A stretch of DNA of 64,000 nucleotides from a virus: positions 1 through 64,000 of IMG/VR virus record IMGVR_UViG_3300009130_000014; one strand, given 5' to 3'. A program made the translations under genes and the position numbers. The notes below the pieces were generated by a model that saw only the letters and a list, made by a program, of their open reading frames with translations, had not been told where the DNA came from and ran no database searches. Positions within the stretch are counted from its first letter, which is position 1; each line of letters starts with the position of its first letter. This document shows, piece after piece, positions 1-64,000 of this stretch.

Positions 1-50
1 TGTTTTATTTCGCAAGTTGTCTTTACGTCTTTTTTATCTTTGTAAATCAT
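1..50 (-). CDS. 5' part of a small cassette gene running off the window edge (MIYKDKKDVKTTCENK...)
   Basis: ATG at 48-50 on the minus strand after an A-rich leader, just beyond the attC-like site at 70-121; frame open to base 1. Confidence 0.5.
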   Translation of the reverse strand, partial: MIYKDKKDVKTTCEIK

Positions 51-69
51 ATCTTTATTTATTAATAGT

Positions 70-121
70 AGATAACAATCTGTATAAGCGCATTAAAACG
101 CACTATACAGTGGCGTTATGT
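70..121 (+). repeat. attC-like palindromic site A (52 bp)
   Basis: AGATAAC (70-76) ... CTGTATA/TATACAG and GCG/CGC stems ... GTTATGT (115-121); the TAA stop of the neighbouring minus-strand gene lies in the core (116-118). Confidence 0.7.
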
Positions 122-301
122 GCAATTAAATAATAAGTGTCTAAGTATAGATATTTGTGCTTTTATTTCTACTTCGTTTTTATCTAAATCAGATAAAGTA
201 ACACCAATCACTTCGCCTTTACCAAATTTATCATAAAGCCTATTAACTTCTAATAATTGTTCTTCTTTAAGACTTAAAGCTTCTTTTACTTTCTTTTTCA
301 T
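116..301 (-). CDS. cassette-borne hypothetical protein, 61 aa (MKKKVKEAL...LLFNCT)
   Basis: C-terminal part of track ORF 116..433; ATG at 299-301 follows an A-rich leader, and the upstream extension is just translated palindrome. Confidence 0.7.
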   Translation of the reverse strand: MKKKVKEALSLKEEQLLEVNRLYDKFGKGEVIGVTLSDLDKNEVEIKAQISILRHLLFNCT

Positions 302-320
302 ATTTTTTTGTTTAAAAAGA

Positions 321-385
321 GCATAACAACGTGTCATACTCCATATTCCGCTTTGCTCCATACAGAGCATACACAAGAGTTGTAT
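321..385 (+). repeat. attC-like palindromic site B (65 bp)
   Basis: GCATAAC (321-327), arm GTGTCATACTCCATAT / ATACAGAGCATACAC with one extra C (extrahelical G on the bottom strand; mismatches become G-T pairs there), GTTGTAT (379-385). Confidence 0.75.
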
Positions 386-401
386 GCAATTAAAAAAAGA
401 C

Positions 402-615
402 ATACAACATTGTATAAAAAAGAATACGCTCATTCAGTTAGTGCTTTATACAAAAACATTATTTCTAATGTAACGTCCTTTTCACATTTCTTACACCTAA
501 AGTTAGCTCTATCCTTTCTGTACCATTTAGCCTTACAGCATAATGTTTTGGCTTCGGCAATTTTTTTGTCTATTTCATCCATTCGCTTTATTCTTTTTAT
601 ACGTTACCGTTATGT
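402..615 (+). repeat. long attC-like site C (214 bp) with a coding loop
   Basis: ATACAAC (402-408), arm GTATAAAAAAGAATA (412-426) / TATTCTTTTTATAC (589-602) with one extra A, GTTATGT (609-615). Confidence 0.65.
430..582 (-). CDS. 50-aa Cys-rich (CC...CxxC) putative zinc-binding protein inside the loop of site C
   Basis: Hand translation: MDEIDKKIAEAKTLCCKAKWYRKDRANFRCKKCEKDVTLEIMFLYKALTE*; below the ORF-track cutoff; fills the loop almost exactly. Confidence 0.6.
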   Translation of the reverse strand: MDEIDKKIAEAKTLCCKAKWYRKDRANFRCKKCEKDVTLEIMFLYKALTE

Positions 616-783
616 GCAATTAGCTTTTAGCCAATCTCCACGCTCTTTTATTTTTTTGTCTATTTCTGCTATTTCTTCTGGATACCATTTTCGGTCTACC
701 ATTTCCTTAATTTGTATATCTGCCTTAGCTTTTATTAGGTCTTGGAAAACCTTATCTTTTAATGTAGCTTTTTTGTAATTCAT
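610..783 (-). CDS. cassette-borne hypothetical protein, 57 aa
   Basis: Hand translation: MNYKKATLKDKVFQDLIKAKADIQIKEMVDRKWYPEEIAEIDKKIKERGDWLKANCT*; ends NCT* in the core site, as the 116..301 gene does. Confidence 0.7.
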   Translation of the reverse strand: MNYKKATLKDKVFQDLIKAKADIQIKEMVDRKWYPEEIAEIDKKIKERGDWLKANCT

Positions 784-813
784 AGTTAACTCATTTTACA
801 CAAGCGTTAGCAA
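784..813 (+). repeat. partial attC-like site D (right arm only)
   Basis: TTTTACACAAGC-GTTAGCAA (core 806-813); no convincing left arm found. Confidence 0.45.
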
Positions 814-1060
814 CATTACAATCTTCAATGTTTGGTAATGTTATAAAACCTCCTTTGTAGTCAAGTATCAAAGTTTCTTCATCATCATCATACTTTAATT
901 TACCTTTCACTTTACCTGTAGGGTGATTGTACTCTATTTCAATATCAGATAAAGAACGTTTGCTAACAATATGTAAATTCAAAAGCTCTTGTTTTAGCCA
1001 TTCGATTTCACTTTCCTTTAGGTTTGTATGTCTTAATAAGTCTTCTATTTCTTTTTCCAT
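791..1060 (-). CDS. cassette-borne hypothetical protein, ~89 aa, starting inside site E
   Basis: Track ORF 791..1081 with first ATG at 1058-1060; LLNLHIVSKR is the translated left arm of site E and NVANA the translated core of site D. Confidence 0.7.
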   Translation of the reverse strand: MEKEIEDLLRHTNLKESEIEWLKQELLNLHIVSKRSLSDIEIEYNHPTGKVKGKLKYDDDEETLILDYKGGFITLPNIEDCNVANACVK

Positions 1061-1089
1061 CGCTTCAAAATTTACATTCAACGTTATAA
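961..1089 (+). repeat. attC-like site E (129 bp) with a coding loop
   Basis: TGCTAAC (961-967), ATGTAAATT (971-979) / AATTTACAT (1069-1077), GTTATAA (1083-1089). Confidence 0.65.
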
Positions 1090-1097
1090 AGAATTAA

Positions 1098-1451
1098 CTA
1101 TCTACTAAACCTTACTTTTGAAATCTTGTGTTTTCTTTTCATAAATTCAGTTATAACCTTCTTTTGGTTTTTATCAAAATAATAATTTTTAACATCAACA
1201 AAAGCAGTGTTAATTATAAAAAAAGGCTCTGTTTCTGCTTGTGAAAAACCATACATATTATTAACCTCTTTTACTTCTTTTACTTCTACATTTAGAGTGT
1301 TTATTAATCCATTATATAAATCGTCATCTTCAACAACACAAGAATCAACTAACCAATTATAGTATTCTTTATTTTTTTCTAAATCACTTTCTATACTAGA
1401 TATTCTTTTTCTTATTAATTGTATTTCTTTTATTTTTATTATTTCGCTCAT
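1098..1451 (-). CDS. cassette-borne hypothetical protein, 117 aa
   Basis: ORF track; flanked by complementary cores GTTATAAA (1083-1090) and TTTATAAC (1462-1469). Confidence 0.75.
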   Translation of the reverse strand: MSEIIKIKEIQLIRKRISSIESDLEKNKEYYNWLVDSCVVEDDDLYNGLINTLNVEVKEVKEVNNMYGFSQAETEPFFIINTAFVDVKNYYFDKNQKKVITEFMKRKHKISKVRFSR

Positions 1452-1461
1452 AATATTAAAA

Positions 1462-1469
1462 TTTATAAC
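1462..1469 (+). repeat. terminal inverse-core half site of the cassette array
   Basis: TTTATAAC is the exact complement of GTTATAAA at 1083; no matching right arm downstream. Confidence 0.45.
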
Positions 1470-1542
1470 ATGGTAAGAGTATTAAAAAGAGCCTTTTATA
1501 ATGACTTGCTCAGGTCTACCCTACACATTATGCTTGTAAGGG

Positions 1543-1695
1543 TTAGTTTTTATGTATAAATAGATAAATATTAATTGCCATGTAAGATGATACACTACAT
1601 AATAAATGAACTATTGTTATAGGTTCATTATAATGATATGATGAATAATCTATGGTAATTAATAATATTAATATACATGTTAAAATATATTTCAT
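1543..1695 (-). CDS. small hydrophobic (membrane) protein, 50 aa
   Basis: Hand translation: MKYILTCILILLITIDYSSYHYNEPITIVHLLCSVSSYMAINIYLFIHKN*; A-rich leader. Confidence 0.4.
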   Translation of the reverse strand: MKYILTCILILLITIDYSSYHYNEPITIVHLLCSVSSYMAINIYLFIHKN

Positions 1696-1720
1696 GTTGT
1701 AAGGTTTTTGTTAATAATAT

Positions 1721-1752
1721 AAAAAAAGAAGCTACTATACTTCACTTCTTTT
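1721..1752 (-). terminator. possible weak intrinsic terminator
   Basis: Minus strand AGAAGT...GCTTCT stem followed by a T run, downstream of 1774..2541. Confidence 0.35.
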
Positions 1753-1773
1753 AATCAACATAATGTGTTTGTT

Positions 1774-2541
1774 TTATACTTCGTCTAAGAAATCATAAAG
1801 ATCTCCGTAGATAAGTTGACCGTTATAGTTCATATTATTCTCATTTAGTTTACTTATGTATTTATTATATACCTTAGATGCTGCATTTTTAATATCATCT
1901 GAAGATATACGAGCTTTATTACTAAGCTTACCTCTTAAGTAAGCCAATTCTACCATATTAATGATATCCTTTTCAGTTATATTATCAGGTAATTTTTTTA
2001 AGTTTTTCATAGTTATATTATTCTTTCTACTTTCATATCTTTCAATCCTACCACATTTCTGAATATAAGGCTCGGGCTCAACCCACACAACCTCGTTGTT
2101 TTGGAGTTTTGGAAACCAAATATCAGCAGGAAATCCAGGCCCAATTTCTTCATACTCCAACTCAACCTCTTCAGGCTGATGCCTAACATAGTATTCTATG
2201 AGTGATTTAGGGATTTGAGGTATTTTGTTCTGTACTTCATTACCTCTCATAACTCTTTGCATTCCAGCATGAAGCTTAGGATCAGTTGTAGCTATGATTT
2301 TATGATATTTTAAGTCACTACAATCAGAACTTCCTTTTACCATGCTTTCTTGTTTCTCTCTCCACTTTTTTGTATTATGTATTGGATAAGAGTAAAATGC
2401 AGACATAAACCAATCACCCTCTTTTATCTCATCATCTGAGAGTATGTAGAGGTATTTAAGGCTATCATATTTACCAGAAGTTAATTTAACTCCTGTTTTA
2501 TCCTCAGTAGGCAACATTACTATTTTATGTTTCTTTTTCAT
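1774..2541 (-). CDS. hypothetical early protein, 255 aa
   Basis: ORF track; overlaps the adjacent gene in a coupled operon. Confidence 0.8.
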   Translation of the reverse strand: MKKKHKIVMLPTEDKTGVKLTSGKYDSLKYLYILSDDEIKEGDWFMSAFYSYPIHNTKKWREKQESMVKGSSDCSDLKYHKIIATTDPKLHAGMQRVMRGNEVQNKIPQIPKSLIEYYVRHQPEEVELEYEEIGPGFPADIWFPKLQNNEVVWVEPEPYIQKCGRIERYESRKNNITMKNLKKLPDNITEKDIINMVELAYLRGKLSNKARISSDDIKNAASKVYNKYISKLNENNMNYNGQLIYGDLYDFLDEV

Positions 2542-2812
2542 ACTTAATTAGTTTAGTGTTAGACCAAGCAGTTTCTCTAGTTGGCATAGTTCTTTCTATT
2601 GTTATTTTAGGCTTATCTCTTCTTAATGAGTCAACAAGATTTTGTATTCCATCTTTAGATATATCATCTATAGAAGGCATAGAAGAAGGTGTTATTATAG
2701 TTGAGTCTAGATCAAGAGTCGCTAACATACTTTGAATCATTTTAATAATAGCATTGGCTCCTGTATTACTAGGAGCTAACACTTCTATTTGTATTCTATT
2801 GTTCTTTTTCAT
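2525..2812 (-). CDS. hypothetical protein, 95 aa
   Basis: ORF track; overlaps both neighbours. Confidence 0.7.
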   Translation of the reverse strand: MKKNNRIQIEVLAPSNTGANAIIKMIQSMLATLDLDSTIITPSSMPSIDDISKDGIQNLVDSLRRDKPKITIERTMPTRETAWSNTKLIKYEKET

Positions 2813-3308
2813 TATTAATCATTTTTAATGCTTTTAATAATCCAGCTTCAAGAGCCTGTTCGTAGGTGTCCCACCAACTCATAATGGAAAAAGAATCTTT
2901 CTTTTCATTAAAATCCCAAGAATCCTTCTTTCTTCCTTTTTCACAATTAGTGGTTATATCCCATATGTAGGCGTATTCAGAGTCGTCTATACAAGTGTAA
3001 TGAATACATAGCTTAATCTCATGAACCTCTCTCAACCATCTTTGTAGTAATGATTGGGTTGTAACTGTATAAGCCTCAAAATACTTAGGGTTATTTTGAC
3101 AACCAAAACATCCTCCACCATTTTTAGTAAATACCAAGTCTTTCTTATTCCAGTTTTCTTTACTAGCTAAATCATATCCATCATAACCATTAGGCTCGTC
3201 TTCATTTTTATGAAATTTATCACCAATGTATGCTGTATAAGTAGGAATATCAAATCCCTTCTCCTTAGCTAACTTAGCTGTTTCAAATGATATTAGTTCT
3301 TCTTTCAT
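2796..3308 (-). CDS. hypothetical phage protein, 170 aa (ISFETAKLAKEKGF...TQSLLQRWLRE...TYEQALEAGL type)
   Basis: ORF track; motif pattern recalled from Bacteroidota phage hypothetical proteins. Confidence 0.8.
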   Translation of the reverse strand: MKEELISFETAKLAKEKGFDIPTYTAYIGDKFHKNEDEPNGYDGYDLASKENWNKKDLVFTKNGGGCFGCQNNPKYFEAYTVTTQSLLQRWLREVHEIKLCIHYTCIDDSEYAYIWDITTNCEKGRKKDSWDFNEKKDSFSIMSWWDTYEQALEAGLLKALKMINNEKEQ

Positions 3309-3488
3309 TTTAGTTTTGTTTAATGTTTAATAGATTACAGTTTAGTAAGGTATCAAAGGTTTCTCACACCTTATCAACCTTACTAATTAACTGGATACAA
3401 GGCCCTTTGGCATATTATAACTACTTATTGAGAAGTAAGTAATTAAGCCCTAACATCGTAACCTTAGTATCATATGCATCCGCCTTCG

Positions 3489-3571
3489 TAACCCAGACAT
3501 GAATCGAACATGTGACACACGTTCTGCCTTTCGACAGTCATTACGCTGCTCTACCACTGAGCTACTGGGTT
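3489..3571 (-). tRNA. tRNA-like RNA with an aberrant anticodon arm (no canonical 7-nt loop)
   Basis: Minus strand AACCCAG-TA-GCTC AGTGGTA GAGC-A-GCGT AATGA CTGTC GAAA GGCAG A ACGT-GTGTC-ACATG TTCGATT CATGT-CTGGGTT-A; perfect acceptor, D and T arms; CCA not encoded. Confidence 0.8.
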
Positions 3572-3745
3572 ATGGGCTAGGTCTTTTAAAGAGTTCCCAA
3601 CCTTTTCTCCACTAGTCTTTCCGAGTAGTCAAGAGATAACTTCCCTAGTGCCTCTTACACTGTATCCCTACTAACTAGTATTCGGAATATACACAATTTG
3701 AGCTTCATTGATAGGCTTGTGTGGAATTTGCAAAGAGTTTAATTG

Positions 3746-3997
3746 TCCCCAACAAGGTTGTAATCCTTGTAACCATACACTAAGGCACATGTATTCATTT
3801 ATACACACTTTATCTTTATCTTCGATGTTATTATACAATATGGGCATTTACGCTTGACAGTATAATAACACTCCTTAGTGTATAGTTAGTTATTAAAGCC
3901 TCTAACGTTTTAGACAATACTGAATATAATTTAATCAGCGTAAATCACTTATGCAAGCAGCTCGTTAGTGGCGATAATCCTACAATTGGATTAGGGA
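3746..3997 (-). ncRNA. putative ~250-nt structured RNA
   Basis: Nested inverted repeats 3771-3785/3873-3887 (15 bp) and 3826-3836/3860-3870 (11 bp), hairpins 3753-3769 and 3975-3993, closing helix 3746-3752/3991-3997; mismatches are G-U pairs only on the minus strand. Confidence 0.5.
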
Positions 3998-4126
3998 AAT
4001 ATTTTATATTAAGGTTTTACAAGGTTATAATAGATTGTTAATTAAGGTGAAGGTGAAGTAGGATAAAATGAATAAAAAGCTATATTAGTTATGACTTAAT
4101 AAAACTTGATGATGAAGGAGACTCTC

Positions 4127-4169
4127 GAAAAGAAGGGAAGGAGTAGTGAATACTACTCCTTAACTCCCT
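4127..4169 (-). terminator. intrinsic terminator or stable hairpin after 4175..4444
   Basis: Perfect 10-bp stem AAGGAGTAGT (4138-4147) / ACTACTCCTT (4152-4161), extendable, followed on the minus strand by CCCTTCTTTT. Confidence 0.6.
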
Positions 4170-4174
4170 GAGAA

Positions 4175-4444
4175 TCAACCCTTATAGCTTACTAACCACT
4201 TATTAGTGTAAGTATTAACTACTCCGGTATCTTGATCTACTACTTCCTTTTCGGATTCGCGTATAACCCATTGCTTAGGGTTAAAGTTAGCTAATAGTTC
4301 TTCTGCAATAGGCTCTGGTGTTTCAATAGAGAAGTAATCTCTAACTGTTACATTTCCTAATGGAGTAGATTCTACAGCATTGTACTCAATAGTAGATAAG
4401 ATAGTGTTTCTTTCAGTTTCGAATGTTCTTGTGATCTTTGTCAT
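4175..4444 (-). CDS. hypothetical protein, first gene of the leftward unit, 89 aa
   Basis: ORF track; followed by a terminator hairpin. Confidence 0.75.
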   Translation of the reverse strand: MTKITRTFETERNTILSTIEYNAVESTPLGNVTVRDYFSIETPEPIAEELLANFNPKQWVIRESEKEVVDQDTGVVNTYTNKWLVSYKG

Positions 4445-4926
4445 AATTATATTGTATAGGTTTAAGAGGGGTATACCACAACTCCTCAGTATCTAGGGGG
4501 AGGTTTGAATAGGGTGCACACCGATTTTAATCACGCATAAAATTTTTCAAAAAATTAATAATGAAAATTAGGGGGGGGATAATATAAACCACACCCATGT
4601 TTTTAAAAAGGATAATATAAGATCATATATAAATGTTATAATTATTATCACGGGATAAGTGAATAATAATTAATATTATAAAATAATAAAGTTAACCATA
4701 GATAATATAAGAAGGGATAGTAAATAAGATATGGGTGAAATCTAGCTTTACACTATCAAAAACAAAGATTTTAAGGTATTTTCCCTTTCCTCTATATAAT
4801 CACACCGAGTATATAATATACTCACACCGAGTATAAAAGTTATTCGTATGATGAAATATTTACACCAAAAGGTGTAAAGTTTATAATTTTTTTATATATT
4901 AGCATATAAATCAAAAACAATAAATT
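4445..4926. promoter_or_regulatory. divergent control region (strand switch) with ACACC repeats and hairpins
   Basis: Direct repeat TCACACCGAGTATA at 4800-4813 and 4822-4835; palindrome TTTACACC-AAAA-GGTGTAAA at 4859-4878; TATATTAG at 4895-4902 resembles the Bacteroidota -7 box TAnnTTTG. Confidence 0.6.
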
Positions 4927-5121
4927 ATGAATGTGCAAACATTGAAGGCTATCTTAAATAAGAATGTAAGTGGCCAAGCAGGAGTAAAAATCATATTTAA
5001 AAACAAAGAATATGATTTATTAAGTGTAGTTAAAGGAGCTGAATCTATCGGTATTGTAGTTAATACTGGAGAAATTGAAGAACCTGAAGTAAAAGTAAAA
5101 ACAGAAGAAGGAGATGAGTAA
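4927..5121 (+). CDS. hypothetical protein, 64 aa
   Basis: ORF track; first gene of the rightward operon. Confidence 0.7.
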   Translation: MNVQTLKAILNKNVSGQAGVKIIFKNKEYDLLSVVKGAESIGIVVNTGEIEEPEVKVKTEEGDE

Positions 5122-5413
5122 TATAGGATTTATACCACATGGAACATACTTACTAGTACAGGTTCCGAATGAGTATTATGAAGGTAAAGCTGATATTGTA
5201 GTTAATGAAGCTACAAGAAAAGCTCAAAGAAGAGAATACATTGAAAGAGGGGATAAGATGAAAGTTGCAGCAATCGGGGAAGACTGTAAATTTGTTGAAG
5301 TTAATGATTATGTAGCAATACACGCCAGAGGTATGATGGAGGTAGAGCTAGATGATTTTGATGAACCCTTCATCTTAGTAAGAGAAAGTGAGATATTAGG
5401 TAAATTCGCTTAA
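5114..5413 (+). CDS. groES: GroES/Cpn10-like co-chaperonin
   Basis: 99 aa; FIPHGTYLLV, VAAIGEDCKFVEVNDYV and ILVRESEILG match the Cpn10 pattern. Confidence 0.75.
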   Translation: MSNIGFIPHGTYLLVQVPNEYYEGKADIVVNEATRKAQRREYIERGDKMKVAAIGEDCKFVEVNDYVAIHARGMMEVELDDFDEPFILVRESEILGKFA

Positions 5414-5532
5414 TGGAAGCTTTAGAGTTTTTTGCTTACAACTTCCTCCACTTTCGTGTGGAGGGAGATACCTTATTAGTAAACGAGGGAGGAATTTGGC
5501 TCCCTGTGCAATCATTAGAAGGAACAGAATGA
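5413..5532 (+). CDS. unlisted 39-aa peptide
   Basis: MEALEFFAYNFLHFRVEGDTLLVNEGGIWLPVQSLEGTE*; coupled by TAATG upstream and ATGA downstream. Confidence 0.55.
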   Translation: MEALEFFAYNFLHFRVEGDTLLVNEGGIWLPVQSLEGTE

Positions 5533-5834
5533 ATAATTTTATAAAACTATTGAGATATCACTTCCTTAAGAGGAATGGCTTATTGATAAATATTATAGGA
5601 ATTTCTACTATCGTGTTATTATGGAATGTGTCTTTTGCAATAAATATATTTCTAGCATTAATAGGTGTGATGTTACTTGTTTTTCTCTTCGTATCGTTCA
5701 ATCAAATAGAAGATATTAAAAAAGGAGCTAAATTAGAAAAAGTAAATAAGGATAGCTTAAATACAATGTTAAAATATCCTACTACTTATCACTACGAATT
5801 AAAATATTTATATGAACTTGCAAGAAGCTTATAA
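5529..5834 (+). CDS. membrane protein with two TM segments
   Basis: Track ORF 5496..5834 restarted at ATG 5529; two hydrophobic helices. Confidence 0.7.
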   Translation: MNNFIKLLRYHFLKRNGLLINIIGISTIVLLWNVSFAINIFLALIGVMLLVFLFVSFNQIEDIKKGAKLEKVNKDSLNTMLKYPTTYHYELKYLYELARSL

Positions 5835-6081
5835 TATAACAATCAAAAAGGAATTGACAGAACAAGAATCTTTGGATTTGGTTAAATTTTATATTAAAAC
5901 TTTAAAAAATAAAAATATAGAAGCAAAAATTCCATCAACTTATATCACAAATTCTCCTGCGTCTATGTTTATTTATAGAAGAGAAATGGAGTATTTATTA
6001 AGAATGGCGCATTATGCTAGAATATTTATTAAAGCTTTATATGAAGAACCGGAGAACATTACCGTAAAAACTTATGGGTAA
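5812..6081 (+). CDS. hypothetical protein, 89 aa
   Basis: ORF track; overlaps both neighbours. Confidence 0.7.
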   Translation: MNLQEAYNITIKKELTEQESLDLVKFYIKTLKNKNIEAKIPSTYITNSPASMFIYRREMEYLLRMAHYARIFIKALYEEPENITVKTYG

Positions 6082-6523
6082 ATTACAACATATTGAAGAA
6101 GCTATAGATAAAAGATCCGGAGAGGTCATTATAACAAAAAAGACATTTGCTGTAAAGAGTAAGAATAAGCAAGAGTTTTTTATGGTATTTCTTTCAGGAC
6201 TAAATGCTATATGCGAACTTACTAGGCCTAGTGATATAAAGATATTAGCTTGTATGTGTGAAAGAGCTGAATATAACACAGGAGCAGTAAGGTTAACTTC
6301 AGAGGATAGAAAACAATTAGTAGATAAATTAAAAATAACATCTCAAGCATTTTCTAATTCGTTATCAAGATTAAAAGATACAGGATTAGTAACTGGTGAA
6401 AGAGGTATGTATGAGGTAAATCCTCAACATTTTTGGAAAGGTGAGACTAACGAAAGAGAAAGATTATTGAAAGCAAAGACAATGAATCTTTTAATAAAAT
6501 ACGACGAAGATGAAGAAAAATGA
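6074..6523 (+). CDS. RepL-like winged-helix DNA-binding protein
   Basis: HTH LVDKLKITSQAFSNSLSRLKDTGLV followed by GMYEVNPQHFWKG. Confidence 0.7.
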   Translation: MGKLQHIEEAIDKRSGEVIITKKTFAVKSKNKQEFFMVFLSGLNAICELTRPSDIKILACMCERAEYNTGAVRLTSEDRKQLVDKLKITSQAFSNSLSRLKDTGLVTGERGMYEVNPQHFWKGETNERERLLKAKTMNLLIKYDEDEEK

Positions 6524-7214
6524 TAATATATTAGTAATCAGTGACTTACATGCTCCTTATCATCATAAGGATGCAATAGCCTTTCTGGCTCATATAAAAA
6601 AGAAGTATAAGCCTACCAGAATTGTAAATGTAGGAGACGAAGTAGATTATCATGCTTTATCTTTTCATGCATCTGATCCAGACTTAGATTCTGCAGGGGT
6701 AGAATTAGAAAGAGCAGCATTTACTATGCAGCAATTAGAAAAATTATTTCCTGAAATGGACTTAGTTCATTCTAATCATGGAAGTATGGTGTATAGAAAG
6801 GCTAAGGTAAATGGAATGCCTCGTCATGCTCTAAAAGGATATAATGAAATATTAGGAGTAGGGGAAGGATGGAAATGGCACTCTGAAATTAAAATAGAAA
6901 TTAAAGGGTGTAAACCTATTTATGTATGTCACGGAAAGAAGAAAAATAGCGAAACATATGCAAGATCTCTCGGGTGTAATGTAATTCAAGGACATTATCA
7001 TGAAGATTTTAGAATAGGTTATGTTAATACACCAGGAGGTATAATATGGGGAATGAATGTAGGGTGCTTAATTGACGATGAAGAGCTTGCTTTTGAGTAT
7101 AATAAAATTAATCCTAATAAACCTATGTTAGGTGCCGCTATGATTATCAAAGGGAAGCCTCAATTAATTCCGATGATTTTAGACGATAAAGGAAACTGGG
7201 ATGGAAAGATCTAA
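6510..7214 (+). CDS. calcineurin-like metallophosphoesterase
   Basis: Motifs ISDLH, GDEVD, SNH, HG and GHYH. Confidence 0.9.
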   Translation: MKKNDNILVISDLHAPYHHKDAIAFLAHIKKKYKPTRIVNVGDEVDYHALSFHASDPDLDSAGVELERAAFTMQQLEKLFPEMDLVHSNHGSMVYRKAKVNGMPRHALKGYNEILGVGEGWKWHSEIKIEIKGCKPIYVCHGKKKNSETYARSLGCNVIQGHYHEDFRIGYVNTPGGIIWGMNVGCLIDDEELAFEYNKINPNKPMLGAAMIIKGKPQLIPMILDDKGNWDGKI

Positions 7215-7365
7215 TAGCGTAAAGTACATGTTTTATGATATAGATGATTTATTCACAGATACTTACGCTATTAAAAGAGAATACGAAAAAGAAAATGTAT
7301 ATTTGTCACATGATATATACTTTCTAGAAAATGGTAATTATATGACTATATTTAAAATATTATAA
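7201..7365 (+). CDS. unlisted 54-aa protein
   Basis: MERSNSVKYMFYDIDDLFTDTYAIKREYEKENVYLSHDIYFLENGNYMTIFKIL*; fills the gap, with its stop 1 nt before the next ATG. Confidence 0.55.
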   Translation: MERSNSVKYMFYDIDDLFTDTYAIKREYEKENVYLSHDIYFLENGNYMTIFKIL

Positions 7366-7366
7366 T

Positions 7367-7723
7367 ATGAACCTAACTACCAAAGTAACAAGAATAACAC
7401 ATATTAAATATTGGATAAAATTATGGAATGGTAATTTAAACCTAACTAATAAGGAAGAAGAGCTGTTATCTGAAATATTATATAGAATTATGGAATTAAA
7501 AGATAATGGTCTTGAAGAACCTTATATTTCAGATTTAGCATTTAGTATTAAATCCATGGGAGAAATTAAAGATAAACTCAATTTATCTAAACAATCTTTG
7601 TTTAATTATAAAAAGGGACTAATAAATAAAGGTGTGTTAATTAAAACAGAAACTGGGATAAAAATATCTCAAAAAATGATTCCTTGTAAAACTGTAACAT
7701 TTAAATTTGATTATGGAGAATGA
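7367..7723 (+). CDS. putative winged-helix DNA-binding protein
   Basis: IKDKLNLSKQSLFNYKKGLINKGVL HTH-like pattern. Confidence 0.6.
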   Translation: MNLTTKVTRITHIKYWIKLWNGNLNLTNKEEELLSEILYRIMELKDNGLEEPYISDLAFSIKSMGEIKDKLNLSKQSLFNYKKGLINKGVLIKTETGIKISQKMIPCKTVTFKFDYGE

Positions 7724-7979
7724 AATAAGTAATTTAAAACCTGTATCACCACAAGAACTCAATAGAAGTGATAGAAGAAAGAAATTAAAGTTTTTAAAAG
7801 AAGAACTTAAAAAACATAATAAGAAAAAACCTTCTGTAGATATTGAAGAGGTGGATGAGGATAAACAAGAAGCTCGTATTATGGAAATACAAAGATGGGC
7901 TACACATACAGGAGTTTTAATGCGTAAAATACAAGAATTAGATGAGTTTAAAAGGAATAATAAAAGGAGCAACAAATAG
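7713..7979 (+). CDS. basic hypothetical protein (LNRSDRRK motif)
   Basis: Track ORF 7707..7979, ATG at 7713. Confidence 0.7.
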   Translation: MENEISNLKPVSPQELNRSDRRKKLKFLKEELKKHNKKKPSVDIEEVDEDKQEARIMEIQRWATHTGVLMRKIQELDEFKRNNKRSNK

Positions 7980-8172
7980 AGCTCTTAAGGAAGTAGGGGC
8001 TCTAGGTAAAGATATAATTGAAACAGGTAATGAAAGAATGAAGATATGTACAGAATGTGATATCTTTGACCCTGAATTAATTAAATGTGATTCTCGTAAA
8101 GGGGGATGTGGTTGTTATATGAAAACTAAAGTATTAGTTAAAGAAGCTAAATGTCCAAAAAGTAAATGGTAA
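7942..8172 (+). CDS. small Cys-rich zinc-binding protein
   Basis: RMKICTEC...C...GCGCYMKTK...CPKSKW. Confidence 0.75.
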   Translation: MSLKGIIKGATNRALKEVGALGKDIIETGNERMKICTECDIFDPELIKCDSRKGGCGCYMKTKVLVKEAKCPKSKW

Positions 8173-8173
8173 T

Positions 8174-8488
8174 ATGGAAAAGATTAACAAAATCCCTTTT
8201 ATAATAGAAACATCAGCAGGCCTTATGTATTCAGAGCAAAGAGGTTTTACTCATGCAGAATATTATTCTAGAATGGAACATTATAATTCAAAATACAATC
8301 TTAGAAGAGAAAGCGACCCTAAAGAAGAAAATGAATTGTACCCTAAAATATATAGTAATATACGTGGATATAATGTCATTAAAGAAAAAGGGGGTGAATA
8401 TGAATACATGACGTACGAAGAATTTGACAAAGAGTTTCCTGGTTTTATAAAATATGAGAGAAATGGTAAGAAATCAACAGAAAGTTAG
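8174..8488 (+). CDS. hypothetical protein, 104 aa
   Basis: ORF track. Confidence 0.7.
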   Translation: MEKINKIPFIIETSAGLMYSEQRGFTHAEYYSRMEHYNSKYNLRRESDPKEENELYPKIYSNIRGYNVIKEKGGEYEYMTYEEFDKEFPGFIKYERNGKKSTES

Positions 8489-8594
8489 ATTCTGCGAAAT
8501 CAGACCAAAAGTTTGCGATGGAGAATGTGAAATATGCAAAGATAGAAGACCTGCCAAAAGAACAAGAGGTAAAAGAACAAAAAATGAAAGATAA
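8463..8594 (+). CDS. unlisted 43-aa basic Cys4 peptide
   Basis: MVRNQQKVRFCEIRPKVCDGECEICKDRRPAKRTRGKRTKNER*; overlaps both neighbours. Confidence 0.55.
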   Translation: MVRNQQKVRFCEIRPKVCDGECEICKDRRPAKRTRGKRTKNER

Positions 8595-8988
8595 ATATTA
8601 CACACCAGAAGCAAAAGAACTGCATATTGATTTTGAGTTTGAGTACAGTAGGAATGGAGTATGGTATGAAGAAGTAATAAACGACTTATACGATGCTTAT
8701 GATGTATGGAAAGATCATGAAGCAGGCAGACATCCTATCAGAGTCAAATACTTAGATCATGCGGATATAGAAAGCTTAGGATTTGAAATCTATGATTATG
8801 ATGATATGGATTCTTTTTCTAATGGTAATATTACGATAGAAGTAAATGGTTACACTAATGAGTTAATAGTTGAGATATGGACCAGAGCAAATACAATAGA
8901 TAAAAGTCCTGAAATGGTTTTTAAAGGTACTATCAAGAACAAAAGTGAACTTAAGAAAATATTAAAGCAGATAGGTTATGGAGGATAA
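8584..8988 (+). CDS. tandem paralog 1 (KYYTP / RVKYLD / IKNKSEL family)
   Basis: Track ORF 8518..8988; ATG 8584 aligns with the starts of the other two paralogs. Confidence 0.85.
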   Translation: MKDKYYTPEAKELHIDFEFEYSRNGVWYEEVINDLYDAYDVWKDHEAGRHPIRVKYLDHADIESLGFEIYDYDDMDSFSNGNITIEVNGYTNELIVEIWTRANTIDKSPEMVFKGTIKNKSELKKILKQIGYGG

Positions 8989-9430
8989 GTATTACACACC
9001 TACTATTGATGAATTTCATGTAGGATTTGAGTATGAACTTTATGATGATCACGCATGTGAAGGTATGTCTGATTATTATGAGGGAGAAGTTAGAACTTGG
9101 TCTAAAGAAGTATTCTATCGTTTACTACACCCTAATCATAAAGGAAATGGTGGCCATGTGGCTTGGAAAATGGATAACCTATTATCTTCTATTGAAAAAG
9201 GGGACATTAGAGTAAAATACCTAGACAGAGAAGACATTGAAAGTTTAGGGTTTGATCTTCGTTCAGAGGATGAGTTTTATTCTAAAGATAATAAGTATAA
9301 CATCTACACAGGTAATAAAAACATAGAGATTTATTCAGAAGGAGTATGTTTTATAGGAAGAATTAAAAACAAATCAGAATTAAAGAGGATACTTAAACAA
9401 ATTAAAGATGAAGAAGTACTATACACCTGA
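8978..9430 (+). CDS. tandem paralog 2
   Basis: Shares three conserved blocks with its neighbours. Confidence 0.85.
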   Translation: MEDKYYTPTIDEFHVGFEYELYDDHACEGMSDYYEGEVRTWSKEVFYRLLHPNHKGNGGHVAWKMDNLLSSIEKGDIRVKYLDREDIESLGFDLRSEDEFYSKDNKYNIYTGNKNIEIYSEGVCFIGRIKNKSELKRILKQIKDEEVLYT

Positions 9431-9815
9431 ATTAGAAGAATTCCATGAAGGATTTGAGTATGAGAAACTAATTCTAGGAACACGTTGGAATGAAGAAATT
9501 TGGGATGCTATATCTAGTTTTGATTATTCTGAGTTATACGACTTTGATGTTAAAGATTGTAGAGTCAAATACTTAGACAGAGAAGATATTGAAAGCTTAG
9601 GTTTTGAGTTGTACATATCTAAAAGTGACTACACTATTTACAAAGGTAAAGGGAAATGTTCTTTATTTAAAAACGTGTACTTAGACTTAGAAGAAGGTAT
9701 GACTGTTGAAATTCATAATAACGAAGATTTTGAAGACCATGCAACTGCTTTCTATGGAACCATCAAAAACAAAAGCGAATTAAAGAGAGTTTTAAAAATG
9801 ATAACTTATGAGTAA
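9408..9815 (+). CDS. tandem paralog 3
   Basis: Shares three conserved blocks with its neighbours. Confidence 0.85.
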   Translation: MKKYYTPELEEFHEGFEYEKLILGTRWNEEIWDAISSFDYSELYDFDVKDCRVKYLDREDIESLGFELYISKSDYTIYKGKGKCSLFKNVYLDLEEGMTVEIHNNEDFEDHATAFYGTIKNKSELKRVLKMITYE

Positions 9816-10374
9816 TTTTAACGTAGATGATAATTTTTGGAATATTCACCCTGAATTAAAAATAGCAGGGGAATTTAAATCTTTATATACTTCAGATAAA
9901 AGTAGGAATAAGGCTAATTCTAGTAAGTTAGCATGGGCAATACTACTTATATGGGATAGAGAAAGTAGATATTATAATCTCCCGGAAGAAGGAGAAGATA
10001 ACAAAATAGATTTAATCTTTGATGAACATTATGGAGATGTAACATATTATAAGAAAAATAAAGAGAAGGTATTAAGCTTACGTGATTACTACTTAAAGAT
10101 TACGGAAACGATAGCCCAAAGAACACTCAGGGGGATAGAAGAGAAATTAAGCGAGAGACATAGATTTCTTAGAAAGACTCCTTATGATGACGGAGACCCT
10201 ATTACTGATGTAGGAGAGTGGGCTAAAAGAATTGATACTATAGATAAGATGATGGAAAGAACTGAGAAGATATATAATTTATACGAAAAAGCAAGAAAAG
10301 TTGTAGAGCAAGAGCAACAAACGAATGTTATGGGAGACGCTCAAGAATCATTAAGCGATGGAGGTGAAATATGA
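9808..10374 (+). CDS. conserved helical protein upstream of the terminase (candidate small terminase subunit)
   Basis: Position and size; function inferred from synteny only. Confidence 0.45.
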   Translation: MSNFNVDDNFWNIHPELKIAGEFKSLYTSDKSRNKANSSKLAWAILLIWDRESRYYNLPEEGEDNKIDLIFDEHYGDVTYYKKNKEKVLSLRDYYLKITETIAQRTLRGIEEKLSERHRFLRKTPYDDGDPITDVGEWAKRIDTIDKMMERTEKIYNLYEKARKVVEQEQQTNVMGDAQESLSDGGEI

Positions 10375-10604
10375 AAGAGTTTTATAGAGAATTATCTGAA
10401 AAATATAATAAACCTGTTGAAGAGATCAGAAAGATATGTGAGTCTCAATTTGAATTTACTAAAGAAGTCATTCAATCAGGTGAAGATAAGCAAGTCAGGC
10501 TACAGTATTTAGGTTTATTTCAGGTAAAGCCTGGACGTAGAGAAACTGTAAGAAAGAGAAGAGAAAGGATTAAATTATATAGAGATGGAGCCAAAAAGGC
10601 ATGA
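10371..10604 (+). CDS. HU/IHF-like DNA-binding protein
   Basis: Two helices, then KQVRLQYLGLFQVKPGRR. Confidence 0.7.
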   Translation: MKEFYRELSEKYNKPVEEIRKICESQFEFTKEVIQSGEDKQVRLQYLGLFQVKPGRRETVRKRRERIKLYRDGAKKA

Positions 10605-12855
10605 TAAAATAGTAAAAAATGCTAACTTCATACACGATATAGAAAAGTATCATCCTTTATCACTTAAGTATAAAAGATACTGGAAAATGATGAAGAGAAG
10701 GTGCATAGAGGGTTATTGGAGTGAAGGTAAGTGGATGCCGGGTCAGCTTTACTATTATATCAACTTTGGAAGAATATTAATGCATGTTAAAGGGTCTAAG
10801 ACTAAAACAGTAGGTAGGCCCTTTTTACGTGATGTAGAATGGGAAAAGGCTTATGTATATATAGAAGCAAAAGGATTTTCAGGCTTTAAAGAAAGTGACA
10901 TAACATGTTCTAGATGGGTTGAAGAAATAAATAACTTAGCAGGAGAAGAGGCTAAATCTCATCTAGAAGATCTTATATCAAGAGGTAAGATAACTGAAAC
11001 AGAAGTACTTAACCCTGAACAATTTCCTGATAATCCTAAGCTTAAACCTTTTGAAGCCGCAAGAACTTTTTTAAGGAAAATACATCATACTGATTTAGGT
11101 AAGCCTTTATATAAAAATACTGCTAAGAATGTAGTGGATTTAGAGTGCAGAAGAATAGGAAAAAGTTATTTCGCAGGAAACGGTCTTATTAATCATAACT
11201 TTTTATTTGATGGGGCAACAGATTATGATGTATACCTAGATGCTATAAAACAAGGATTGCCTTTTTCTAGTGAGACTTTAGTAGGAGCTATAGATGCAAA
11301 ATATACTAAAGATTTATTATCTAAATGTCAATTAGGTTTAGATAATTTACCTGGGTCTATGACAGTAGGGGGTTCTTATTATCCTAGTCCTTTATCTAAA
11401 AAATGGAGAGGCTCGTTTGCTCCTTCTAAATACATAGAATCTGCGTATGATGTAAAGGTGAGCGGAGGATGGATCACTAAAGGGTCAAGATCTAAGGTTC
11501 ATAATAGATCATTTGCTGATAATCCGTTAGCAGGTAATGGTACAGGGCCTAACTTAGTAATACTTGAGGAATATGGATTCATGACAAACCTTATTGATTC
11601 TTTAGGTGCAATGAAAGATGCTACTTATGAAGGATCTGATAAATTCGGGGTTATATGGATGACAGGTACGGGGGGAGAAGGAGATTCTGCTGCTATCTCA
11701 GATGCAAAAGAAGTATTCTATGATCCCCATAACTATGACTGCCTTGCTTTTGAAGATATATGGGAAGAATCTGGAGATATAAGTTATTTTGTACCTTATC
11801 AAATGAGACTTGATGAATACAGAAACGATGAAGGCGTTATTGATCAAGATAGAGCCCTTAAGCAAATATCTAAGAAAAGAGATAAGCTTAAAAGTGGTAA
11901 GTCTAAAAAAGCATTGTATAGTGAAATGCAAAACAATCCACTTACCCCTAGTGAAGCCTTTATGATAGATGATACTAATATATTCCCTGTAGCAGAGTTA
12001 AAGGAACATAAAAACTGGTTAAGATCTGCTAGTGAAACCGATTCTTTTGTTAAGGGTCAATGCGGTGAGTTAGTATGGGTGCAAGGAGAGAAGGAATCAG
12101 AACTTCAATGGAAACCTGATTTAAATAATAACTTAACTCCTACATCTTTTCCTGTACGAAAAGGAGATAAAATAAATGGATGTATTCAAATATGGGAACA
12201 TCCTCAGAAAATAGGAGATAACATACCTCATGGATTATATATAGCAGGTACTGACCCTTATGATCAAGATCAGGCTGCTAATTCTGCTTCATTAGGTTCA
12301 ACATTTATTTATAAAACATTTCATACAAGTGATGGGATATATGACTGGCCTGTAGCAGAATACACAGGAAGACCTGCTACTGTATCTGAACATCATGAAA
12401 ATATAAGAAAGTTATTATTATACTATAACGCTCGTGATTTATATGAAAATGAGAGAAATAGTTTAAAGATGCACTTTGAACATAAAAATTCTTTATATTT
12501 GCTTAGTAAGACTCCAACTATACTTAAAGCAACAGAAGGTTCTAAAGTTCAAAGACAATACGGTATACATATGACGAAACATATTAAAACAGAGTTAGAA
12601 ATATATTTAAGAGATTGGTTAATAGAAGACAGAGGAGATGGTAAGTTAAATTTACATACAATCTATAGCCCTGCTTTACTAGAAGAATTAATTAGATATA
12701 ATGATACAGGGAACTTTGATAGAGTTATTGCATTTATGTTAGTAATTTTACACAGGTTACAAAATCATAAAATAAAAGTAACCGAAGTCAAAAAAGAAAA
12801 GGAGCAGGATCCGTTCTTAATTAGAGCGTTTAAAGGTAAGTTTTATGGAAAGTAG
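10585..12855 (+). CDS. terL: terminase large subunit (crAss type)
   Basis: YW..MKRRCIEGY and GQLYYYINF N-terminus, Walker A RRIGKS, Walker B LVILEE, GTGG, nuclease GTDPYD...ENE...NFDRV. Confidence 0.95.
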   Translation: MEPKRHDKIVKNANFIHDIEKYHPLSLKYKRYWKMMKRRCIEGYWSEGKWMPGQLYYYINFGRILMHVKGSKTKTVGRPFLRDVEWEKAYVYIEAKGFSGFKESDITCSRWVEEINNLAGEEAKSHLEDLISRGKITETEVLNPEQFPDNPKLKPFEAARTFLRKIHHTDLGKPLYKNTAKNVVDLECRRIGKSYFAGNGLINHNFLFDGATDYDVYLDAIKQGLPFSSETLVGAIDAKYTKDLLSKCQLGLDNLPGSMTVGGSYYPSPLSKKWRGSFAPSKYIESAYDVKVSGGWITKGSRSKVHNRSFADNPLAGNGTGPNLVILEEYGFMTNLIDSLGAMKDATYEGSDKFGVIWMTGTGGEGDSAAISDAKEVFYDPHNYDCLAFEDIWEESGDISYFVPYQMRLDEYRNDEGVIDQDRALKQISKKRDKLKSGKSKKALYSEMQNNPLTPSEAFMIDDTNIFPVAELKEHKNWLRSASETDSFVKGQCGELVWVQGEKESELQWKPDLNNNLTPTSFPVRKGDKINGCIQIWEHPQKIGDNIPHGLYIAGTDPYDQDQAANSASLGSTFIYKTFHTSDGIYDWPVAEYTGRPATVSEHHENIRKLLLYYNARDLYENERNSLKMHFEHKNSLYLLSKTPTILKATEGSKVQRQYGIHMTKHIKTELEIYLRDWLIEDRGDGKLNLHTIYSPALLEELIRYNDTGNFDRVIAFMLVILHRLQNHKIKVTEVKKEKEQDPFLIRAFKGKFYGK

Positions 12856-15286
12856 ATATTTAAAAAATGAATTAAGTGCTGTTTTGCCCGCACAAAAAAT
12901 ATCATTAGCAAAGAAGACTAAGAAATGGAGAGAGGATTGTGTAGAAGCTATTTCTAATATGGGTAATGACACTCTTCGTAATGATAGAACTTCACGTCAG
13001 TTAAAGCAGGTTAATTATGATTTAGTTAATTCTATATATGACGAACAAGACTTTAAGCATGTTACAGATCCCTATGGCTTAAATCAAGTAGGGAATCAAC
13101 CTGCAAGATTACACGATTATAATATAATAACAAATAAGATAAATCTGCTTAAAGGAGAGGAAATGTCTCGTCCATTTAACTGGACTGTAATGTCTGTTAA
13201 TGGGGATGCTATATCCGAAAAAGAACAGCAAAAAAAGGATTTATTATTATATCTTACTAAAAGCGAACTAGCTCATAAGCTAGGAATTGACTTAGAAGTA
13301 GAGCCTCCAGAAGGTGAGGATTTACCGCAATCATTTCGCGAAGTAGATGAGTATCTTAAGTATTCTTTAAAGGATATAAGAGAAGATTGGGCTTCTGATA
13401 TATTAACATACCTTAAAGAAAGAGAAAAGCTTGAACTAAAGTTTAATCAAGGGTGGGAGCACGGAATGGTGTCCACAGAAGAAGTTTATTATATAGGTAT
13501 TTCTAACAACGAGCCTAAGCTACGTGTAGTTAACCCTTTAAATTGTGACTTTGATAGGAATCCAGATAACCCTAATATAGAAGACGGAGACTGGTTTAAA
13601 GAAGAAAGATGGATGACTTCAGGTCAAATATTAGACGAATATGGAGAATATTTAAAAGAAGGAGAAATTGAAAAATTAGACAGAGGTGAATTAAGAAGAA
13701 GTCTTACTAACCAAATGTATCCTGGGTTTGCTTATTCGTCTTCGGATATACACGAAAAAGAAAAAAGAGGAGGAGGTGCTGATGCTACACATTACTTAGT
13801 AACAGAAGTATGCTGGAAAAGTATGAAGAAGATAGGCTTTGTTACTTATCCAGACGAAATGGGTGAAACTCAAGAAGGTATAGTAGATGAATCATTTAAG
13901 TTAGATGATGAAATGAAAGTGTTAGGCTATACCTTAGAATGGAGATGGATACCTGAAATATGGAAAGGTACTAAAATAGCCGAAGACTTTTACGTAAGCA
14001 TCGAGCCTATGCCTAATCAATATAGAAATATGGATAACCCTGCTGAGGTAAAATTACCTTACATAGGCTTTATCTATAACTGTACTAATACAGCTCCTAC
14101 AAGTATTGTTGATTTATTAAAACCTTATCAGTATTTATATAATATAGTATGGTTTAGATTAGAAGCTGAATTAGCAAAAGCGAAAGGTAAGAAGTTCGTA
14201 ATGGATTTAGCCCAAGTTCCTAAGAGTGAAGGGATGGACCTAGATAAATGGATGTATATGTTCGATAATGTAGGTATAGCATTTATTAACTCTTTTGAAG
14301 AAGGTAAAGATCAGTTTCAAGGACAGACTAGTCAGTTTAATCAATTCACTCAAATTGACATGACTCTTTCTCAGAGTATTGGACAGTATATTTCTATATT
14401 AGCTAAAATAGAACAAATAGCGGATAAAATAGTAGGTATAACACCTCAACGCGAGGGTAATATAGCACAACATGAGACAGTAGGAGGTGTGGATAGATCT
14501 ATCACGCAATCGAGTTATGTAACAGAGCCATGGTTTTATATGCATAACGAGGTTAAAAAGAAAGTGATGACTCACTTACTTGAGATGGCTAAATTTGCAT
14601 ATCCTGAATCTAAAAAGATTAATTATATAGTAGATGATACTCAAAGAGTTAACGTTACTATAGATATGGATAAATTCTCTGATTCAGAGTACGGAGTGTT
14701 TGTTACTAACTCAAGTAAAGAACATGCTACTTTCCAAAAGTTAGAAGGATTAGCTCAACAAGCTTTATCGAGTGGTCAAGCTAAGCTATCTGATATTATA
14801 TCAGTTTATAAAGCAACTAGTGTTGCTGAATTAAGTTCTGCTATAAAAGAATCGGAAGAAAGAACATTACAGCAAGAACAGGCTCAGGCAGAGCAAGCTC
14901 AGCAAATGCAGCAACAGCAATTACAGGCTCAAGCTCAAGAGAAAGAAGCGGATAGAATGTTTGAAGCAGAGCAGAATCAACTTGACAGAGATGTTGATAT
15001 CAGAAAGGCTGTTATTCAGAGTATGGGATTTGATCAAGATATTCAAAATAACAATCAGAATGATATGATAGAATATGGAAAACTTAGTTTAGCTGAAATG
15101 GAAGCTAGACGAAAGAGCGAAAATGAAAGTGCTAAGTTAGATAATGAGAAGAATAAAATAGAAAAAGAAGCAGAGTCTAAGGAAAAGGATAGAGCGTTAA
15201 AACGAGAAGAAATTGCTTCTAAAGAAAGAATAGAAAAACTTAAAGCCAGAACTGCCTTAAAGAATAAGGTGGCTGGAGAAAAATAA
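12845..15286 (+). CDS. portal protein
   Basis: 813 aa after TerL; LPAQK start, YNIITNKINLLKGEE, GITPQREG, Q-rich coiled-coil C-terminus. Confidence 0.92.
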   Translation: MESRYLKNELSAVLPAQKISLAKKTKKWREDCVEAISNMGNDTLRNDRTSRQLKQVNYDLVNSIYDEQDFKHVTDPYGLNQVGNQPARLHDYNIITNKINLLKGEEMSRPFNWTVMSVNGDAISEKEQQKKDLLLYLTKSELAHKLGIDLEVEPPEGEDLPQSFREVDEYLKYSLKDIREDWASDILTYLKEREKLELKFNQGWEHGMVSTEEVYYIGISNNEPKLRVVNPLNCDFDRNPDNPNIEDGDWFKEERWMTSGQILDEYGEYLKEGEIEKLDRGELRRSLTNQMYPGFAYSSSDIHEKEKRGGGADATHYLVTEVCWKSMKKIGFVTYPDEMGETQEGIVDESFKLDDEMKVLGYTLEWRWIPEIWKGTKIAEDFYVSIEPMPNQYRNMDNPAEVKLPYIGFIYNCTNTAPTSIVDLLKPYQYLYNIVWFRLEAELAKAKGKKFVMDLAQVPKSEGMDLDKWMYMFDNVGIAFINSFEEGKDQFQGQTSQFNQFTQIDMTLSQSIGQYISILAKIEQIADKIVGITPQREGNIAQHETVGGVDRSITQSSYVTEPWFYMHNEVKKKVMTHLLEMAKFAYPESKKINYIVDDTQRVNVTIDMDKFSDSEYGVFVTNSSKEHATFQKLEGLAQQALSSGQAKLSDIISVYKATSVAELSSAIKESEERTLQQEQAQAEQAQQMQQQQLQAQAQEKEADRMFEAEQNQLDRDVDIRKAVIQSMGFDQDIQNNNQNDMIEYGKLSLAEMEARRKSENESAKLDNEKNKIEKEAESKEKDRALKREEIASKERIEKLKARTALKNKVAGEK

Positions 15287-15648
15287 TGAAAAAGAGAACT
15301 AAAAAAATATATTCTAAAGGGTTGGGTAAAGACCCTTTAGGATTAATCAATGATGTATTAGAAATAGGTAAAGTATATGGTGCCAACAGAGGAGGTTCTG
15401 AAGGAAAGAAAGCCATTGACACTTCTACTAAAATACAAGCAGGTATAGGAGCTGCTCAATCGTTAGCTTCTAGTGTAGGATCTTCTAAGAAATATGATAT
15501 GGGAGAGAAGGCTAAATCCATTCCACAACCTACGGTTAATAAAGGAGAGTCTGTAAATATCCCAGGAGCAGGATTGAATTGGAAACCCGGAAAGTTCAAA
15601 TATGGACTAAAGGGAAAAAGAAAACGTTCATGTAAGTCTAAAAAATAA
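15286..15648 (+). CDS. small basic Gly/Lys-rich protein, possibly an internal virion protein
   Basis: Coupled by TAATG between the portal and scaffold genes. Confidence 0.65.
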   Translation: MKKRTKKIYSKGLGKDPLGLINDVLEIGKVYGANRGGSEGKKAIDTSTKIQAGIGAAQSLASSVGSSKKYDMGEKAKSIPQPTVNKGESVNIPGAGLNWKPGKFKYGLKGKRKRSCKSKK

Positions 15649-15728
15649 AAAGCTCGACGGTTAAGAGTTGTTATTTAAAAAGTACATGAACTTCATTGAT
15701 TTGTAATATAAACTAAATAAATTTAACT

Positions 15729-16847
15729 ATGAATAACGGGGAAGAACAACAAATTATTGATATCTGGGACTTGGATACTTCTAAGTACAGAGAAGAAACT
15801 GCTTCAGACGAAGAACATGTCGAAGAGGTAGTTGTAGAAGTAGAGGCTGATGGAGCTGATAAGGTAGATCAAACTCCTGAAGAACCGAAACAAGGGGAAG
15901 AGCCTGAACAAAAAGTCGATGAGAAACAGGACGAGGAAGAGGAGATAGTAGAGGAAGATGCCTCATCAGTTCAGGAATTAGAGCCTAGTGAAGAGTTATA
16001 TCAAGATTTAATGCAAGGCTTTGTAGACGACGGAGTTTTAGATTTTGGAGAGGATGAGGAGAAAGAAGTTGACTTTAACAAAAATGGACTTAAAGGGATG
16101 CTTGAAGAAACTATTCAAAAAAGAAGTAGTGAAGCAGTAGCATCTTTTAAAGAAGAATTAGGAGATAAAGGTAAGCAATTGCTTTCTGTCCTAGAAAAAG
16201 GTGGAAGTGTAGATGACTTTGTTAAAATGGAACAACAGGTAGACTTTAAAGAGATACCTTTAGTAGGAGAAAACGGGAAAGAGTTCGTTCAAAATCAAAG
16301 ATATTTAGTAGAAGATTGGATGGAAATTCAAGGATATGAGAAAGAGGAAATTCAAGAGCTCATAGGTGAATATCAGAATAATAACATGCTTAAGAAACAA
16401 GCTGAACTTGCTCAGAAAAAATTGGCGAAATGGCAGTCGGATAAAAATCAAGCTTTAATGGAGCAAAAAGAATCTGAAAAAGCAGAGCAAGCAAAGGCCG
16501 AAGCTGAGCAAGCCGAAGCTTTCCGTGATCAAGTGATTAATACACGCGAAATTGCAGGATTTAATATACCTGAAAAGAAAGCTAAAAAGTTATATGATTT
16601 TATAACTAAAACTGATAAAGAAGGAAAGTCTGAATTTGCTAAAGCGGATACAGCAGAAAATAGACTTTTATACGCATATTTTGCTATGGAAGGATTTAAT
16701 AAAGATGCTTTAAGTAAAGAGATTGCGAGTAAGCAAGCTCGTAAGCTTAAAAGAACACTATCTCGTCAAAAAGATAGTAAAGTAGAACAAAAAGGTAAAC
16801 AAATAAGAAACACCGGTGGATCTCCTAAGATTCATTGGGAAATTTAA
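15729..16847 (+). CDS. putative capsid scaffolding protein
   Basis: Highly acidic N-terminus and coiled coil, directly upstream of the MCP. Confidence 0.75.
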   Translation: MNNGEEQQIIDIWDLDTSKYREETASDEEHVEEVVVEVEADGADKVDQTPEEPKQGEEPEQKVDEKQDEEEEIVEEDASSVQELEPSEELYQDLMQGFVDDGVLDFGEDEEKEVDFNKNGLKGMLEETIQKRSSEAVASFKEELGDKGKQLLSVLEKGGSVDDFVKMEQQVDFKEIPLVGENGKEFVQNQRYLVEDWMEIQGYEKEEIQELIGEYQNNNMLKKQAELAQKKLAKWQSDKNQALMEQKESEKAEQAKAEAEQAEAFRDQVINTREIAGFNIPEKKAKKLYDFITKTDKEGKSEFAKADTAENRLLYAYFAMEGFNKDALSKEIASKQARKLKRTLSRQKDSKVEQKGKQIRNTGGSPKIHWEI

Positions 16848-16865
16848 TTTTAATAAATAATAATT

Positions 16866-18332
16866 ATGGCAAGTACTACAAGAGTATCACCGTTACAAGT
16901 ATATCCTACTAGGGATTTTAACGGGTTGATAGAATCCAATCACTTGAGTAACGCATACCTAACAGAGCCGGAAAAAGTGGGTTCTGTCTTAGCATATGCT
17001 TTTGGTATTCAAGAGAACAACGTTCTATCAATGTTAACAGGAGGTATTGGAAATACCTTATATGTTACAAACAGAGAATATGAATGGGATTTACATTCAC
17101 AATCAGAAAGAGCTATCGAGGTTCAAACTGATTCTACAGGAGGTAATCCTACTCCAGGTTATAGTAACCAACCTTTCCAGTTAATCTTAGCAGAAAAATG
17201 GTTCGAGTCTTCAGATAACTTAGTTGCAGATGATGCAATAACTCAAGTTCACGTTATCGGAGAGCCTTATCAGTCAGGTTCAGGATGGGTTTATACAGTT
17301 CAGTTAACAGATCCTTCTCATGAAGCTTTCGTCAACCCTGAGTTTTTAAAGCCTGGAGCTAGATGGTCTAAAGAATGGAGTTCTGTGGAAGAATACTCTG
17401 TTAAAGGTGGAGGACACGGTTATGCAACTCCTTATAAATTACGTAATCAATTAACTACTTTACGTAAAACTTATAAAGTTACTAGAGATGCAGCAATGCA
17501 AGTTATGGTAATTGAGTTATATGATCCAGCAGATCCTTCTAAGAAAACTAAATTATGGACTAAGCTAGCAGAGTGGACTGCTATGGCTAAATGGTATAGA
17601 GAGATTGATAGATCTTTCATCTACTCAAAGTATAATAAAAATAGTTCTGGACAAGTTACTCTTCAAGGAGAAAACAAAAGACCTATTTATCACGGGGCAG
17701 GTTTCAGAGAGCAAATTTCTCCTGCAAACAAACGTTATTACACTAAACTATCATATGAGATCTTAGATGAACTTTTATTAGATTTATCATATGCAGCTTC
17801 TAAATGGGGCGGAGATCATAAATTTGTAGCATTAACCGGTAAAATGGGTATGCGTGAATTTGATCGTGCAATGAAAGAATATAATAAAGGTAATAATATC
17901 ACTATTGACGATCATGGAACATTTATTACAGGGAAAGGTTCTGAGTTAGTAGTAGATGGTTACTTTAAGACAGTGAAGTTTATGAACGGGATTGAATTAA
18001 CTGTTAAAGAGTTTGAGCCTTATGATGATATTGTAAGAAACAGAGCTAAGCATCCTATTACAGGTAAACCTTTAGAATCTTATAGATTCACTATCTTAAA
18101 CTTCGGTAGAAAGAATGGTAAATCAAATATTCGTAAGGTAGCTATGAAAGATTCTGATATGGCTATGTGGCATGTTAATGGATCTACAGATCCTTACGGA
18201 GGAGTAGCTAAGAGTATTAGTACACAAAGATCTACAGGTATTGACGGATATGAAGTTCACTTCCTATCTCAATGTGGAATTATGGTTGAAGATCCAACTA
18301 GCTGCGGAGAGTTAATACTTCGAGTATGTTAA
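16866..18332 (+). CDS. major capsid protein (crAss-type HK97 fold)
   Basis: 488 aa; SNHL..AY..EPE, KLRNQLTTLRK, GAGFREQI, TGKMGMREF, HPITGKPLESYR. Confidence 0.95.
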   Translation: MASTTRVSPLQVYPTRDFNGLIESNHLSNAYLTEPEKVGSVLAYAFGIQENNVLSMLTGGIGNTLYVTNREYEWDLHSQSERAIEVQTDSTGGNPTPGYSNQPFQLILAEKWFESSDNLVADDAITQVHVIGEPYQSGSGWVYTVQLTDPSHEAFVNPEFLKPGARWSKEWSSVEEYSVKGGGHGYATPYKLRNQLTTLRKTYKVTRDAAMQVMVIELYDPADPSKKTKLWTKLAEWTAMAKWYREIDRSFIYSKYNKNSSGQVTLQGENKRPIYHGAGFREQISPANKRYYTKLSYEILDELLLDLSYAASKWGGDHKFVALTGKMGMREFDRAMKEYNKGNNITIDDHGTFITGKGSELVVDGYFKTVKFMNGIELTVKEFEPYDDIVRNRAKHPITGKPLESYRFTILNFGRKNGKSNIRKVAMKDSDMAMWHVNGSTDPYGGVAKSISTQRSTGIDGYEVHFLSQCGIMVEDPTSCGELILRVC

Positions 18333-18343
18333 AATAATTCATT

Positions 18344-18375
18344 AATAGGTAGGTCTTAGGACCTGCCTATTTTTT
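18344..18375 (+). terminator. intrinsic terminator after the MCP gene
   Basis: AATAGGTAGGTC-TTAG-GACCTGCCTATT followed by a T run. Confidence 0.85.
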
Positions 18376-18413
18376 AATTATATTCACAAAAAAAATAAAA
18401 AATATTACTAATA

Positions 18414-19226
18414 ATGGGGACTACAAAAATAAAAAAATTAGAAAAAACTATTAATTGGGGAGCCAAGAATAGAGAAGGAAAGTTAATGACTTTCTACGAT
18501 AACTGTGAAGATAAAATAGTTCCAGGTCTTGATAAGAAAACTGGAATTTTAAAAACAGGACTTACTCAAAAAGAAGAAACAGCTTTAGAAACGAAGTTAG
18601 GAATGGAAAAAGGAACTCTTTCTAAATCTAGTGAATATTGGAATAGATTCTATATCAGTATTCCACAAGATGGGAGAACTTTTAATACAGAAAATCCTAA
18701 TGATGAATTAATGATAGCAGTGTTGAATGCCGATCCTACAGTGGCTAAGTCATTAGAAGAGGTGAGAACAAATCCTATAGCGGAATATGTTATGACTTCT
18801 GATTCGGCAGAAGCTAAAGCTAAGAATAATAAAAGGAATACTATCGCTAAAGCATACGCTACTTTTGCTAAATTATCTCAGGCAGATACTGTTGATGCTT
18901 TATTTATTTTAGGAAAAGATCCTAGCGATCTAGACTTTGAAGTAGCACAAGATAGGTTAGGAGAATTTGTAGAATCTAAACCTGCTAAATTCTTAGAAGT
19001 AGTCGGGGATAAATTATTTAAGGATAAAGTATTTTTCATTAAATTAATTAAAGCCGGTATAGTAAAGAAACATGGTACAGGTACGGGTACAAATATGCCT
19101 TTATATTATGAAGATATAATGTTAGGTTCTAATTTAGAAGAAGCTATTGCATTTATTAAAGCTAAGGAAAATCAACAAATTGCTTTAGCTATAAAAGGTG
19201 CATATAAAATAGAAGCAAGTAAATAA
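18414..19226 (+). CDS. conserved crAss capsid-module protein downstream of the MCP
   Basis: TGLTQKEE..LE..LG...GTL...SEYW motif; synteny. Confidence 0.75.
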   Translation: MGTTKIKKLEKTINWGAKNREGKLMTFYDNCEDKIVPGLDKKTGILKTGLTQKEETALETKLGMEKGTLSKSSEYWNRFYISIPQDGRTFNTENPNDELMIAVLNADPTVAKSLEEVRTNPIAEYVMTSDSAEAKAKNNKRNTIAKAYATFAKLSQADTVDALFILGKDPSDLDFEVAQDRLGEFVESKPAKFLEVVGDKLFKDKVFFIKLIKAGIVKKHGTGTGTNMPLYYEDIMLGSNLEEAIAFIKAKENQQIALAIKGAYKIEASK

Positions 19227-19939
19227 TGACTATAGAACAATTCCATATTGAATTTAAAGTCTTTTTTGATAAAACAGACAGTTCTGCTTATCCTGAGTTT
19301 TTAGATGGTGAAATAGATATCTACTTAAATGAGGCTCAGGATAGGTTAGTCAAAAGAAGATATGGGAAAAATAATATATACAGGGCAGGTTTTGAGGAAA
19401 TGCAAAAAAGAACAGAAGATCTTAAAAACTTAGTAGTAACTAGGTTTGCTTCTGTCTCTGCTGATAATATATATTCTTTGAGTGGTCAAAACATATATAG
19501 AGCTAACTTACAGGATCTAACAGACGGTGAGAATCCTGTAACAGATGAATATCAGTTTTATTTAAAATCTATGGCTCAAGTATGTAAATCAGAATGTTGT
19601 AATTGGAGCGGAGTAAAGCTTGTGCAACATGATGATGTTTTAACTGTAGCAAAAGATCCTTTTAATAGACCCAGACAAGGTAGACCTTTGATTTTCTTTG
19701 AAGACGGAGATATCTTTGTATGGACAGCCGAAGGATTTAGTGTAGATAATTTTCAAGTAACTTTCTTAAGAAAGGCTCTTCCTGTTAATTTAGGGACTTA
19801 TGGAGCAACAAAACAAGAATGCGAGCTTAGTGAACACCTACATAAAGAAATACTTCAAGAAGCTATTCAGATAGCTATTGAAAACATTCAGTCACCTAGA
19901 GTTCAGACTCAAAGACTGAATACACAAACAATGGAATAA
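19226..19939 (+). CDS. head-tail ring/adaptor protein
   Basis: MT...FH.EF...DK..S...PEF...EID.YLN.AQ...CELSEHLHKEI pattern; synteny. Confidence 0.8.
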   Translation: MTIEQFHIEFKVFFDKTDSSAYPEFLDGEIDIYLNEAQDRLVKRRYGKNNIYRAGFEEMQKRTEDLKNLVVTRFASVSADNIYSLSGQNIYRANLQDLTDGENPVTDEYQFYLKSMAQVCKSECCNWSGVKLVQHDDVLTVAKDPFNRPRQGRPLIFFEDGDIFVWTAEGFSVDNFQVTFLRKALPVNLGTYGATKQECELSEHLHKEILQEAIQIAIENIQSPRVQTQRLNTQTME

Positions 19940-19968
19940 TTAATGTTTAATGTAATAAATAGAGAGAA

Positions 19969-21225
19969 ATGTCTAATTACAACAATGTAAACCGAGTTTT
20001 AGTCGGTGATGGAGCGAATAGCGGAACGATCACATCGTTACCTACTATTCAAAAAGGTGATTTAATCCTTTTAGATGAAAAAGGAAATGTAATAAGTACT
20101 AATACGGCTGCTGCAGCTTTACCTAAATTTGAAAAAGTAAAAATTGCAGTAGGTATTGGCCCAGGAAAAGCAATCTTGTCTTCCCCAATTCAAGGTAATA
20201 CTGTATCTGCATATGAGGGGTCGGGATTCCGTGCCCCTGCAGAACAGGTTTCTTTTTTAGGGTTTAACGGTACAGCAGGTACTGGACTAGTAGTCTCAGC
20301 TACTAATGAATATCGTTTAAGAATCGAAATCTTAGATGACCACAGATTTAATGGTCAAAGACAGACATTCTCGGACTTTCATTATTCGGCAGGAGATAGT
20401 GCTACTGCAGGAGATGCGGTTACTAATATCGTATGCATGTATGATCAAAAGGATTATGTAGACGCTTACATGCAAGATAAAGTTAAATTAGAAATCTTAA
20501 CTGACGGTACTTTATCAGCATTTGCCGAAGATGCAACAGTAGTTACAGGTAACCCTGTAGTTAGTTTTGCAGGTAATGTTACTGTAGCTTCTAATAGCTG
20601 GGTAAGAATCCAAGGTGTTGATTACCAAGTTAAAAAAGGTGTATCGGGAGGAACTAGTATCACATTATTTAATACTTATAAAGGTGTTAGTGAAACTATC
20701 GCTTCTGGAGGTACTGCAGGTACATTAAGTACTCCTACAGAATTTGGATTTAAAATGACTGCTATTCCTCAAGATGCTTTATTAAGCAGAAATGCTAATG
20801 AGCCTTGGGATCAGTATGAATGGGTTGTATTTAAAGCATACTTTAGTGAGTCAGACGATAGATCTTTTGATTCTATGGCTGTCTACACAGAAGATACAAA
20901 GGTTGATCCAGGTAATGGATTCTGGAAACAAGTAGCTGAAAGAGAAGAAGAAGCTAAAGGTTATTTAGGAGATACTTCGAAAAGACGATTCCATGATACA
21001 AGAATTGATTCAAATGTTGTAGCAGGAACTTCTTATGATTCTATTGTGATCACACATGCTGATGTACATAGAGGAGATTTCCAAGGTCTTTATAATGCTC
21101 CTTTACAAACTGAGATTTATATCCCGGATGGAGCAGATCAAGGATTAGGGACAGGAAATAATTTTGTACATATCTTAAACGGATTCTTCGGTACTAAATT
21201 AGGTTTCTCTACTATTTCGCTATAG
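19969..21225 (+). CDS. auxiliary capsid / structural protein
   Basis: 418 aa, beta-rich, PGNGFWKQVAERE motif; position in the crAss capsid module. Confidence 0.7.
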   Translation: MSNYNNVNRVLVGDGANSGTITSLPTIQKGDLILLDEKGNVISTNTAAAALPKFEKVKIAVGIGPGKAILSSPIQGNTVSAYEGSGFRAPAEQVSFLGFNGTAGTGLVVSATNEYRLRIEILDDHRFNGQRQTFSDFHYSAGDSATAGDAVTNIVCMYDQKDYVDAYMQDKVKLEILTDGTLSAFAEDATVVTGNPVVSFAGNVTVASNSWVRIQGVDYQVKKGVSGGTSITLFNTYKGVSETIASGGTAGTLSTPTEFGFKMTAIPQDALLSRNANEPWDQYEWVVFKAYFSESDDRSFDSMAVYTEDTKVDPGNGFWKQVAEREEEAKGYLGDTSKRRFHDTRIDSNVVAGTSYDSIVITHADVHRGDFQGLYNAPLQTEIYIPDGADQGLGTGNNFVHILNGFFGTKLGFSTISL

Positions 21226-21252
21226 TATAAGATCAATAATTTTTTAAACAAC

Positions 21253-21284
21253 AAAGGAGGTTGCATTTTGCGCCTCCTTTTTTT
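21253..21284 (+). terminator. intrinsic terminator
   Basis: AAAGGAGG...CCTCCTTT plus a T tract after 19969..21225. Confidence 0.8.
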
Positions 21285-21296
21285 ATATTTAATACT

Positions 21297-21506
21297 ATGA
21301 ATACTGACCAATACTTATCTATATACACAGGCTGGGAACTAAAAGGTAATAACAGAAAAAGATTTGAATATGACAGTAATAAAAATATCACTCATATTTA
21401 CTTAGAAGAATTGCAAAAAGACGGGACCTGGAAAGTTGTAAGACAACAAGAATTAATTTATGATTCTAATTCTTGTTTATTAACCATTACATGTAAAACA
21501 TTATAA
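21297..21506 (+). CDS. small hypothetical structural protein, 69 aa
   Basis: Track ORF 21261..21506 restarted at ATG 21297 (the upstream part is the terminator). Confidence 0.65.
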   Translation: MNTDQYLSIYTGWELKGNNRKRFEYDSNKNITHIYLEELQKDGTWKVVRQQELIYDSNSCLLTITCKTL

Positions 21507-21507
21507 T

Positions 21508-22122
21508 ATGGGGAATTACATATACAATCCGCTACGATCATCTAATTTAGACTATGCTCAAAAAGAATTAGAATATAAAGAAATAGGTAGAAACCTTATT
21601 GGATGGCAGGATTTTGCAGATTCTAATACAAGTGAAGCAAGTCCTTTAATTCAACCCAACATTAATGGAGGAGAGGTGCAGTTAACTAATAACAATAATG
21701 ACACCTTAACTGATGGTAACACTAATGTTAATTCTGAGACTACAGTTGCAGGACTTAATGATACGTGGGACACTACCACAAATACTTTTATCTTTAAAGA
21801 CACAGGCTTAGAAAAGAATGACAGATTTGTAATAAGGTTTAACTTAAATATTAGTGCTGACATTATAAGTCAAGATTTTAAAATAAGAATTGATTTTTTC
21901 GATCAACCAGGAGGACTAGGCAATAACGTTTTTTCATTAACTAAAAAAATAGGTAGTATAACCAAAAGTGCTGGGGTATTTGAAGAGGATAATCCTGAAG
22001 TAAGAGGGTTTATAGGAGAATCTATACTTAACGGAAGTGCCAAAGCTTATGTTTATGGTACTAAGTCTTTTAAAGTTGAAAACATAGGTCATAATATTGA
22101 ATTTTTTAAAATAGCTAGATAA
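21508..22122 (+). CDS. putative fibre-associated structural protein
   Basis: Beta-rich, 204 aa, coupled by TAATG to the large fibre gene. Confidence 0.65.
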   Translation: MGNYIYNPLRSSNLDYAQKELEYKEIGRNLIGWQDFADSNTSEASPLIQPNINGGEVQLTNNNNDTLTDGNTNVNSETTVAGLNDTWDTTTNTFIFKDTGLEKNDRFVIRFNLNISADIISQDFKIRIDFFDQPGGLGNNVFSLTKKIGSITKSAGVFEEDNPEVRGFIGESILNGSAKAYVYGTKSFKVENIGHNIEFFKIAR

Positions 22123-25100
22123 TGTCAAACAAGATAAGAATAATAAAAGATGTTGCAGGAACTACAGCAAAAGTAGAAGGAATAGATGTAAAGCCTTTAC
22201 CGTTAAACTCTTATTTATGTAGTGTTACTGCAGGTAACGGGGGTATAACTATCTTCAATCCAGAATCTTTAAATGACACAGGTAGTCCTACAAAAGTATT
22301 TAGTAACGTACCTTATACGGAATTTGTTAAGGCAGATGGCTCTGTGCCTACTTCAGCAAATGACTTAAAGGCTGATATAGATGCTCAGTTAGAACAATCT
22401 GCACCGACAGATGTTAACGTAGGGTACAAAAGTGTATATCATGCAAACACTAATGTCCCTGACATTATCGCAGATATAAATGACTACAAAAACGGTGATT
22501 GGTTTTTTGTAGAAACAACTACAGACGACTTTACAGTGGATTTAGGGACAGGTAATGTGACGGTTAAAACTAATGACCAAGTAAAGTTAAGCGTTATACT
22601 TGATAGTGGTGGTGTTGAAACTAATAGATATTGGACAGTCTTAAAGGACAACTCTGCTAAAGTAGAAGATATTACAAATAGTACGTTAGATAGGTTTGAT
22701 ATACATGTTGATGGAGACTATACAGGCTCTATACAAACAGGTTCAAGTATGCAACCGTTTAGTAGTATATCAGCTGCATTAGCAGCTTCTAGCCCTAACG
22801 ACTCTATATTACTTAAAGGTGACTTAAGGGAGCCTAACACTACTAGCGACTTATATACACTACCTCACAGTTTAAATATATATGCAACTGAAGATTGTAT
22901 AACAGGTTACAACTCTTATAGCCCAACTAACGGTAATGCATGGAAATGGGAAGGTACTGACTATACTGCAGAGTTTAAGTTTTATGATGTAAAAGTTAGA
23001 AATGCAGGTAAGTACGGGATACACTTAATCAAAGGTGCTAAATGGGAAGGTAGAAGGTTAGATGTTCAATTCTGTGGATGGGACGGAAACTTGAGTGTAT
23101 TTAACCCATACGTGCCTACTACTATCTCTGGTGCCACATACGGTTCAGATTCTACTGACCTTACTGGATTTTACCCTAGTGTTCATACTTCTAATGGTGG
23201 TGCTATTAGAATAGAAGAATTTACAAGAGTGCTAGATGTTGCACATACAATTACAAACAACCTTAGAGCATTAAGGCTTCAAGACTGTGGTGTAGGAGGT
23301 AACGGCTTCCAAACTCGTAATAGAATATACGGTAACATTGAAAGTGGTTTATACTATGCATTAGGTACAACTTTTTATGGATGTCAAAATATGACTTCTA
23401 TGAAGAACTATATAGCTTACAATGCCAATAATGGTGGATTAGTAGTTGGTGGTATTAATAACAAATTCGGAGCAAACGAAATACATTCTAACTGGAATGC
23501 TGGTGTGTGTAACTTTGCAGGTGCTAATGTTACTGTTAGAGATGCAGGTATTTACAATAATAACAGAAGTGCTAAGAATGGTATCGGTAATAATGGTGAT
23601 GCTATGGCCAGCATTCAATATAATGATGCCTATAGCTATCTGGCTACTACGTTTAGTGTTAATCCAGATAGAAGATTTTTAATGTCTGTAACTAACACAC
23701 AAATACATAATACAGGACTTGGTAAAAACACAGAAACAACTGGTGTATTCTTTGATGTAGAATTAAGTAATTTACCTGCATCGGATAAAAACATTATTTC
23801 TATAGATAATGTTGAGTTTATAGGACAAGATGTTGCTATAGACATGAGTGCGATAGACACTACTAACTTGACTATTGTAAAAGGGGATAATTCATACATA
23901 AATGTTAAGAATAAAGTTAAAGAACCTTTAGAGGGTTATTATTATGAATTACCTTTCAGTAATCATGTAACAAGTTTAGAGGAGGCAGATTTTTCAGTAA
24001 CAAGCACTGGAAATATTATCATTAAAGATGGTGTGGGTGGCACCCCTTTAAACCCTTACTTTGTAAATGAATTACAAGCAATAGCTAAAGGTTCGGATGT
24101 AGCTATTATTCTCAAAGGAACTAAAAAAATACAGTTTACAGTACCTGTTTCAGGATGCTCTATTGTAGATTCAGGAGGGGTATCCCACATGGTTAATTCT
24201 GTATTATCCTTAGCATTAGTACAATTAAATGATTTATTTACTAATACAGTAGGTTTTTCTAGTAGTGGTAATCCTGTTACAGATTTTGATCTAAGTGGAA
24301 ATGACCTGACAATTACTTTACAAGATGGAACAAGTTACACTGCTGATGTTACAACTTTAGGAGTAGATGAGAATAAGTTTGTAGAAGACTTTGAATTAGT
24401 TGGCAGTAACTTAGTGTTGACTATGAATGACGGTGTTACAACACATACTGTTAGTGTATTGAATATGATTAATGGTTCTGCTCTACCTGCTAGATCTAAT
24501 GACTGGTTCATAGCTTATGGTAATAACGCAGGAGACGAAATAGAAGCAGCTAGTATTGTAGCAAGTTATGAAAATCAACAACCTTTTTATAATGGTGACT
24601 TCCTAGAAAAAGGTGAAGAGTATGTTTGGACTCATGATAATAATGGTACATATATTTTAGGTGTTTATAGTGGAGCAGAAGAAACAAGTGACGAATTAGA
24701 AATTACCTATAATGCTAAATGGTCTCAAAACTTTAAGTTCTCTAGACCTGAAGGTGTTGTTAGAGAAACATCTGTGGGTGTTGATGTAGCAAGTAGATAC
24801 GGTTCGGGATATGCTATTACAAATAATACTGTATTTGCTTTAGCTTATGATTCTGACAATTACTTAAAACTATATGATATATCAGGTGATTCTAGAGTTC
24901 TTATAGGTCAATCAAACGTAGCTTTAGTTGGCGATTCAGTTACTATATCTATGGGAGGTGAAAATCAACCAAATGCTAAGTTTCCTATAATGGTTAAGAG
25001 ATATGCTGAATGGACTTTAGCACATGATTTTGATAATTCAGAGACAAGTATTATAGATGGATTAGAAGAGGATTCTGTAATTAAATCTAACATATCTATT

Positions 25101-26579
25101 GAAGCAGGAGAGAAGTTCATGGTTAACTTTAACTTTCAAGGTAGGGGGTCAAGATTTGGTATTGGATATAATAGTACATCCAGTGGAGTTACAAATGCTC
25201 ATTATGATATAGATTTCAATATTATATACAGTACTGCTGAACAGTTTACTGCTAATGATCCTAATACTGAATGGACATTTAATCCTAATAACACCTACTA
25301 CCAATCAAGCCTTAGTGGATGGTGGTGGAGAGGTGGCGGAAACGCTGGAATGATCTCTTTAAGATACAATTCTGATAATTCATTAGAGTTGTGGTCAGAA
25401 GATGATTCAGAATTAATTGCCACTAAAGACGTTGATTTAGATGGTGGTCCTATTCATTTCTACTTTGGAGTAAATGAAAATACAACACCTGAATACATAC
25501 CTAGTATCTCTAAACAAACTATTGGAGCAGGTTCACAACCTATAACTAATTTTGCTCCCGACATTAGTAATCAATCTTTTGATATAACAGAGGGAACAGC
25601 TTTTAATGTTCAAATAGCTTTAGATGCTAATAGTGACATTGTTAATCAATATGGTGAAGAGGATGCACCTAGTTGGGCGGTATTGAATCAAGCTACAGGT
25701 GTATTTAATGGTACAGCACCTTCTTATAATGGTTCTAATGATTCTTACGTGATTAACTGCAAAGCCGCTAATGCTATAGGTGGTATAACAAATTTTCAAA
25801 TTACTTTAAATGTTCAAGAGGTTGTTTATACTAATACTAAATCTTTGTTTTTTGAAGATGGTGTAAGTAGCTACTTAGGAGGTAATGCTGCATTAATTAC
25901 TTCTTTAGAAAGGTCGGGCAATGGTAGTGGAAGTGCAGATGCATATAGCATTAGTTTATGGTGGAAAGGATCTACAGCTAATAGTGGGCAAACAGTAGTC
26001 TACTTTGGTAATAATGATGTTGTTAATAATGGCTATATTGAACTTAGACAAACTAATCATAATGGCTTAAAGCGTTTAAGACTGAGGGTAGGTTCTAATA
26101 ATAATTATATACAATGGACTACACCGAGCGGTTCAATAGATCCTACTAAATTTCAACATATACTTATTACAAGTAATGGAGGTCAAACTGGGGCAAGTTC
26201 AGGTTCTATGTCAACTTATTATGCTACTCACAGTATTGCGATAGATGGTGTAGTACAAACAACAAGTAACACTCATTCTAACTTTGGATATACTGGTTCT
26301 ATAGTAGGTCAAAACTTTAGGTTTGGAAGATTCTCAAGCGGAACTTACGCTAAGGATATGACTTATAACCAAATGGCTATATGGGATAGTGACCAAAGCT
26401 CTAATTTATCAGATATTTACAAAGTAGGAAATACACAGGATTTGCGTTTATTAGCTGAACCTCCTGTTAATTATTACGAGATTGAAACTAGCGTTTCAAC
26501 TATCCAAGATTTAATAGGTAATGCACATTTAGTCGGTTATAATTTTAATAGTTCTGACTTAGTAAATGATGCACCATAA
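22122..26579 (+). CDS. large fibre/spike protein: parallel beta-helix, Ig-like and LamG/ConA-like domains
   Basis: IHVDGDY...GSSMQPFSSISAAL cap, then N/G-rich repeats; DAPSWAVLNQATGVFNGTAP (Ig-like); YSISLWWK...FQHILIT...IDG...YNQMAIWD (LamG). Confidence 0.75.
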   Translation: MSNKIRIIKDVAGTTAKVEGIDVKPLPLNSYLCSVTAGNGGITIFNPESLNDTGSPTKVFSNVPYTEFVKADGSVPTSANDLKADIDAQLEQSAPTDVNVGYKSVYHANTNVPDIIADINDYKNGDWFFVETTTDDFTVDLGTGNVTVKTNDQVKLSVILDSGGVETNRYWTVLKDNSAKVEDITNSTLDRFDIHVDGDYTGSIQTGSSMQPFSSISAALAASSPNDSILLKGDLREPNTTSDLYTLPHSLNIYATEDCITGYNSYSPTNGNAWKWEGTDYTAEFKFYDVKVRNAGKYGIHLIKGAKWEGRRLDVQFCGWDGNLSVFNPYVPTTISGATYGSDSTDLTGFYPSVHTSNGGAIRIEEFTRVLDVAHTITNNLRALRLQDCGVGGNGFQTRNRIYGNIESGLYYALGTTFYGCQNMTSMKNYIAYNANNGGLVVGGINNKFGANEIHSNWNAGVCNFAGANVTVRDAGIYNNNRSAKNGIGNNGDAMASIQYNDAYSYLATTFSVNPDRRFLMSVTNTQIHNTGLGKNTETTGVFFDVELSNLPASDKNIISIDNVEFIGQDVAIDMSAIDTTNLTIVKGDNSYINVKNKVKEPLEGYYYELPFSNHVTSLEEADFSVTSTGNIIIKDGVGGTPLNPYFVNELQAIAKGSDVAIILKGTKKIQFTVPVSGCSIVDSGGVSHMVNSVLSLALVQLNDLFTNTVGFSSSGNPVTDFDLSGNDLTITLQDGTSYTADVTTLGVDENKFVEDFELVGSNLVLTMNDGVTTHTVSVLNMINGSALPARSNDWFIAYGNNAGDEIEAASIVASYENQQPFYNGDFLEKGEEYVWTHDNNGTYILGVYSGAEETSDELEITYNAKWSQNFKFSRPEGVVRETSVGVDVASRYGSGYAITNNTVFALAYDSDNYLKLYDISGDSRVLIGQSNVALVGDSVTISMGGENQPNAKFPIMVKRYAEWTLAHDFDNSETSIIDGLEEDSVIKSNISIEAGEKFMVNFNFQGRGSRFGIGYNSTSSGVTNAHYDIDFNIIYSTAEQFTANDPNTEWTFNPNNTYYQSSLSGWWWRGGGNAGMISLRYNSDNSLELWSEDDSELIATKDVDLDGGPIHFYFGVNENTTPEYIPSISKQTIGAGSQPITNFAPDISNQSFDITEGTAFNVQIALDANSDIVNQYGEEDAPSWAVLNQATGVFNGTAPSYNGSNDSYVINCKAANAIGGITNFQITLNVQEVVYTNTKSLFFEDGVSSYLGGNAALITSLERSGNGSGSADAYSISLWWKGSTANSGQTVVYFGNNDVVNNGYIELRQTNHNGLKRLRLRVGSNNNYIQWTTPSGSIDPTKFQHILITSNGGQTGASSGSMSTYYATHSIAIDGVVQTTSNTHSNFGYTGSIVGQNFRFGRFSSGTYAKDMTYNQMAIWDSDQSSNLSDIYKVGNTQDLRLLAEPPVNYYEIETSVSTIQDLIGNAHLVGYNFNSSDLVNDAP

Positions 26580-26631
26580 AGTAATTAAGGATAGCGTTTG
26601 AATAATAAAATATAATTAACTAATTTTAATA

Positions 26632-27327
26632 ATGCTTTTATCAGAAATAGTATATAACATTAAAAACTTAATAGCCGGGGGTATAGAATCCGATGATGAA
26701 AATCTATCTGACTTACAAGTGGCTTTTATAATCGGCTATTATAGAGCTAAGTTAGTCAAACAAGATAAAGAAAAAGGTAGGTTTAATAAAGACACTTTAA
26801 TACAAAATTTAGGAAGAGTACCTTTAATCAGAGCAGATAAAAACGAATGCTGTGATATAGAAGATTGTATTCTTCGTACTCAATTTAAAATACCTACTCC
26901 TATGGAAATTCCAGGTACTTTAAATTTAACTTTTGTAGGAAATACTGATGGTACTCCTTATCAAATGAAAACGCATAATTCTGCATTTTGGAGCAAACAT
27001 TCAAAGTATGATAAAAGTACAAAATGGTATTACCAGAATGGATATTTATATATTATGAATCCTCCAAGTTTACTCTTAGATGCTATTAATATACAAGGTA
27101 TTTTCTCAGATCCTTCTATTGCTGAATCTTTTAGGACATGTGATTGTGACAATAACACTACCTGTTTAGATACAGAAGAATTAGACTTTGAATATCCTAT
27201 GCCTGTACATTACGTAGATTTAATAGTAAAAATGGTGGCGGAAACAGAATTAAGGATTCTTAATGCAATGCCTTCTGATATAAGTAATGATAGTTTAGAT
27301 CAAGTTAATCAAGTAGTAAATGGCTAA
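26632..27327 (+). CDS. tail ring (tubular) protein
   Basis: YYRAKLVKQD, WYYQNGYLYI, IQGIFSDP and EYPMP motifs; crAss synteny. Confidence 0.75.
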   Translation: MLLSEIVYNIKNLIAGGIESDDENLSDLQVAFIIGYYRAKLVKQDKEKGRFNKDTLIQNLGRVPLIRADKNECCDIEDCILRTQFKIPTPMEIPGTLNLTFVGNTDGTPYQMKTHNSAFWSKHSKYDKSTKWYYQNGYLYIMNPPSLLLDAINIQGIFSDPSIAESFRTCDCDNNTTCLDTEELDFEYPMPVHYVDLIVKMVAETELRILNAMPSDISNDSLDQVNQVVNG

Positions 27328-27739
27328 AGGATACACATTAAGCGACGCATATAAGTTTTATAAAAATAAAACACAGTCAAGTATAGATAAAGATACATAT
27401 AGAAATATATGCTATGATTATAATAAGAACTTAACAGCTTCTATATTAGAAGGTAAGTTTATGAAATTACCTCATCGTTTAGGGGATTTATGGATTAAAA
27501 AATACAAAATAGATCCTGAAAAACCTCCTGTAGATTTGAATGAAAGTAGAAAAGCAGGTAAGACTGTATATCATTTGAATTTTCATAGTGACGGTTATAT
27601 GGCTAGATGGAGTTGGAGCAAGAAAAATAATTTAGTAACTAATTTAATATACTACTCTTTTCACGCAACAAGAGCTAATTCAAGAGCTTTATCTGCTATA
27701 ATGAAAAAGGAAAATGGACATAAAAAATATTTCTCATGA
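27320..27739 (+). CDS. IHF/HU-like protein of the crAss tail module
   Basis: MKLPHRLGDLWIKK...YHLNFHSDGY...W.K...Y.F..TRANSR.L. Confidence 0.75.
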   Translation: MAKGYTLSDAYKFYKNKTQSSIDKDTYRNICYDYNKNLTASILEGKFMKLPHRLGDLWIKKYKIDPEKPPVDLNESRKAGKTVYHLNFHSDGYMARWSWSKKNNLVTNLIYYSFHATRANSRALSAIMKKENGHKKYFS

Positions 27740-28581
27740 TTTATAAAATGGAAACTCTGGACAGAGTTATAGATAAAATAGTTAGAGATTTAGGTTTACA
27801 AGATGACATACCTTTTGGAGATTTTGTAGAATGGTTTGCAGACGCACTTCTTCATATAGGTTCATATCCTCAATTTGAAGAGAAAAGCTGTGCTATTATA
27901 ATAGATGATTATGAAGGAATGTTGCCAAGTGATCTTTATAAAGTGATAAGAGTATTAAAAGGTTCTTCTTTTTCTCAGAGTGTGTCCGGAGGATTTTATG
28001 ATGGTACTTTCATGAAAGCGTTAACTCCCGAACAAATAAAATCTTTAGATCCTTATGATAAATATAAGAATTTAGTTGCTGGAATTTCTAAAATAGATAA
28101 TAATTTAAACTATAGAGATCTGTTAAATATACTTTCTTATAATGGAAATTTGATAGGTAATCCTGAAAATACAAAATTTACAGAAGGAGATTATAATATA
28201 AACTTTAATAAAGTTACTACAGGTTTCAGGTATGGAATTATAGAATTACAATATCTTGCTTTTCCTGTAGACGAAAGAGGGTGGCCGTTAGTACCCGATG
28301 ATGTTAGTTTCAGAGACGCTCTTTTCTGGAAAGTAGCATATCATATGAGCATGAGAGATCCTTCTAAGCTTAAAAATCCTAGGATGCAGGATATGGAATA
28401 CTGTCGTCAAATGTGGAATAAATACTGCACTCAAGCGAGAACTTCTGCTATTATGCCTGATATGGCTCAAATAGAAAGATTAAAAAATAACTGGCTAAGA
28501 CTACATAATACATTAGACGATAATGTTAATCAATATAGAGACTTAGGAAAACAACAAAGAATTAACCTTGACGGAAGATAA
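27736..28581 (+). CDS. tail ring (tubular) protein
   Basis: EW..DAL..IG, LPSDL, TGFRYGIIELQYLAFPVDERGWPLVPDD. Confidence 0.75.
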   Translation: MIYKMETLDRVIDKIVRDLGLQDDIPFGDFVEWFADALLHIGSYPQFEEKSCAIIIDDYEGMLPSDLYKVIRVLKGSSFSQSVSGGFYDGTFMKALTPEQIKSLDPYDKYKNLVAGISKIDNNLNYRDLLNILSYNGNLIGNPENTKFTEGDYNINFNKVTTGFRYGIIELQYLAFPVDERGWPLVPDDVSFRDALFWKVAYHMSMRDPSKLKNPRMQDMEYCRQMWNKYCTQARTSAIMPDMAQIERLKNNWLRLHNTLDDNVNQYRDLGKQQRINLDGR

Positions 28582-31500
28582 TGGAAAATTTAAACAGATT
28601 AAAAAAGGGCATAAATCAAGATGTTCATCCTTCTGAGCAACCAGAAGAAACATATAGAAATGCTGTAAACTTTGTAAGTTTAAGCATGGACGGTAATGCG
28701 TATTCTTTAGTCAATGAAGATGGGACATTATTATTAGAAACTGTAAAGTTTCCTATAGGGAAACAAGTAATAGGTCATTGTGTATTAAACAATGATATCA
28801 TTGTAGTATTAGCAGGAGAAGACGGAACAAGTCAAATAGGTTATATTAGAGAAGATTCTTCTAATATAGATCCTGACTATGGCTATTATCATCCTGTTGC
28901 TCCGTATAATCCTTCAGGGGCTACTATACGAGATCAATATCCGGAAAATAATTCTGAATTTGGTTTTAAACTAACTCATGGGGTAGACTGTCAAGCTAGA
29001 AAATTAATTAACGGGAATAGGGTTTTGTATTATACAGATAACTTAAATCCTTTCGGTAGAATTGAGTTAGAAAATCCTCCTGAAGTAGGAAATGTTTCAG
29101 AGCAATCACAGTTAATATTTAATCAGCAAGTTCCTACTATTTCATTAAAAGAAATTAGAGAAGATGTCCCTAGTAATATACAGCCTGGGGTATATCAATT
29201 TGTACCTAGATATGTAACAGAAAATGGAGGTACTACTACATTCGGAATACCTTCTAATTTAATAAGCATGGTTCCTGCAAATAAGGACCTGGGTGTAAAT
29301 CAATATAGCGGAGAGTTTTTTGAAAACGGGACTATATCTAAAAACATAATAATAGATATAGAAAACATTGATCAGAACTACCAAGAACTTGAACTGATAG
29401 TAGCTTATTATCAGGAATCAGGAGTTTTTCAGGCAAAGTCTTTAGGTCGTTTTCCTATTACAGGAGAAACTTTAGAGTATACATTTACAGGACCTGTTAC
29501 CGGAGAGGAGATAGGAATAACTAGAGAAGAGCTACAACAAACTCCCATAACCTATAAAAGAGCAAAAGCTATTGAGCAAAAAGATAATACTTTATTTCTA
29601 AGTAATTTATCAGATGATACAATAGATGATGCTGCCATGCAAGAAGTAGCTAATCATATTTCTGTTCAATATCAAATAGAGGAAATACCTTATTCAGGAA
29701 GAGAGGGTACTTTAGATACTTCTATAAATACAAATATATTTACTGAAACAGCTATTGAAATAACCGGGTTAAACACCATAGAAGTTACTTTTTCAGACGA
29801 AATAGATTTGGACGGAAGTGCGTCAGGTAATAATAACATAGTATTTGATCCGATAAGTCAAACCACTTCTGCAAATTATGGATTTAATGATCACTTTATA
29901 ACTAGATCAGGAGAATCCAGTTTTGCTAATATAAATACATCTACTGTCACGTTAGGCGATACAATGTTAGTAGACTCTATCACTTTCACTGCTGTAGCCA
30001 CAGTAGCAAATACGTCTACAGAATATCTTATAGGAGGCGATCAAGAAGAAACTACAGAGAACTTAGCAAGGGCTATTAATACAGATCCAGGAGGAACTCG
30101 TAATTTTATAGCAGTTCCTTTTTTAGATGGTAGCATTTTAAAAATTAAATTAATATGGAAAGGAAACGATAACACAAAAGTTATTGCATATACCGGAACA
30201 ATTACAGGAGATCTTATATTTTCAGGAGGAACTTCTGCATCGGATATTATTAATGTCACTAATATAGAAAAAGTATCAGATAATATATTAGAGTATACTT
30301 TTGGCTCTATAGACAGGATAAGTTTAATAGATCAATTTACATCTATAGATGCTACAAAGTTTATAGTAGGCCCTCAAGAAAGTATAACCGTTACAGGAAC
30401 TCCTACTTTAACAGAAGACACAACTACTGCTACTATAGATGCAACTCAAGAAGGATTTACTGATTTCTTATCAGAAAAGGTAGGATTTGAGAAAAAAGGT
30501 TACCGCAGAGGCGAGGTTTATTCATTAGGCATTATGTTATTGTTCAAAGATGGGAGCACCAGCCTTGTTTATCATATACCGGGTAACGATAAACTTACTA
30601 CGACACTAGGTAAAAATTACCCTAGTGTAGCTAATTATAGAGTAGGTAATACTTTCGGTAATACAGGTACTTATCTATCTAATTTAGAATATCCTTTGGA
30701 TCAATTTTTCCCAGGGAATGACACAGGTGATGATGATTTTGGAAATACTTCAAGTACTTCTCGTAATATTAGACATCATGTTATGCCTAATTTAACTCAA
30801 GAACCTCATTTTAGAAAGCTAAATGATGGTACTACAGTTATAAGAAATATAGGTTTAAAGTTCACACTAAATTCTTCGTTTGATATTCCTGCTGATATAC
30901 TAACTAATGTACAAGAAATAATATTAGTTCGAGAAAGACGTAACATAAGAATAAACAGATCTGTATTAGCTCAGGGTTTAATTAACAGACTTGTTGAAAC
31001 AGCAGATACGTATACCCTTGATGGTCAAGTAGATGGCTCTGTGTCTAATGGGGTTCGGTCTAATTACCATCTTCAAGAAATACCGTTCTTTAATAATTTA
31101 GAAAGCATTGATATAAGGGGAGATGAATATAGAGAAAAAAGAGGTCATTCAAGAAGAGGTGTATGTTATCCCGGAGCATCTGCGGCAGAATCTACATTCG
31201 GAGCAGGAGCGGGTACCTTTTCTAATGGAGAAAAAATGAACACTCTAATACGAGGTAATAGAGCATTTTTTCATTGTCCTGAATCTATTCTTGCATATGA
31301 TTCCAAGATAGATCCTGATAATTTACAAGGACTTAAAATGAGACCTTGGATGTTAATGGAAGGCGAATCCTTTACTACAAGTGCTGAACCTAATGCGTAC
31401 AGAGGTACTAAAGGAAATGACTATGCTGATTGGTATGGATACCATGATGCTATAGGAAATTATCAAGATTATGATAACACTTATTTACCAGATTCTACTC

Positions 31501-33674
31501 CTGTAGGTACTACAAGAACTATAGGAGATTCAAAAGATCAATCGGCAGGAGTAACTAGAAATAAAGAAGTAGGCTTTGATACAGCATCGAGACCTAACAT
31601 AACTAGTACGAGATGGACTCAAGGAGGTTGGGAAATCATAGTAACAAATACTGACGGTACAGGAGTCACAGCTTACGATCCGGCAAATCCCACTTCTGAT
31701 TCAGATCATTATTTCCCAGATCCCGGAGGAACTAAGTTTAAAGTGGATCATGAAGTTCATGTATTCGATAAAGCAGTTACGTGTACAGGATTAAATGGGT
31801 CATGTTATAATTCCGCTAAAGGAGGTTATGTGGAAACTACTTCAGGTGCACGACAAACACCTGGGTCTAAGTCTGTTATAAAAAATCATTTATATAACTT
31901 AGAAGAAGATAACCCTTCTCAATATGGAAATTTAGCTCAATCTTCATTTATCATAGCAGGAAGATTTGTACCCAAAACTGCAGGATCTTCCTATTCGGCT
32001 TACGGAGGAGATACTTATATTACTAAGTTTAGTTTTAATACAGGAGGTATATTAACGTATTATCCTTATGACAGATACAAAGATAGCTCTCAGCAGAAAG
32101 TAGCTGATACTAATTCTAGGAGAGGATATGGTCATATTAAAAGCGGACCAGGAGGAACTAAAGCTGTAGGGTATGATTTTAGAGCGTGTCACTATTACTT
32201 TGTAGAATCTAATATAAATACATATTACAGACATACTCCAGAAGAAGAGACAAAACAGGATTATTTTCCTAACCAGGCTAACCCTTCTTCATTATTATCA
32301 AATTTCTTTGCGTATTTAGGAAACGTAAGATCTTATAATGGATTATATAGTTATGAAAATAACTTAAAAGAATATTTCATGAAAGGGTCTACTCAGCAAA
32401 TAGTATCTTCTTTTGAAAACAGAACTATTTATTCAGAACAGGCAAGTTCAGATAGCGTTGTAGATTCTTATAGAAACTTTTTAGTTAGTAATTATCATGA
32501 CATACCTAGTCACACAGGTCCTATATGGGATTCTTTTGTTCATGCTAATAATTTATATTTACATACACCTAAGAGTTGCTGGAAAACTTTTGCAGAACCT
32601 GCTGCTACTTTATCTGCTCAAAATATAACGGATGTGGTATTAGGTACTGGATCTTTATTTGCTAGACCAAGTTATGAAGTGTTAACTACAGACGGAGGTT
32701 TTGCAGGTAGTATATCCCAATTTGGAGGAATAGATACTCAGATGGGCTATATGTTCCCTGATGTTTTACAAGGTAAAATCTTCTTACTAGGCGCAGGAGG
32801 AAGTGGGCCTCTTCTAAAGGAACTTTCCTTAGAGGGTCTACATACATTTTCTCATAAAAATATGGGCACCGGAATTATAAAAACTGGTAATTCTATAGAT
32901 TTAAAAAATGTTACTACTTCTAATGCTCACTTAATAGATAATCCTTATTCAGGGATAGGTTATACTGGAGGGTATGATTATAAATTAAAAAGAGCATGGA
33001 TATGCAAACAAGGAAGTCTGGGCTTTACTCTAAGTTATTCAGGTTTAATGCAATCGTGGAATAGCTTTCATTCATATTCTCCGAATACTATTATCCCTTT
33101 TGATAATAGAGTGTTCTTTATTAACAATAATGAAGTAAGCGATACTACATCGTTGAATTTTTGGGAAATGAACAAAGGAGCGAAAGGAAGTTATTTTGGA
33201 ACCGTATATGATTCTGAATTAGAACTTTCAGTTCCTACTAGAGATTCGGTTGTATTTAATAATCAAATGATGTATTTGGATATTTATAATTCTGCTAATT
33301 TAAAAATAAGAGATGACTTCTTTAGTAAAATTCAAGTAACTTCCGATAATCAAAATACAGGATTATTAAATTTTGTACAAGGTAATACATTTGCCCCTAC
33401 CAAAACAGATTCTGATATCTTTTATAAATTTAGAAATGATGAATATCAATTAGCAATACCTAGGGATTCTGTATTTGATAATTCTAAAGATATATTTGAT
33501 CTAGATAATATATATCAACCACAAGGAGGTACAGTCCCTACCGATACTGCGTATATAACAAGAAAGAGAATAAAAGGAGATTACGCCACATTTAAGTATA
33601 ACTACGATAACACAAAAGATAACAGCTTTGTTTTGAGAGAAATAAAGACTATATTTGATAAGAACTATAGGTAA
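28581..33674 (+). CDS. tail muzzle / stabilisation protein (P22 gp10-like)
   Basis: 1697 aa; KGINQD start, YYTDNLNP, KGYRRGEVYSLGI, IRHHVMP, YGGDTYI, WNSFHSYSP; crAss synteny. Confidence 0.85.
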   Translation: MENLNRLKKGINQDVHPSEQPEETYRNAVNFVSLSMDGNAYSLVNEDGTLLLETVKFPIGKQVIGHCVLNNDIIVVLAGEDGTSQIGYIREDSSNIDPDYGYYHPVAPYNPSGATIRDQYPENNSEFGFKLTHGVDCQARKLINGNRVLYYTDNLNPFGRIELENPPEVGNVSEQSQLIFNQQVPTISLKEIREDVPSNIQPGVYQFVPRYVTENGGTTTFGIPSNLISMVPANKDLGVNQYSGEFFENGTISKNIIIDIENIDQNYQELELIVAYYQESGVFQAKSLGRFPITGETLEYTFTGPVTGEEIGITREELQQTPITYKRAKAIEQKDNTLFLSNLSDDTIDDAAMQEVANHISVQYQIEEIPYSGREGTLDTSINTNIFTETAIEITGLNTIEVTFSDEIDLDGSASGNNNIVFDPISQTTSANYGFNDHFITRSGESSFANINTSTVTLGDTMLVDSITFTAVATVANTSTEYLIGGDQEETTENLARAINTDPGGTRNFIAVPFLDGSILKIKLIWKGNDNTKVIAYTGTITGDLIFSGGTSASDIINVTNIEKVSDNILEYTFGSIDRISLIDQFTSIDATKFIVGPQESITVTGTPTLTEDTTTATIDATQEGFTDFLSEKVGFEKKGYRRGEVYSLGIMLLFKDGSTSLVYHIPGNDKLTTTLGKNYPSVANYRVGNTFGNTGTYLSNLEYPLDQFFPGNDTGDDDFGNTSSTSRNIRHHVMPNLTQEPHFRKLNDGTTVIRNIGLKFTLNSSFDIPADILTNVQEIILVRERRNIRINRSVLAQGLINRLVETADTYTLDGQVDGSVSNGVRSNYHLQEIPFFNNLESIDIRGDEYREKRGHSRRGVCYPGASAAESTFGAGAGTFSNGEKMNTLIRGNRAFFHCPESILAYDSKIDPDNLQGLKMRPWMLMEGESFTTSAEPNAYRGTKGNDYADWYGYHDAIGNYQDYDNTYLPDSTPVGTTRTIGDSKDQSAGVTRNKEVGFDTASRPNITSTRWTQGGWEIIVTNTDGTGVTAYDPANPTSDSDHYFPDPGGTKFKVDHEVHVFDKAVTCTGLNGSCYNSAKGGYVETTSGARQTPGSKSVIKNHLYNLEEDNPSQYGNLAQSSFIIAGRFVPKTAGSSYSAYGGDTYITKFSFNTGGILTYYPYDRYKDSSQQKVADTNSRRGYGHIKSGPGGTKAVGYDFRACHYYFVESNINTYYRHTPEEETKQDYFPNQANPSSLLSNFFAYLGNVRSYNGLYSYENNLKEYFMKGSTQQIVSSFENRTIYSEQASSDSVVDSYRNFLVSNYHDIPSHTGPIWDSFVHANNLYLHTPKSCWKTFAEPAATLSAQNITDVVLGTGSLFARPSYEVLTTDGGFAGSISQFGGIDTQMGYMFPDVLQGKIFLLGAGGSGPLLKELSLEGLHTFSHKNMGTGIIKTGNSIDLKNVTTSNAHLIDNPYSGIGYTGGYDYKLKRAWICKQGSLGFTLSYSGLMQSWNSFHSYSPNTIIPFDNRVFFINNNEVSDTTSLNFWEMNKGAKGSYFGTVYDSELELSVPTRDSVVFNNQMMYLDIYNSANLKIRDDFFSKIQVTSDNQNTGLLNFVQGNTFAPTKTDSDIFYKFRNDEYQLAIPRDSVFDNSKDIFDLDNIYQPQGGTVPTDTAYITRKRIKGDYATFKYNYDNTKDNSFVLREIKTIFDKNYR

Positions 33675-35677
33675 TGAGAGATAATATATATGGTATACAG
33701 AAAGTAGAACCTACTGAGGTTCGAAATAATAAGCAAATTGCAAGTGCTACAGGAACGAGTGCTTTGCAAGGAGTTCAGGCAGGGTCAAAGTATGGTAAGG
33801 CAGGAGCTATAGCAGGAGGGGTATTATATGGAGGGGCTGCATTATTAGGTCAAAAAGGAGCTCAGCAAGATGAAAAGAAAATGAGATTGAACGATGAATC
33901 TTATAATAAGTTCATTGATAACCTAGAAGGTAGAACCATGAGGAATGATAGATATGTAATGGGGCAGGCTAAAAACGGAAGAGGTTCTGGTAGTAGTCCT
34001 GATAAATCAGTAGAGCTAGAAGGAGGTCCTGGAGGAGGTGAGATTTATGGTACACCTAAATATAGAGATGGCAAGCTTTATGCTTTTCATATTAAAGGTG
34101 ATACTGCAGGCGAACCTTCACACGAAGAAGGGGGAGTAGATATACCTACTACAAGATCTAAGAAATCTAATTCTAAATATGATTCTATTAATCTAGAAAA
34201 AGATGTGATAATAGATACTCAAAAAGATCCTGAATATAATGCTAAAGTGAAAAAATTAATTTCTAGTGCTAATATGGGAAATTCTATTGATGCTAAAAAG
34301 CTAGATAAAATAATAAAAGCCTTACCCACAGAAGAAGATTATACTGATATGAAAGCAGAAGATGGATTGAATAATACAGATGCTAAGACATTCTTAAAGA
34401 ATAATTATAAATCTCTGGGCATTAGTAAGTATAAAATAAATAAAATGACACCTGAGTCTGCAAAGGCTTATTTAGAAACTAGGAAGAACGAAGCGTTTAT
34501 AAAGGAGAATTATAAAAGTCCTATTGAAGAAGTCACGGAAGGAGTTGAGGGAATAGATGATTTTAGTAATGTAGAAGCACCCGAAGAAAAAACTTTACAT
34601 GAGGTGGTTCAAGATATAAGACAAAGTAACGGAGAAAAAAATCCTTCAAAATCCGAATGGAACGCTCTTTTAGATAAAGGCTTGAAAGATACAGGGTATA
34701 GTAAGAAGGACGTATATAACTATATGAAATCTACAGGTTTCGATGTAGGATCTGATTATACTCCTGACTTCTTTGGTAAACTCAGTACTGAAGCAGCTAA
34801 CAGTATATGGAAATATACTCCTGAGCAAGCGGCACGTCCCGAAAATACAGTATTACCTGACTTCACAAAAGATGAAATTATATCTAACGATAATAAAGTA
34901 TCTACTGATACACCGATAACAGAAAGTAATTTACCTCCTAGCACACAAAGTTTTATTATACAAAGTAATGCAGAAAATAATCCTAATTATGTAAATCCTT
35001 TAAAGTATGCCTCTGTTTATAATAACTTACAGGCTGCTAATAGTCCTATAGATAGGGTAGAAAGAAATTATTTTATTCCTGACACATTAGAATATCAAGA
35101 TAGAAGTGATTCTTTAAGAGAAGCCAATTTGGAAAATAGAAACTTCATGTCCAGGGCTTCTCAAAATACTACTAACAGAACAGGGTTTACCGGACAGCAA
35201 CGTCAAATAGGTGCAGGTTATATGAGACAGGCCGAAACTATAAATGAAAGAGAAGCCGCAAGAGCTGATCAAATAGATCAATATAACACTACTGCAATGA
35301 ATGAAGCTCGTAGATATAATATTGATAAAGCAGATATGTATAATTCTCAAGACGATCAAGCTGAAGCAGTAAGAAGAGGATATAGAGATATTGCATATTC
35401 GGAAATTTCTCAGTTAGCTCAATTAAATGAACAAGCTAAGTATATGAGAAATAGAAATGCTAAACAAGACGCTATGCAAAAAGCAACATTACCTTTAATA
35501 GGCACTTCGGATATGAATGCAGAACAAAGACCTGATGGTTCTCTTGAGGTAAAGCATAGAGGGAATCAACAAATAGATTCCAAAATAGAAAGAGGTTACT
35601 CCGATTATGAAGATCGCGGATTTCAAGGTTATTCGGGTAAAAGATATAAACACAGAAACACAAGATATAGATCATGA
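33674..35677 (+). CDS. cargo/ejection protein with an N-terminal Gly/Ala TM segment
   Basis: GAIAGGVLYGGAALLG, ELEGG..GE and GEPSHEEGGV motifs, helical C-terminus; follows the muzzle gene. Confidence 0.7.
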   Translation: MRDNIYGIQKVEPTEVRNNKQIASATGTSALQGVQAGSKYGKAGAIAGGVLYGGAALLGQKGAQQDEKKMRLNDESYNKFIDNLEGRTMRNDRYVMGQAKNGRGSGSSPDKSVELEGGPGGGEIYGTPKYRDGKLYAFHIKGDTAGEPSHEEGGVDIPTTRSKKSNSKYDSINLEKDVIIDTQKDPEYNAKVKKLISSANMGNSIDAKKLDKIIKALPTEEDYTDMKAEDGLNNTDAKTFLKNNYKSLGISKYKINKMTPESAKAYLETRKNEAFIKENYKSPIEEVTEGVEGIDDFSNVEAPEEKTLHEVVQDIRQSNGEKNPSKSEWNALLDKGLKDTGYSKKDVYNYMKSTGFDVGSDYTPDFFGKLSTEAANSIWKYTPEQAARPENTVLPDFTKDEIISNDNKVSTDTPITESNLPPSTQSFIIQSNAENNPNYVNPLKYASVYNNLQAANSPIDRVERNYFIPDTLEYQDRSDSLREANLENRNFMSRASQNTTNRTGFTGQQRQIGAGYMRQAETINEREAARADQIDQYNTTAMNEARRYNIDKADMYNSQDDQAEAVRRGYRDIAYSEISQLAQLNEQAKYMRNRNAKQDAMQKATLPLIGTSDMNAEQRPDGSLEVKHRGNQQIDSKIERGYSDYEDRGFQGYSGKRYKHRNTRYRS

Positions 35678-38223
35678 GTGGTATAAATAGATTTATGAGT
35701 CCTGTAAAGACTCAGTATCAGCAAACATATGTAGATCAATTCGTTCCTATGCCTTTTGAGCTTATGCAAAGAAGAGCTGAGACAGAACAAAAAAGATTTG
35801 ATGAAGTAAGTGATTACTGGGATAAATTACAATCTCAGTTAAAGGCTAAAGTAGACGCTATAGATGATCCTATGAATCAAGAACAGATTCATGCATTACA
35901 ATCTCAAGTAGAAGATGCTCTAGGTACAGCTAATGGAGATTGGAGAAAACTAGATAATGTAGTAAAGAATGCATCAAAGTCATGGAATAACTATATAAAT
36001 TCAGAACACGGAGCCTTAGCTACATCTAACAAAACGGCTATGGATGCTAATTCTAAACGTATTATAGATAGCAAGATGTCAGGAGAAATGAAAGATTTAT
36101 ATTCTCAAGCAGCATTAATAAATTACAGAAGAACAGGAGGAGCCTTGACTGGAGCCACTTATGAAAACTTTGAACCTTCTAAAGATATAGATCATCTATT
36201 TCAAAAAGTTGCAGATAATTTATACAAGCTTACTCCTGATAAAATTGCAGCGGCCAACTATGCTTATGAAGATAAAGGAAAGACTTTATTGAACTTTAAA
36301 ACTATCAATGAGAATCTATCAGTATCAGATATAAGAAAAATGTCTGAATCTACTGTATATGCAGATGAAGCATGGAGGGATAAAACTACTAAAGATTTAA
36401 AAGTATTAAAAACATTAGGGTATATTCCTGAAATGACTTTAGATGAATATAGAAAAGCTGTATACGAAAGAGACTTTTTAGGAAAATTTGATGCCATAGC
36501 CTTTAACAAACATGATGAAACTCTTAATGCTAAACAAACTAAAGCAGGAGAGTTAAGTGATGAAGAAAACTTTAGATCACCTATTGTTGATTTTTCATTT
36601 AAAAATAGATTTAATACAGGTGATAAAGGACTAAGTGAATTATCCAATGCAGGCAATGACGGTAATAAAGTTTTAGAATCTCAATCTCAAGCTATAGTAG
36701 GTTCTACTTTAAATACTGTTATGGGGAAACTTAACTTAAAACCTCAGCAGTTCAATGAATTAATGAGAGACAAAGGATATGGAACTATAAAGGATGGCAT
36801 CTTTGAATCTTCTTTAGCTCAACAAAAAGATTTCTTAAATGCTCTTATTTCTAACCCAGAATCAATAGGATTGGATTTAAGTAAATCTATGTATAAAGAA
36901 CTTAGCAATACCGCTAGACTTACTAGAAAGCAGCTAAACGATAATGAAAATTTACAGTTAGAGATACTTGAAGAAATAGTAGAAATAGGTGATGCTGTAG
37001 ACGGGGTAACACTTTCTAAAGAAGAATTTGAAGCATATGAAAAATCTGTTAAAGATAGACAAAAGGGTATCGAAGAACTATCTAATATAATAGCAGATCC
37101 GGAAAGGTCTAAGGAAGAAATAGATGCTGCAAAAGCCCTTTTAAATTATGATGATTTAGGATCAACGAGCCCTAAAGAAACGGACAAGTTACTTAATATT
37201 CTAAAAGGTAATAATCCAACATTTTATAATATAGTGAAAGCTGGATTCTTAGGAACTTCCAATACCTCTGCGGCTGCCATTCATAGTGCGAATAACTATG
37301 ATCCTTCTGATATAGAAAATTTAACACCTGCTCAGAAAATAGCATACAAGGCTAACAAGATTAAAAATTCAAATAAGTTTGGTAAAACATTATCTAATAG
37401 GGCAGAAGACGTAAAAAATGCTCAATCCATGAGACAGTTTAGAGGCAAGTTTTATATATATGATCAACAGGGCAAAATAGATGAAACTGCTACTAATAGA
37501 TTAACTAAAGATATCAATCAAGCATTTAAAGATAAAAGAGAAAATTTCTTAAATGTGAATGTAACTCGTAAAGAGGGTAAAGAGAATGTTACTATGCCTT
37601 TACGTGAAGCTATAAAAACAGATGTTTCATTAGACTATCCTGACATACAACCTGATGAATTAGCGAAAAGAGTAGAGAAAAGAATAGATGAGATTTTTGA
37701 TTCAAAACAACCTTTGTCTTTTGGAAGCACAGATTTTAATGAAATGAGCATAGGAGGGAAATATCTTCTTAAGTCAGGAAAAAACGAAGACTTTCAATCT
37801 ACCATGGATGAATTAATTCCTTCGGAGACCAAGGCCATCATACATAAAAATAGTATTATATCAAGAGCAGTTGAAAGTATACATGGCAAATCCTATATTA
37901 CACCTGAAGTAACATTAAGGACTAATAAATTAGGAGTTGGAGAAAAACCCGGAAGTGTATCGGATCAAGTTGCTAGTGGAGGTAATTATGAAATAGTTAT
38001 TGATTATTCAGCTTTACCTGAAGGTCACTCATATAAAAAATTAGGTAGAGATTTAGTTCTTGGTAAAGAAGAAAGTAATAAACTCCTTAATAAAATATCT
38101 ACTATGAAAGCTGATGCTGATTCTATGAAAGGTTATTATAAAACACCTTCAGGAGATTATATTCCTGTAGAAGATGCTATAAAAGAGTATGTTAAATTAT
38201 ATACTGAAGATATTACAAAATAA
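35674..38223 (+). CDS. cargo/ejection protein
   Basis: M..INRF...Y...FVPMPFELM N-terminus; helical; synteny. Confidence 0.7.
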   Translation: MSGINRFMSPVKTQYQQTYVDQFVPMPFELMQRRAETEQKRFDEVSDYWDKLQSQLKAKVDAIDDPMNQEQIHALQSQVEDALGTANGDWRKLDNVVKNASKSWNNYINSEHGALATSNKTAMDANSKRIIDSKMSGEMKDLYSQAALINYRRTGGALTGATYENFEPSKDIDHLFQKVADNLYKLTPDKIAAANYAYEDKGKTLLNFKTINENLSVSDIRKMSESTVYADEAWRDKTTKDLKVLKTLGYIPEMTLDEYRKAVYERDFLGKFDAIAFNKHDETLNAKQTKAGELSDEENFRSPIVDFSFKNRFNTGDKGLSELSNAGNDGNKVLESQSQAIVGSTLNTVMGKLNLKPQQFNELMRDKGYGTIKDGIFESSLAQQKDFLNALISNPESIGLDLSKSMYKELSNTARLTRKQLNDNENLQLEILEEIVEIGDAVDGVTLSKEEFEAYEKSVKDRQKGIEELSNIIADPERSKEEIDAAKALLNYDDLGSTSPKETDKLLNILKGNNPTFYNIVKAGFLGTSNTSAAAIHSANNYDPSDIENLTPAQKIAYKANKIKNSNKFGKTLSNRAEDVKNAQSMRQFRGKFYIYDQQGKIDETATNRLTKDINQAFKDKRENFLNVNVTRKEGKENVTMPLREAIKTDVSLDYPDIQPDELAKRVEKRIDEIFDSKQPLSFGSTDFNEMSIGGKYLLKSGKNEDFQSTMDELIPSETKAIIHKNSIISRAVESIHGKSYITPEVTLRTNKLGVGEKPGSVSDQVASGGNYEIVIDYSALPEGHSYKKLGRDLVLGKEESNKLLNKISTMKADADSMKGYYKTPSGDYIPVEDAIKEYVKLYTEDITK

Positions 38224-38228
38224 TAATT

Positions 38229-41200
38229 ATGCCGGGAGATAATAATTTAGAAGCATGGGATTCACATATACAATCTCAGCATGCAAATACTAAAAATACT
38301 AGTAATGAAGAAGCTGTCGCGTCCATTATGGACCAAAAAGATTTTTCTAGAGTATCCTATTCAGATAATCAATTAAGTGAAATAGCAGATAAGGGAATAG
38401 ATCCTTTTGATGCTTACCAAAATAACTTTGATTTAAACAAAGAACTGTATGAAAGACAATCTGGACGTGAAGCTTTAACCAGAGCAGTAACTAACGGATT
38501 ACATAAAGGATTATACTCTGTTGCTGAAAATACAGGTTATATGTTAGATATACCTCAATGGTTTCAGAACTTTGATAAATTCGACAACGATACTTCAAAT
38601 TGGCTATCGGAATGGGCTGCAGAACAAAAGCAAGAAATATCAGATGAAGCTCCTATATATTCCGAGGATATGTGGGATTTTGGATTTTGGGCTCAGATGA
38701 CAGAATCTACAGTAGATAGCGGATTAGGATTTGCACTGCCTGGAGCAGGAGCTGGTAAGCTTATAGGGACTGCAGGTAAAGCTGTCGCTAAAATACTACA
38801 AGCCAAAAAGGGAATAGATGCAGCTAGAGCTATGAATATAACTTCTAGGGTAGCTACTTCCATGCTTACTAATTACGCAGAATCTCAAATGATGGGGCAG
38901 GAATTATATAAGAATATATATAATGAGGCCATAAAAAAAGGAGTAGATGCTGAAGAGGCTAAAAGAGTAGCTAATGAAGAAAAGCATAACTTTAGAATGT
39001 CTAATCTTTTTAATGTTGCTACAGATTATATTACATTAGGTAGAGCATTGGGGCCTAAAGCGGCTCTTACAGGAGGTGCTCAGAAAGGTAAGCTTGGTCT
39101 AGGTAAAGAGTTAGCTAAGCAAATGTCCGGAGAAGCTTTTGAAGAAGTTACAGGAGATTTCTTACAAAAAGAAGCTGAAAGAAGAGGGGGTATTAAATTA
39201 GGAACTAAAAAGAAAGACGATAGTTCTTTTTTAGGAAGAGCTTTTCAATTTGCAGTTTCAGATGAAGGTATTACTTCTGCAGTAGGAGGTTTAATGGGAG
39301 GCCCTGCTCAATCTTTAATGACAGGGGGTGCTTCTAAATTAGCCAAAGCTAGTTATGATAAAATGGGCTGGTCCGAATTAGAAAAGGAATTAGGTGAATA
39401 TAAAGGTAATGCTCCCACTTTAGATGAACATGGATTAACGTCTGAAGATTTACAAACAATGGATCCTAAATTAACACTAAAGGATCATCTATTAACTATT
39501 AAACCTGAATTAAAAAATGACCCTGTTAAATTAAGTAAGGCGCTAGACGATCACAAAACAGCTTATGCTAAATATTCTCAGGATTATGATAAATTAAAAT
39601 CAGAAAGGGAAGGTAAATCTCACCAAGTAAAGAAGTACAAAGAAGCTTTAAAACGTCATGAGGGGAATAAAAAAGCTCATGATGATGAAAGAGACCGTAT
39701 AAAAAAAGATAACGAAAAAAGATTACAGGCTCGTAATACAGGTAAGATAGAGCAGACAAAAAGAGATGTCTCTAATTTCATTTCTCAGGATGTAGCATTT
39801 GAAGCAGAATATCTTGATGCATTAGAAAATGCGGATGTAGAAAAGATGAAAGCGGTAGAAAGTGAAAGATTCGAAAATATGTTTATAAGATATGCTAACA
39901 AACAAGCTGTCTTTCAGGAACATAAAGGAGATGGTTCTCTAGAAACTAGATTATTAGCGTATGCGGAGGACGAAAATGCCACAGAAGAGCAAAGAAAAAA
40001 TGCAACAAAAGCTTTATCCAAGCTAGAAGATTTAAGTGATCAGTATTATGATTTATTTAAAAGACATTCAGATAAGCCTCAAACAATGCAAAGAGCTTGG
40101 GAAACAAGATCTAGAATTAACGCATTAGAAGAAGTTTCTGAACAAATTAATAACAAAGAAGAAAAAATCACTTCTGATATAATTAAAAGTATTGAAAAAA
40201 CTGGTGGTGAAATTTCAACTTCTGATATGGAAGCTGTAAAATTAACTAGAGAAATAAAAGGTCTTAGTAAAGCATTAGAGGTTGAATCCAGGTTAGAAGG
40301 TGTTAAAAATAGATTAAACAATAGAAAAAAAGAACTAGAGTCTAAACTATCTAAAATAGAAACCCCTAATACTAAATTAATATTACAATCAGAGAAGTTG
40401 GATTCTTTATATGATCTTTTATCTAAGAAACAAGATGTATTAAACACTAAAGATTTTTATTCTGAGTACTATAAAAGGTTTACTAAAGAAGGTTCAAAAG
40501 AACTATTAAAAGAAAATAAAAATTTAATTCAGAATACCATATTAAAAACTTCTTTGGAGCATATGGATATAATCCCTACTATCATAAGCAGTAGAGATTT
40601 AAATCCAAAAGATAGAGAATTTCTATTAGATGTTTATAGTAAAAGAAAGGAGTTTCTAGAAAGGCAAGAAGTTAAAAATAAAGAAACATTAGAAAGAGCT
40701 AAGATTAGAAGAAAAGCCGCTTCTCAGTTAAAACAACAACTTGTTTCTCTTCGAGATATAGAGAATAAAGGAGAAGATAACAGAAAGGCTGACATAGAAC
40801 AACAAGAAGCGATTATCCAAGAACAGGACGAAATCATAAAAGAACTAGATTCTGAATTTAATATTGAAAGTGAGATAGTAGATGATGCTATATTAGAATT
40901 TGATAGGAAATTAGAGGAAGGGCTTACTCCTACAGTATCAGATACATCTGAGTTATCCAAAGAGACTGACAATGAAGAAGTTAGAAATGCGGCATTGAAT
41001 GCAGTAGCGGATAATAATGTAAACGAGCCTATAAAAGAGCCTTCTATCGCTCCTCGTCATTTACCTGATGGAGATAATCAACTTTCTATATCCCCTACTA
41101 TTAATGATGCAAATGACAGCAACAAAGAGGCTAGCGATTTATCATTGGCTTATATATCCGGAACTGATAACGATCCTTATTGGATTAACAATAGCGATTC

Positions 41201-42542
41201 TGCTATAGCAGATTGGGTAGAAAATCCTGCCGTCAATGGAGTAGGACATTCTATGAGTATAGAAGTTGATCCAGAGTTTGATAGCAAAGATCCTAACCAA
41301 AGAGGTTACCGTTATTATGTTTTAAATAAAGAAGGAAATAAAATAAAATTAGGAGGTAAATATGTGTATGGATGGCTCCGAGTACCTAAAGGAGATTCCC
41401 CTTCCGATAAAGCATTAAAATCATATAGGTCTAAATTAGATAAAGAATTGAAACAAGGGACTTTAGATAAAAATAGACCTAAGATTGATTATATAAGTAA
41501 TGGGGTTTTAATGCAAGAAAAAGGTCTTAGAAATAATATTCTTGAAAAACTAAATAAAGAAGGAAAAGATCTTACTCTTACTATAAAGCAAGGTGTAGAA
41601 TACATAGAAAGCCTTTCAGACGAAGGAGGTGTTTCTTTTACTAAAGAAGACGGTAAAACATTAACATCTAAAAATGAAAAAGGAGAAGGGTTTCTTCATG
41701 CTATGATTAAAACTGCAAGCGGAAAAGATTTCCCTTTAAGAATGAACTCTAGAAAGTTAAATGAATCTGAAGTAGACGCTATTTATAATATATATAAAGA
41801 TTTCTTTAAAGGAGCTTCATCTAAAAGTCGAATTAACAGTAAACATATAAAAGGTAATATATCATATAAAGAAGCTTTAGATTTATTGATATTTGAAGGA
41901 CCTAAATCAATAGCTACAGACTATCCTATTTTCTTTGAGTTTAAGGATAAAAAAGCAAAAACCCCGTCTAGATTAATATTAGGAGATAATCTAGATTCTC
42001 CAATAACAGATATTGTAGCAGAGGAACAACGTGTTAAGGACTATTTATCTAAGATGTGGAGAACTCATCAGATGGATATGATCAACAAGGACATGCAAGT
42101 TAAAGGTGAGATAGAATGGTTCGATTCTAAAATTAACTCCTCTACTCATTATAATGAATTTCTATTTAACGAAGGAGCCGCTTCTACTAATGCTGTTATC
42201 CCACAAGGTATATTCTTTACGAGACCTATAATAAGATTAAATGATTCAAGTGAATGGGGATTTAGCAAAGGTTCTAAAAGCAAAGTTAAAGTGACAGTCC
42301 CTTCTGAGAATGCAGCATTTACTGAATCAGACGGAGGTCCTGTCCTAGATTTTAATAAGATAGTAAAAAGTAAATCTGAAACACAGCAACCTTCATCTAG
42401 TGTTGAAGTTAAAAAAGTAGATTCTTTTAAAGAACAACAACCTGAAAGCGAACCTGCCAGAAGGAGGAGGTCTCCAGGATTAAAAAAGACATTTAATTCT
42501 GATAGTACAGAGGAAGCAATGACAGAAGAAAATTGCGAATAA
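38229..42542 (+). CDS. large cargo/ejection protein with Gly/Ala hydrophobic segments and coiled coils
   Basis: 1437 aa; GLGFALPGAGAGKLIG, EAFEE and SAVGGLMGG; directly upstream of the vRNAP. Confidence 0.7.
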   Translation: MPGDNNLEAWDSHIQSQHANTKNTSNEEAVASIMDQKDFSRVSYSDNQLSEIADKGIDPFDAYQNNFDLNKELYERQSGREALTRAVTNGLHKGLYSVAENTGYMLDIPQWFQNFDKFDNDTSNWLSEWAAEQKQEISDEAPIYSEDMWDFGFWAQMTESTVDSGLGFALPGAGAGKLIGTAGKAVAKILQAKKGIDAARAMNITSRVATSMLTNYAESQMMGQELYKNIYNEAIKKGVDAEEAKRVANEEKHNFRMSNLFNVATDYITLGRALGPKAALTGGAQKGKLGLGKELAKQMSGEAFEEVTGDFLQKEAERRGGIKLGTKKKDDSSFLGRAFQFAVSDEGITSAVGGLMGGPAQSLMTGGASKLAKASYDKMGWSELEKELGEYKGNAPTLDEHGLTSEDLQTMDPKLTLKDHLLTIKPELKNDPVKLSKALDDHKTAYAKYSQDYDKLKSEREGKSHQVKKYKEALKRHEGNKKAHDDERDRIKKDNEKRLQARNTGKIEQTKRDVSNFISQDVAFEAEYLDALENADVEKMKAVESERFENMFIRYANKQAVFQEHKGDGSLETRLLAYAEDENATEEQRKNATKALSKLEDLSDQYYDLFKRHSDKPQTMQRAWETRSRINALEEVSEQINNKEEKITSDIIKSIEKTGGEISTSDMEAVKLTREIKGLSKALEVESRLEGVKNRLNNRKKELESKLSKIETPNTKLILQSEKLDSLYDLLSKKQDVLNTKDFYSEYYKRFTKEGSKELLKENKNLIQNTILKTSLEHMDIIPTIISSRDLNPKDREFLLDVYSKRKEFLERQEVKNKETLERAKIRRKAASQLKQQLVSLRDIENKGEDNRKADIEQQEAIIQEQDEIIKELDSEFNIESEIVDDAILEFDRKLEEGLTPTVSDTSELSKETDNEEVRNAALNAVADNNVNEPIKEPSIAPRHLPDGDNQLSISPTINDANDSNKEASDLSLAYISGTDNDPYWINNSDSAIADWVENPAVNGVGHSMSIEVDPEFDSKDPNQRGYRYYVLNKEGNKIKLGGKYVYGWLRVPKGDSPSDKALKSYRSKLDKELKQGTLDKNRPKIDYISNGVLMQEKGLRNNILEKLNKEGKDLTLTIKQGVEYIESLSDEGGVSFTKEDGKTLTSKNEKGEGFLHAMIKTASGKDFPLRMNSRKLNESEVDAIYNIYKDFFKGASSKSRINSKHIKGNISYKEALDLLIFEGPKSIATDYPIFFEFKDKKAKTPSRLILGDNLDSPITDIVAEEQRVKDYLSKMWRTHQMDMINKDMQVKGEIEWFDSKINSSTHYNEFLFNEGAASTNAVIPQGIFFTRPIIRLNDSSEWGFSKGSKSKVKVTVPSENAAFTESDGGPVLDFNKIVKSKSETQQPSSSVEVKKVDSFKEQQPESEPARRRRSPGLKKTFNSDSTEEAMTEENCE

Positions 42543-42577
42543 CTTTAATTTTACTTAATTTTATAAAAAGATAAAGA

Positions 42578-45500
42578 ATGGCTTGTACATATAATTATAA
42601 AGGAACTCAGTATACTCAAGAAGAATATATCGAACTACTAAAAGAAAGTAATAAAACTTTAAATGATGAAATTTCTCATATAAAAGAATTACTACCGAAT
42701 GCCCCTGTTAATATCGTTAACGGATTGTTACAAATCCCAGGTGGTTTTGCAGAAGGAGTGTTTGATAAAAACATGATTATACTAAGTGATGAGGCAGAAA
42801 GTGGAACTGCTTATCATGAAGCGTTCCATTATGTTTCTCAACTTTATTTAAGCCCAGAAGGAAGAAGAAAGCTATATGATTCTTTTAAAGGATCTGTTAA
42901 TATATCAGATGCTCAAGTAGAAGAATTACTTGCTGATCAATTTTCAGATTATATGAAAGGTAGAGTAAGCACTAAGCTTCATCCTGTAGTAGAATATTTC
43001 TATAACCTGTTACAAGATTTCCTTAACTTATTTAGAAATGAAAAAAATAAAATATTTAATAACATATCTAGAGGGAAATATTCATATAAACCTACAAGTC
43101 ATTCAGAATCAGTTCTTTATAAAAAATCAGAAAATTTAAAAGGTTTATCTGAAGAATGGGTAAATGACATGGTTCAGTATATGAGTATGTCTATGGTAGA
43201 ATATTCAGGGATCATAGCCGATGCAAGTGAAGGGGTAAATGATTTAGAAATAATATCCGATCAAATATATAATGATATATTTGACGCATATGAAAAGGCA
43301 AAAGCCGACGGTAATTCTGATATAGCAGGTCACTTATACATAGCCACACAAGAAGGTAAATTTGAAGATTTAATAGATTTAGCTAAAAAAAGATTATCTC
43401 AGTTTAAGATAGCAGAGGAAATTAAAAAGAAAGAATCACTAAACGAAGAGGCAAAAGAAGAAAACCTTTCTGGAGATCTTGGTTTAACTAGTTCTTTGAA
43501 TATATCCGCAAAAAATAATGCAAGGGCGGAGACAAGAATGATGTTAACATTCTTACAAGATTCTAGCTATGATTCTAAATTCTTTGGAGATTATATAAAA
43601 GCACCTTTAGATTTTTCTAAAAACTGGAACATATTAAGCAAGGAGTTATCAGGAATAGTAAGTACTAATGAAGAGACAGAAGGTCAGTTAATGTTAAAAA
43701 AGGTTAAGTCTTTATCAAAAACTCACCCTCAGTTTAAAACATTATATTCTATGTTAACTAGTGATGAGGTATTAGATTCTACTAAAACTAAATTCTATTC
43801 TTCTTTCTCTAATGGTAGGATAGATTATATAGGAGGTATTATACAACATCATAAGTCTAAAGCAGGTAAGGACACTAGTATTTATAAGCAGACTACAGGA
43901 GATGAACAAAGTGTTTCTAAAACGTTGATAAAAGAAGGCGTTAGTTCTTTTATAGATATATATGGAGAGAAACCTGATTTGGAAAGAATGACTGCTGCAG
44001 CAAAAGCTTTACACCAAATATCAAAAGCGGTAGATGATTCTTTTAATACTAACGATAAAGAAATACCTAACGAGTTAATAGATCAGATTATATATAAAAC
44101 ATTGCCTAGTTTTTTCAATAGGCTAGGTCTAAACATATCAGGGAATGCTATAGCAGATTATGCAAATACTAAAAGTTCAGATAAAAGCATCCAATTAAAG
44201 AAGCTTATGAAAGAGCTTTCTTATGCTATATATCCTAAAACAGGACATAAGGATTTTTCTAAATTAAGAACTACTAAGTACGACGGAGAAACATTATATG
44301 GATCTCATGTTAAAGGATTTGATGCGGATAAGAATTTCATTAATAATACTTCAATAATGAAAAACTTATTTAAACATCAAGCTACTTATAGTGATTTACC
44401 AGGAGACAATTCTGTTTTAGGTCCTGACGGGAATATGTATTATAAGGAAACGCAAAATAGTATGGCTGTTAAAACTCTTCAGCGTTTTAAAAACGGAGAG
44501 CTTTTTGATCAAATGTTAAACAGCAGATACCATAGATATTCTGAACTACTTAAAAAGGTAGCAAAAGATTATGAAGCTTCTAAAAATAACCCAAATGCCT
44601 TTTCTTTAAACTTAAGAACTTTCTTATTTAATAAGACAGAAGGAGAGGCTGGATCGGAAGCTACAGGAAAGGATATATTAAGTTTGGACGAACAGCTTGA
44701 TAGAATGAATAAAGTACTAAGAGGATCTGTCGCTAAGGGTAAGTCTATATACACTATCCTTACCATGGCTGATAAAAGTACTATACATCATTTAGCAGGA
44801 GCAGGGTTTGAGCGTTTTTCATATAATGAAGATAATACAACAGCGGTTGATAAATTTTATAATTATGCTCTTGCTGAGATAGAACGAATATCAATGAGTC
44901 TCAGAGATGACTCTGTTTCCACCATAGATTTTTATGGCACAAAAGATAATAATTTAAAATCTTTCTGGTTTCCAGAACTTTCTAAAGATGGAAATTTAGC
45001 AAAAGAAATAAACTTATATAACGAAGACGGTACCGCTAATACTCTAGCGTCAGCAGAACGTATAAAAGACTATATAGAGTCAGTATTAGATGAAAGAATT
45101 AAAGCAGAAGAGTCTTACATATCAGACGCATTACGTGATGAAGATGGATATATTAAAGGTATAGACAGAGACATACAAAATGAATATAGGATACTAGAAG
45201 GCGATAAACTTGTAAAAGACTCTGAGGATGGTTATACATATAAAGACGGTATGTCGGATCTTATTTCAGATTACGCACTTAATTCAATAATTAAAAATAT
45301 TGAGTTTACTATGTTATTTACAGGAGACCCTGCATTTTATAAAGATTTATCAAAACGTACCCCTGCTACTATCGCTACAGGGTATGATTTAATATTGGAT
45401 AATATAAGAAGAAAGTTCAAAGTAGCAGTAGGGTCTGATATAGAACTACAATCATCTTTGTATGACGAATATAAAAAATACTTTGAAGATAATAACTTAG

Positions 45501-48500
45501 ACCCTGATGTATTAGCTCCTTATGATAAAAATGAGGATCTTGGTAGAGACGGAGTAAATCAAGCAGATGCTCAAGGATATATAACACCTGAAAGGTTTAA
45601 AGAAATAGCCATCGGATTAGGGAAATGGGAAAAGACTAAGCATGATAAAATATTCAAAGCTTTAAACGAAGGAAGTACTGATCGAGATTACCTTCTTGAA
45701 ATTCAAAAACTAATAACTGAAATGGGAGTTCCTGAAGGTCAACCTCTTAAAGGAATGCATTTTGAATTAGTTAAAGACGGAGATGTTATGAGACCTGTTT
45801 ATTTAAAATACTCTCAGGCAGTATTATGGCCGGGTGTTATAAAAGGTACTAAACTAGTAAAGTTAGCTTCTGCTATGAAATCTAGTAAGACTGACGAATT
45901 TGTATTTAAAAGTGGAGTTAAGGTAGGTTCAAAAGATGTTTCAACTATAGATTTTAATAATATAAAACTATCTCCTTTTGAACTAGATAATTTTTATTGG
46001 AAACTTCAACAAGATCTCCCTTCTAAATATCATAAAAAAGGAAGAGCTCTTGTAGGTTCACAGCCTAAAAAAAATATCATAGCTAATATAACAGATAGGA
46101 TGATTGGAGACAGAGAAGGTCGTGAGGTAGCGCAAGATGTACATAGAATAGAAGGAATGCTTTCTGATATAGAAAAGGATATTCTAGATTCTAAATGGGG
46201 AGTAAGGAATAATAAAGCAAACAAAGATTATATCTTAAAAGATTTAATAGAAGGGTTTAGAGAAGAAGATATCCCTGAAAATATTATAGAAATGGCTGAG
46301 GCAGGTGTTCCTTTAGACATGATCTTACAGAGATCTACTCAGATTGATTCCATGCTTCATTCTAAAATAACTAAAGCAGTAGTTAAGTTAAAGAGTCCGG
46401 GAGGAGCTTTTGTCCAAATGTCTAATGCAGGTTTTTCTAAAATGACAGGAATCTCAGATCTTACCGACTTACCTTTAGATGATTTAAATGGGGTAATTCA
46501 CTTAAAGAATGTAGACGAATTAAAAGGTCCTAGAAAAGTAAATGGAGTTACGGTTCCGGGAGATGTTTATCTGCCCCATAGTGTTATTTCTGATTTATTT
46601 GAAGCAAAGCCCGAGTTAAACGATAAGCTAAAAGCAGGAACTTTAAAAGGTAGTGATGTAGCTGAATATTTAGGCGATACCATAGAGAATCTTATAGGAT
46701 ATCGTATTCCTAACCAAGGGATGTCGTCTATTGATGTATTAAATATTGCAGGTATACTACCTCCTCATATGGGCGATACTATAGTAACCTATACAGAAAT
46801 TACAGCTAAAACAGGTTCCGATTTTGATATTGATAAAATGTATGTAATGATGCCACATACAAAATATAATAAAAAAACCGGATTGATGGAAGTTATAGAT
46901 ATGGATTCAGATGAACTATATTTTCAGATACACGATTTAAAAAAGAAATTAAAAGAAGGTAGGGGCGAAGTAGGAAATAAAAAACTTCAACAAGCTATAT
47001 CTTCTAAAACAGAACTATTAAAAAAGGCTTTAGAGAACGAAAGAATCAAAATATGGGGAGAAATTCTATTAGCAGACGCTACATATGGAGATTTAGTTAC
47101 CCCTCTTGATTCAGAGTTTTTAAAAGACGATGCATATTATATCTCATTCTTAGAAGAAATAAGAAAAAACCCAGGAGAAGTTTCTGGTATATTAGATATG
47201 AGAATCGAAGATGTATTAAAGAGTTCTAATAGAATGGAACTTTCTAAAAAATATTTTAAGAATAAACCTGTTAAGGCTTTAGAATTTGCAAGTCCTTCTT
47301 ATCAATTAGAGGTTAAGAAAAGAAACATGGCAGGTAAAGCAGGTGTAGGTCAAACAGCCAATCACCTTACTCATCATGCACTAGCTCAAGAAGCAGAACT
47401 TTACTTGAAGTATAGTTTAGGGGTAGGTAACCAAGTGAGTAACCAAGATGGTAACCTAGTGGATTTGAGCGGTACCGATGTAGAAGAAAATGCTAATACT
47501 CAACCAAAAAGAACTATAACAGGAGTTATATCGGCTTGGTTAAATGCCTATGTAGATAATGCAAAAGATCCTTATATCAGTTTAATTAATAATAATACAA
47601 AGACTGCCAATACTGTATTTCTTATGTTACGTGCAGGAGTTAGTCCTGAATTTGTTAATAGATTTATAAGCCAGCCTCTTATTAAAGAATATATTGAAAC
47701 TGAATTTGAATCAGATAATAATGCGGTAGATACTATTTTTAAAGTAGGTAAAACTAATAAGGTTGTTGAAGGAGTTGTATCTTCTGTAGATAGCGGTACA
47801 GAAACATCTTTTCAAAAAGTTACTAATAATTCTGAAGATACAAGTGTAGCAGATTTAAGATCTTTTGATATAATAAGCTTAGAGGATCAAATTTTAAACT
47901 ACGATGAAGCAAGTCCTACTCAAATTAGTCTATTAAATAAATTCTTAGAAATTCAAGATGCTGCAAATAAACTTAACGAAGCAGTAAAAGCTAGTAAAGC
48001 AGATACAGAGGGAACTTACGGGAACAGTGCCGGTAACTTTATAGCACGTCAGAGAAAGAAATCAGTTGAATCAGAAGGGTTTGTAGGAAACTTTAGTAAA
48101 TTATTTGATGGGACTATGTTAGGTGTATTTCATGATAATAGTGTAGAAAATGCTAAAAATGTATTAAGTGGACTCACTATATTAAAAACACCTTTTGCAG
48201 AAAAATCAGTAAAAGATATTGCTTATATAACAGGTTTAAATAAAGATGGATTTGTAACTAATGAGAAATTAGTCAATAAAGTATATTCGGGGTTGAAAAC
48301 TTACATGTACGGTAAGTATGCGGGTTTTGATATTAACGATGCTACAAGAAGGGTTATATTAAAGCGAACTCCTGAATTTTTAATGCAGTTAAAACAATCA
48401 CATCCTAATAATCCTCTTGTGAAAGCACTGACTCCTGTTCAAACTAAAGAAGGACTTAAGATATCTCTTCGATCTAAAGTTAAATCAGGATATGAATCTG

Positions 48501-49351
48501 ATGTATTATCGGGAGCATGGTTAGATTTACTTTTACATGAAGATCCTTCTATTAAAGGATGGGCTGAAACTTTAATTAAATATTCATTTTTAACTTCAGG
48601 ATTCTCCAAAGGACTAAATACATTTTTTGATATAATCCCTTCAGATTATTTATTAAAAAGTGATATGAAATCACACATTAATGAATTTATAAGAGGGTCT
48701 GAAGTTAGAGAAAATACAGAATTTGTTGATCAGTTTATGAGAAATAACTGGGATGATACAAGTCTTGTTCCAAGATTTAAAAAATTAGAAGATATGGGAG
48801 CTAAGATAATATCTGTTAAAACTAATGCGGCTCATGGATTTTACATTGAAAAGGATGATGTGTCTTCACGTATGATGAAAAACGACATAATGCACTCTTA
48901 TGTAACATATGATACAGGATCTGAAATTAGAATGTATCAATATATGGGAAGGCAAGATGATCGTCATATTTATAATAGGGTTTCTAAATTATCTAAATCA
49001 GATAAAGGATTCAAAGAAATAAATTATGGTAATACATTAAATCCTTTGAATGAAGATCTTAAAACATTATCTTTAAATGATTTAAAAGGATCTAATCGTA
49101 TAAATGATTTAAGAGTATCTAAACATATACATAAGAAGGATATTGGAACAATGGATATTAAAGGAGACACTTTTACATTTTCTGATATTCCTGGAAAGTT
49201 TAATATAAAGGGGAATACTCTTAATTATAATAATAAACCCGTGATGGATCTGTATTCAGATACACAAGAAGAGTTAATTAAAGAAGCAGAATTTTCCTTA
49301 AGGTCTATAGGATTAGATATAATTCAAACTTATATAAATAATAATTGTTAA
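42578..49351 (+). CDS. virion-packaged two-barrel RNA polymerase with an N-terminal zincin-like domain
   Basis: Catalytic GSDFDIDK (DFDID at 46820-46834), GYRIPNQG, DAQGYIT and AYVDNAKDP as in phi14:2 gp66-type RNAPs; HEAFH...EELLA at 42815. Confidence 0.93.
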   Translation: MACTYNYKGTQYTQEEYIELLKESNKTLNDEISHIKELLPNAPVNIVNGLLQIPGGFAEGVFDKNMIILSDEAESGTAYHEAFHYVSQLYLSPEGRRKLYDSFKGSVNISDAQVEELLADQFSDYMKGRVSTKLHPVVEYFYNLLQDFLNLFRNEKNKIFNNISRGKYSYKPTSHSESVLYKKSENLKGLSEEWVNDMVQYMSMSMVEYSGIIADASEGVNDLEIISDQIYNDIFDAYEKAKADGNSDIAGHLYIATQEGKFEDLIDLAKKRLSQFKIAEEIKKKESLNEEAKEENLSGDLGLTSSLNISAKNNARAETRMMLTFLQDSSYDSKFFGDYIKAPLDFSKNWNILSKELSGIVSTNEETEGQLMLKKVKSLSKTHPQFKTLYSMLTSDEVLDSTKTKFYSSFSNGRIDYIGGIIQHHKSKAGKDTSIYKQTTGDEQSVSKTLIKEGVSSFIDIYGEKPDLERMTAAAKALHQISKAVDDSFNTNDKEIPNELIDQIIYKTLPSFFNRLGLNISGNAIADYANTKSSDKSIQLKKLMKELSYAIYPKTGHKDFSKLRTTKYDGETLYGSHVKGFDADKNFINNTSIMKNLFKHQATYSDLPGDNSVLGPDGNMYYKETQNSMAVKTLQRFKNGELFDQMLNSRYHRYSELLKKVAKDYEASKNNPNAFSLNLRTFLFNKTEGEAGSEATGKDILSLDEQLDRMNKVLRGSVAKGKSIYTILTMADKSTIHHLAGAGFERFSYNEDNTTAVDKFYNYALAEIERISMSLRDDSVSTIDFYGTKDNNLKSFWFPELSKDGNLAKEINLYNEDGTANTLASAERIKDYIESVLDERIKAEESYISDALRDEDGYIKGIDRDIQNEYRILEGDKLVKDSEDGYTYKDGMSDLISDYALNSIIKNIEFTMLFTGDPAFYKDLSKRTPATIATGYDLILDNIRRKFKVAVGSDIELQSSLYDEYKKYFEDNNLDPDVLAPYDKNEDLGRDGVNQADAQGYITPERFKEIAIGLGKWEKTKHDKIFKALNEGSTDRDYLLEIQKLITEMGVPEGQPLKGMHFELVKDGDVMRPVYLKYSQAVLWPGVIKGTKLVKLASAMKSSKTDEFVFKSGVKVGSKDVSTIDFNNIKLSPFELDNFYWKLQQDLPSKYHKKGRALVGSQPKKNIIANITDRMIGDREGREVAQDVHRIEGMLSDIEKDILDSKWGVRNNKANKDYILKDLIEGFREEDIPENIIEMAEAGVPLDMILQRSTQIDSMLHSKITKAVVKLKSPGGAFVQMSNAGFSKMTGISDLTDLPLDDLNGVIHLKNVDELKGPRKVNGVTVPGDVYLPHSVISDLFEAKPELNDKLKAGTLKGSDVAEYLGDTIENLIGYRIPNQGMSSIDVLNIAGILPPHMGDTIVTYTEITAKTGSDFDIDKMYVMMPHTKYNKKTGLMEVIDMDSDELYFQIHDLKKKLKEGRGEVGNKKLQQAISSKTELLKKALENERIKIWGEILLADATYGDLVTPLDSEFLKDDAYYISFLEEIRKNPGEVSGILDMRIEDVLKSSNRMELSKKYFKNKPVKALEFASPSYQLEVKKRNMAGKAGVGQTANHLTHHALAQEAELYLKYSLGVGNQVSNQDGNLVDLSGTDVEENANTQPKRTITGVISAWLNAYVDNAKDPYISLINNNTKTANTVFLMLRAGVSPEFVNRFISQPLIKEYIETEFESDNNAVDTIFKVGKTNKVVEGVVSSVDSGTETSFQKVTNNSEDTSVADLRSFDIISLEDQILNYDEASPTQISLLNKFLEIQDAANKLNEAVKASKADTEGTYGNSAGNFIARQRKKSVESEGFVGNFSKLFDGTMLGVFHDNSVENAKNVLSGLTILKTPFAEKSVKDIAYITGLNKDGFVTNEKLVNKVYSGLKTYMYGKYAGFDINDATRRVILKRTPEFLMQLKQSHPNNPLVKALTPVQTKEGLKISLRSKVKSGYESDVLSGAWLDLLLHEDPSIKGWAETLIKYSFLTSGFSKGLNTFFDIIPSDYLLKSDMKSHINEFIRGSEVRENTEFVDQFMRNNWDDTSLVPRFKKLEDMGAKIISVKTNAAHGFYIEKDDVSSRMMKNDIMHSYVTYDTGSEIRMYQYMGRQDDRHIYNRVSKLSKSDKGFKEINYGNTLNPLNEDLKTLSLNDLKGSNRINDLRVSKHIHKKDIGTMDIKGDTFTFSDIPGKFNIKGNTLNYNNKPVMDLYSDTQEELIKEAEFSLRSIGLDIIQTYINNNC

Positions 49352-49352
49352 T

Positions 49353-52300
49353 ATGGCTGCATGTCCTAATAAAAATAGTGAAGAGTGGAAAGAATTAGTA
49401 GATAAAGTAGGTAGTGAAATAGAAGCTACTTACTTATTTATTAAAAATAATTACGAAATACCTTCAGATCCTGATGAGGTAAGAACGACAGAAGGATATG
49501 ATTTTTCATCTTCTGCAAGAGAAGAAGTCTTTGAATTTAATAAGATAGTGAATGTTAGAGATCAGCTTCTTCAAGCATTGGGTGCAAAATATAATGCACA
49601 TAAAGGAACAGATAATAAGCAATACCTGACAGATTTAAAGAAACTTATTGAAGATTTTAAGAAAGCAGATATTGAAGCAGGTATGCATATATTTTTAAAT
49701 AATGCTCATTCTAAATTAGAATCGTTAGATAAGAAAATGTCTGCTCAAAACAATGACTTAGGAGTTCTGCATACTATGAATAGCTTTGCGGGAACTTTTG
49801 GATTAATAGATCAAATAACCCCGTATTTAGATAATCCTATATTAGAGTTTGATGAAGAAACTAAAAAGAGTATTACAAGCATTAATGGTAAAGTAAAAAG
49901 ATTACATTCTAAATATATAGGATATGCTAGAAAAACATTAGTTCATAGGTTAGCAGCAGAAAGTACTATTGAAAGAACTAAGAGAAAAGAAAAATTAAAA
50001 AAAGATTTTGTTAAAAATAACCCTAGAAAAGATTCAGGGTTAAATGAATCAGATTACATAAAAGCTCAAACTGATTATGTAGAAAAGGCATTAAATGATC
50101 TAGCTAATGATATACGACAGGCTGAAATAGAGCGTATTAGAGAATTACTTGTTTTGGCTCCAGATGATATTGATACTATTACAAAGAATATAATGGATCC
50201 GAGAGGAGTAAATGAATCTATTATACAGTTAACTGTAAAAATGTTAGATAAAGCAGACTTTGATGCCAAAGAATCTTTTATAAACAGCAGAAGATCAGCA
50301 TTATCTGTATGGGAAAAGTTCAAGGATTCTAGAAATGCAGGAGGGGTTATTACAGATCAAAAGAAATTATACGAAGATATAATAGAAAAGATCGACGGAA
50401 AAGAAACTCAATATTATACAAGACCTTTATTTTCAACTTATTATATAGCAAAAGATGAGATGTGGGAAGAATATAATAAATTGAAAGATGAAGGTAAGAA
50501 GAAAGAAGCTAAAAAGGTTTTAAAAGATTGGAAAAATAAATATCTTATTGACAAGAAAGGGAAGTTCATACCTTCTAATACAAAACCTGAATTTCATAAT
50601 CCTCAGTATAAAACTATATATTCAGACTCTACTAAAAAGGAAATGTATAATTTTTTAGTAGCATTTAATAACGAATCTGATTCTATGGTTAGAGGGAAAA
50701 ATAAATTAGAATATAAATTACCTTCTATCTCACAAAGAACAGCAGAGAAAATAATAGACTCCGAAGGAGGTATTATTGAAGTAGGAAAAGAATGGTGGAA
50801 AGATTCTGTTCAAGGGAGAATAGATGATGAACAATTCGGTAATATAGAACAGAATGAAGACGGCACTATTAAAGTATTAACTGATCAATTTGGAAAACCT
50901 CTTAAGAGAATAGCAGTTCCTTTTAGAGGTGATATTGAAATAACAAATCAATCTTATGATTTAATGGGAATGAGTCTTACTAATAGATATGCTTCTTTAA
51001 ATTTTAAAGAAAAAGATGCTATTAAGAAAGACCTAGAAGTGCTTTCTGATGTGGTTTCAGAAAGAGATGTTCGAAAGACATCTGGTGATAAAGTCATAAT
51101 GAAAACACTTAGCTCGATACCGGGAATATCAACAGAAGAAATAAACGACGTGGTAGATACTATTCCCGGAAGAGATTCTAACACTTTTGAATTACTTACT
51201 AGCTTGTTGGAAGATCGTTTATATGGAAAACATCGAGCAGCTATATCTGAAATGGATATTAAATTAGATAAACTTTCAGATAAAGCAATACAAGCTTCTT
51301 CTCATATGATGCTGATAGCCAATCTGTTAGGAGGAACTTCCAATTTAATTGCAGGTAAAACTATGAACTTTCTGGAATCTACCAGATCTATTCATTTTAA
51401 TACTAAGAATTTAGCTAAGGCTGAGGAATTATATTGGGGTGATATAGGAGGAATAGTGAGGGATATGGGAAGCCTTGCTCCTTCTTCTATGACAGGAATG
51501 TTAATAGAAAAATTTATAGATACCTCTATGGACTTCAGCCCTCTCTCTAATCATCTGACTAAAGATACAAAATTCAAAAGGCTTTTTAATATGGGAACCT
51601 TGCATGGAATTAATAGCAGTGCTGAGCATTATATTCAAGGTTCTTTAATGTTTAGTGCCTTAGATAATATTAAGGTAGTAGATAAAGAGACTGGTAAGTA
51701 TGTAACCTCTAAAGGTCAACTTACTGATAATAGAGACGAAGCTGCGGGAATGTATTACGGATACACTTCTGAAAACGGATTAAAATGGAATCACTCATAT
51801 ACTATCGAAGGTCAGAAAGAAGTAACTCCAGAAGTAGAGCAATATGTCAATTCTAAAACAAAAGATATAATTGCGGATTTACAAGGTATGTACGACGGTA
51901 CTAATAAATCTATGATAGAAAGAGAATGGTATGGAAAACTAGCATTCTATTTACGAAAATGGATGGTTCGAGGTACGTTAAGAAGATGGAGGGGGATACA
52001 GCACGCTTCTAAAGAATTAGATGAATTAGAAGATCATCAAAGATTTTACTCTGAGTCTACTCAGGATTTTAAAGAAGGAACGTATACTAGTTTAGCTAGA
52101 TTCTTTATAAACACTCAGTCTAGAATTAGAAAGATGCAGTGGGAATTAATGAGGCAGGATTGGGATTCTCTTTCTGATATGGAAAAGGGTAATATCAAAG
52201 CAGCAGCTACAGAAATAGCTGTCATGGTAGGCTCTCTCATAGCCTCTAACTTTCTAGCAGGTTTAGCTAAAAAAGAGCCAGATGAAGAGGATAAGGAATT

Positions 52301-52631
52301 ACTGTATACATATGCATATCTTTTACTTAGAACTTCAGATGAATTAAGAATGTACACAGGTACTGACATTCCTGAAATGTCAAGAGTTATGAGATCGCCT
52401 ACTGCTACATTAAATACACTTGAACAAAGTTGGAGATCCCTTAGTCAAATATCCGAAGACTTTTTCTATAGAATACCTACAGGAGAAGGGCTAGAAGAAT
52501 ATGAAGGAGGACGTCATAAAGGAGAGTCAAAAAGCTGGGTTCAAGTTAATAGGATGATTAATCCTTTCTATAAAAATTGGTACGATAAAAACGCTCAGAA
52601 GTCATATGACTTTCTTAAAAACCCTAGATAA
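49353..52631 (+). CDS. large helical cargo protein downstream of the vRNAP
   Basis: 1092 aa; MAACPN..SEEWK start, LQGMYD...GKL.FYLRKWM...EGTY C-terminal region. Confidence 0.75.
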   Translation: MAACPNKNSEEWKELVDKVGSEIEATYLFIKNNYEIPSDPDEVRTTEGYDFSSSAREEVFEFNKIVNVRDQLLQALGAKYNAHKGTDNKQYLTDLKKLIEDFKKADIEAGMHIFLNNAHSKLESLDKKMSAQNNDLGVLHTMNSFAGTFGLIDQITPYLDNPILEFDEETKKSITSINGKVKRLHSKYIGYARKTLVHRLAAESTIERTKRKEKLKKDFVKNNPRKDSGLNESDYIKAQTDYVEKALNDLANDIRQAEIERIRELLVLAPDDIDTITKNIMDPRGVNESIIQLTVKMLDKADFDAKESFINSRRSALSVWEKFKDSRNAGGVITDQKKLYEDIIEKIDGKETQYYTRPLFSTYYIAKDEMWEEYNKLKDEGKKKEAKKVLKDWKNKYLIDKKGKFIPSNTKPEFHNPQYKTIYSDSTKKEMYNFLVAFNNESDSMVRGKNKLEYKLPSISQRTAEKIIDSEGGIIEVGKEWWKDSVQGRIDDEQFGNIEQNEDGTIKVLTDQFGKPLKRIAVPFRGDIEITNQSYDLMGMSLTNRYASLNFKEKDAIKKDLEVLSDVVSERDVRKTSGDKVIMKTLSSIPGISTEEINDVVDTIPGRDSNTFELLTSLLEDRLYGKHRAAISEMDIKLDKLSDKAIQASSHMMLIANLLGGTSNLIAGKTMNFLESTRSIHFNTKNLAKAEELYWGDIGGIVRDMGSLAPSSMTGMLIEKFIDTSMDFSPLSNHLTKDTKFKRLFNMGTLHGINSSAEHYIQGSLMFSALDNIKVVDKETGKYVTSKGQLTDNRDEAAGMYYGYTSENGLKWNHSYTIEGQKEVTPEVEQYVNSKTKDIIADLQGMYDGTNKSMIEREWYGKLAFYLRKWMVRGTLRRWRGIQHASKELDELEDHQRFYSESTQDFKEGTYTSLARFFINTQSRIRKMQWELMRQDWDSLSDMEKGNIKAAATEIAVMVGSLIASNFLAGLAKKEPDEEDKELLYTYAYLLLRTSDELRMYTGTDIPEMSRVMRSPTATLNTLEQSWRSLSQISEDFFYRIPTGEGLEEYEGGRHKGESKSWVQVNRMINPFYKNWYDKNAQKSYDFLKNPR

Positions 52632-52643
52632 CTAATCGGGATC

Positions 52644-52665
52644 TTGTATATTAATTATATATTTG
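52644..52665 (+). promoter_or_regulatory. putative Bacteroidota sigma-type promoter (-7 TAnnTTTG)
   Basis: TATATTTG at 52658-52665 with TTG at 52644, in the short intergenic gap, 3 nt before ATG 52669. Confidence 0.45.
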
Positions 52666-52668
52666 TAT

Positions 52669-53802
52669 ATGAAATTCCCGAAATTGACAAATTTAGAATT
52701 AATAAAAGTATTAGAAAGTGCTACTGAACTTTTTAGGAATAAAATCTATTACAATAGAGATTATGTAGAAAAGTACATAGGACTTAATATACATTCTTCT
52801 GGATTTTATGGTCAAAAAATAGGCGACGAGCTTGTAGCTCTTTCTAGAAATAAGACTACTTTCGATGATGATAAGGATATAAATATATTTATTCAAGGTC
52901 AAGTAGATTTAATAAGAGAGCCTATAAATAGCGGAACAGGAGAGATTACTTACTCAGGTTATGGTTATTTAATAGTCGATGATGTTATAATTTTTGATGG
53001 GAGAACAGGAAAAGGAAAGGGAAGGTCTGATATATATGTAGAATCTCTTACCGGGGAATTTGTAGAACAGTCAGTAGAAGGAATTTCTGTAGGTAACTCA
53101 ATTGATCATAGGATTGAAATGAGAAGCGGGAAGCCTCATCTTATTATAGGAGATCCTTATCAAGTTCCTTCATTTACTTCCTTCTTTATAACTTCTCAAC
53201 CTACTCTTATCGAAGCGGGAGATTTTATAGTAGGAGGGCCACGGACCTTTACTTGGACTACTAATAATAGTTCTAATGTAACGTCTGATGATATTACCAT
53301 AACAGACGTGGATGCAGCTACTGATTTAATTACAGGATCATCTAATGACGGTACTGAAACAATTGATATAGGAGGTACTATTCAATTATTAGCTGGAGAT
53401 ACACAAACATATAGAATTACTTCAAGTCAATTGCAAGGAGCAGATATATCAAGAGTATTTACAGTAGTAGCTAATTGGGCTGTTTTCTCAGGAAATAATT
53501 CATTAACGAGCCTTACAGAAGCTGATGTAGAAGCATTGGCTAATAAAGAATTAAGAAGTAATTTCATTAAAACGTTTAATCTTTCAGCAGGAGGGTATAA
53601 ATGGATATGTTATCCTACAGATTTTGGGACAGCTACTTCATTTACAGACACAGCTACTAATTTTCCTGTAGCCATGGAACCTTTCGGGGGATTAAATTAT
53701 GAATTAATAAGTATAACAAATGCTTTCGGTCAAACAATAGATTATAAATGTCATAGGACTTTAAATCAATTAGGAAGTAATATAAACATTGCAGTATCAT
53801 GA
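52669..53802 (+). CDS. putative tail/structural protein
   Basis: Track ORF 52663..53802, ATG at 52669; Thr/Ser-rich Ig-like C-terminal half. Confidence 0.7.
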   Translation: MKFPKLTNLELIKVLESATELFRNKIYYNRDYVEKYIGLNIHSSGFYGQKIGDELVALSRNKTTFDDDKDINIFIQGQVDLIREPINSGTGEITYSGYGYLIVDDVIIFDGRTGKGKGRSDIYVESLTGEFVEQSVEGISVGNSIDHRIEMRSGKPHLIIGDPYQVPSFTSFFITSQPTLIEAGDFIVGGPRTFTWTTNNSSNVTSDDITITDVDAATDLITGSSNDGTETIDIGGTIQLLAGDTQTYRITSSQLQGADISRVFTVVANWAVFSGNNSLTSLTEADVEALANKELRSNFIKTFNLSAGGYKWICYPTDFGTATSFTDTATNFPVAMEPFGGLNYELISITNAFGQTIDYKCHRTLNQLGSNINIAVS

Positions 53803-54056
53803 TAAAAAAACAATTATTAAAATTAATAGCTAAATACACTTTATCTATGTTAAAGTCTTTAAATGACAAAACAGAGGATGAGAAAAAAGAAATACTAGAT
53901 ACTTGTAATAAAATCTCAGAAGTGTCTTGGATTCTAGCAAGTCATGTTAAAGGTAAAGAGTTTTCCGATTATAATAAAAAAATTATAGCAGATCAGCTAA
54001 AGAGATGGTCAAAAGGAGAACCAACACTTAAGGACTTTAAAAGCTTATATAGATAA
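53799..54056 (+). CDS. hypothetical protein, 85 aa
   Basis: Coupled by ATGA and TAATG on its two sides. Confidence 0.7.
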   Translation: MIKKQLLKLIAKYTLSMLKSLNDKTEDEKKEILDTCNKISEVSWILASHVKGKEFSDYNKKIIADQLKRWSKGEPTLKDFKSLYR

Positions 54057-55483
54057 TGAGTAGTTTTAATAAACCAATACCGGAAATACAAGTCGGTGTT
54101 ACGGGGTTTATAACTACTACAGATAGTAGTGATACATTCGCTGTAACGCACCCTTTTTATTCAGCAGGAGGCTTTAAATATTCTGATGATATAGTAGAAA
54201 GGGACGCTATATTACCTAGTCGTCGTATACCTGAAATTACAGTAGTGTATGTGGACTCTGTAGATACGTGGTTTCAGTTACAAGGAGGGATTACTAATAC
54301 AGATTGGGTTAGTTTAGGGTCAGAGCCTTTTAATGAAACCCTTACAGGATCCGAAATTAAATCCTTATATGAAGCAGAACTTGATACTAATGCTTTTACA
54401 GATGCTGAAAAATCTAAGTTATCAGGATTGGAATCTTCTAAGTTTCTAGGATCATATATCTCTTTAGCGGCATTACAAGGAGCACATACTACTGCTTCTC
54501 CTGGTAATTATGCAGATGTTGATACAGGAGTAGGAAATGATGTACTTAGATATATTTGGGATGATGATGATAGCGAATGGGTAGAGCAAGGAGCCGGGAC
54601 AACTCTCACGGCTGCTCAAGTAAAAGTTCTATACGAAAGTAATTCAGACACTAACGCATTTACTGATTCGGACGAGACTAAGTTAAATGGGATAGAAGCA
54701 GGAGCAGAGGTTAATGTTCAGGCAGATTGGAATGAAACGGATAACACAAGTGATTCTTTCATTAAAAACAAGCCTGCTATTTCAGTTACAGATCAAGGAT
54801 ATACACCTGTAACCGATATAACAGAATTAAATGCTGCTATCGTAGATACATCTATAACTAATGTAGTTGTACAAAATATTATAACAGGATCTCTTGTAGC
54901 GAACACTTCATCTACTACTAAAGTAGTAGGTCTTCCTTTAAACTTGACATCTAGTCAAATATCAGGTACAGGTACTGTAGAGTTTTATAATGATGTAACG
55001 GCTGCTACTATGACTCTGTCTACTCCGGCTAGCGCAAAGTATAGAAATATTATAGGGGCAGTAGCGTTAACAAATACAGGAACTTTTTTATATGAGTATG
55101 CAGATTCTACTATAACTACTTCGGGTGTAGCACCTATACAGACTTATTGGGATAATACCATTAAATCAGTAGTCCCTACATTAACCGAATATGTTAGTTT
55201 ATCTGCTTCAACTGATTCTCCTGTAAGTAAGTTTAGTAGAGTATTTAAAGGTCCTGTTACAGTAGATACAGTATCTTTATCATTTAATGCAGATATATCC
55301 TCAGTTTCATTTGAAGCAAGAGAAGGTAATGGATCAGTTATAGGTTTAGCAGATCTTGCTGACTTAAGTACTTGGATAGGAGGTAACATAGCAACTAATG
55401 ATATTTGGCAAATAAGAGCGATAATAGTATTTAACGCATCCTATGTAGGTGATGGCGAATGCACATTTAAAATAGATTTATAA
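54056..55483 (+). CDS. tail fibre-like protein with an internal duplication
   Basis: Two copies of LT...IK.LYE...DTNAFTD....KL.G.E; AEVNVQADWNE...DSFIKNKP fibre motif. Confidence 0.75.
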   Translation: MSSFNKPIPEIQVGVTGFITTTDSSDTFAVTHPFYSAGGFKYSDDIVERDAILPSRRIPEITVVYVDSVDTWFQLQGGITNTDWVSLGSEPFNETLTGSEIKSLYEAELDTNAFTDAEKSKLSGLESSKFLGSYISLAALQGAHTTASPGNYADVDTGVGNDVLRYIWDDDDSEWVEQGAGTTLTAAQVKVLYESNSDTNAFTDSDETKLNGIEAGAEVNVQADWNETDNTSDSFIKNKPAISVTDQGYTPVTDITELNAAIVDTSITNVVVQNIITGSLVANTSSTTKVVGLPLNLTSSQISGTGTVEFYNDVTAATMTLSTPASAKYRNIIGAVALTNTGTFLYEYADSTITTSGVAPIQTYWDNTIKSVVPTLTEYVSLSASTDSPVSKFSRVFKGPVTVDTVSLSFNADISSVSFEAREGNGSVIGLADLADLSTWIGGNIATNDIWQIRAIIVFNASYVGDGECTFKIDL

Positions 55484-56106
55484 TGAGTAAGATTACAGTC
55501 AGAGGAATAGAGTATACAGCTACTTTTGGACTAGAAGAAAATAAAATAGAGTTTACAGAAAATAATGTAAACAAAGTATATAATTTAGAATTTATAGGGA
55601 TAAGTATCCCCCGTAAAAGTAAGGATTCTAATGGAAGTACAGGTAATGTTAAGCCTGGTTCTATAACAGCAGAATATAATTTAGAAACTTATTTTGAAGA
55701 TCAATATAACGTTCCTAAAAAAGGTGTTGTAAAATCAGATTCGGGAAGTTATGAAAAATATTATAACTCATTTAAAGGAGAAACTGGACCTAACATTCAT
55801 AAAGCAGGAATTAATTCTGTAGCTAGAGCAGAGATAGGAAAAACAGATGACCAAGCTATGTTCTTTAATCCAATTAAAGGATTTGATCCTGTACAGCCTA
55901 TTATATATGATTTAGATATCAGAGTAAACACAGTAACTATTAATGTTATCGACAAGCCTGAAGGAGATTTAAAGTATTCATTAGATGGCTTTATTACCTC
56001 TTTTGATCTTCCTCAATCTTTAAATTTACCTTCAGGGACTTATACCATGGGCATTATGCATCCGGATGACGAATTACCTTTTTATAAAGCCATAACTATA
56101 CTATAA
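55483..56106 (+). CDS. hypothetical tail-module protein
   Basis: Coupled by TAATG; LKYSLDG...NLPSGTYT Ig-like end. Confidence 0.65.
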   Translation: MSKITVRGIEYTATFGLEENKIEFTENNVNKVYNLEFIGISIPRKSKDSNGSTGNVKPGSITAEYNLETYFEDQYNVPKKGVVKSDSGSYEKYYNSFKGETGPNIHKAGINSVARAEIGKTDDQAMFFNPIKGFDPVQPIIYDLDIRVNTVTINVIDKPEGDLKYSLDGFITSFDLPQSLNLPSGTYTMGIMHPDDELPFYKAITIL

Positions 56107-58334
56107 TGGAAAGAAAGTCTATCGATAGATACAATGATGATTTTTATTTAGACTTCGACGGGTCAAATTATCTTCAGGGATCAACTGACGTTAGTGGGTC
56201 GTTAGACGGAAGTAATAGTTGGTCTGTATCTTGGTTAGACTTATTAGATAGATCTGCTTCTGTAGGTGTTACTTCATTAGATCAATCTTCTCATACAGTA
56301 TTTACTAATGTAGCAGGTACTAATGGTATTAGTATTACTCATAGGGTAATAACAATAACTAGAGCTGATATTCTTGTTGTAATGATAAATAATGGATCGG
56401 CAGTCATAAGGTTTTTTAATGATGTAAGATTAAGAACAGATAATGTAACAGTCGAACATTTAGTATTAAATTATGACCACACTACAAATACAGGATCATT
56501 ATATGTAGATGGAAGATTACATCAAAGCTTATCTAATTTTGCTCCATCAAACTTTGCATCTACTCAAGGAATTAGATTAGGTGCTGACTTTACACCTAAC
56601 AGGTTAAGAGTAGGTAGTTTAAGAGATGTTATGATATTTGATAAAGCATTATCAGAAAATGAGATTGAATATATTTATACCACTGCAACACCTCCAAATA
56701 CGGCTTATTCTAATTTACAACATTATTACCCATTAAATCAAATGCCGTATGAAAATGGAGGTAATTATTTTGTAGACGGTGTTGCTCATTTATATAATCA
56801 ATCAGCATCAGTAGAATCTTTAGAATTAAATGGATGGGCTTCTGATGAAATAGGTGTTTCTAATGTGACTCAAATTAGTGCATTTAGGGACTTTAAAACT
56901 AAAGGGAGATATTTTGGAATAGGGCTAGATTATAAAGAAAACGCACAATATGGAGCAACTTATAATACAGTAAACGGTTCTGATTTTAATAACGGATATA
57001 CTGTAATTATTAAATGTATTCCTGACACTCTGGGAAGTCCAAAGGGAGATATTATGTTTATGGATTCAACCATAGGTACAGGACAAAATAACTACTTTTT
57101 TATTGATAGTGCTGGCTTTAATGCTAAATTTGACGATCCTCAACCAGGACCTCCTACAGGAAATGAGATGATCTCAAGTAATTACAATCCTACAAAAGAT
57201 AATGTTTTTGTGGTAACGGCATCTCCTACTTCATCGGGAACATTTGAACTATTTATAAATGGAAGAAAAGATCAAAGCTCAGACGATGGGTGGGTTTATA
57301 ATGCTCCTGATACATCTCTTTATATAGGGTCTAATCCTCCTAGTAGTATTAAAGGAATTTTTTATGTAGCAGTTTTTAATTCCGTACTCACAGATAATCA
57401 AATTTCTACTTATAGCGAATCTGATAATTGGTTAGAATTAAACCCTTATATGATGTGGTGTAGTGAAAATGATGGGACTAAATTGATAGATATAAGCGGA
57501 AACGGAAGAGATGCTATAATACAAAATTCTACAGCGTTTAACAATAATCAAACTTACATAAGTTATAAAGGAGGTAATTCTAATTATAAAAAAGGTTTGA
57601 ATTTTGATAGTGCTAAGGGGCAGTATCTAGAAGTAACAGGCTTAGAAGCATTTGGAAACTCTGGAGGATATACTTTTCTTGTAGGAGTAGAATCTGATGC
57701 TATCAGTAATCAACAAAACGTCTTTGGATTTTTCGGAGATGAAGGAGTTTTTAGAGGATTTGAGATCATTAAACCTTCTAGTACTACAACTAGATATGAT
57801 TTTATATCTCCTAATATAACCGGACGTTCTTTACTTTCTCTTAATGGAGTAGATGTTTCTAAAGATAATTTTCTATCTTACTATACAGGAGACAACAGCT
57901 ATATAAGTCCTTATAGTTCATCACCTTTAAGCAAAATAGCAGATGTAAATGTATCTCAAAATTACTCTTCAGGTATAGATAGTAATCCTTTAGGACTAGG
58001 TTTTGATGAAATAACCAATCCTATATTTAATATAGGGGCTAGATCATCTAGTCAACACTATCTTAATGGAAAAATTACTTTCTTTTGTATTATTAAAGAG
58101 TCTATAACAAAGGAACAAGAAAAAACAATATTTAATAATGGCAATTATAGATCACCATACGAAGTAATAGAAGATAGATCTAGGATTATCCTAGATGTAG
58201 ATTTTCAAAATCCATTTGATGTTGGAGGTACTATAAAGTTTAAAGATAGGAGTGGTAATTGTGAAATAATAGCTAACCAAAATACAGGTACAGATTGGGA
58301 TACATTAGCAGGAGTACAAGCAAGTATAGATTAA
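56106..58334 (+). CDS. LamG/concanavalin A-like repeat protein, candidate receptor-binding protein
   Basis: YLDFDGSNYL...LYVDG...LRDVMIFDKALSENEI, with further LamG-like units (LFING...VFNSVLTDNQI; GLNFDS...YLNGKI). Confidence 0.75.
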   Translation: MERKSIDRYNDDFYLDFDGSNYLQGSTDVSGSLDGSNSWSVSWLDLLDRSASVGVTSLDQSSHTVFTNVAGTNGISITHRVITITRADILVVMINNGSAVIRFFNDVRLRTDNVTVEHLVLNYDHTTNTGSLYVDGRLHQSLSNFAPSNFASTQGIRLGADFTPNRLRVGSLRDVMIFDKALSENEIEYIYTTATPPNTAYSNLQHYYPLNQMPYENGGNYFVDGVAHLYNQSASVESLELNGWASDEIGVSNVTQISAFRDFKTKGRYFGIGLDYKENAQYGATYNTVNGSDFNNGYTVIIKCIPDTLGSPKGDIMFMDSTIGTGQNNYFFIDSAGFNAKFDDPQPGPPTGNEMISSNYNPTKDNVFVVTASPTSSGTFELFINGRKDQSSDDGWVYNAPDTSLYIGSNPPSSIKGIFYVAVFNSVLTDNQISTYSESDNWLELNPYMMWCSENDGTKLIDISGNGRDAIIQNSTAFNNNQTYISYKGGNSNYKKGLNFDSAKGQYLEVTGLEAFGNSGGYTFLVGVESDAISNQQNVFGFFGDEGVFRGFEIIKPSSTTTRYDFISPNITGRSLLSLNGVDVSKDNFLSYYTGDNSYISPYSSSPLSKIADVNVSQNYSSGIDSNPLGLGFDEITNPIFNIGARSSSQHYLNGKITFFCIIKESITKEQEKTIFNNGNYRSPYEVIEDRSRIILDVDFQNPFDVGGTIKFKDRSGNCEIIANQNTGTDWDTLAGVQASID

Positions 58335-58335
58335 A

Positions 58336-58689
58336 ATGAGAAGAAATATTTACATAAGATATGTAGGTGGCCATAACAATAAATATTGGGTTACTACAAA
58401 AAATACAGAAGTTACTTTAAGTAATGGAGACAATATAGTCATCCCTAAAGGATTTTTATGGGATTTATCTTCAGTACCTAAGTTTTTATGGGGTATTTTT
58501 CCTCCTTTTGGGGATTTTCTTATAGCCTCTTTAGTACATGATTATTTATATGTAAACAAGCAATATTCAAGAGCTTTTGCGGATAAAGAAATGTTATACT
58601 TTAGCAATAAATATAATTCTAATAAGATAGATAATTATCTTAGATATGTAGCAGTTAGATTATTTGGTTTTACTTATTGGAATAAATAA
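58336..58689 (+). CDS. DUF1353-family protein
   Basis: IVIPKGFLWDLSSVPKFLW...ASLVHDYLY...SRAFAD...AVRLFG. Confidence 0.85.
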   Translation: MRRNIYIRYVGGHNNKYWVTTKNTEVTLSNGDNIVIPKGFLWDLSSVPKFLWGIFPPFGDFLIASLVHDYLYVNKQYSRAFADKEMLYFSNKYNSNKIDNYLRYVAVRLFGFTYWNK

Positions 58690-58701
58690 TAAATAAAAGA
58701 T

Positions 58702-59331
58702 ATGAAATATACAATATTATTAGATAATGGACATGGAGGTATGGTAGATGGTAAGTATTCCACTTGTCCAGACTGGACAGATAACCCTAAAACATGGCAT
58801 AAAATGCATGTCCATGAAGGTGTGCCTTTATACGAAGGTGTTTTTAACAGAGACGTAGTAGACGAAATTGCTGCTGAATTATGGAAAAGGGACATTAAAT
58901 ATGTATTAATAAATCCGGAAAGTAAAGATATCAGTTTAAAGGAAAGGGTGAAAAGAGCTAACGATTTCTATAAAGATAATAAAAATTGTATATTTGTTAG
59001 TATACATGGTAATGCATTTAACACCTCGGCTAAAGGGTTTGAAATCTTTACAAGTAAAGGAGATACTCCTGCTGATCCTATAGCAGAATCTATATCTATT
59101 GAAATGAGCAAGGCATTTCCTAGTAGAGTAATGAGATGGGATTTATCAGACGGAGATAGAGATAAAGAGGCTAATTTTTATGTTTTAAAACATACAGACA
59201 TGCCTGCAATACTATCTGAGAATTTCTTTTTTGATAATCCTAGCGATGCGAAGTTAATGATGTCGGAAAGAGGGATAGAAAAAATCGCATTAGCTCATGT
59301 AGAAGGAATAATTAAAGCTTTAAAAAACTAA
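58702..59331 (+). CDS. endolysin, N-acetylmuramoyl-L-alanine amidase (Amidase_3)
   Basis: ILLDNGHGG, E..FN, SLKERVKRAN, FVSIHGNA, FYVLKHTDMPAILSENFF. Confidence 0.95.
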   Translation: MKYTILLDNGHGGMVDGKYSTCPDWTDNPKTWHKMHVHEGVPLYEGVFNRDVVDEIAAELWKRDIKYVLINPESKDISLKERVKRANDFYKDNKNCIFVSIHGNAFNTSAKGFEIFTSKGDTPADPIAESISIEMSKAFPSRVMRWDLSDGDRDKEANFYVLKHTDMPAILSENFFFDNPSDAKLMMSERGIEKIALAHVEGIIKALKN

Positions 59332-59335
59332 TGAA

Positions 59336-59569
59336 ATGGAAGAAGGTCTGATTAAAAATCTCATAACATATTTGATAGTAGGGGCAACTATGCTATTAGA
59401 AGAGTTTATAAAACATCCTATAGGTAGCATTGCTGCCATATTAGGTATATTATATACATATGAAAGAATAAAGACTCAGCGTTTAATTAGTAAAAGAGAG
59501 AAAATAGGTTTAGAAAACGATAAAAAAAGATATAATGGAAGCACTATTAAAGGTACTAAAAAGGGTTAA
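59336..59569 (+). CDS. putative holin / membrane protein
   Basis: Two hydrophobic segments and a basic tail; follows the endolysin. Confidence 0.55.
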   Translation: MEEGLIKNLITYLIVGATMLLEEFIKHPIGSIAAILGILYTYERIKTQRLISKREKIGLENDKKRYNGSTIKGTKKG

Positions 59570-59762
59570 ATCAGGACCTAAGACCACATTTGGAGGAGCG
59601 GCATTAACTTTATTTGCTCTATATTTAATATACTCTTCTGAAGCCACTTTAACATGGGTTTCTTTAGAAGCAGGATTATTTATAATAGGAATAATTTTAT
59701 TTTTCAGTAACGATATAACACCTTCTAAAGAAGAAAACGATGAAGAAACTACTAATAAGTAA
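59535..59762 (+). CDS. putative holin (two TM segments)
   Basis: PKTTFGG followed by two TM helices. Confidence 0.55.
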   Translation: MEALLKVLKRVKSGPKTTFGGAALTLFALYLIYSSEATLTWVSLEAGLFIIGIILFFSNDITPSKEENDEETTNK

Positions 59763-60051
59763 TCTTATAATTTTATTTATAACTATATTTTTTGTAATAT
59801 TAAACTTTAAAGATTCATCTTATATGGAAAAAAGTAAAGTTAATATAGATTCCTTAATTTTAGCACATGATGCCGCATTAAAAGATATGTTAAAAACTAC
59901 AGATTCCTTAAAAAGAAAAAAGAAGTTAAATGACATAGAAATAGATTCGACATTATCTGATCTTATTAACAATACTAATATTCAAGTAACAGATGGTACA
60001 ATAACAGAAGCATTATTATGGATAGAAGATTACAACGATTCTTTGCAGTAG
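59740..60051 (+). CDS. putative i-spanin-like protein
   Basis: N-terminal TM plus a coiled coil, within the lysis cassette. Confidence 0.5.
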   Translation: MKKLLISNLIILFITIFFVILNFKDSSYMEKSKVNIDSLILAHDAALKDMLKTTDSLKRKKKLNDIEIDSTLSDLINNTNIQVTDGTITEALLWIEDYNDSLQ

Positions 60052-60485
60052 CATTATTATTAATAGTAAACATAACATATTCTCAATGTAAGGATGGAAT
60101 AAAAATTGTTAATGATACTATAAAAACTAAAAGGCAAGTTTATATATGCAAGAATGTGAAAATGAGCCCTGCTAAATTTAGTTATTACTACCAAGTAGAT
60201 AAGCAATTTAAAATTTTAAAAGATTCGTTGCCTGAATTAGAAAAGTTAATACATAAAAATAGACAAACTAATGATTCGCTTATATCTAATTTAGAGTTAC
60301 ATATAAAAACTATAAAAGAACAAAAGGGTGAAACTATAGAGTCTCTTAAAGAAATTGAAGATTTAAATACACTATTAGAAGTAGAAAATCTTCAATTAAC
60401 TTTATCCAATAAATCAAATAAAAAGATTTATGGAATAGGAGGTATTATAATAGGGACTTTAATAGCAATAATAATAAGGAGATAA
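60018..60485 (+). CDS. secreted coiled-coil protein with a C-terminal TM anchor (spanin-like)
   Basis: Signal peptide ending TYS-Q, coiled coil, IYGIGGIIIGTLIAIIIRR end. Confidence 0.55.
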   Translation: MDRRLQRFFAVALLLIVNITYSQCKDGIKIVNDTIKTKRQVYICKNVKMSPAKFSYYYQVDKQFKILKDSLPELEKLIHKNRQTNDSLISNLELHIKTIKEQKGETIESLKEIEDLNTLLEVENLQLTLSNKSNKKIYGIGGIIIGTLIAIIIRR

Positions 60486-61951
60486 TGGAGTTAACAATAA
60501 ATACACTAGATGCTTTAACGGGAAATGCTTTAACTGTAGATGCTATAGTAATAGGAGTTAATATTTTCTCTAATACAAATACAGCTACAGCTACTGTCGA
60601 GGACAATAATGCAGAATCTATTACAGTAGGTTTGGCAGGCTACCATACATATAATATGGACATATCTAATGTTTATATAGACGATAAGACTATATATATT
60701 AATATGGTTCCTGATGTAACAAATATCAATGATCCTAATTATAATAAACCTTTTCCGATGCACTTCTTTTTTCAAGATCCGTGCAGCTTTAATGTAGATT
60801 ATTATAACGCATCAAATTATCCTGGAGAAATAACATGGTACATTAACAATCAAGAATTAAGTACAAGTAATACTAAAGGTGTAGCAGAATTTTGTTCTCC
60901 GGGAAATTATCAATTAAAAGTTAGAGGTACTGTAAGTTTAACTTTAGGTGATGTGTGTCCTGTGACATCTAATACTTGGGATAGACAATGGGCTACTACA
61001 AGTAATGCGGCTTTCTTACTTCCGGGTCAAGAAGTAGGGGCAGGAGAAACAGGTAATATTGTAGCAGGGCATATTGCTCCTATAGATACTTATTTGGCAA
61101 TAGATGTTATAACAAACTTAAAAGAAGATGAATTTAGACCTGAGTTGGTTATTAATACAAATTCTATCTCGCAATTAGATGAATGCTGTTTTGTTAAAGA
61201 TGAAGAAATAACAATAACGCCAAGCGTAACTATAAATAAAGGTACTGCAGATGATTATAATGTTATTTGGGAAATAGTTAATCCATTAGGGTTAGTTATT
61301 TTATCTCAGACTACTAGTATTGCTACTTCGTCTGCTATCAACTTAACCGAACTAGGATCTTATATTTTAAATTTAAAAGTTCGTCAGTTAAGTACCGGTA
61401 TAGAAGTATCTCAAACTAAGATGATAGAAACTTGTAACTTTATTACATTTGATTATGTAAGTTGCAATAATTATAAAATACATAATAGAAGTTTAGATAA
61501 TACAGTTACTGTGAATATACAAAGTATTGATAGTCAACAGTTTGATGATTTCGATCTTGAACCTCAGACTAGTAAAGATATAACTTTCACAGAATCTAAT
61601 CTTTATAAAGTAGATATTTTAAATGATTCAGTAACAGAGACATATATTATATCAAATTACTGTAATATTGAAAAGTGCTTATCTGATTATATATTAAATA
61701 TCCTATGTCCAGGTGATACTTCAGGTATATGTCCTGATACCGTAGAATTAAACCAACTATTAATGTTACATTATAGTTATTTTATGGAATTACATAAAGA
61801 GTATGGTATAAATAATTTCTACACAGGATTAGATGATAGTCAACTTGAAAGACTTGGAAATATAAAACAAATAATGGATAGAATATTAATGGTCTGCGAA
61901 AGAAAATCATGTAATACTTTATTTAATTCGAATTGTCCTACTTGTAAATAA
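60485..61951 (+). CDS. Cys-rich structural protein with Ig/PKD-like domains (tail-hub candidate)
   Basis: ITWYIN...PGNYQLKV and GSYILNLKV; C-terminal YCNIEKC...CPTCK. Confidence 0.6.
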   Translation: MELTINTLDALTGNALTVDAIVIGVNIFSNTNTATATVEDNNAESITVGLAGYHTYNMDISNVYIDDKTIYINMVPDVTNINDPNYNKPFPMHFFFQDPCSFNVDYYNASNYPGEITWYINNQELSTSNTKGVAEFCSPGNYQLKVRGTVSLTLGDVCPVTSNTWDRQWATTSNAAFLLPGQEVGAGETGNIVAGHIAPIDTYLAIDVITNLKEDEFRPELVINTNSISQLDECCFVKDEEITITPSVTINKGTADDYNVIWEIVNPLGLVILSQTTSIATSSAINLTELGSYILNLKVRQLSTGIEVSQTKMIETCNFITFDYVSCNNYKIHNRSLDNTVTVNIQSIDSQQFDDFDLEPQTSKDITFTESNLYKVDILNDSVTETYIISNYCNIEKCLSDYILNILCPGDTSGICPDTVELNQLLMLHYSYFMELHKEYGINNFYTGLDDSQLERLGNIKQIMDRILMVCERKSCNTLFNSNCPTCK

Positions 61952-62553
61952 TGAGTGTCTTAAATACATATCTTGAAGGATTGAGATATCCTACTAAATT
62001 TAAAGCTCAATATAATGAGCAAGAAGAATTGTACGCTCTCGCTTGGGATATAGTGAGAGATGAAGTATTTCGTCTTCAGGAATTAGGAATATCTTATGAT
62101 AAAAGGGGTAAAAAAGAATTAGCAGGGAAATATTATAAAGCAGCTAATATATATGTTTATATAATTCACTATGCTTTAATAATAAGAAATGAATTTGAAA
62201 GACAGAATAAAATAAATACATGTTTTACTTATTCTGATTTTTCTATAGACTGTGTAATAGGTAATCTACCTTGTCTTTCTAAAGAATATGGGACAGATTA
62301 TGTAAATACATTTTCGCAAATATTAACTTTATTTGGAATAGATAGACAGCTATCTGAATGTTCAGATTGTTGTTTAGGAATATCTCAAATGATAATAAAT
62401 GATTCAGACGACTGTTCTGGATTTATAATAGGAGATTGTGGTGAAAATACCGAAATTACGTTAACATCTTCGGGAGAATTTGAACTTTGCGAATTTGCAG
62501 TAAACGAATTTACACAAGCTACAGGTAATAACTTATACGATAATTGTAATTAA
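61951..62553 (+). CDS. Cys-rich hypothetical structural protein
   Basis: Coupled by TAATG; GISQMIIND...FIIG motif. Confidence 0.6.
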   Translation: MSVLNTYLEGLRYPTKFKAQYNEQEELYALAWDIVRDEVFRLQELGISYDKRGKKELAGKYYKAANIYVYIIHYALIIRNEFERQNKINTCFTYSDFSIDCVIGNLPCLSKEYGTDYVNTFSQILTLFGIDRQLSECSDCCLGISQMIINDSDDCSGFIIGDCGENTEITLTSSGEFELCEFAVNEFTQATGNNLYDNCN

Positions 62554-62555
62554 AA

Positions 62556-63263
62556 ATGGGAAATATATTTACAGATAAAGAAAGCTTAATTGCTAAAATA
62601 AAAGAAAGAGTTTTTAAAAATGATACTTTTTCTACTACATCATTAGATATCCAGTCTAACGATGTAGATATAGTAGAATCTTTATGGGACAGAGGATGTT
62701 CGGAAAAAGAATTTACAGCAACGGGGACCTTTTTAAACGGAACTGTAAAACGTACTATATGTGGTCCTAATGTGACTATAGTGGCTAAAATTAACTTCTT
62801 AAGTAACTTTAACGGAGTAGACTTTACAGGAGAATCTATTTCATTTAATGAAATCATACCTCTCAATCAAAGCGGTGCTCAATGGTTTAAATTAGAAACT
62901 ATAGGGACTGTTATAAATGATATTACTACAGGAGGAGGGGATTTTGGATTTTTTAAATTAAATGACCTTTCTACCTATACAGGAGCTACAGTAAATTCTG
63001 GAGATGAAACTAAGTTATTTATTCCGGGAGTTAGTAAAGGAACCAATCATTCTTGGTCCAGTGAGCTAGGAGATGTTTTCGCAGGAGGTTATGATAATGA
63101 TTTTGGAACAAGTACTAATAATTATGAGATAGATTCTCCTAAAGACATAACAGTCTCTCCTTTGAATCTCATAGTAGAAAATAATACTCTAGGAACAGGT
63201 AATTCTAATTTTTCTACTAATCAGGGTTCTGTTACTATTTATATGAAAGGGACTTTATTATAA
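62556..63263 (+). CDS. hypothetical structural protein
   Basis: ORF track; beta-rich. Confidence 0.65.
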   Translation: MGNIFTDKESLIAKIKERVFKNDTFSTTSLDIQSNDVDIVESLWDRGCSEKEFTATGTFLNGTVKRTICGPNVTIVAKINFLSNFNGVDFTGESISFNEIIPLNQSGAQWFKLETIGTVINDITTGGGDFGFFKLNDLSTYTGATVNSGDETKLFIPGVSKGTNHSWSSELGDVFAGGYDNDFGTSTNNYEIDSPKDITVSPLNLIVENNTLGTGNSNFSTNQGSVTIYMKGTLL

Positions 63264-63844
63264 TGAAAGTATATGTAATAAATTTACCCGAAGCTGAGGA
63301 AAGAAGAAATTCTATCATAAAAGAAATGAAAAAAACTAACCTTAGCTATGAATTTATTATACCCGAACCTTCTGAAAACATAGAATCTGATAATCCGGGA
63401 TGGACAAAAGGTGCTAATTCCTTACGTTTAACTACTATCAAGTTAATAGAACAAGCAATTAAAAATAACGAAGATAGTATATGGATATGGGAAGATGATA
63501 GTATTATCAATAAAGATCACTTTTATACATTTGTTGAAGATTTATCATTAATTGATGATTTTGATTTCATTCATTTAAATTGGAAAATAGGAGGGGTTAG
63601 TAGTATCAGATCAATAGGGTGTATGAGAAAAACACTAAGTGGGACTTTTTGTTGTCAGTCATACATTATAAATAAAAATATATTCGAGGAATATTTAAAA
63701 GAACTTAAAGTAGAACGTCCTATAGATGCGACTACAAAGTTATTACATAAAAAGAATAAAAATTCGTATCTTGTAGAACCTCCTGTAGTATCACATATTC
63801 CAGGAAATTATTCATATATACGAAAAGAAAAAGTAACATATTAA
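63263..63844 (+). CDS. glycosyltransferase family 25
   Basis: KVYVINL...ERR, IWIWEDD, SYIIN and PID motifs. Confidence 0.85.
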   Translation: MKVYVINLPEAEERRNSIIKEMKKTNLSYEFIIPEPSENIESDNPGWTKGANSLRLTTIKLIEQAIKNNEDSIWIWEDDSIINKDHFYTFVEDLSLIDDFDFIHLNWKIGGVSSIRSIGCMRKTLSGTFCCQSYIINKNIFEEYLKELKVERPIDATTKLLHKKNKNSYLVEPPVVSHIPGNYSYIRKEKVTY

Positions 63845-63845
63845 A

Positions 63846-64000
63846 ATGGGAAATTTAAGATCAAAAAGCTGGTTTTTCACCATAACAGAAACAGCTACTA
63901 AAAGAGGAACTAGGTTTAGAAATGGTGATAGGCCTACTCAAAGTACATTTGATGATTTGATTACATCTTCTGTTTTTAAGTCGGACGTAAACGATAGGGC
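63846..64000 (+). CDS. 5' part of a probable tail fibre gene (truncated by the window)
   Basis: MGNLRSKSWFF...RFRNGDRPTQSTFDDLITS; open to the window end. Confidence 0.55.
   Translation, partial: MGNLRSKSWFFTITETATKRGTRFRNGDRPTQSTFDDLITSSVFKSDVNDR

Follow-up and report, generated by a model that had tools for sequence, protein, structure and literature searches.

Clusters of attC sites without an integrase (CALINs) have been described for virulent phages, among them the Polaribacter phage P12002L (Qi et al. 2023, PMC9892861). In that report, phage CALIN sites are regarded as ordinary integron sites on which IntI acts, and P12002L_attC1, which was identified with HattCI, gave no recombinants with IntI1, being the only such case of six sites. 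Chromosomal arrays of Flavobacteriaceae, an Xer-like recombinase, inverted genes and crAss-like phages are not described therein. The IntegronFinder 2.0 survey identified one complete integron in Bacteroidetes, and nothing specific was found in the literature on Flavobacteriaceae integrons.

The DNA analysed here, referred to as the window, comprises positions 1-64,000 of the 89.6-kb IMG/VR record IMGVR_UViG_3300009130_000014, a marine crAss-like phage. Its left end resembles phage CALINs in that several attC-type sites are found on one strand within ~1 kb, with small genes between them, in a lytic-type phage without an integrase. It likewise resembles sedentary chromosomal integrons, as tandem small genes are combined with imperfect palindromes carrying conserved AAC/GTT triplets, unpaired spacer bases, offset core complementarity and a crossover at the core triplet, the last being inferred from other phages of the site family. 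It differs from the latter, however, as the array recombinase is XerA-like and lacks ~43 residues at the place of the VchIntIA integron-specific region, the cores are ~14 nt long and do not conform to GTTRRRY and phage cassettes have their genes on the opposite strand. Xer recombinases (XerA, XerC/D) resolve chromosomes by acting at one duplex dif site; both the array-linked and the Freya phage recombinases are nearest to XerA, but here arrays of folded palindromes bound cassettes instead of one dif site. Promoter-early stem-loops (PeSLs), reportedly described by Arbiol et al. in 2010, are mobile regulatory cassettes of T4-type phages, consisting of promoter and terminator repeats which presumably act via homologous or illegitimate recombination. 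Small orphan early genes, a hyperplastic region, repeated stem-loops and modular shuffling are common to both, whereas the joints identified here are read as sites of site-specific recombination which host chromosomes also carry, and their junctions have only the core triplet in common.

Positions 1 to ~1470 likely represent a section of an array of gene cassettes that belongs to an integron-like system common to marine Flavobacteriaceae and their phages, and the array probably continues across the record ends to 89423-89501.

Attachment-like sites and cassette genes of the phage

The original prediction placed an integron-like cassette array into the early region of a crAss-like phage. The crAss-like assignment agrees with the terminase, portal and major capsid protein (crAss-type PHROG matches at E 6e-109, 1.5e-152 and 6e-116, respectively), the capsid protein being 43-45% identical to those of crAss-like phages, and a 2257-aa ORF, considered under the criterion of a giant virion protein cluster, possesses 30-35% identity to one ORF in each of four related crAss-like contigs. 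That the region is an early one, in turn, was only inferred from synteny and not shown. The record (32% G+C) is ~94% complete, with ~5 kb missing and both of its ends falling within the cassette array. No tyrosine recombinase was identified anywhere in the 89.6 kb, which extends the predicted absence of an integrase from the window to the full record, with the reservation that the record is incomplete and ends inside the array. A megablast search of 1-6000 against phage records gave no match, a DNA search of 1-3400 against five related crAss-like records gave chance-level matches only, and a protein-based locus search with the 255-aa ORF as query recovered distant loci only. Hence no close relative carrying the array region was found and gain or loss of these very cassettes remained unseen.

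Sites were identified with the covariance model R1, which was trained solely on 88 Flavobacteriaceae chromosomal cassette-boundary sites; a first pattern search, demanding pairing of each site's own cores, had missed most bacterial sites. Within the window R1 revealed four significant sites, without exception on the minus strand and confined to 63-1096 (27-36 bits, E 4e-6 to 5e-4), the next best match having 13.5 bits (Table 1). A weak fifth site of 15.6 bits was found at 89423-89501, 100 nt from the right end of the record, and nothing of at least 20 bits was found elsewhere in the record or in four crAss-like relatives (~305 kb). The sites consist of an R' box ending in AAC, a 6-nt spacer, the L' arm, a loop, the L'' arm, a 3-5-nt spacer and an R'' box starting with GTT, and with this layout and the R1 matches they qualify as members of the Flavobacteriaceae cassette-boundary family. 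The integron-like palindromes of the original prediction are thus real and were placed correctly, except that 402-615 represents an alternative pairing and that 784-813 and 1462-1469 are recognisable by eye only, being unscored by R1. Two site boundaries are remnants and one R' box is degenerate. The definition of a CALIN (at least two attC sites within 4 kb, no integrase nearby) is fulfilled using R1, not IntegronFinder's own model. Rfam, which holds no attC model, returned nothing relevant for 1-7000 or for ten bacterial loci.

Table 1. Attachment-like sites and genes at the left end of the record (positions of the window).
Feature	Position	Strand	Remarks
Start of next cassette gene	1-52	minus	ATG at 52; runs off left end; begins ~10 nt after R'' core of site A
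Site A, short-type attC-like	63-128	minus	R1 28.6 bits, E 2e-4
Parts of site A			R' box 128-115; 6-nt spacer; arms around CG-TTTTAAT-G loop; R'' box 76-63
61-aa cassette gene	116-301	minus	last four codons (FNCT*) encoded by R' box of site A
Site B, attC-like with bulged G and T	314-392	minus	R1 36.4 bits, E 3.7e-6; DNA fold
8-nt "empty cassette"	393-400	minus	between R'' box of upstream site (408-395) and R' box of site B
Site C2, attC-like	395-471	minus	R1 31.6 bits, E 4.6e-5; degenerate R' (AAT instead of AAC)
Alternative to C2, 222-nt site	401-622		14-nt arms 412-426 / 589-602; encloses ORF 430-582
50-aa ORF (CC...CxxC)	430-582	minus	within large-site reading, or overlaps site C2
R'-spacer-L' half site	590-622	minus	R1 12 bits; third exact copy of 14-nt R' motif
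57-aa cassette gene	610-783	minus	end (NCT*) also site-encoded
Remnant site	784-826	minus	R' box, 6-nt spacer, short arm, GTTAAC; unscored by R1
96-aa ORF	791-1081	minus	first ~40 codons within site D
Site D, full-length (143-nt) attC-like	954-1096	minus	R1 27.1 bits, E 4.7e-4, end-to-end alignment
117-aa cassette gene	1098-1451	minus	flanked by complementary 8-mers 1462-1469 / 1083-1090
R''-like core	1456-1469	minus	5 nt upstream of ATG of 117-aa gene

The four predicted offset core pairs all exist, with 8 nt at 379/401, 806/960 (the core of the remnant's R' box complementing R'' of site D) and 1083/1462, while 115/322 comprises only 6 nt. The same pattern, in which a right core is complementary to the left core of the site that follows, is found in bacterial arrays and is expected if a single crossover gives rise to both ends of a cassette. 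For GTTxxxxx/xxxxxAAC, 1-1470 contains three 8-mer pairs, compared with 0.53 expected from dinucleotide shuffles (2.6% of the shuffles reach three), and none of 59 other genome windows has three; shuffled controls, by which the original prediction could have been refuted, thus yield fewer pairs. The arms of site D measure 9 nt (971-979 and 1069-1077). Upstream of the core at 1456-1469 neither a complete site nor an R1 match was recognisable. Single unpaired bases in the arms, as predicted, are visible when site B is folded as DNA. Better folding on the minus strand was found for the RNA of 302-429 (-39.3 kcal/mol, z -5.6 versus -1.7), which has a 10-bp hairpin and a run of five U at its end, the next start codon following 17 nt later, but single-stranded DNA gave mixed results, its folds being weak (-7 to -10 kcal/mol) and that of site D no better than shuffles.

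Five small minus-strand genes (61, 50, 57, 96 and 117 aa) are located between the sites, and two of these genes read through sites: ORF 791-1081 through D and ORF 430-582 through C2 or the large site. The latter has no Pfam or PHROG match, and no relative of the 117-aa ORF was found in viral contigs. For ORF 116-301, 13 homologues were identified, only one of which could be placed in genomic context: at the locus L204 it is located between two full-length sites (E 3.7e-6 and 3.1e-11), begins 8 nt after one and stops at the next, with its orientation kept and with different neighbours. Hence this gene of the window also serves as a cassette elsewhere, in a second array. Searches with the 61-aa family alignment matched nothing in viral contigs and one locus in metagenome contigs.

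Chromosomal arrays and their recombinase

In Flavobacteriaceae the sites are ~145 nt long, separate cassettes in tandem arrays and possess offset core complementarity; as judged from sequence comparison, homology of the phage sites to them is shown. The arrays adjoin an XerA-like tyrosine recombinase, as in all four Flavobacteriaceae genomes examined the site family is found 0.3-2.7 kb from a tyrosine recombinase gene, and in the Polaribacter phage Freya it likewise adjoins the gene of a recombinase, there of 271 aa. Both the occurrence of such sites near tyrosine recombinases and the suspected distinct Bacteroidota site family were thereby borne out. An IntI-type recombinase, in contrast, was not: XerA is closest in sequence to the array-linked and Freya phage recombinases, and the host enzyme gives a split alignment with VchIntIA, in which 22 aa stand in place of 65 in IntI (~43 residues missing), and scores 173 bits with TIGR02249 (the NCBIfam integron integrase), for which the cut-off is 265. 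A strict integron, having an IntI with the additional domain, is consequently not given, the phage record lacking a recombinase and the host enzyme being XerA-like. As the same site family occurs in the phage and in Flavobacteriaceae chromosomes, a shared integron-like system appears likely, and phage and host appear to share integron-like gene swapping driven by an Xer-like and not a classical integron recombinase.

Exchange at the core and orientation of the genes

In cultured phages, the AAC/GTT core is the exact point at which cassettes of this site family are acquired or lost. The Polaribacter phages Freya_8, Freya_9 and Freya_10 are 100% identical except for segments of 902 bp and 307 bp, each of which immediately follows one AAC and has a second one at its end, and an XerA-like recombinase gene is located 50 bp from the 307-bp insertion point. 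Indel breakpoints at the cores, which had been named as a check, are hence exact in near-identical phages with the same site family. For the window itself, crossover at G/TT of the R' core rests on a single seawater contig, which matches through the GTT of site A (115-117) and then diverges. Other seawater contigs diverge at 315-336 and 374-390 (site B), and site B-like sequence (331-440) was found in four seawater runs at a depth at least ~27 times that of the phage's own contig, reaching 302 versus 11. All metagenome evidence refers to assembled contigs, not reads; the contig joints 390>1987, 308>166 and 990>1055 were left unused, each being seen in a single contig that extends for 24-32 letters on either side. 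The idea that phages gain or shuffle cassettes is thus supported, but exchange in this particular phage is inferred and not demonstrated.

The integron-cassette reading is supported overall, as none of the refuting conditions of the original prediction was fulfilled, but three corrections apply. Two of them are the XerA-like nature of the recombinase and the merely inferred exchange in this phage. The third concerns gene orientation, which in the phage is the reverse of that in bacteria, as the ORFs of the window lie on the strand bearing that site form which, in 71 of 74 bacterial cassettes, is found opposite the genes. A strict integron would have its genes in the direction of the attC top strand and expressed from Pc next to attI; this is not the case here, and neither attI nor Pc was identified. 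As a consequence of this inversion, simple uptake of expressible cassettes out of a host array is ruled out.

The mechanism inferred from these data assumes that a tyrosine recombinase would cut and exchange strands of the folded sites at the AAC core, whereby cassette genes would be inserted into, excised from or reshuffled in this phage. The enzyme may belong to the host or be a phage one whose gene lies in the ~5 kb that the record lacks. Phage and chromosome may keep functionally separate cassette pools, which is inferred because the phage genes sit on the strand with the bacterial "bottom" site form. That this represents a gene-capture system of Flavobacteriaceae and their phages, a crAss-like one included, distinct from classical integrons, with an XerA-like enzyme without the IntI domain, ~14-nt cores, phage arrays mirroring the chromosomal ones in having their genes on the recombinogenic strand, and phages trading early and accessory genes among themselves from a pool apart from that of the host, is a proposal for which the chances of being right or wrong are judged to be even.

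Readings of the array

An array active in this phage has points against it, namely the lack of a recombinase in the record, the failure of IntI1 to recombine P12002L_attC1, which is the sole member of the site family with an experimental assay, weak DNA folds, ORFs running through sites, degenerate or remnant boundaries and the inverted genes. Several of these would fit the idea that the sites are inherited or decaying relics of an earlier acquisition, now serving only as RNA hairpins (terminator, processing or stabilising) in a leftward transcript without recombination here, which is considered unlikely though worth keeping in mind. The stable fold of RNA 302-429, with its hairpin and U run before the next start codon, shortened or degenerate sites, two of them with ORFs running through, and the missing recombinase speak for it. 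Short sites are, however, normal in cultured phages: on P12002L, R1 identified six sites around methyltransferase genes, the match at 29998-30066 being the published P12002L_attC1, and the short ones share the loop of site A, so that the short type is not simply a product of decay. Moreover, the exchange of cassettes with such sites at their ends is demonstrated for the Freya phages, successive sites of the window retain core complementarity and a variant junction exists at 117, and a regulatory role would not rule out recombination.

Repeated PeSL-like modules of promoter and stem-loop, with the 14-mer as early promoter and homologous recombination between repeats as the cause of shuffling, would account for three exact copies of the motif on the coding strand, 40-92 nt upstream of ORF starts. 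This reading is very improbable and was dropped once the 14-mer was recognised as the R' box of cassette sites in bacteria, as it occurs in hundreds of bacterial cassette boundaries, there on the non-coding strand; furthermore, its spacing misfits both sigma-70 and the Bacteroidota -33/-7 consensus, and the Freya junctions share only ~4 nt, which is too little for homologous recombination. Early promoters without a common motif were reported in the phi14:2 paper. Even less credible are palindromes arising by chance in AT-rich DNA or a misassembly of host DNA at the contig end, which were tested and rejected. The low G+C content and the lack of a general enrichment of inverted 8-mers in 1-1470 (38 versus 27.8 +/- 7.5) would be compatible with chance, but the E-values of R1 and the absence of matches in ~390 kb of crAss-like DNA are not, and misassembly is countered by one 17.8-kb contig of seawater run X1, which spans 348 to past 3300, and by the phage-type orientation and length of the sites.

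The origin and shuffling of the many tiny orphan early genes of phages are largely unexplained, and a site-specific cassette mechanism in common with the host would offer a concrete, testable route. If the integron-like reading holds true, integron-like capture extends to a phylum with almost none in standard surveys, to a different type of recombinase and to crAss-like phages. The attC-like sites also account for the breaks that assemblies of such phages show at the array.

Genome layout and the cassette region

The source record, a virus entry of IMG/VR, is linear, comprises 89,606 bp, of which the window represents the first 64 kb, and was estimated to be 94% complete. Terminase, portal and major capsid protein match crAss-type PHROGs (E 6e-109 to 1.5e-152), and by sequence the phage is classified as crAss-like, its capsid protein sharing 43-45% identity with named crAss-like phages and 67-86% with 19 uncultured contigs. 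Structural genes occupy ~6-64 kb on the plus strand. Minus-strand genes fill 64-89.6 kb and run on across the record's ends into 3308-1, hence the cassette region was reasoned to belong to a leftward module together with the replication genes. If phi14:2 (10.1101/2020.03.07.982082) is taken as a guide, this module would be early, which remains an inference.

Next to this layout, a tRNA was identified by Rfam at 3489-3571 on the minus strand (48.2 bits, 83 nt) without an ARAGORN call; its anticodon arm may be unusual, or it may contain an insert. Three neighbouring plus-strand ORFs at 8518-9815 (156, 150 and ~135 aa) match one and the same gene in the related phages G002 and G004 (29-33% identity) and are tandem paralogues. 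G002 (IMGVR_UViG_3300014204_000145) is a complete relative with terminal repeats, whose replication-to-packaging interval (~25-56 kb) is a large variable region, with ~30 kb in which protein matches to the phage of the window are almost absent.

None of the ORFs of 1-1470 matches Pfam or PHROG. The palindromes listed by the original prediction were found between, and partly within, these ORFs, two of which read through sites. The claimed offset core pairs exist as well: three GTT/AAC 8-mer pairs were observed in 1-1470, a shuffled-sequence control gave only 0.53, and 0 of 59 other genome windows contained three. The boundary pair at 784-826 and the core at 1456-1469 are remnants. Three cassette genes have their 3' end in the following site's R' box, i.e. 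the box ending in the AAC core (116-128, 610-622 and 89488-89501 of the full record). The last residues thus encoded are NCT* twice and NVC* once, and homologues of the 61-aa protein elsewhere stop four residues earlier.

The 14-nt minus-strand motif TAATTGCAYAYAAC, followed by six bases and GTAT, occurs in three exact copies, with no further exact copy in the genome. Its interpretation as an early promoter was dropped, the motif being the left terminus of 145-nt elements between bacterial genes. A scan of viral contigs turned up further phage sequences in which several copies precede small genes, and scanning one genome per prokaryote species yielded >120 matches, mostly in marine Flavobacteriaceae.

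Features of the cassette region (R1, covariance model of the bacterial sites)
Feature	Position	Strand	Detail
ORF	116-301	-	cassette region
ORF	430-582	-	cassette region
ORF	610-783	-	cassette region
ORF	791-1081	-	cassette region
ORF	1098-1451	-	cassette region
Sixth ORF, start only	starts at 52	-	cassette region
TAATTGCAYAYAAC motif with spacer and GTAT	128-105, 392-369, 622-599	-	exact match
Site B, R1 match	392-314	-	36.4 bits, E 3.7e-6
Site C2, R1 match	471-395	-	31.6 bits
Site A, R1 match	128-63	-	28.6 bits
Site D, R1 match	1096-954	-	27.1 bits, E 4.7e-4
Half site	622-590	-	12 bits, R1 with filters off

Bacterial counterparts and the associated recombinase

In Flavobacteriaceae the 145-nt elements, carrying the motif at their left end, locate between small genes all on one strand and consist of a box ending in AAC, six bases, an arm, ~100 nt, an arm, three bases and a box starting with GTT. 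Each right box has its reverse complement in the left box of the following element, an offset likewise found in integron arrays, where it is the signature of circular cassette insertion at the core site. R1 was built from an alignment of 88 non-redundant bacterial elements, phage sequence being excluded. On the 64-kb window it yielded four matches, all of them minus-strand, beyond which nothing exceeded 13.5 bits. Beyond the window the record holds a single weak site (89423-89501) on the same strand, and an ORF entering from past the record's end stops in its R' box, as do ORFs 116-301 and 610-783. No match was obtained in ~305 kb of four crAss-like relatives. The array was therefore concluded to be real, to be confined to this lineage as far as the sampled relatives show, and in all likelihood to extend across the unassembled gap; its repetitive sites would likewise account for the assembly break at the array.

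Bacterial cassettes carry their gene opposite to the R1 orientation in 71 of 74 cases, whereas in the window, in a further array locus (L204) and in array-bearing phage contigs the genes share the R1 strand and occupy the intervals between sites. Phage arrays are thus mirror images of bacterial ones in gene direction, meaning that a cassette transferred between chromosome and phage would land antisense.

Clusters of attC sites without integrase were reported for virulent phages including Polaribacter phage P12002L (Qi et al. 2023, PMC9892861), in which R1 identified six matches around methyltransferase genes, on the gene strand. One of them (29998-30066) is the published P12002L_attC1, the sole one of six tested sites without IntI1 recombinants (PMC9892861), a failure consistent with a different enzyme acting in this system. 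The site shares its apical loop with site A, so the short form of 66-69 nt constitutes a regular subtype and not a product of decay. IntegronFinder 2.0 reported only one complete integron for Bacteroidetes, and a literature search found no paper describing Flavobacteriaceae arrays.

A search of the whole phage record for tyrosine recombinases gave no match; the original prediction had noted the lack of an integrase for the window. It had also named the absence of similar sites near any tyrosine recombinase as a refuting condition. Such sites were found in Flavobacteriaceae: in 4/4 genomes the protein scoring best with the integron-integrase model is encoded 0.3-2.7 kb from an array, into which its gene points. 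The 368-aa array-linked recombinase stays below every curated cut-off, XerA being closest; it aligned in one piece with archaeal XerA structures but in two pieces with Vibrio IntI4 (2a3v), possessing 22 residues where integron integrases harbour an extra domain in a stretch of 65. Hence the system is integron-like in its working, yet fails the membership test for an integron. In Algibacter (L198) the array-linked recombinase directly adjoins secA (2166-3272 and 3950-7303).

Signs of mobility and a possible regulatory role of the sites

ORF 116-301 has 13 homologues (~60% identity), only one of which, in L204, was placed in its genomic context; it starts 8 nt past one full-length site, stops at the next and has unrelated neighbours. 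Contigs of four seawater runs (assembled contigs, not reads) were aligned to 1-3300. In the best run the phage's own contig has a depth of 11 versus a summed contig depth of up to 302 over 331-440, and contigs depart from the window sequence at 315-336 and 374-390, where site B has its two core regions. A single contig tracks site A through the GTT at 115-117 and then runs into another core of that form. In all four runs 1321-1540 (220 nt, covering the upstream spacer and ~43 codons from the start of ORF 1098-1451) reaches a summed contig depth of 38-186 versus 0-11 in its flanks; this stretch, in which no R1 site was found, is shared with more abundant entities.

A regulatory role of the sites, in addition to or instead of recombination, cannot be excluded, as the minus-strand RNA of 302-429 is unusually stable (-39.3 kcal/mol and z -5.6, the plus strand having z -1.7) and its last hairpin resembles a terminator, with five U behind it, at a distance of 17 nt from the next ATG. 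The predicted better folding of the minus strand thus stood for this RNA but not for DNA, where folds of the sites were weak and strand preference inconsistent. As to recombination, gain or loss of the window's own cassettes was not seen, because no close relative holds the region. The site family is also present in cultured phages of Tenacibaculum, Polaribacter and Cellulophaga, and here the anticipated breakpoints at cores were found: Polaribacter phages Freya_8, Freya_9 and Freya_10 are 100% identical in the compared regions except for a 902-bp segment holding three ORFs and a 307-bp segment holding one, both of which start immediately behind the AAC of one R' box and have the AAC of another at their end. 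The site family is thereby shown to undergo active exchange in phages, which takes place at the core rather than by homology. The 307-bp cassette lies 50 bp upstream of a gene for a 271-aa XerA-like recombinase (annotated integrase), which is 31% identical to the bacterial array-linked recombinase. The Algibacter enzyme carries a ~90-aa N-terminal extension, which the phage enzyme lacks.

Follow-up and report, generated by a model that had tools for sequence, protein, structure and literature searches.

What kind of element encloses a complete small gene between two arms that are complementary to each other? The question is raised near the left end of the window, by which we mean the whole 64-kb stretch of DNA analysed here, the first 64 kb of an 89.6-kb viral record (94% complete) from seawater metagenomes. 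A 50-codon gene on the minus strand lies between the arms of an imperfect palindrome, and a shorter palindrome follows it (Table 1). The initial annotation took the larger palindrome for an integron-type recombination site whose loop acts as a cargo compartment in an otherwise empty cassette. Its coordinates and geometry were reproduced, and the ORF with its CC and CxxC motifs, the arms and the 14-nt spacer all lie where it placed them. Two of its descriptions have to be amended. The ORF, which it called unannotated, is carried as a called gene in related contigs, and the empty cassette at 379–408 is a hairpin in its own right.

The source genome is, from the proteins it encodes, a marine crAss-like phage, because the ORF at 42578–49351 has its match in gp66, the virion RNA polymerase of Cellulophaga phage phi14:2 (6VR4, E 6e-115) and because terminase, portal and major head (capsid) proteins are encoded in the same 89.6-kb genome. 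Genes at 5.1–65 kb are read from the plus strand, and those at 1–4.5 kb and 65–89.6 kb from the minus strand. In phi14:2, the block read opposite to the virion genes belongs to the early, replicative class (bioRxiv 10.1101/2020.03.07.982082). By analogy with this early module, the 50-codon gene, which lies in the matching minus block, would be an early gene. Positions 1–5000 of the window gave no near or distant DNA match in cultured phages, except for 76 nt in phi18:3.

Several other features are found at this end of the genome. Within the early block, an 870-nt stretch (3309–4175, minus strand) is free of ORFs. Sequence resembling tRNA, especially at 3489–3580 (minus strand), has clear acceptor, D and T arms, and ARAGORN made no call there. 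In the early region of phi14:2, there are long, highly transcribed non-coding stretches. Positions 4450–4920 form a divergent control region between the minus and plus blocks, with direct repeats (TATACTCGGTGTGA twice and several copies of TTATATTATC) and a C-run. At positions 1–100, 320–381 and 1401–1500, the contig depth in four seawater metagenome runs is 10–30 times that of the surroundings, with many different loose ends, and these three segments are common to many other genomes in those seawater samples.

The 50-codon gene and the block that carries it

The initial annotation regarded the ORF as a complete gene, and this is borne out. A protein search gave 23 homolog clusters with 68–90% identity to the 50-aa protein, and K6, I8, K12, T13, C15, C16, K23, R25, F28, R29, C30, C33 and D36–E40 are invariant. 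DNA was retrieved for 15 loci of the gene family. By the Nei-Gojobori method, dN/dS lies between 0.02 and 0.3 in almost all pairs; for instance, L010 and L014 are separated by 14 synonymous and 4 non-synonymous differences. From the 23 homologs, the four invariant cysteines and these ratios, the gene is therefore real, conserved and under purifying selection.

An AlphaFold2 model from a 24-sequence alignment (pLDDT 91) consists of a helix, a Cys knuckle, a β-hairpin and a helix. With the CC and CxxC pairs invariant and a modelled β-hairpin between them, the product may be a small zinc-ribbon-like protein; the zinc-ribbon-like rows in the PDB are weak, with E above 1. Foldseek of the model against the PDB returned nothing below E = 1, and the matches in the Atlas were viral hypothetical clusters only. 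Pfam and PHROG gave no family for the protein or for the neighbouring small ORFs, and tblastn of the protein against cultured phages found no match. A fused form occurs on a 46.7-kb viral contig (L006/L019, 2890–3153), where the C-terminal 31 residues of the protein, from WYRKSRANFRC, are joined to an unrelated N-terminus. In this fusion the C-terminus is longer and the CC pair is gone.

The homology between loci extends beyond the gene and then stops abruptly. Among L010–L014 and L018, identity of 88–96% is confined to about 190–225 nt, and the flanks do not align at all. The 5′ arm begins 20 nt before the ATG and the shared block 20–30 nt before it; on the other side, the block reaches just beyond the 3′ arm. 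By tblastn, no other protein of this genome was matched in any homolog locus, and two homolog-bearing viral records, of 44.5 and 46.7 kb, are without a gp66 or capsid homolog. Because the homology ends at the arms and no other protein is shared, the arm-ORF-arm segment is a discrete portable block in unrelated phages. In this respect the initial annotation, which had pictured the loop as a cargo compartment, was right, for the block is the sole homology between otherwise unrelated contigs. Gene exchange at such cassettes is a possible reading of the unrelated neighbours of the module, of the position at which its homology ends and of the chimeric hairpins, and we infer that the module is mobile. 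No module-less joint was found among the contigs of four seawater metagenome runs.

Arms and hairpins around the gene

Table 1. Features near the left end of the window, in the order in which they are read on the minus strand.
Feature	Position	Strand	Description
Upstream 57-aa ORF	783->610	minus	Ends ...NCT*, with the stop inside the half box; no Pfam or PHROG match
Half box TAATTGCACATAAC	622->609	minus	3′ loop part and right stem half of a P2-type hairpin, without the left half
5′ arm GTATAAAAAGAATA	602->589	minus	7–20 nt before the ATG; begins with a GTATA box
50-aa ORF	582->430	minus	50 codons, TGA at 432->430; CC at residues 15–16, CxxC at 30–33
3′ arm TATTCTTTTTTATAC	426->412	minus	Begins 3 nt past the stop, ends 3 nt before the hairpin; TATAC end
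Intercistronic hairpin (P2)	408->379	minus	Stem GTTGTATG/CATACAAC; 14-nt loop, a divergent form of TCGTTTTAATG
Second arm pair, geneless	331..374	minus	About 10 bp with one bulge, loop of about 24 nt; directly 3′ of the hairpin
Short hairpin, geneless	80..110	minus	GTATA.../...TATAC stems, TTTTAAT loop; positioned as gene-holding arms are

The half box overlaps the stop codon of the 57-aa ORF and forms the 5′ boundary of the module. The AAC box CACATAAC ends 6 nt before the 5′ arm. The GTATA box that opens this arm also follows the conserved hairpin in other phages. The 5′ arm is separated from the ATG (582) by AAGCGA, the TGA from the 3′ arm by GCG, and the 3′ arm from the hairpin by AAT, so that the hairpin begins 22 nt past the stop codon, on the strand of the gene. 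Read on the plus strand, it consists of GTTGTATG at 379–386 and CATACAAC at 401–408 with 14 nt between. It forms in both RNA and DNA fold predictions, and a near-identical hairpin is present in the viral contig L139.

Paired elements without a gene lie further downstream. The segment 320–381, which spans the second arm pair, is common to many other contigs of the same seawater metagenomes. The short hairpin at 80–110 comes after a second half-box copy (115–130), and geneless short hairpins of this kind are also found in L011, L038, L090 and phi39:1. Within 116–330, a 61-aa ORF (301->116, minus strand) apparently lies inside a split copy of the conserved hairpin, with GTTATGC and TCTTTTTAA before it (327->312) and TTTAATTG and CACATAAC at its end (130->115). 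The 61-aa and 57-aa ORFs both terminate in the same box-encoded NCT*. The insertion of genes into split hairpin copies was rejected as a general rule, as a general test gave only 2 clear cases elsewhere.

The complementarity of the arms exceeds chance. The two arms form 14 pairs with one bulged U (14/15 complementary). For each of the 171 ORFs with 40 aa or more that the 89.6-kb genome contains, the 35 nt before the start were compared with the 35 nt after the stop; the 50-codon gene ranked first, and its score was reached by 19 of 5000 shuffles of its own flanks. Both arms are recognizable in 8 of 13 loci of the gene family (the window, L007, L008, L010, L012, L013, L014 and L018) and the pair is absent from the other 5. 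The arm score is at least 10 in 5 of the 8; one arm is altered in L014 and L018, and the pairing is shifted in L008. In L010, L012 and L013, the arms are GTATAACAAA and TTTGTTATAC, with variants in L014 and L018. Compared with the window, AAAAAG/CTTTTT is swapped for AACAAA/TTTGTT in the relatives, which makes two compensatory pairs. Over 7 sequences, and with these two compensatory pairs only, 89% of the arm cells are paired versus 39–67% with a slid partner, and the covariation score was matched by none of 500 shuffles. The 3′ arm is identical across L010–L014, though the synonymous sites of the ORF differ (pS 0.12–0.57). The expectation that the arms are conserved as a pair thus holds to the extent that 8 of 13 loci keep them recognizable, with two compensatory changes.

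Fold predictions for the arms depend on the program and the parameters. RNAfold did not recover the long-range stem of the 50-codon gene and paired the 3′ arm elsewhere (z −0.66), and RNAalifold prefers a local hairpin, GCGUAU/AUACGU, within the 3′ arm over the long-range stem. Folding with DNA parameters does recover the long-range stem, but with z of about 0. The arm duplex in the window is short and AU-rich, at about −9 kcal/mol over a 160-nt loop.

The intercistronic hairpin has relatives in many phages. Hairpins with the loop (TC)GTTTTAATG and differing stems adjoin the 50-codon gene in related loci. Viral contigs were scanned for exact matches to the pattern GTT-N6-TCGTTTTAATG-N6-AAC, and at least 120 of them carry it. 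In 121 of the 124 viral matches listed, 8 or 9 of the 9 stem pairs are formed, by dozens of stem sequences. Covariation was assessed on 100 copies, for which at least 8 of 9 pairs were required, so that 3 of the 124 viral matches were left out; all 6 free pairs covary, with 204 double-sided changes and 99% of cells paired, as in none of 500 shuffles. The hairpin runs in the same direction as the surrounding genes in 105 of 106 copies. It typically stands 15–25 nt (median 44) after a stop codon, and a T-rich box ending in TATAC lies upstream of it.

Among the 123 matches listed from genome assemblies, there are 55 true hairpins, most of them in Bacteroidota; the remainder are due to chance. The cultured carriers are Cellulophaga phages phi39:1 and phi19:1 and Nonlabens phages P12024S/L. 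In phi39:1 (L261, 28.8 kb), a single composite copy at 906–969, made of two hairpins with the same loop, separates gp03, with which the early, replicative block ends, from the small terminase gene. Rfam returned no family for the hairpin in six loci bearing it, at E up to 1. A covariance model (R1) of the 100 copies, all from other phages, had its best hit in the 64 kb at 438->373 of the minus strand, which covers the 3′ arm and the hairpin (20.9 bits, E ~0.03 with filters off; the loop is divergent, with 14 nt). On this match, the 3′ arm and hairpin of the window belong to the conserved hairpin family.

Five of about 250 hairpin matches (L026, L047, L084, L196 and L233) are chimeric, in that the left half of one common stem type is combined with the right half of another. 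They form at most 5 of 9 pairs, apart from L233 with 7 of 9. From their sequences, they resemble products of recombination with the junction in the conserved loop.

Other explanations of the hairpin were dropped. A promoter for the crAss virion RNA polymerase was rejected, as the element also occurs in phages without that enzyme, and a mimic of CRISPR repeats, as the stems vary and no arrays were seen. The box before the hairpin is not the tail of a conserved upstream protein, since the upstream ORFs are unrelated.

Leader-trailer stems in other phages and the rival readings

Complementary arms are not confined to the 50-codon gene. Where a hairpin picked by the exact pattern came after an ORF of 30 aa or more (76 cases), we used our own scripts to compare the 40 nt before the ATG with the 28 nt between the stop codon and the hairpin. 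The complementarity of leader and trailer averages 9.8 versus 6.3 in random pairings, and a score of at least 10 is found in 40 of the 76 modules versus 4% of controls. These stems measure 10–27 nt, with 25 bp in L075 and L212, and their sequences vary among genes. The ORFs in the 40 non-redundant modules have 40–233 aa and fall into 38 unrelated protein clusters. The 3′ arm usually contains or adjoins the stop codon, and the 5′ arm ends 3–28 nt before the ATG. In 37 of the 40 modules, no more than 14 nt separate the 5′ arm from an AAC box on its upstream side, and 33 of 35 modules elsewhere have the half box (TAATG-N6-AAC) ahead of this arm.

The 50-codon gene has the same constitution: its leader, no more than 45 nt from the ATG, is paired with the trailer between stop codon and hairpin, and an AAC box lies upstream. 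The GTATA start of its 5′ arm, the TATAC end of its 3′ arm and the 6-nt distance to the AAC box indicate that its arms fit the general family. What the initial annotation had seen here, a gene enclosed by paired arms, is upheld as geometry; the order is AAC-spacer-arm-gene-arm-spacer-GTT, and it recurs around 38 unrelated genes. In many 5′ arms (e.g. L184, L206 and L208), the sequence ...TATGAATAGTAAA... closes more than one reading frame with a stop codon immediately ahead of the enclosed gene, and it is the G residues of these codons that make G·U pairs with the 3′ arm.

The strand in which the stems fold can be approached through their imperfect pairs. Of the 68 non-Watson-Crick stem positions, G·T or T·G on the sense strand accounts for 52 and A·C or C·A for 1, versus 522 and 364 in shuffled-pairing controls (Fisher p 8e-11). 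The G·T/T·G share is 76%, versus 21% in the controls. Because G·U pairs number 52 and A·C pairs 1, the fold is selected in the sense strand only, most simply in mRNA, as is characteristic of an RNA helix. A fold of the sense strand as single-stranded DNA is conceivable in the strict sense, since single-stranded DNA also tolerates G·T mismatches. Taken with the layout, we lean, with modest confidence, toward reading the 50-codon gene as a portable early cistron closed by a leader-trailer RNA stem, the local form of a layout found in many Bacteroidota phages.

Alternatively, the element could act at the level of DNA as a cassette similar to PeSLs, the promoter-early stem-loops of T4-type phages (Arbiol et al. 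2010, PMC2839356; Comeau et al. 2014, PMC4122927). The hairpin would then be a terminator and the GTATAA box part of a promoter, with the arm complementarity a by-product of an A-rich leader and a T-rich trailer. PeSLs are likewise short conserved stem-loop cassettes between genes, which bracket small non-essential genes in plastic regions and through whose exchange genes are shuffled between phages. They combine a promoter with the stem-loop and mediate gene shuffling (PMC2839356). The present element is intergenic and runs in the same direction as the genes, its single phi39:1 copy stands where the early block meets the terminase operon, and TATAAA/TATATG-like boxes follow about 16 nt after TTAATG. 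However, covariation extends over as many as 27 nt of the arms around 38 unrelated genes and involves C-G/G-C as well as A-T pairs, and base composition does not account for the G·U excess over controls (76% versus 21%). A promoter at this place would start transcription inside the 5′ arm, and the hairpin has no T-run after it. Inspected by eye, the boxes gave no match to the Bacteroidota −33/−7 consensus, and no sigma-70, sigma-54 or −33/−7 promoter fitted convincingly. A PeSL is a sigma-70-like promoter with a terminator that act as direct repeats, and mini-circles have been shown for PeSLs, whereas the present cassettes have an invariant 11-nt loop, covarying stems and a leader-trailer stem of its own for each gene. 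A PeSL-like cassette is therefore an unlikely description of this locus.

The integron-like reading would make AAC-arm...arm-GTT an attC-like site in single-stranded DNA, used by a recombinase in trans, with the gene in the variable loop. The element and attC sites are both imperfect palindromes whose structure is kept while the sequence varies, as it does in the arms here, and both place AAC and GTT at the boundaries of gene units; the layout recalls R″-spacer-L″...L′-spacer-R′ with its AAC/GTT ends and unequal spacers. The outer boxes also pair in L010, the module is present in unrelated contexts, and the chimeric hairpins indicate exchange at these sites. Nevertheless, the 89.6-kb genome, which is 94% complete, gave no match to PF00589 (tyrosine recombinase), which was matched in 14 of 14 control genomes, and none to PF01797 (Y1 transposase), for which the controls also matched. 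The element also occurs in phages of other types. The flanking AAC/GTT boxes match at 2.5 of 6 variable positions versus 2.1 in shuffled pairs, and an attC-like pairing of the outer boxes was dropped as not above control.

Polarity and strand argue in the same direction. The pairing under selection has GTT 5′ and AAC 3′ within one 29-nt hairpin, the reverse of RYYYAAC...GTTRRRY in attC. The strand of an attC site that folds and recombines is the bottom strand, antisense to the cassette genes; here the fold is that of the sense strand, and on the other strand the G·T positions, in 52:1 excess, would turn into A·C mismatches. A cassette body would not be expected to be almost invariant, as the 11 nt between GTT-N6 and N6-AAC are, and the gene lies inside a palindrome, not between palindromes. 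The element is not an integron attC site, and this part of the initial annotation has to be given up on account of the missing integrase, the reversed GTT/AAC polarity, the sense-strand fold and the outer boxes at control level. A looser kinship, with a recombinase in trans, is quite improbable.

Least probable is a miniature transposon with terminal inverted repeats and a small passenger gene, similar to a MITE or to the MPMEs, the ultra-small mobile elements of mycobacteriophages with fixed 11-bp ends. Such elements also measure a few hundred bp, have inverted ends, carry a small ORF and lie at differing places in phage genomes. The module is about 200 bp long and stands in unrelated contexts between inverted repeats, at which its homology ends; but its arms are gene-specific, covary and differ among modules, so that a transposase would have no common end, no target-site duplication is visible at the junctions, no transposase was found in the genome, and strand-specific G·U pairing is meaningless for a double-stranded end.

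A proposed stem-enclosed cistron and its possible exchange

If the 50-codon gene is a portable cistron closed by a leader-trailer stem, its module would run in the order half box ...AAC, 4–6 nt, 5′ arm, ATG, 50 codons, stop, 3′ arm, 3 nt, and GTT...AAC hairpin. The arms would pair in the transcript and make the whole cistron the loop of a long-range stem, and the short hairpin would be the boundary between one cistron and the next. Each cistron in the polycistronic early transcript would thereby receive defined, paired ends and be shielded from its neighbours. It may also be excised by a double-strand-specific RNase, as rRNAs are from their stalks, and the stem may bring the stop and the start together. 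The role of the stem would thus be sought in RNA processing, insulation or stability. The nearly invariant 11-nt loop, judged from its conservation, probably binds a conserved host or phage factor.

RNase III stalks offer a comparison for such ends. They enclose the 16S and 23S rRNA in bacterial rrn operons, and the RNase III sites of T7 early mRNA are local hairpins between genes. To our knowledge, the long-range RNase III stalks enclose rRNAs and not protein-coding cistrons. In both cases the flanks pair over a long range with the gene product as the loop, and the stems would define the ends of units cut from a polycistron. The difference is that the stem in the window has 14 bp (others 10–27 bp), which is shorter than a typical substrate, and that the stems here are predicted ones.

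Exchange of modules could proceed through the hairpins. Short homology for this could come from the conserved hairpins, in the way that PeSLs supply it in T4-type phages (PMC2839356), and the five chimeric hairpins look like recent results of such events. Since both arms must travel together to keep their pairing, what is successfully exchanged would be arm-ORF-arm.

These findings relate to two known kinds of element, RNA processing elements between cistrons and regulatory cassettes that are mobile. The literature searched contained no account of the loop sequence, of hairpins between genes in Flavobacteriia phages or of inverted-repeat-flanked genes, and the hairpin and stem-enclosed cistrons in phages of Bacteroidota are apparently undescribed. 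More tentatively, since the wider proposal may well not hold, these phages might share a general RNA architecture. Accessory cistrons would each sit in a covarying stem of their own, separated by a near-universal hairpin with the loop UCGUUUUAAUG, and would form context-insulated plug-and-play cassettes that are exchanged between unrelated phages. The putative zinc-ribbon gene of 50 codons would be one such cassette.

Our analysis illustrates that an integron-like layout can arise from RNA structure, and caution is needed in calling attC sites from palindromes alone. The hairpin provides a simple sequence handle for accessory-gene regions in Bacteroidota phages, and its cultured carriers among Cellulophaga and Nonlabens phages make testing tractable. 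Should the stems act on mRNA, they would be the equivalent in nature of the RNA insulators with which synthetic biologists flank genes. They would also help to explain how phages swap small genes without broken expression, as the signals that fix the ends of each cistron travel along with it.

What the first reader, a model, noticed from the sequence alone, without database searches (positions are those of the whole stretch)
791..1089. Protein translated through the recombination site: loop-encoded N-terminus fused to cassette body
Seen: the ORF starts at ATG 1060 inside the loop of site E and reads through the left arm and core (LLNLHIVSKR). It continues across the cassette body 813-960 and over the next core (NVANA), and stops at 791 in the neighbouring unit. 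Inference: the site is dual-coding. Its stop codon depends on the neighbouring cassette, and exchange at cores could create new N-/C-terminal module combinations, giving combinatorial small proteins.
Basis: partly seen in the sequence, partly recalled or inferred. Interest (0 to 1): 0.72.

Follow-up and report, generated by a model that had tools for sequence, protein, structure and literature searches.

The report
Chimeric phage gene spanning cassette boundary
A small early gene of a marine crAss-like phage is built from two swappable DNA modules joined at a short inverted-repeat element that is itself translated, and related phages carry the same modules in many other combinations.

Summary
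ORF 1060->791 (minus strand, 89 aa) exists as described. It is conserved and under purifying selection (pN/pS 0.08-0.40).

The N-terminal 33-residue two-helix module occurs on about 12 unrelated C-terminal bodies. The SH3-like body occurs behind more than 20 different N-termini. DNA homology stops within the 10-nt element GTTAGCAAAC (958-967, read as Val-Ser-Lys).

The reverse complement of that element ends the body: GTTTGCTAAC in relatives, supplying Asn-Val-Cys-stop. This copy has lost one base there, so it reads on to the stop at 791.

The bracket 5'-GTTR-N6...N6'-YAAC-3', with unit-specific complementary N6, surrounds most small genes in related marine contigs. There were 6 perfect pairs in 9.3 kb against 0.17 in shuffles. 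It also occurs in other phages that share a conserved spacer element.

The spacers have their own covarying end repeats. That gives an attC-like layout, with the loop of this one encoding the N-terminus.

No tyrosine or serine recombinase was found in this genome. No tyrosine recombinase was found in two complete related genomes. The hairpin is not unusually stable.

The mosaic is shown. The exchange mechanism is inferred. The same scan had already flagged the wider array on this DNA.

The parts
791..1060 (-). 89-aa ORF (ATG 1060-1058, stop TGA 793-791). It has a two-helix N-module (residues 1-31), a translated junction (V32 S33 K34) and an SH3-like beta body (residues 35-84), followed by a 5-residue read-through tail.
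   Evidence: AF2 gave pLDDT 84, with helices 2-10 and 16-34 and strands 41-83. pN/pS is 0.08-0.40.
968..1082 (-). Spacer or 'site' module E. Its parts are GTTGA, the arm ATGTAAATT, a loop carrying the start codon and the N-module, the arm AATTTACAT (coding N28-L29-H30) and ATT (I31).
   Evidence: The same about 125-nt unit, 92-94% identical, follows four different upstream genes and precedes three different bodies. Homology runs from 1085/1087 to 958/962.
1069..1077 (-). 5' end-repeat of the spacer (ATGTAAATT), 5 nt after the upstream YAAC and 8 nt before the ATG.
   Evidence: 9-bp inverted repeat, reached by 3 of 500 shuffles. Repeats in the same position but with different sequence occur in L002, L003 and L004.
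971..979 (-). 3' end-repeat of the spacer (AATTTACAT), inside the ORF and 3 nt before the 5' arm of the body.
958..967 (-). 5' arm of the body cassette, GTTAGCAAAC. It is read in frame as Val-Ser-Lys plus the first base of Arg, and it is the crossover zone.
   Evidence: V32 and S33 are nearly invariant in the alignment.
806..967 (-). Body cassette with no start codon of its own, bracketed by the inverted repeat. It encodes the conserved roughly 50-residue domain.
   Evidence: Homology to L002, L003 and L004 begins at 968 or earlier and ends at 805/802, with unrelated flanks on both sides.
806..814 (-). 3' arm, GTTGCTAAC, preceded by AAT (815-817). It is one base shorter than the GTTTGCTAAC found in L002-L007 and at the record's right end. 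The loss shifts the frame, so the product ends NVANACVK rather than NVC.
791..805 (-). Read-through tail and stop codon, lying in the next spacer.
1083..1094 (-). 3' boundary motif (ATTCTTTATAAC) of the upstream cassette (gene 1098..1451). Its partner GTTATAAATT lies at 1469-1460, 18 nt upstream of that gene's ATG, with 8 of 10 positions paired.
609..620 (-). Another copy of the boundary motif ATK-N5-YAAC (ATTGCACATAAC). Further copies lie at 379-390 and 115-126.
   Evidence: 4 sense copies in 1-1500 against 0.71 expected, none on the antisense strand, and no enrichment in the rest of the genome.

Best explanation
ORF 1060->791 is a real chimeric early gene of a marine crAss-like phage, assembled from two portable DNA units.

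Unit 1 (1082-968) is an inter-cassette spacer. Its two ends are complementary. Its interior supplies the start codon and a two-helix N-terminal module.

Unit 2 (967-806) is a start-less 'body' cassette bracketed by a 10-bp inverted repeat with conserved tips (GTTR...YAAC). It encodes a small SH3-like barrel.

The 5' arm is translated as Val-Ser-Lys. The 3' arm normally supplies Asn-Val-Cys-stop. In this copy a 1-nt deletion in the 3' arm lets translation run 5 codons further, into the next spacer.

Shown: across related phages both units occur in many other combinations. Homology ends at the arm. The same bracket surrounds most small genes of these arrays.

Inferred: the structured boundary elements are where units are cut and rejoined. 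I think the most likely route is recombination guided by the short shared arms, tips and conserved spacers. That could be annealing by the phage's own Sak4-like ATPase and PD-(D/E)XK exonuclease, or template switching at hairpins. This is how PeSL regulatory cassettes shuffle T4-type genomes. On this view the arms are kept complementary because a single-stranded fold (RNA or DNA) has a function of its own.

The biological outcome is a combinatorial repertoire of small early proteins. The function of the N-module is not known. The body lacks a start codon, so the module at least supplies translation initiation.
For: - Gene reality: 22 + 23 homologs, pN/pS 0.08-0.40, and a two-domain AF2 model with its pLDDT dip at the junction.
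- Mosaic: alignments A1 and A4 show identity of 90-97% over the N-module, then none. About 12 unrelated bodies follow it. The body is found behind more than 20 different N-termini.
- DNA breakpoints: N-module homology runs 1085/1087->958/962 and body homology 968->805.
- The DNA motif is independent of reading frame: AATGTTTGCTAAC lies after the stop in L006/L007 and L020, in frame as NVC-stop in L002-L004, and also at the record's right end.
- Bracket statistics: 6 perfect and 13 pairs with one mismatch or fewer in 9.3 kb, against means of 0.17 and 2.5 in 1000 shuffles, none of which reached the observed counts. A further 13 perfect pairs lie in L020-L026, against about 0.7 expected.
- Unit-specific complementary arms: 11 distinct arm pairs.
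- Five further in-ORF arms are all codon-aligned: V-I-Y, V-S-V, A-S-E, A-S-T and V-S-E.
- The motif ATK-N5-YAAC is enriched on the sense strand only: 25 against 5.5, and 4 against 0.7 in window 1-1500.
- Controls: 111 kb of distant relatives shows no enrichment.
- Identical arms surround unrelated bodies (window versus L006; L020 1041 versus 11733), which gives 10-15 nt of shared homology.
- The phage encodes AAA_24 (Sak4-like) and DUF3799/PD-(D/E)XK proteins.
- A 48-nt spacer element is near-identical across seven other viral contigs and is bounded exactly by YAAC and GTTR.
Against: - Ordinary homologous recombination does not explain why arms are inverted repeats with conserved GTTR/YAAC tips and unit-specific, compensating interiors. 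A separate selective reason for pairing has to be assumed, and none was shown.
- Where homology ends marks the limits of a module, not necessarily the place of strand exchange.
- No promoter or terminator function was found for the motif. Sigma-70-like sites are not enriched and there are no intrinsic terminators. The motif does not resemble the phi14:2 P070 middle promoter.
- Only about 15 DNA loci were available. DNA for most of the 45 proteins could not be fetched.
- Within this genome itself the bracket is rare.
Confidence: 0.5

Rival explanations
1. This is an integron-like system. The spacers are attC-type sites (R''-spacer-L''-loop-L'-spacer-R') folded as single strands and recombined at G|TT by a tyrosine recombinase supplied by the host or by an undetected gene. 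The ORF is translated through such a site.
For: - AAC and GTT triplets are conserved at every unit tip.
- Spacers carry a second, covarying inverted repeat at fixed offsets: 5-7 nt after YAAC and 2-4 nt before GTTR, in 6 of 7 cases. Two of those six fall short on their own (7 bp reached by 37 of 500 shuffles; 5 bp by 351 of 500).
- Each cassette's first 10 nt are complementary to its own 3' end. That is the signature expected if a single site in a circular intermediate is split on insertion. This is established knowledge for integron cassettes.
- All units share one orientation.
- A compact version lies at window about 130-67, with a possible extrahelical base (by eye).
- Clusters of attC sites without an integrase have been reported in virulent marine phages (PMC9892861).
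Against: - PF00589 gave no match in this 94%-complete genome or in two complete and three partial related records, and PF00239 gave none in this genome.
- The R boxes match RYYYAAC/GTTRRRY only at AAC/GTT plus one base.
- The L stem of site E is perfect, with no extrahelical base.
- The fold energy is not better than shuffles.
- The same body is followed by unrelated DNA directly after YAAC-G in four loci, so the cassette does not carry a linked downstream site.
- Breakpoints also occur at the inner edges of arms.
- The loops are coding.
- An extra conserved AATG precedes every 3' arm, which attC sites lack.
Confidence: 0.25
2. The paired arms are RNA elements of the early polycistronic transcript, such as processing or stabilising stems closing each cistron. 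Modules look exchangeable only because these short conserved signals are the sole similarity between otherwise fast-evolving neighbouring genes.
For: - The motif is strictly sense-strand specific.
- Some arm mismatches are G-T on the sense strand, for example L004, L005 and the short hairpins.
- The 5' arms sit in 5' leaders 15-45 nt before start codons, and the 3' arms sit at stop codons.
- 'Empty' units are plain hairpins with a conserved loop GTTTTAAT.
Against: - Two arm pairs have C-A mismatches on the sense strand, which would favour the other strand.
- Cleavage at an in-ORF 5' arm would sever the gene.
- Near-identical N-modules (92-94% DNA identity) next to unrelated bodies cannot arise by divergence alone and need recombination.
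- No RNA data were available.
Confidence: 0.15
3. There is no DNA-level element. This is an ordinary two-domain protein family with a conserved linker (LLNLHxVSKR) and domain shuffling through random illegitimate recombination followed by selection.
For: - The N-modules of different genes are homologous at protein level with the same length and hydrophobic pattern.
- The junction lies at a predicted domain boundary.
Against: - The motif occurs outside reading frames and in intergenic DNA.
- Its reverse complement sits at the 3' end of each body, with compensating changes.
- Whole genes with their own start codons carry the same bracket.
Confidence: 0.05

Closest known systems
Integron gene cassettes and attC sites, including clusters of attC sites without an integrase in virulent phages (Qi et al. 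2023, PMC9892861)
   Same: - A unidirectional array of small, mostly start-adjacent ORFs.
- Unit tips carry AAC and GTT.
- The layout is two-stem: outer box, short unpaired spacer, inner box, variable loop.
- The first bases of a cassette are complementary to its own 3' boundary.
- No integrase lies next to the array, as in the reported phage clusters.
   Different: - Only YAAC/GTTR are conserved, not RYYYAAC/GTTRRRY.
- The arms are 10 bp.
- The loops of the 'sites' are 87 to about 240 nt and encode N-terminal modules or whole small ORFs.
- Units break at both ends and at inner arm edges.
- A conserved AATG precedes each 3' arm.
- No attC model and no integrase assay could be run here.
PeSL mobile regulatory cassettes of T4-type phages (Arbiol et al. 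2010, PMC2839356; Comeau et al. 2014, PMC4122927)
   Same: - Short conserved structured elements flank small, non-essential, highly variable early genes in a hyperplastic region.
- Insertions, deletions and replacements between related phages begin and end at them.
- Exchange needs no dedicated recombinase.
- A conserved spacer element (331-378) is shared by several phages.
   Different: - A PeSL is a sigma-70-like promoter plus a terminator hairpin lying between ORFs. Here no promoter or terminator signal was detected.
- Here the repeats bracket each ORF as unit-specific inverted repeats.
- Here one arm lies inside the coding sequence and joins two protein modules in frame.
Invertible C-terminal segments and shufflons (phage Mu G, P1 C, plasmid R64), from my own knowledge
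   Same: A constant N-terminal part outside an inverted-repeat-flanked segment that supplies the C-terminal part.
   Different: - No invertase was found.
- The inverted interior gives a stop after 10 codons.
- Variants differ by replacement, not inversion.
T-even phage internal proteins with a shared N-terminal capsid-targeting leader on unrelated bodies, from my own knowledge
   Same: A short conserved N-terminal leader attached to many unrelated small proteins in a hyperplastic locus.
   Different: - There is no evidence for virion packaging or for a protease site.
- Here the body also swaps N-termini.
- Here the junction is a DNA-level inverted repeat.

Membership tests
Integron attC site / CALIN | Conserved R'' (RYYYAAC) and R' (GTTRRRY) boxes | tested here: inconclusive
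   AAC and GTT, plus the adjacent Y and R, are conserved in about 24 boundaries. The remaining positions do not follow RYYY/RRRY, for example TGCTAAC, GGGTAAC, GTTAGCA and GTTACCC.
Integron attC site / CALIN | Imperfect hairpin with R box, unpaired spacer, L box and variable loop, 57-141 nt long | tested here: inconclusive
   The layout and offsets recur in 6 of 7 spacers with covarying inner repeats, and site E is about 129 nt long. However, its folding energy is no better than shuffles, and several loops exceed 141 nt.
Integron attC site / CALIN | Extrahelical bases in the L box that set strand choice | tested here: not met
   The L stem of site E is a perfect 9 bp. A possible bulged T exists only in the compact hairpin at about 85-115 (by eye).
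Integron attC site / CALIN | The cassette's 5' end is complementary to its own R'' | tested here: met
   10-bp complementarity with unit-specific sequence in 11 distinct units. None of 1000 shuffles reached the observed count.
Integron attC site / CALIN | A cassette travels with its own downstream attC, with breakpoints only at G|TT of R' | tested here: not met
   The same body is followed by unrelated sequence right after YAAC-G in the window, L002, L003 and L004. The N-module spacer follows four different genes.
Integron attC site / CALIN | Integron integrase (IntI, tyrosine recombinase) present | tested here: not met
   PF00589 gave no match in G000 (94% complete) or in 5 related records, 2 of them complete. 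This is compatible only with a CALIN-type cluster that depends on a host enzyme.
Integron attC site / CALIN | Detection by attC covariance models, and recombination by IntI in vivo | not testable with these tools
   Neither IntegronFinder nor HattCI is available. Rfam gave no relevant hit in 1-5000.
PeSL regulatory cassettes | A strong sigma-70-like early promoter joined to a terminator stem-loop | tested here: not met
   9 promoter-like sites against 8.3 expected, and 0 terminator-like sites in 1-1600. The motif is unlike phi14:2 P070.
PeSL regulatory cassettes | Conserved repeats flank variable ORFs, and differences between related phages start and end at them | tested here: met
PeSL regulatory cassettes | Circular excision products (mini-circles) | not testable with these tools
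   This needs PCR or long reads. The contig data gave no informative joint in 791-1089.
Shufflon / invertible segment | A site-specific invertase and alternative ORFs on the flipped strand | tested here: not met
   No resolvase or invertase. The inverted interior stops after 10 codons.

The most novel reading that the evidence does not exclude
Abundant marine phages of different types share a previously undescribed gene-cassette system: crAss-like genomes of about 90 kb and complete 33-38 kb genomes. Every unit, whether gene, gene fragment or spacer, is closed by its own complementary arms with invariant GTTR/YAAC tips. Units move between phages by a structure-specific reaction that needs no phage integrase. 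Some boundary elements are translated, so that leader modules and start-less bodies are joined into combinatorial early proteins.
Probability: 0.35. Interest if true: 0.9.

Novelty: new variant of a known kind. Interest (0 to 1): 0.77.

Why it matters
The early regions of phages are full of orphan genes, and how these arise and spread is poorly understood. Here the boundaries follow a simple, checkable grammar: GTTR-N6...N6'-YAAC brackets, spacers with their own end repeats, and a conserved 48-nt spacer shared across phages.

One boundary is used as coding sequence to fuse a portable start-plus-leader module to portable start-less domains. If the exchange is structure- or site-specific, this would be a new route of gene flow among some of the most abundant marine viruses. 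It would also be a natural way to build small host-takeover proteins by combination.

It would further give a concrete sequence handle for finding such arrays in metagenomes and for testing the reaction in vitro.

Tried and rejected
DNA for most homologous proteins could therefore not be fetched, and the arm-complementarity prediction could be tested on only about 15 loci.
- Protein-based scans of viral contigs with the ORF or with module alignments found no relative.
- The GenBank phage collection gave no match by DNA or by protein.
- The prokaryote genome scan found nothing.
- PHROGs and Pfam gave nothing significant for the ORF or its neighbours.
- Foldseek against the PDB gave no match at E <= 0.001, only SH3/Tudor/BirA-C-like barrels at E of about 0.01-0.1. 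The ESM Atlas gave the same hint.
- Sequencing runs: no RNA holder was listed.
- Laying contigs of four DNA runs from one study gave no informative joint or loose end inside 791-1089, and the table was truncated.
- The genome-wide count of the bracket in G000 is not above shuffles. The window's own body pair is missed by that scan because of its 1-nt deletion.
- Loci of distant relatives fetched through the 170-aa neighbour gene lack the architecture. They were used as a negative control.
- Rejected readings:
  - An invertible segment.
  - A phi14:2-type middle promoter.
  - A sigma-70 promoter or intrinsic terminator.
  - A stable stand-alone hairpin for site E.
- Counting G-T against C-A mismatches, to tell RNA from antisense DNA pairing, was uninformative (3 against 2).

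Full report
**Setting**

The window is the first 64 kb of an 89.6-kb IMG/VR virus record, estimated 94% complete. The record has about 30% G+C. Its 2257-aa protein is a homolog of the virion RNA polymerase gp66 of Cellulophaga phage phi14:2, with 28% identity over 69% of its length. This is therefore a marine crAss-like phage.

The finding lies in a run of small minus-strand genes at the left end of the record. This run is continuous in direction with the replication module at the right end.

**Observation**

The ORF is as described. The ATG is at 1060 and the stop TGA is at 793-791, giving 89 aa. LLNLHIVSKR is encoded at about 990-961 and NVANA at 817-803. The protein collection holds exactly this 89-aa product (P0001).

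**Is it a gene?**

It has 22 relatives in the 90%-clustered collection and 28 hits at E <= 0.001 among the 50% representatives.

Between the window and three metagenome loci, the body shows pN/pS of 0.08, 0.33 and 0.40. The N-module shows 3-4 synonymous changes on 17 sites against 4-5 nonsynonymous changes on 82 sites.

An AlphaFold model built on 32 sequences has mean pLDDT 84. It has two helices (residues 2-10 and 16-34), then a five-strand sheet (residues 41-83). The only internal confidence dip is at residues 31-40, which is the junction.

The body resembles SH3/Tudor/BirA-C barrels only weakly. No Pfam or PHROG family matches.

The alignments split the family cleanly.

- P0002-P0015 and P0023-P0037 share the body (..EYKHPxGxxKGKLxYDDD..GGxIxLP..C.VC) behind many different N-termini of 20-70 residues.
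- P0016-P0022, P0038, P0040 and P0042-P0045 share the window's N-module at 80-97% identity, then continue with about 12 mutually unrelated C-termini.
- The only columns common to both groups are L29, V32 and S33.

The homologs are therefore not collinear.

**DNA level**

Seven marine metagenome loci were recovered.

- N-module homology to the window runs from 1085/1087 to 958 (L006, L007) or 962 (L005). The upstream genes and the downstream bodies are unrelated.
- Body homology runs from 968 or a little earlier to 805/802 (L002, L003, L004). The DNA beyond is unrelated.
- The overlap of the two homology ranges is the 10-mer GTTAGCAAAC (967-958).
- Its reverse complement, GTTTGCTAAC preceded by AAT, ends the body in L002-L004, where it is read as Asn-Val-Cys-stop.
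- The same 13-mer ends a different body in L006/L007, where it lies after the stop codon. It also ends a third, truncated ORF at the right end of this record.
- The window's own copy lacks one T (GTTGCTAAC, 814-806). That shifts the frame and explains the tail NVANACVK and the stop in the next spacer.

**A general bracket**

Anchoring on the 3' motif ATK-N5-YAAC and searching upstream gave perfectly complementary 10-mers with quite different sequences. Examples are GTTACCCACC/GGTGGGTAAC, GTTAGGGTGC/GCACCCTAAC, GTTGTGTGTA/TACACACAAC and GTTAGCGTTT/GAACGCTAAC.

In 9.3 kb of loci L002-L006 there are 6 perfect pairs and 13 pairs with one mismatch or fewer, of the form GTTR-N6...N6'-YAAC. The shuffle means are 0.17 and 2.5, and none of 1000 shuffles reached either observed count.

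The 3' motif is enriched on the sense strand only. There are 25 copies against 5.5 expected in the loci, and 4 against 0.7 in window 1-1500. It is not enriched in the rest of the genome or in 111 kb of distantly related control loci.

Two classes of unit exist.

- Whole genes, where the 5' arm lies 15-45 nt before the ATG.
- Start-less bodies, where the 5' arm is read in frame after an N-terminal module. The focal gene is one of these. Five further cases are L002 (V-I-Y), L005 (V-S-V), L004 (A-S-E), L003 (A-S-T) and L020 (V-S-E, twice).

**The spacers**

Between a YAAC and the next GTTR, the spacers that encode N-modules carry their own inverted repeat at fixed offsets. It begins 5-7 nt after YAAC and ends 2-4 nt before GTTR.

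- Window: 9 bp, reached by 3 of 500 shuffles.
- L002: 8 bp, reached by 8 of 500.
- L003: 7 bp, reached by 29 of 500.
- L004: 11 bp, reached by 0 of 500.
- L020: 7 bp and a weak 5 bp.

The 3' copy is coding (N-L-H here) and the 5' copy lies just upstream of the ATG. Their sequences differ between spacers but stay complementary.

Taken alone, however, site E folds no better than shuffled sequence.

**Spread**

Laying contigs of four seawater runs from one study showed a 10-40-fold depth spike at 320-381. An 18-mer from that element found seven more IMG/VR contigs. In them the 48-nt element is nearly identical and is bounded exactly by YAAC on one side and GTTR on the other.

Those contigs hold 13 more perfect brackets, against about 0.7 expected. 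They also hold further N-module-plus-body genes. Two of the records are complete genomes of only 33 and 38 kb, so the architecture is not confined to one phage lineage.

**Mechanism**

No tyrosine or serine recombinase was found in this genome. No tyrosine recombinase was found in five related records, two of them complete.

The genome does encode an AAA_24 (Sak4-like) protein, a DUF3799/PD-(D/E)XK nuclease and a LAGLIDADG endonuclease.

Features shared with integron cassettes:
- AAC/GTT tips.
- The two-box layout.
- Complementarity of a cassette's first bases to its own 3' boundary.

Features that do not fit the integron model:
- The rest of the box consensus does not match.
- Site E has no extrahelical bases.
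- A cassette has no linked downstream site.
- Breakpoints occur at both ends and at inner arm edges.
- The loops are coding.
- An extra conserved AATG precedes each 3' arm.

Unrelated bodies can share identical arms, as in the window versus L006 and in L020 at 1041 versus 11733. That offers 10-15 nt of homology for annealing or template switching.

The motif is not a sigma-70-type promoter, an intrinsic terminator or the phi14:2 middle promoter. Early phi14:2 transcripts have no known common motif (10.1101/2020.03.07.982082).

I therefore rank the mechanisms as follows.

1. Recombination guided by the structured boundary elements themselves, in the manner of PeSL cassettes (PMC2839356).
2. An integron-like reaction of the kind proposed for attC clusters in virulent phages (PMC9892861).
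3. A purely RNA-level role for the stems.

The mosaic and the bracket are shown. The act of exchange at the arms, the enzyme and the reason for pairing are inferred.

**Verdict**

This is an unusual variant of cassette-type modular shuffling and is worth experimental follow-up.

Noticed in passing
window 331-378 (minus sense), between YAAC at 379 and GTTGTTATGC at 330-321: A 48-nt non-coding element containing TGTATGCTCTGTATGGAGC. It is near-identical in seven other IMG/VR contigs, including two complete 33-38 kb genomes. It is always bounded by YAAC and GTTR. In seawater contigs its depth is 10-40 times that of its flanks. Its function is unknown; a regulatory cassette or a small RNA are possibilities.
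   Followed up: partly
window 430-582 (-) and L003 2994-3143: A 50-aa ORF sits inside a spacer whose ends are a 14-15-nt inverted repeat (GTATAAAAAGAATA / TATTCTTTTTTATAC). L003 has an unrelated 49-aa ORF between the same flanks, so the loop content was replaced while the arms were kept.
   Followed up: partly
window 379-408; also about 85-115; L002 about 695-725; L003 2938-2967; L006 about 365-385: 'Empty' units: short hairpins GTTG...CAAC, or other stems, with covarying stems and a conserved loop GTTTTAAT(G). The AATG that precedes every 3' arm looks like the 3' part of this loop. That suggests ORFs sit in what was once a hairpin loop.
   Followed up: partly
window 1361-1440: A second depth spike (100-390 against 0-11 in the flanks) over the first roughly 30 codons of gene 1098..1451. 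It may be another widely shared N-terminal module, or a low-complexity effect.
   Followed up: no
G000 89488-89497 (outside the window, right end of the record): A truncated ORF ending ...SINVC-stop uses the same AATGTTTGCTAAC 3' arm. Its 5' arm would lie beyond the end of the record, so the array probably continues across the record ends.
   Followed up: partly
L020 987-1208 and 11613-11894: Two unrelated bodies in one contig share identical arms (GTTAGCGAGA / TCTCGCTAAC) and both end ...YSR-stop. Arms therefore come in types that are reused by different bodies.
   Followed up: partly
window 3489-3571 (-): An Rfam tRNA match at 48 bits, E 2.4e-08.
   Followed up: no
G000 80525-81121 (-), 78826-79503 (-), 69850-70839 (-) (outside the window): A LAGLIDADG homing endonuclease gene lies next to a DnaB-like fragment. 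There is also an AAA_24 (Sak4-like) protein and a DUF3799/PD-(D/E)XK nuclease, which together could form a phage recombination module.
   Followed up: partly

Follow-up and report, generated by a model that had tools for sequence, protein, structure and literature searches.

A tRNA-shaped gene with a hairpin in place of the anticodon loop in a marine crAss-like phage

The only tRNA-like gene of a marine crAss-like phage has a hairpin where an anticodon loop is expected, which raises the question of what use the phage makes of it. The phage is represented by an IMG/VR record of 89,606 bases that is estimated to be 94% complete, and the window, the whole stretch of DNA analyzed here, is its first 64 kb. 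The window has a G+C content of about 32%, bears very long open reading frames (ORFs) on its plus strand, and contains crAss-like terminase, portal, and major capsid genes. These genes and a short DNA match between the window and Cellulophaga phage phi18:3 point to a bacterial host, and a host from the Bacteroidota would fit the phi18:3 match. The public runs that contain the record are seawater or marine metagenomes from a single study, and no RNA run carrying this phage is listed among them. According to Rfam and ARAGORN, the gene at positions 3489-3571 is the sole tRNA-like gene of the record, with no further tRNA or tmRNA. DNA contigs from four runs of one marine study are identical across these positions, and the source sample may be among these runs. 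The usual interpretation of phage tRNA genes is that they aid codon usage or serve as copies that escape anticodon nucleases.

The gene combines an intact class I tRNA body with a lengthened anticodon arm. It lies on the minus strand, as is seen both from its sequence and from its match to the Rfam tRNA family (48.2 bits against a gathering cut-off of 29, E = 3.1e-07 for the window, model positions 1-71 of 71). Its parts are as follows.

3489-3571, minus strand: tRNA-shaped gene of 83 nt with a valine-type body (Rfam RF00005); A73 is at 3489 and CCA is not encoded.
3565-3571 paired with 3490-3496, minus strand: acceptor stem AACCCAG/CTGGGTT, Watson-Crick in 7 of 7 pairs and retained in the constrained fold.
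3548-3562, minus strand: D arm GCTC-AGTGGTA-GAGC with a 4-bp stem, read from the sequence; A14, G15, G18, G19, and A21 are present.
3519-3546, minus strand: lengthened anticodon arm, made of a GCGT/ACGT outer stem, an internal loop with AATGA opposite A, and an inner hairpin.
3524-3537, minus strand: inner hairpin CTGTC-GAAA-GGCAG; the 11 extra nt lie within it, in an ambiguous register.
3514-3518, minus strand: variable loop GTGTC, read from the sequence; G46 and C48 are present.
3497-3513, minus strand: T arm ACATG-TTCGATT-CATGT with a 5-bp stem, from the sequence and the Rfam alignment.

From 5' to 3' on the minus strand the order is AACCCAG, UA, the D arm, A26, GCGU, AAUGA, CUGUC-GAAA-GGCAG, A, ACGU, GUGUC, the T arm, CUGGGUU, and A73. 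A preliminary description had claimed flawless acceptor, D, and T stems with AGTGGTA and TTCGATT loops in an otherwise intact tRNA, and it was right on each count. Outside the anticodon arm, every stem is perfectly paired. Likewise, no base is missing among those that make the tertiary contacts of a class I tRNA at their textbook positions (U8, A14, G15-C48, G18, G19, A21, C13-G22-G46, A9-A23-U12, U54, U55, C56, A58, and G53-C61). The D-arm 19-mer GTAGCTCAGTGGTAGAGCA occurs as well in ordinary tRNAs (Gly, Lys, Thr, and Arg) of many Bacteroidia genomes. The gene is tRNA-derived, and its ancestor was a class I tRNA of valine type (GAC).

The anticodon region measures 22 nt, while the Rfam tRNA model expects 11. 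Between the strands of the anticodon stem there are 18-20 nt instead of the normal 7, and the stem has 4 bp and an A-A mismatch (A31 opposite A39). A cloverleaf-constrained fold reproduces the arm as first described, with GCGT/ACGT, an internal loop, and CTGTC-GAAA-GGCAG; there is one G-U pair in GCGT/ACGT and one U-G pair in CTGTC/GGCAG. The arm folds as ((((.....(((((....))))).)))) at -6.4 kcal/mol, and the whole RNA in this fold reaches -24.1 kcal/mol; the unconstrained minimum free energy (MFE) of the whole RNA is -26.4, with z = -2.35 against shuffles. The GAAA-capped hairpin is present, yet taken alone it is within chance and not statistically striking, with 9% of shuffles of the inner 20 nt folding as well as the arm or better. 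A kink-turn in the internal loop was rejected by hand, since its register would disrupt the inner helix.

Codon pairing is not possible for the transcript as written, because C36 and position 37 are base-paired and G34 and A35 lie inside the asymmetric internal loop. The gene has a cloverleaf and exceeds the RF00005 threshold, and it lacks a 7-nt anticodon loop (Y32-U33-NNN-R37-N38) on a 5-bp stem, as had been claimed for the RNA as transcribed. ARAGORN calls no gene here at default settings. When introns are allowed, it gives a weak tRNA-Asp(GUC) with a 4-nt "intron" at 30/31, and this was rejected on its 3 of 5 stem pairs and 12-nt variable region. The gene matches none of the catalogued mimics, neither YrlA and tmRNA, which had been put forward for checking, nor another one: the Rfam gathering scan of the window returns only the tRNA, and the ARAGORN tmRNA search is empty. 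Across 3300-5150 no Rfam family other than the tRNA match is above threshold; a permissive scan beside the gene gives abiF at 23.9 (threshold 37) and salivarius-1 at 15.6 (threshold 50), both below threshold. The Rfam scans show no ribozyme of the theta or HDV-like kind on the 3' side of the tRNA (cf. PMC10879173), and this idea was rejected. Since the sole tRNA-like gene is non-decoding as written, the phage may put the tRNA shape to another use, in RNA processing, as a stable RNA, or as a decoy.

A decoding tRNA can still be read in the gene. Removal of 11 nt in any of several registers, enumerated from the sequence, gives a 7-nt loop with U33-GAC and A73, which is a tRNA-Val(GAC). Excision of CTGTCGAAAGG or TGTCGAAAGGC leaves the loop AUGACAG and excision of GTCGAAAGGCA leaves AUGACUG, and the anticodon is GAC either way. 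The preliminary description had offered a non-decoding mimic and, as the alternative, tRNA-Val(GAC) with an 11-nt insertion. Both descriptions fit the sequence, which does not separate them decisively.

The extra bases might be an 11-nt intron at or near 37/38 that a host or phage activity excises to yield a decoding tRNA. On its 5' side the loop retains N32-U33-GAC, the extra bases begin at 36-38, where archaeal and eukaryotic tRNA introns lie, and the end of the insert is paired with C36 and position 37, an arrangement also seen in pre-tRNAs. In Lak megaphages, which infect Prevotella and so also have a Bacteroidota host, tRNA introns have been reported that are "enigmatic" and highly conserved (PMC6784885; 10.1101/356790). 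However, the arm, with its 5x1 internal loop and a 5-bp helix free of interruptions, lacks the 3-nt bulges 4 bp apart of a bulge-helix-bulge. A length of 11 nt excludes a group I intron, whose ribozyme core (P3-P9) usually needs at least 200 nt, and the Rfam scans contain no match to an intron family. After splicing, the loop would carry A32, G38, and, in one register, U37. Profile searches of the phage record find no RtcB, Rnl2-type ligase, tRNA splicing endonuclease, or CCA-adding enzyme (splicing and ligase profiles PF01974, PF01139, PF09414, and PF09511); the Rnl1-type ligase profile (PF09511) also finds nothing in the record, but it is silent in control genomes too and so says little. To our knowledge, tRNA splicing endonucleases are absent from bacteria.

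The design of the gene is widespread, and its other occurrences bear on the intron in both directions. A scan of IMG/VR for the exact D arm and T loop of the window around an over-long middle finds at least 120 loci (L106-L225). Among the matches listed, the acceptor and T stems are intact in 96 of 120 (82 distinct), and about 40 have a 5-bp anticodon stem closing 12-42 nt together with a normal variable loop. Some of those listed look intron-like and have a canonical CTGTAG or CTTGTA at the start of the over-long loop; such canonical openings, found in many listed matches with the same D arm, speak for an intron in the window as well. Others lack an anticodon signature. GNRA or UNCG caps are weakly enriched among the matches listed (4 of 79, with 1.2 expected, P = 0.04). 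On the other side, at least one intron-like match listed is a giant-virus (GVMAG) contig, and part of the IMG/VR set probably comes from viruses that infect eukaryotes. The same pattern finds at least 120 loci in cellular genomes (L307-L426), and among the matches listed these are mostly tRNAs that bear introns and belong to DPANN archaea; bacterial cases are scattered among Bacteroides, Cryomorphaceae, Saccharibacteria, and Moraxella. Overall it is unlikely that the insert is an excised intron, and protein-based removal of a genuine mini-intron in a bacterium or phage, with neither a ribozyme nor a bulge-helix-bulge, is distinctly improbable.

Two Bacteroidia loci have a repeated motif associated with tRNA-shaped genes. 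The motif GGTCAA-N7-NTTACTTC is repeated 4 times in L434 (positions 1298-1589, genome G178) and 6 times in L436 (917-1609, G146), on one strand. The repeats fall both within tRNA-shaped genes and in the gaps separating them; the genes (GGGGCAG...CTGCYCC) combine class I D and T arms with 60-70-nt middles, and default ARAGORN does not call them.

The tRNA-like gene sits among small ORFs in an ORF-poor part of the leftward early region. Its neighbors are as follows.

2796-3308, minus strand: ORF of 170 aa belonging to PHROG 12005 (E = 8.7e-25), the first gene downstream on the same strand.
3309-3488, minus strand: spacer of 180 nt with two hairpins (MFE -41.2 kcal/mol, z = -2.45) and an inverted repeat at 3342-3360/3368-3386.
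3572-4137, minus strand: upstream stretch of 566 nt, devoid of same-strand ORFs of at least 60 aa and moderately structured (MFE -124.4 kcal/mol, z = -2.12).
4138-4161, minus strand: terminator-like hairpin after the 89-aa ORF, with a 10-bp stem followed by CCCTTCTTTT.
4175-4444, minus strand: ORF of 89 aa, upstream of the tRNA-like gene on the same strand.

Upstream of the gene the minus strand has no sigma-70-like site and no Bacteroidota -7 box (TAnnTTTG), and this lack of a host-type promoter fits release of the tRNA-like RNA by processing. Positions 3813-3877, 65 nt of the long upstream hairpin, recur with 3 mismatches and unrelated flanks in other contigs from runs X1, X2, and X4; they could represent a small element that is shared or mobile. 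The protein encoded downstream has no Pfam family and no PDB sequence match. Its AF2 model has a pLDDT of 90.3, and residues 83-170 are predicted to form a helix, three strands, and a helix, an arrangement loosely like a double-stranded RNA-binding domain (dsRBD; Z 4-5.3). The model matches T7 Gp1.2, dsRBDs, and hibernation factors at Z 4-5.7, which is below the meaningful level, and the last helix is acidic instead of lysine-rich, so no claim of RNA binding is made. The closest homologs of the protein are 70% and 62% identical, and the second of these (L226) has no tRNA-like gene upstream. Farther left, the 38 nt that open a 255-aa ORF (2504-2541) are 97% identical to positions 1533-1570 of the related locus L018, despite terminases that are 59% identical.

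Related crAss-like phages also carry tRNA-shaped genes that could not decode in the usual way. Abnormal anticodon arms with intact acceptor, D, and T arms are found in L018A, L018B, L027, L023, L279, L291, L253, L297, and L295. We refer to them as anticodon-abnormal tRNA look-alikes of crAss-like phages, which is a working class and not a published family. L018 has two tRNA-like genes, one with an 8-nt loop without U33 and one of leucine type with 98 nt, while G005 (92% complete) has a single leucine-type look-alike of 104 nt. Every tRNA-like gene of these two is abnormal. The one with the 8-nt anticodon loop AGTCCAGC is of class I (2486-2558 of L018, minus strand), and ARAGORN reports it as tRNA-??? 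with a 4-base anticodon, tcca.

The gene order of the window is preserved in L027, which has a phosphoesterase 77% identical to that of the window. Leftward it has a homolog of the 89-aa ORF, a non-coding stretch, a tRNA look-alike, and a PHROG-12005-like gene, and on the other side of the locus there are GroES-like, RepL-like, and phosphoesterase genes as in the window. The look-alike in this slot is of leucine type, is 104 nt long, is unrelated to that of the window, and lies 10 nt upstream of the homolog of the 170-aa ORF. A RAGATH-1 hammerhead ribozyme scores just above its cut-off (56.5 bits) at 2950-3020 of L027, minus strand, in the counterpart of window positions 3572-4174; the window has no RAGATH-1 match.

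Leucine-type look-alikes of 86-104 nt occur in four of the related loci, namely L018 (1585-1682, minus strand), L027 (450-553, minus strand), L279 (1659-1744, plus strand), and L023 (1501-1604, minus strand). The four have in common the D arm, the T arm, and a 3' trailer starting with ACAA, and their middles of 40-55 nt cannot be aligned. By our own count about 47 of 52 top-half bases are identical between L018B and L027. The shared arms and trailer around unalignable middles show directly that selection in this phage group acts on the top half and not on the anticodon region. An ORF starts about 10-40 nt after each of the four. However, normal tRNAs of related loci are often equally close to the next ORF, so this distance does not separate them from the abnormal ones.

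Genes of the PHROG-12005 family are preceded by abnormal look-alikes in at least five phage lineages. A look-alike lies directly upstream of a PHROG-12005-like gene at a distance of 35 nt in L291, 140 nt in L253, and 20 nt in L266/L301, and the normal tRNAs in these loci precede other ORFs. The association gives a Fisher value of about 0.03-0.09 by our own estimate, for loci that were chosen for that gene, and thus a link between the look-alikes and the family is suggested weakly. L291 also has a phage tmRNA (1404-1792, plus strand, 65.9 bits), which is 1.6 kb upstream of the abnormal 90-nt look-alike that precedes its PHROG-12005-like gene.

The gene itself has not been found in any other phage or in a cell. 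Exact-pattern scans with its 5' half, its 3' half, and its insert find nothing in IMG/VR, an exact-pattern scan of a genome set of 185,579 prokaryote species likewise gives zero, and within the window the insert hairpin is present once. An ortholog is absent from 8 terminase-related, 80 phosphoesterase-related, and 90 PHROG-12005-related loci, and BLASTN of 3309-6073 against all fetched related loci gives no match left of about 5080. BLAST against cultured phages gives generic D-arm matches and one weak tRNA-Val match (E = 0.2); against 301 Bacteroidia genomes nearly all matches are to the D arm, a few of them extending into the anticodon stem. By these searches, the copy at 3489-3571 is without a known ortholog.

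A copy of this kind could be a recently inactivated tRNA-Val(GAC) pseudogene, in which one 11-nt insertion has disrupted the anticodon loop and the remainder is still undecayed. Restoration of the U33-GAC loop by removal of 11 nt agrees with this, as does a hairpin stability within chance in a gene that has no insert-bearing ortholog in IMG/VR, the genome set, or the related loci. A unique recent insertion mutant beside relatives with a normal tRNA had been named in the preliminary description as the contrary case, and the single copy and the normal tRNA-Val(GAC) of more distant relatives agree with it. tRNA-Val(GAC) also appears to be a usual cargo of the group. An ordinary 72-nt copy is the only tRNA in the fetched stretch of each of three more distant relatives (L046, L059, and L064), and such a tRNA would have been useful to the phage, where GUU and GUC make up 533 of 1293 valine codons. 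However, these copies lie in another position and have no sequence similarity to the gene of the window. They are located at 2963-3034 (L046), 6062-6133 (L059), and 8875-8946 (L064), all on the minus strand; their anticodon loop is TCGACAC, in which position 33 is C and not U, and CCA is encoded. The insert, moreover, is not a tandem duplication, its U-G wobble keeps it from being a perfect DNA palindrome, and there is no damage at any other position. The genomic context argues against simple decay, in that differing abnormal look-alikes would not be expected from independent accidents, and they are found both in the same slot (L027) and elsewhere (L018, L023, L253, L291, and L297). A pseudogene is somewhat unlikely.

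We tentatively prefer a non-decoding look-alike whose top half is the reason for its retention, with a probable role as an RNase P/Z processing mark or a stable RNA, although we put its chances somewhat short of even. A kept non-decoding RNA is favored by the tRNA-shaped genes with abnormal arms in the relatives, including the one that occupies the corresponding slot of L027. Also in its favor are the full-length tRNA match with its perfect stems, the status of the gene as the only tRNA-like one of the record, the exclusively abnormal tRNA-like genes of L018 and G005, and the intact acceptor and T stems in 96 of the 120 IMG/VR matches listed. The gene would be transcribed within a leftward early transcript, and the RNA would take the L-shape of a tRNA. 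Host RNase P would cut its 5' end, and RNase Z or exonucleases would cut its 3' end. The cuts would part the structured upstream RNA from an mRNA beginning with the 170-aa gene, and the product would be a stable small RNA that possibly receives CCA. The intact upper half, made up of the acceptor stem, the T arm, and the D-arm elbow, would be the part being kept. A processing signal for adjacent RNAs had been among the uses first proposed, and its fit with the genes of the related phages speaks for it, while the role itself is put forward here as a candidate. Several points count against a kept processing mark or stable RNA. No ortholog of the gene was found, and it is a single 11-nt event away from a working tRNA-Val(GAC) in which U33-GAC is readable, as would be expected of a fresh mutation. 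The stability of the hairpin is within that of shuffles, GNRA or UNCG caps are enriched just marginally among similar elements, the link with the PHROG-12005 family is weak, and proximity to an ORF is shared by normal tRNAs. In addition, the 180-nt spacer to the ORF is longer here than at the other look-alike loci.

A decoy or sponge might use the same top half to divert a host factor that acts on the body or the 3' end of tRNAs, such as an acceptor-end toxin or a tRNA-sensing system. The determinants of the L-shape are intact, the gene is in the early region with small ORFs around it, and conservation of the top half with free middles, as in the leucine-type family, suits a decoy as well as a processing mark. 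However, the context has no defense or counter-defense genes, and no data favor a decoy over processing. The decoy for anticodon nucleases suggested in the preliminary description is unlikely, since these enzymes, the best-known tRNA-directed defenses, need the anticodon loop, which is absent here. A decoy of any kind is very unlikely.

The case for another use of the tRNA shape is strengthened by relatives that keep different non-decoding look-alikes in the same place. If the insert were a true mini-intron, it would imply an undescribed removal of short inserts by a splicing route new to bacteria, on which the only tRNA of the phage would depend. Standard annotation misses such genes, and this may affect counts of phage tRNAs and the puzzle of missing suppressors; surveys of crAss-like phages mention that very divergent suppressor tRNAs may evade detection (PMC7886860). 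The single copy described here settles nothing alone, but it is a well-defined, small, and easily synthesized example.

Known systems resemble the gene in parts. A class I tRNA-Val(GAC) (RF00005) shares the cloverleaf except for the loop, the tertiary-contact bases, A73, and a readable U33-GAC, and it differs in having a 7-nt loop where the phage gene has 18-20 nt in the form of a GAAA-capped helix. Plant-mitochondrial t-elements and the mascRNA of MALAT1 are tRNA-shaped and non-decoding, are cut by RNase P and RNase Z, and define the ends of neighboring RNAs. The mechanism proposed here would be the same by analogy, although those examples are eukaryotic or organellar; no report of a phage tRNA-like processing signal was found in the literature. 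RNA1 and RNA2 of phage T5 (NC_005859 30501-30644 and 32959-33083) are annotated as "tRNA-like stable RNA with unknown functions" and are likewise tRNA-related and non-decoding. They are 125-144 nt long, lie within a large cluster of working tRNAs, and fall below the Rfam tRNA threshold, while the gene of the window has 83 nt, scores 48 bits, and is solitary. Archaeal and eukaryotic pre-tRNAs with introns at 37/38 are alike in the position of the insert and in the partial pairing of the anticodon with it, and they differ in that the phage gene has no bulge-helix-bulge and has a bacterial host. A length of 11 nt is within the known range of plant nuclear tRNA introns. The nearest published parallel is found in Lak megaphages, where Devoto et al. 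2019 describe tRNAs with "enigmatic introns" (PMC6784885; 10.1101/356790). Both have Bacteroidota hosts, probably so in the present case, and over-long genes that bacterial settings leave unclassified, with inserts in the anticodon loop and no known splicing route. The Lak phages, however, have about 30 tRNAs, where this phage has one tRNA-like gene, and their inserts are reported to be conserved across cohorts and, in one case, to stand out in an alignment with insert-free copies (PMC6784885; 10.1101/356790), where the present insert is known from a single copy.
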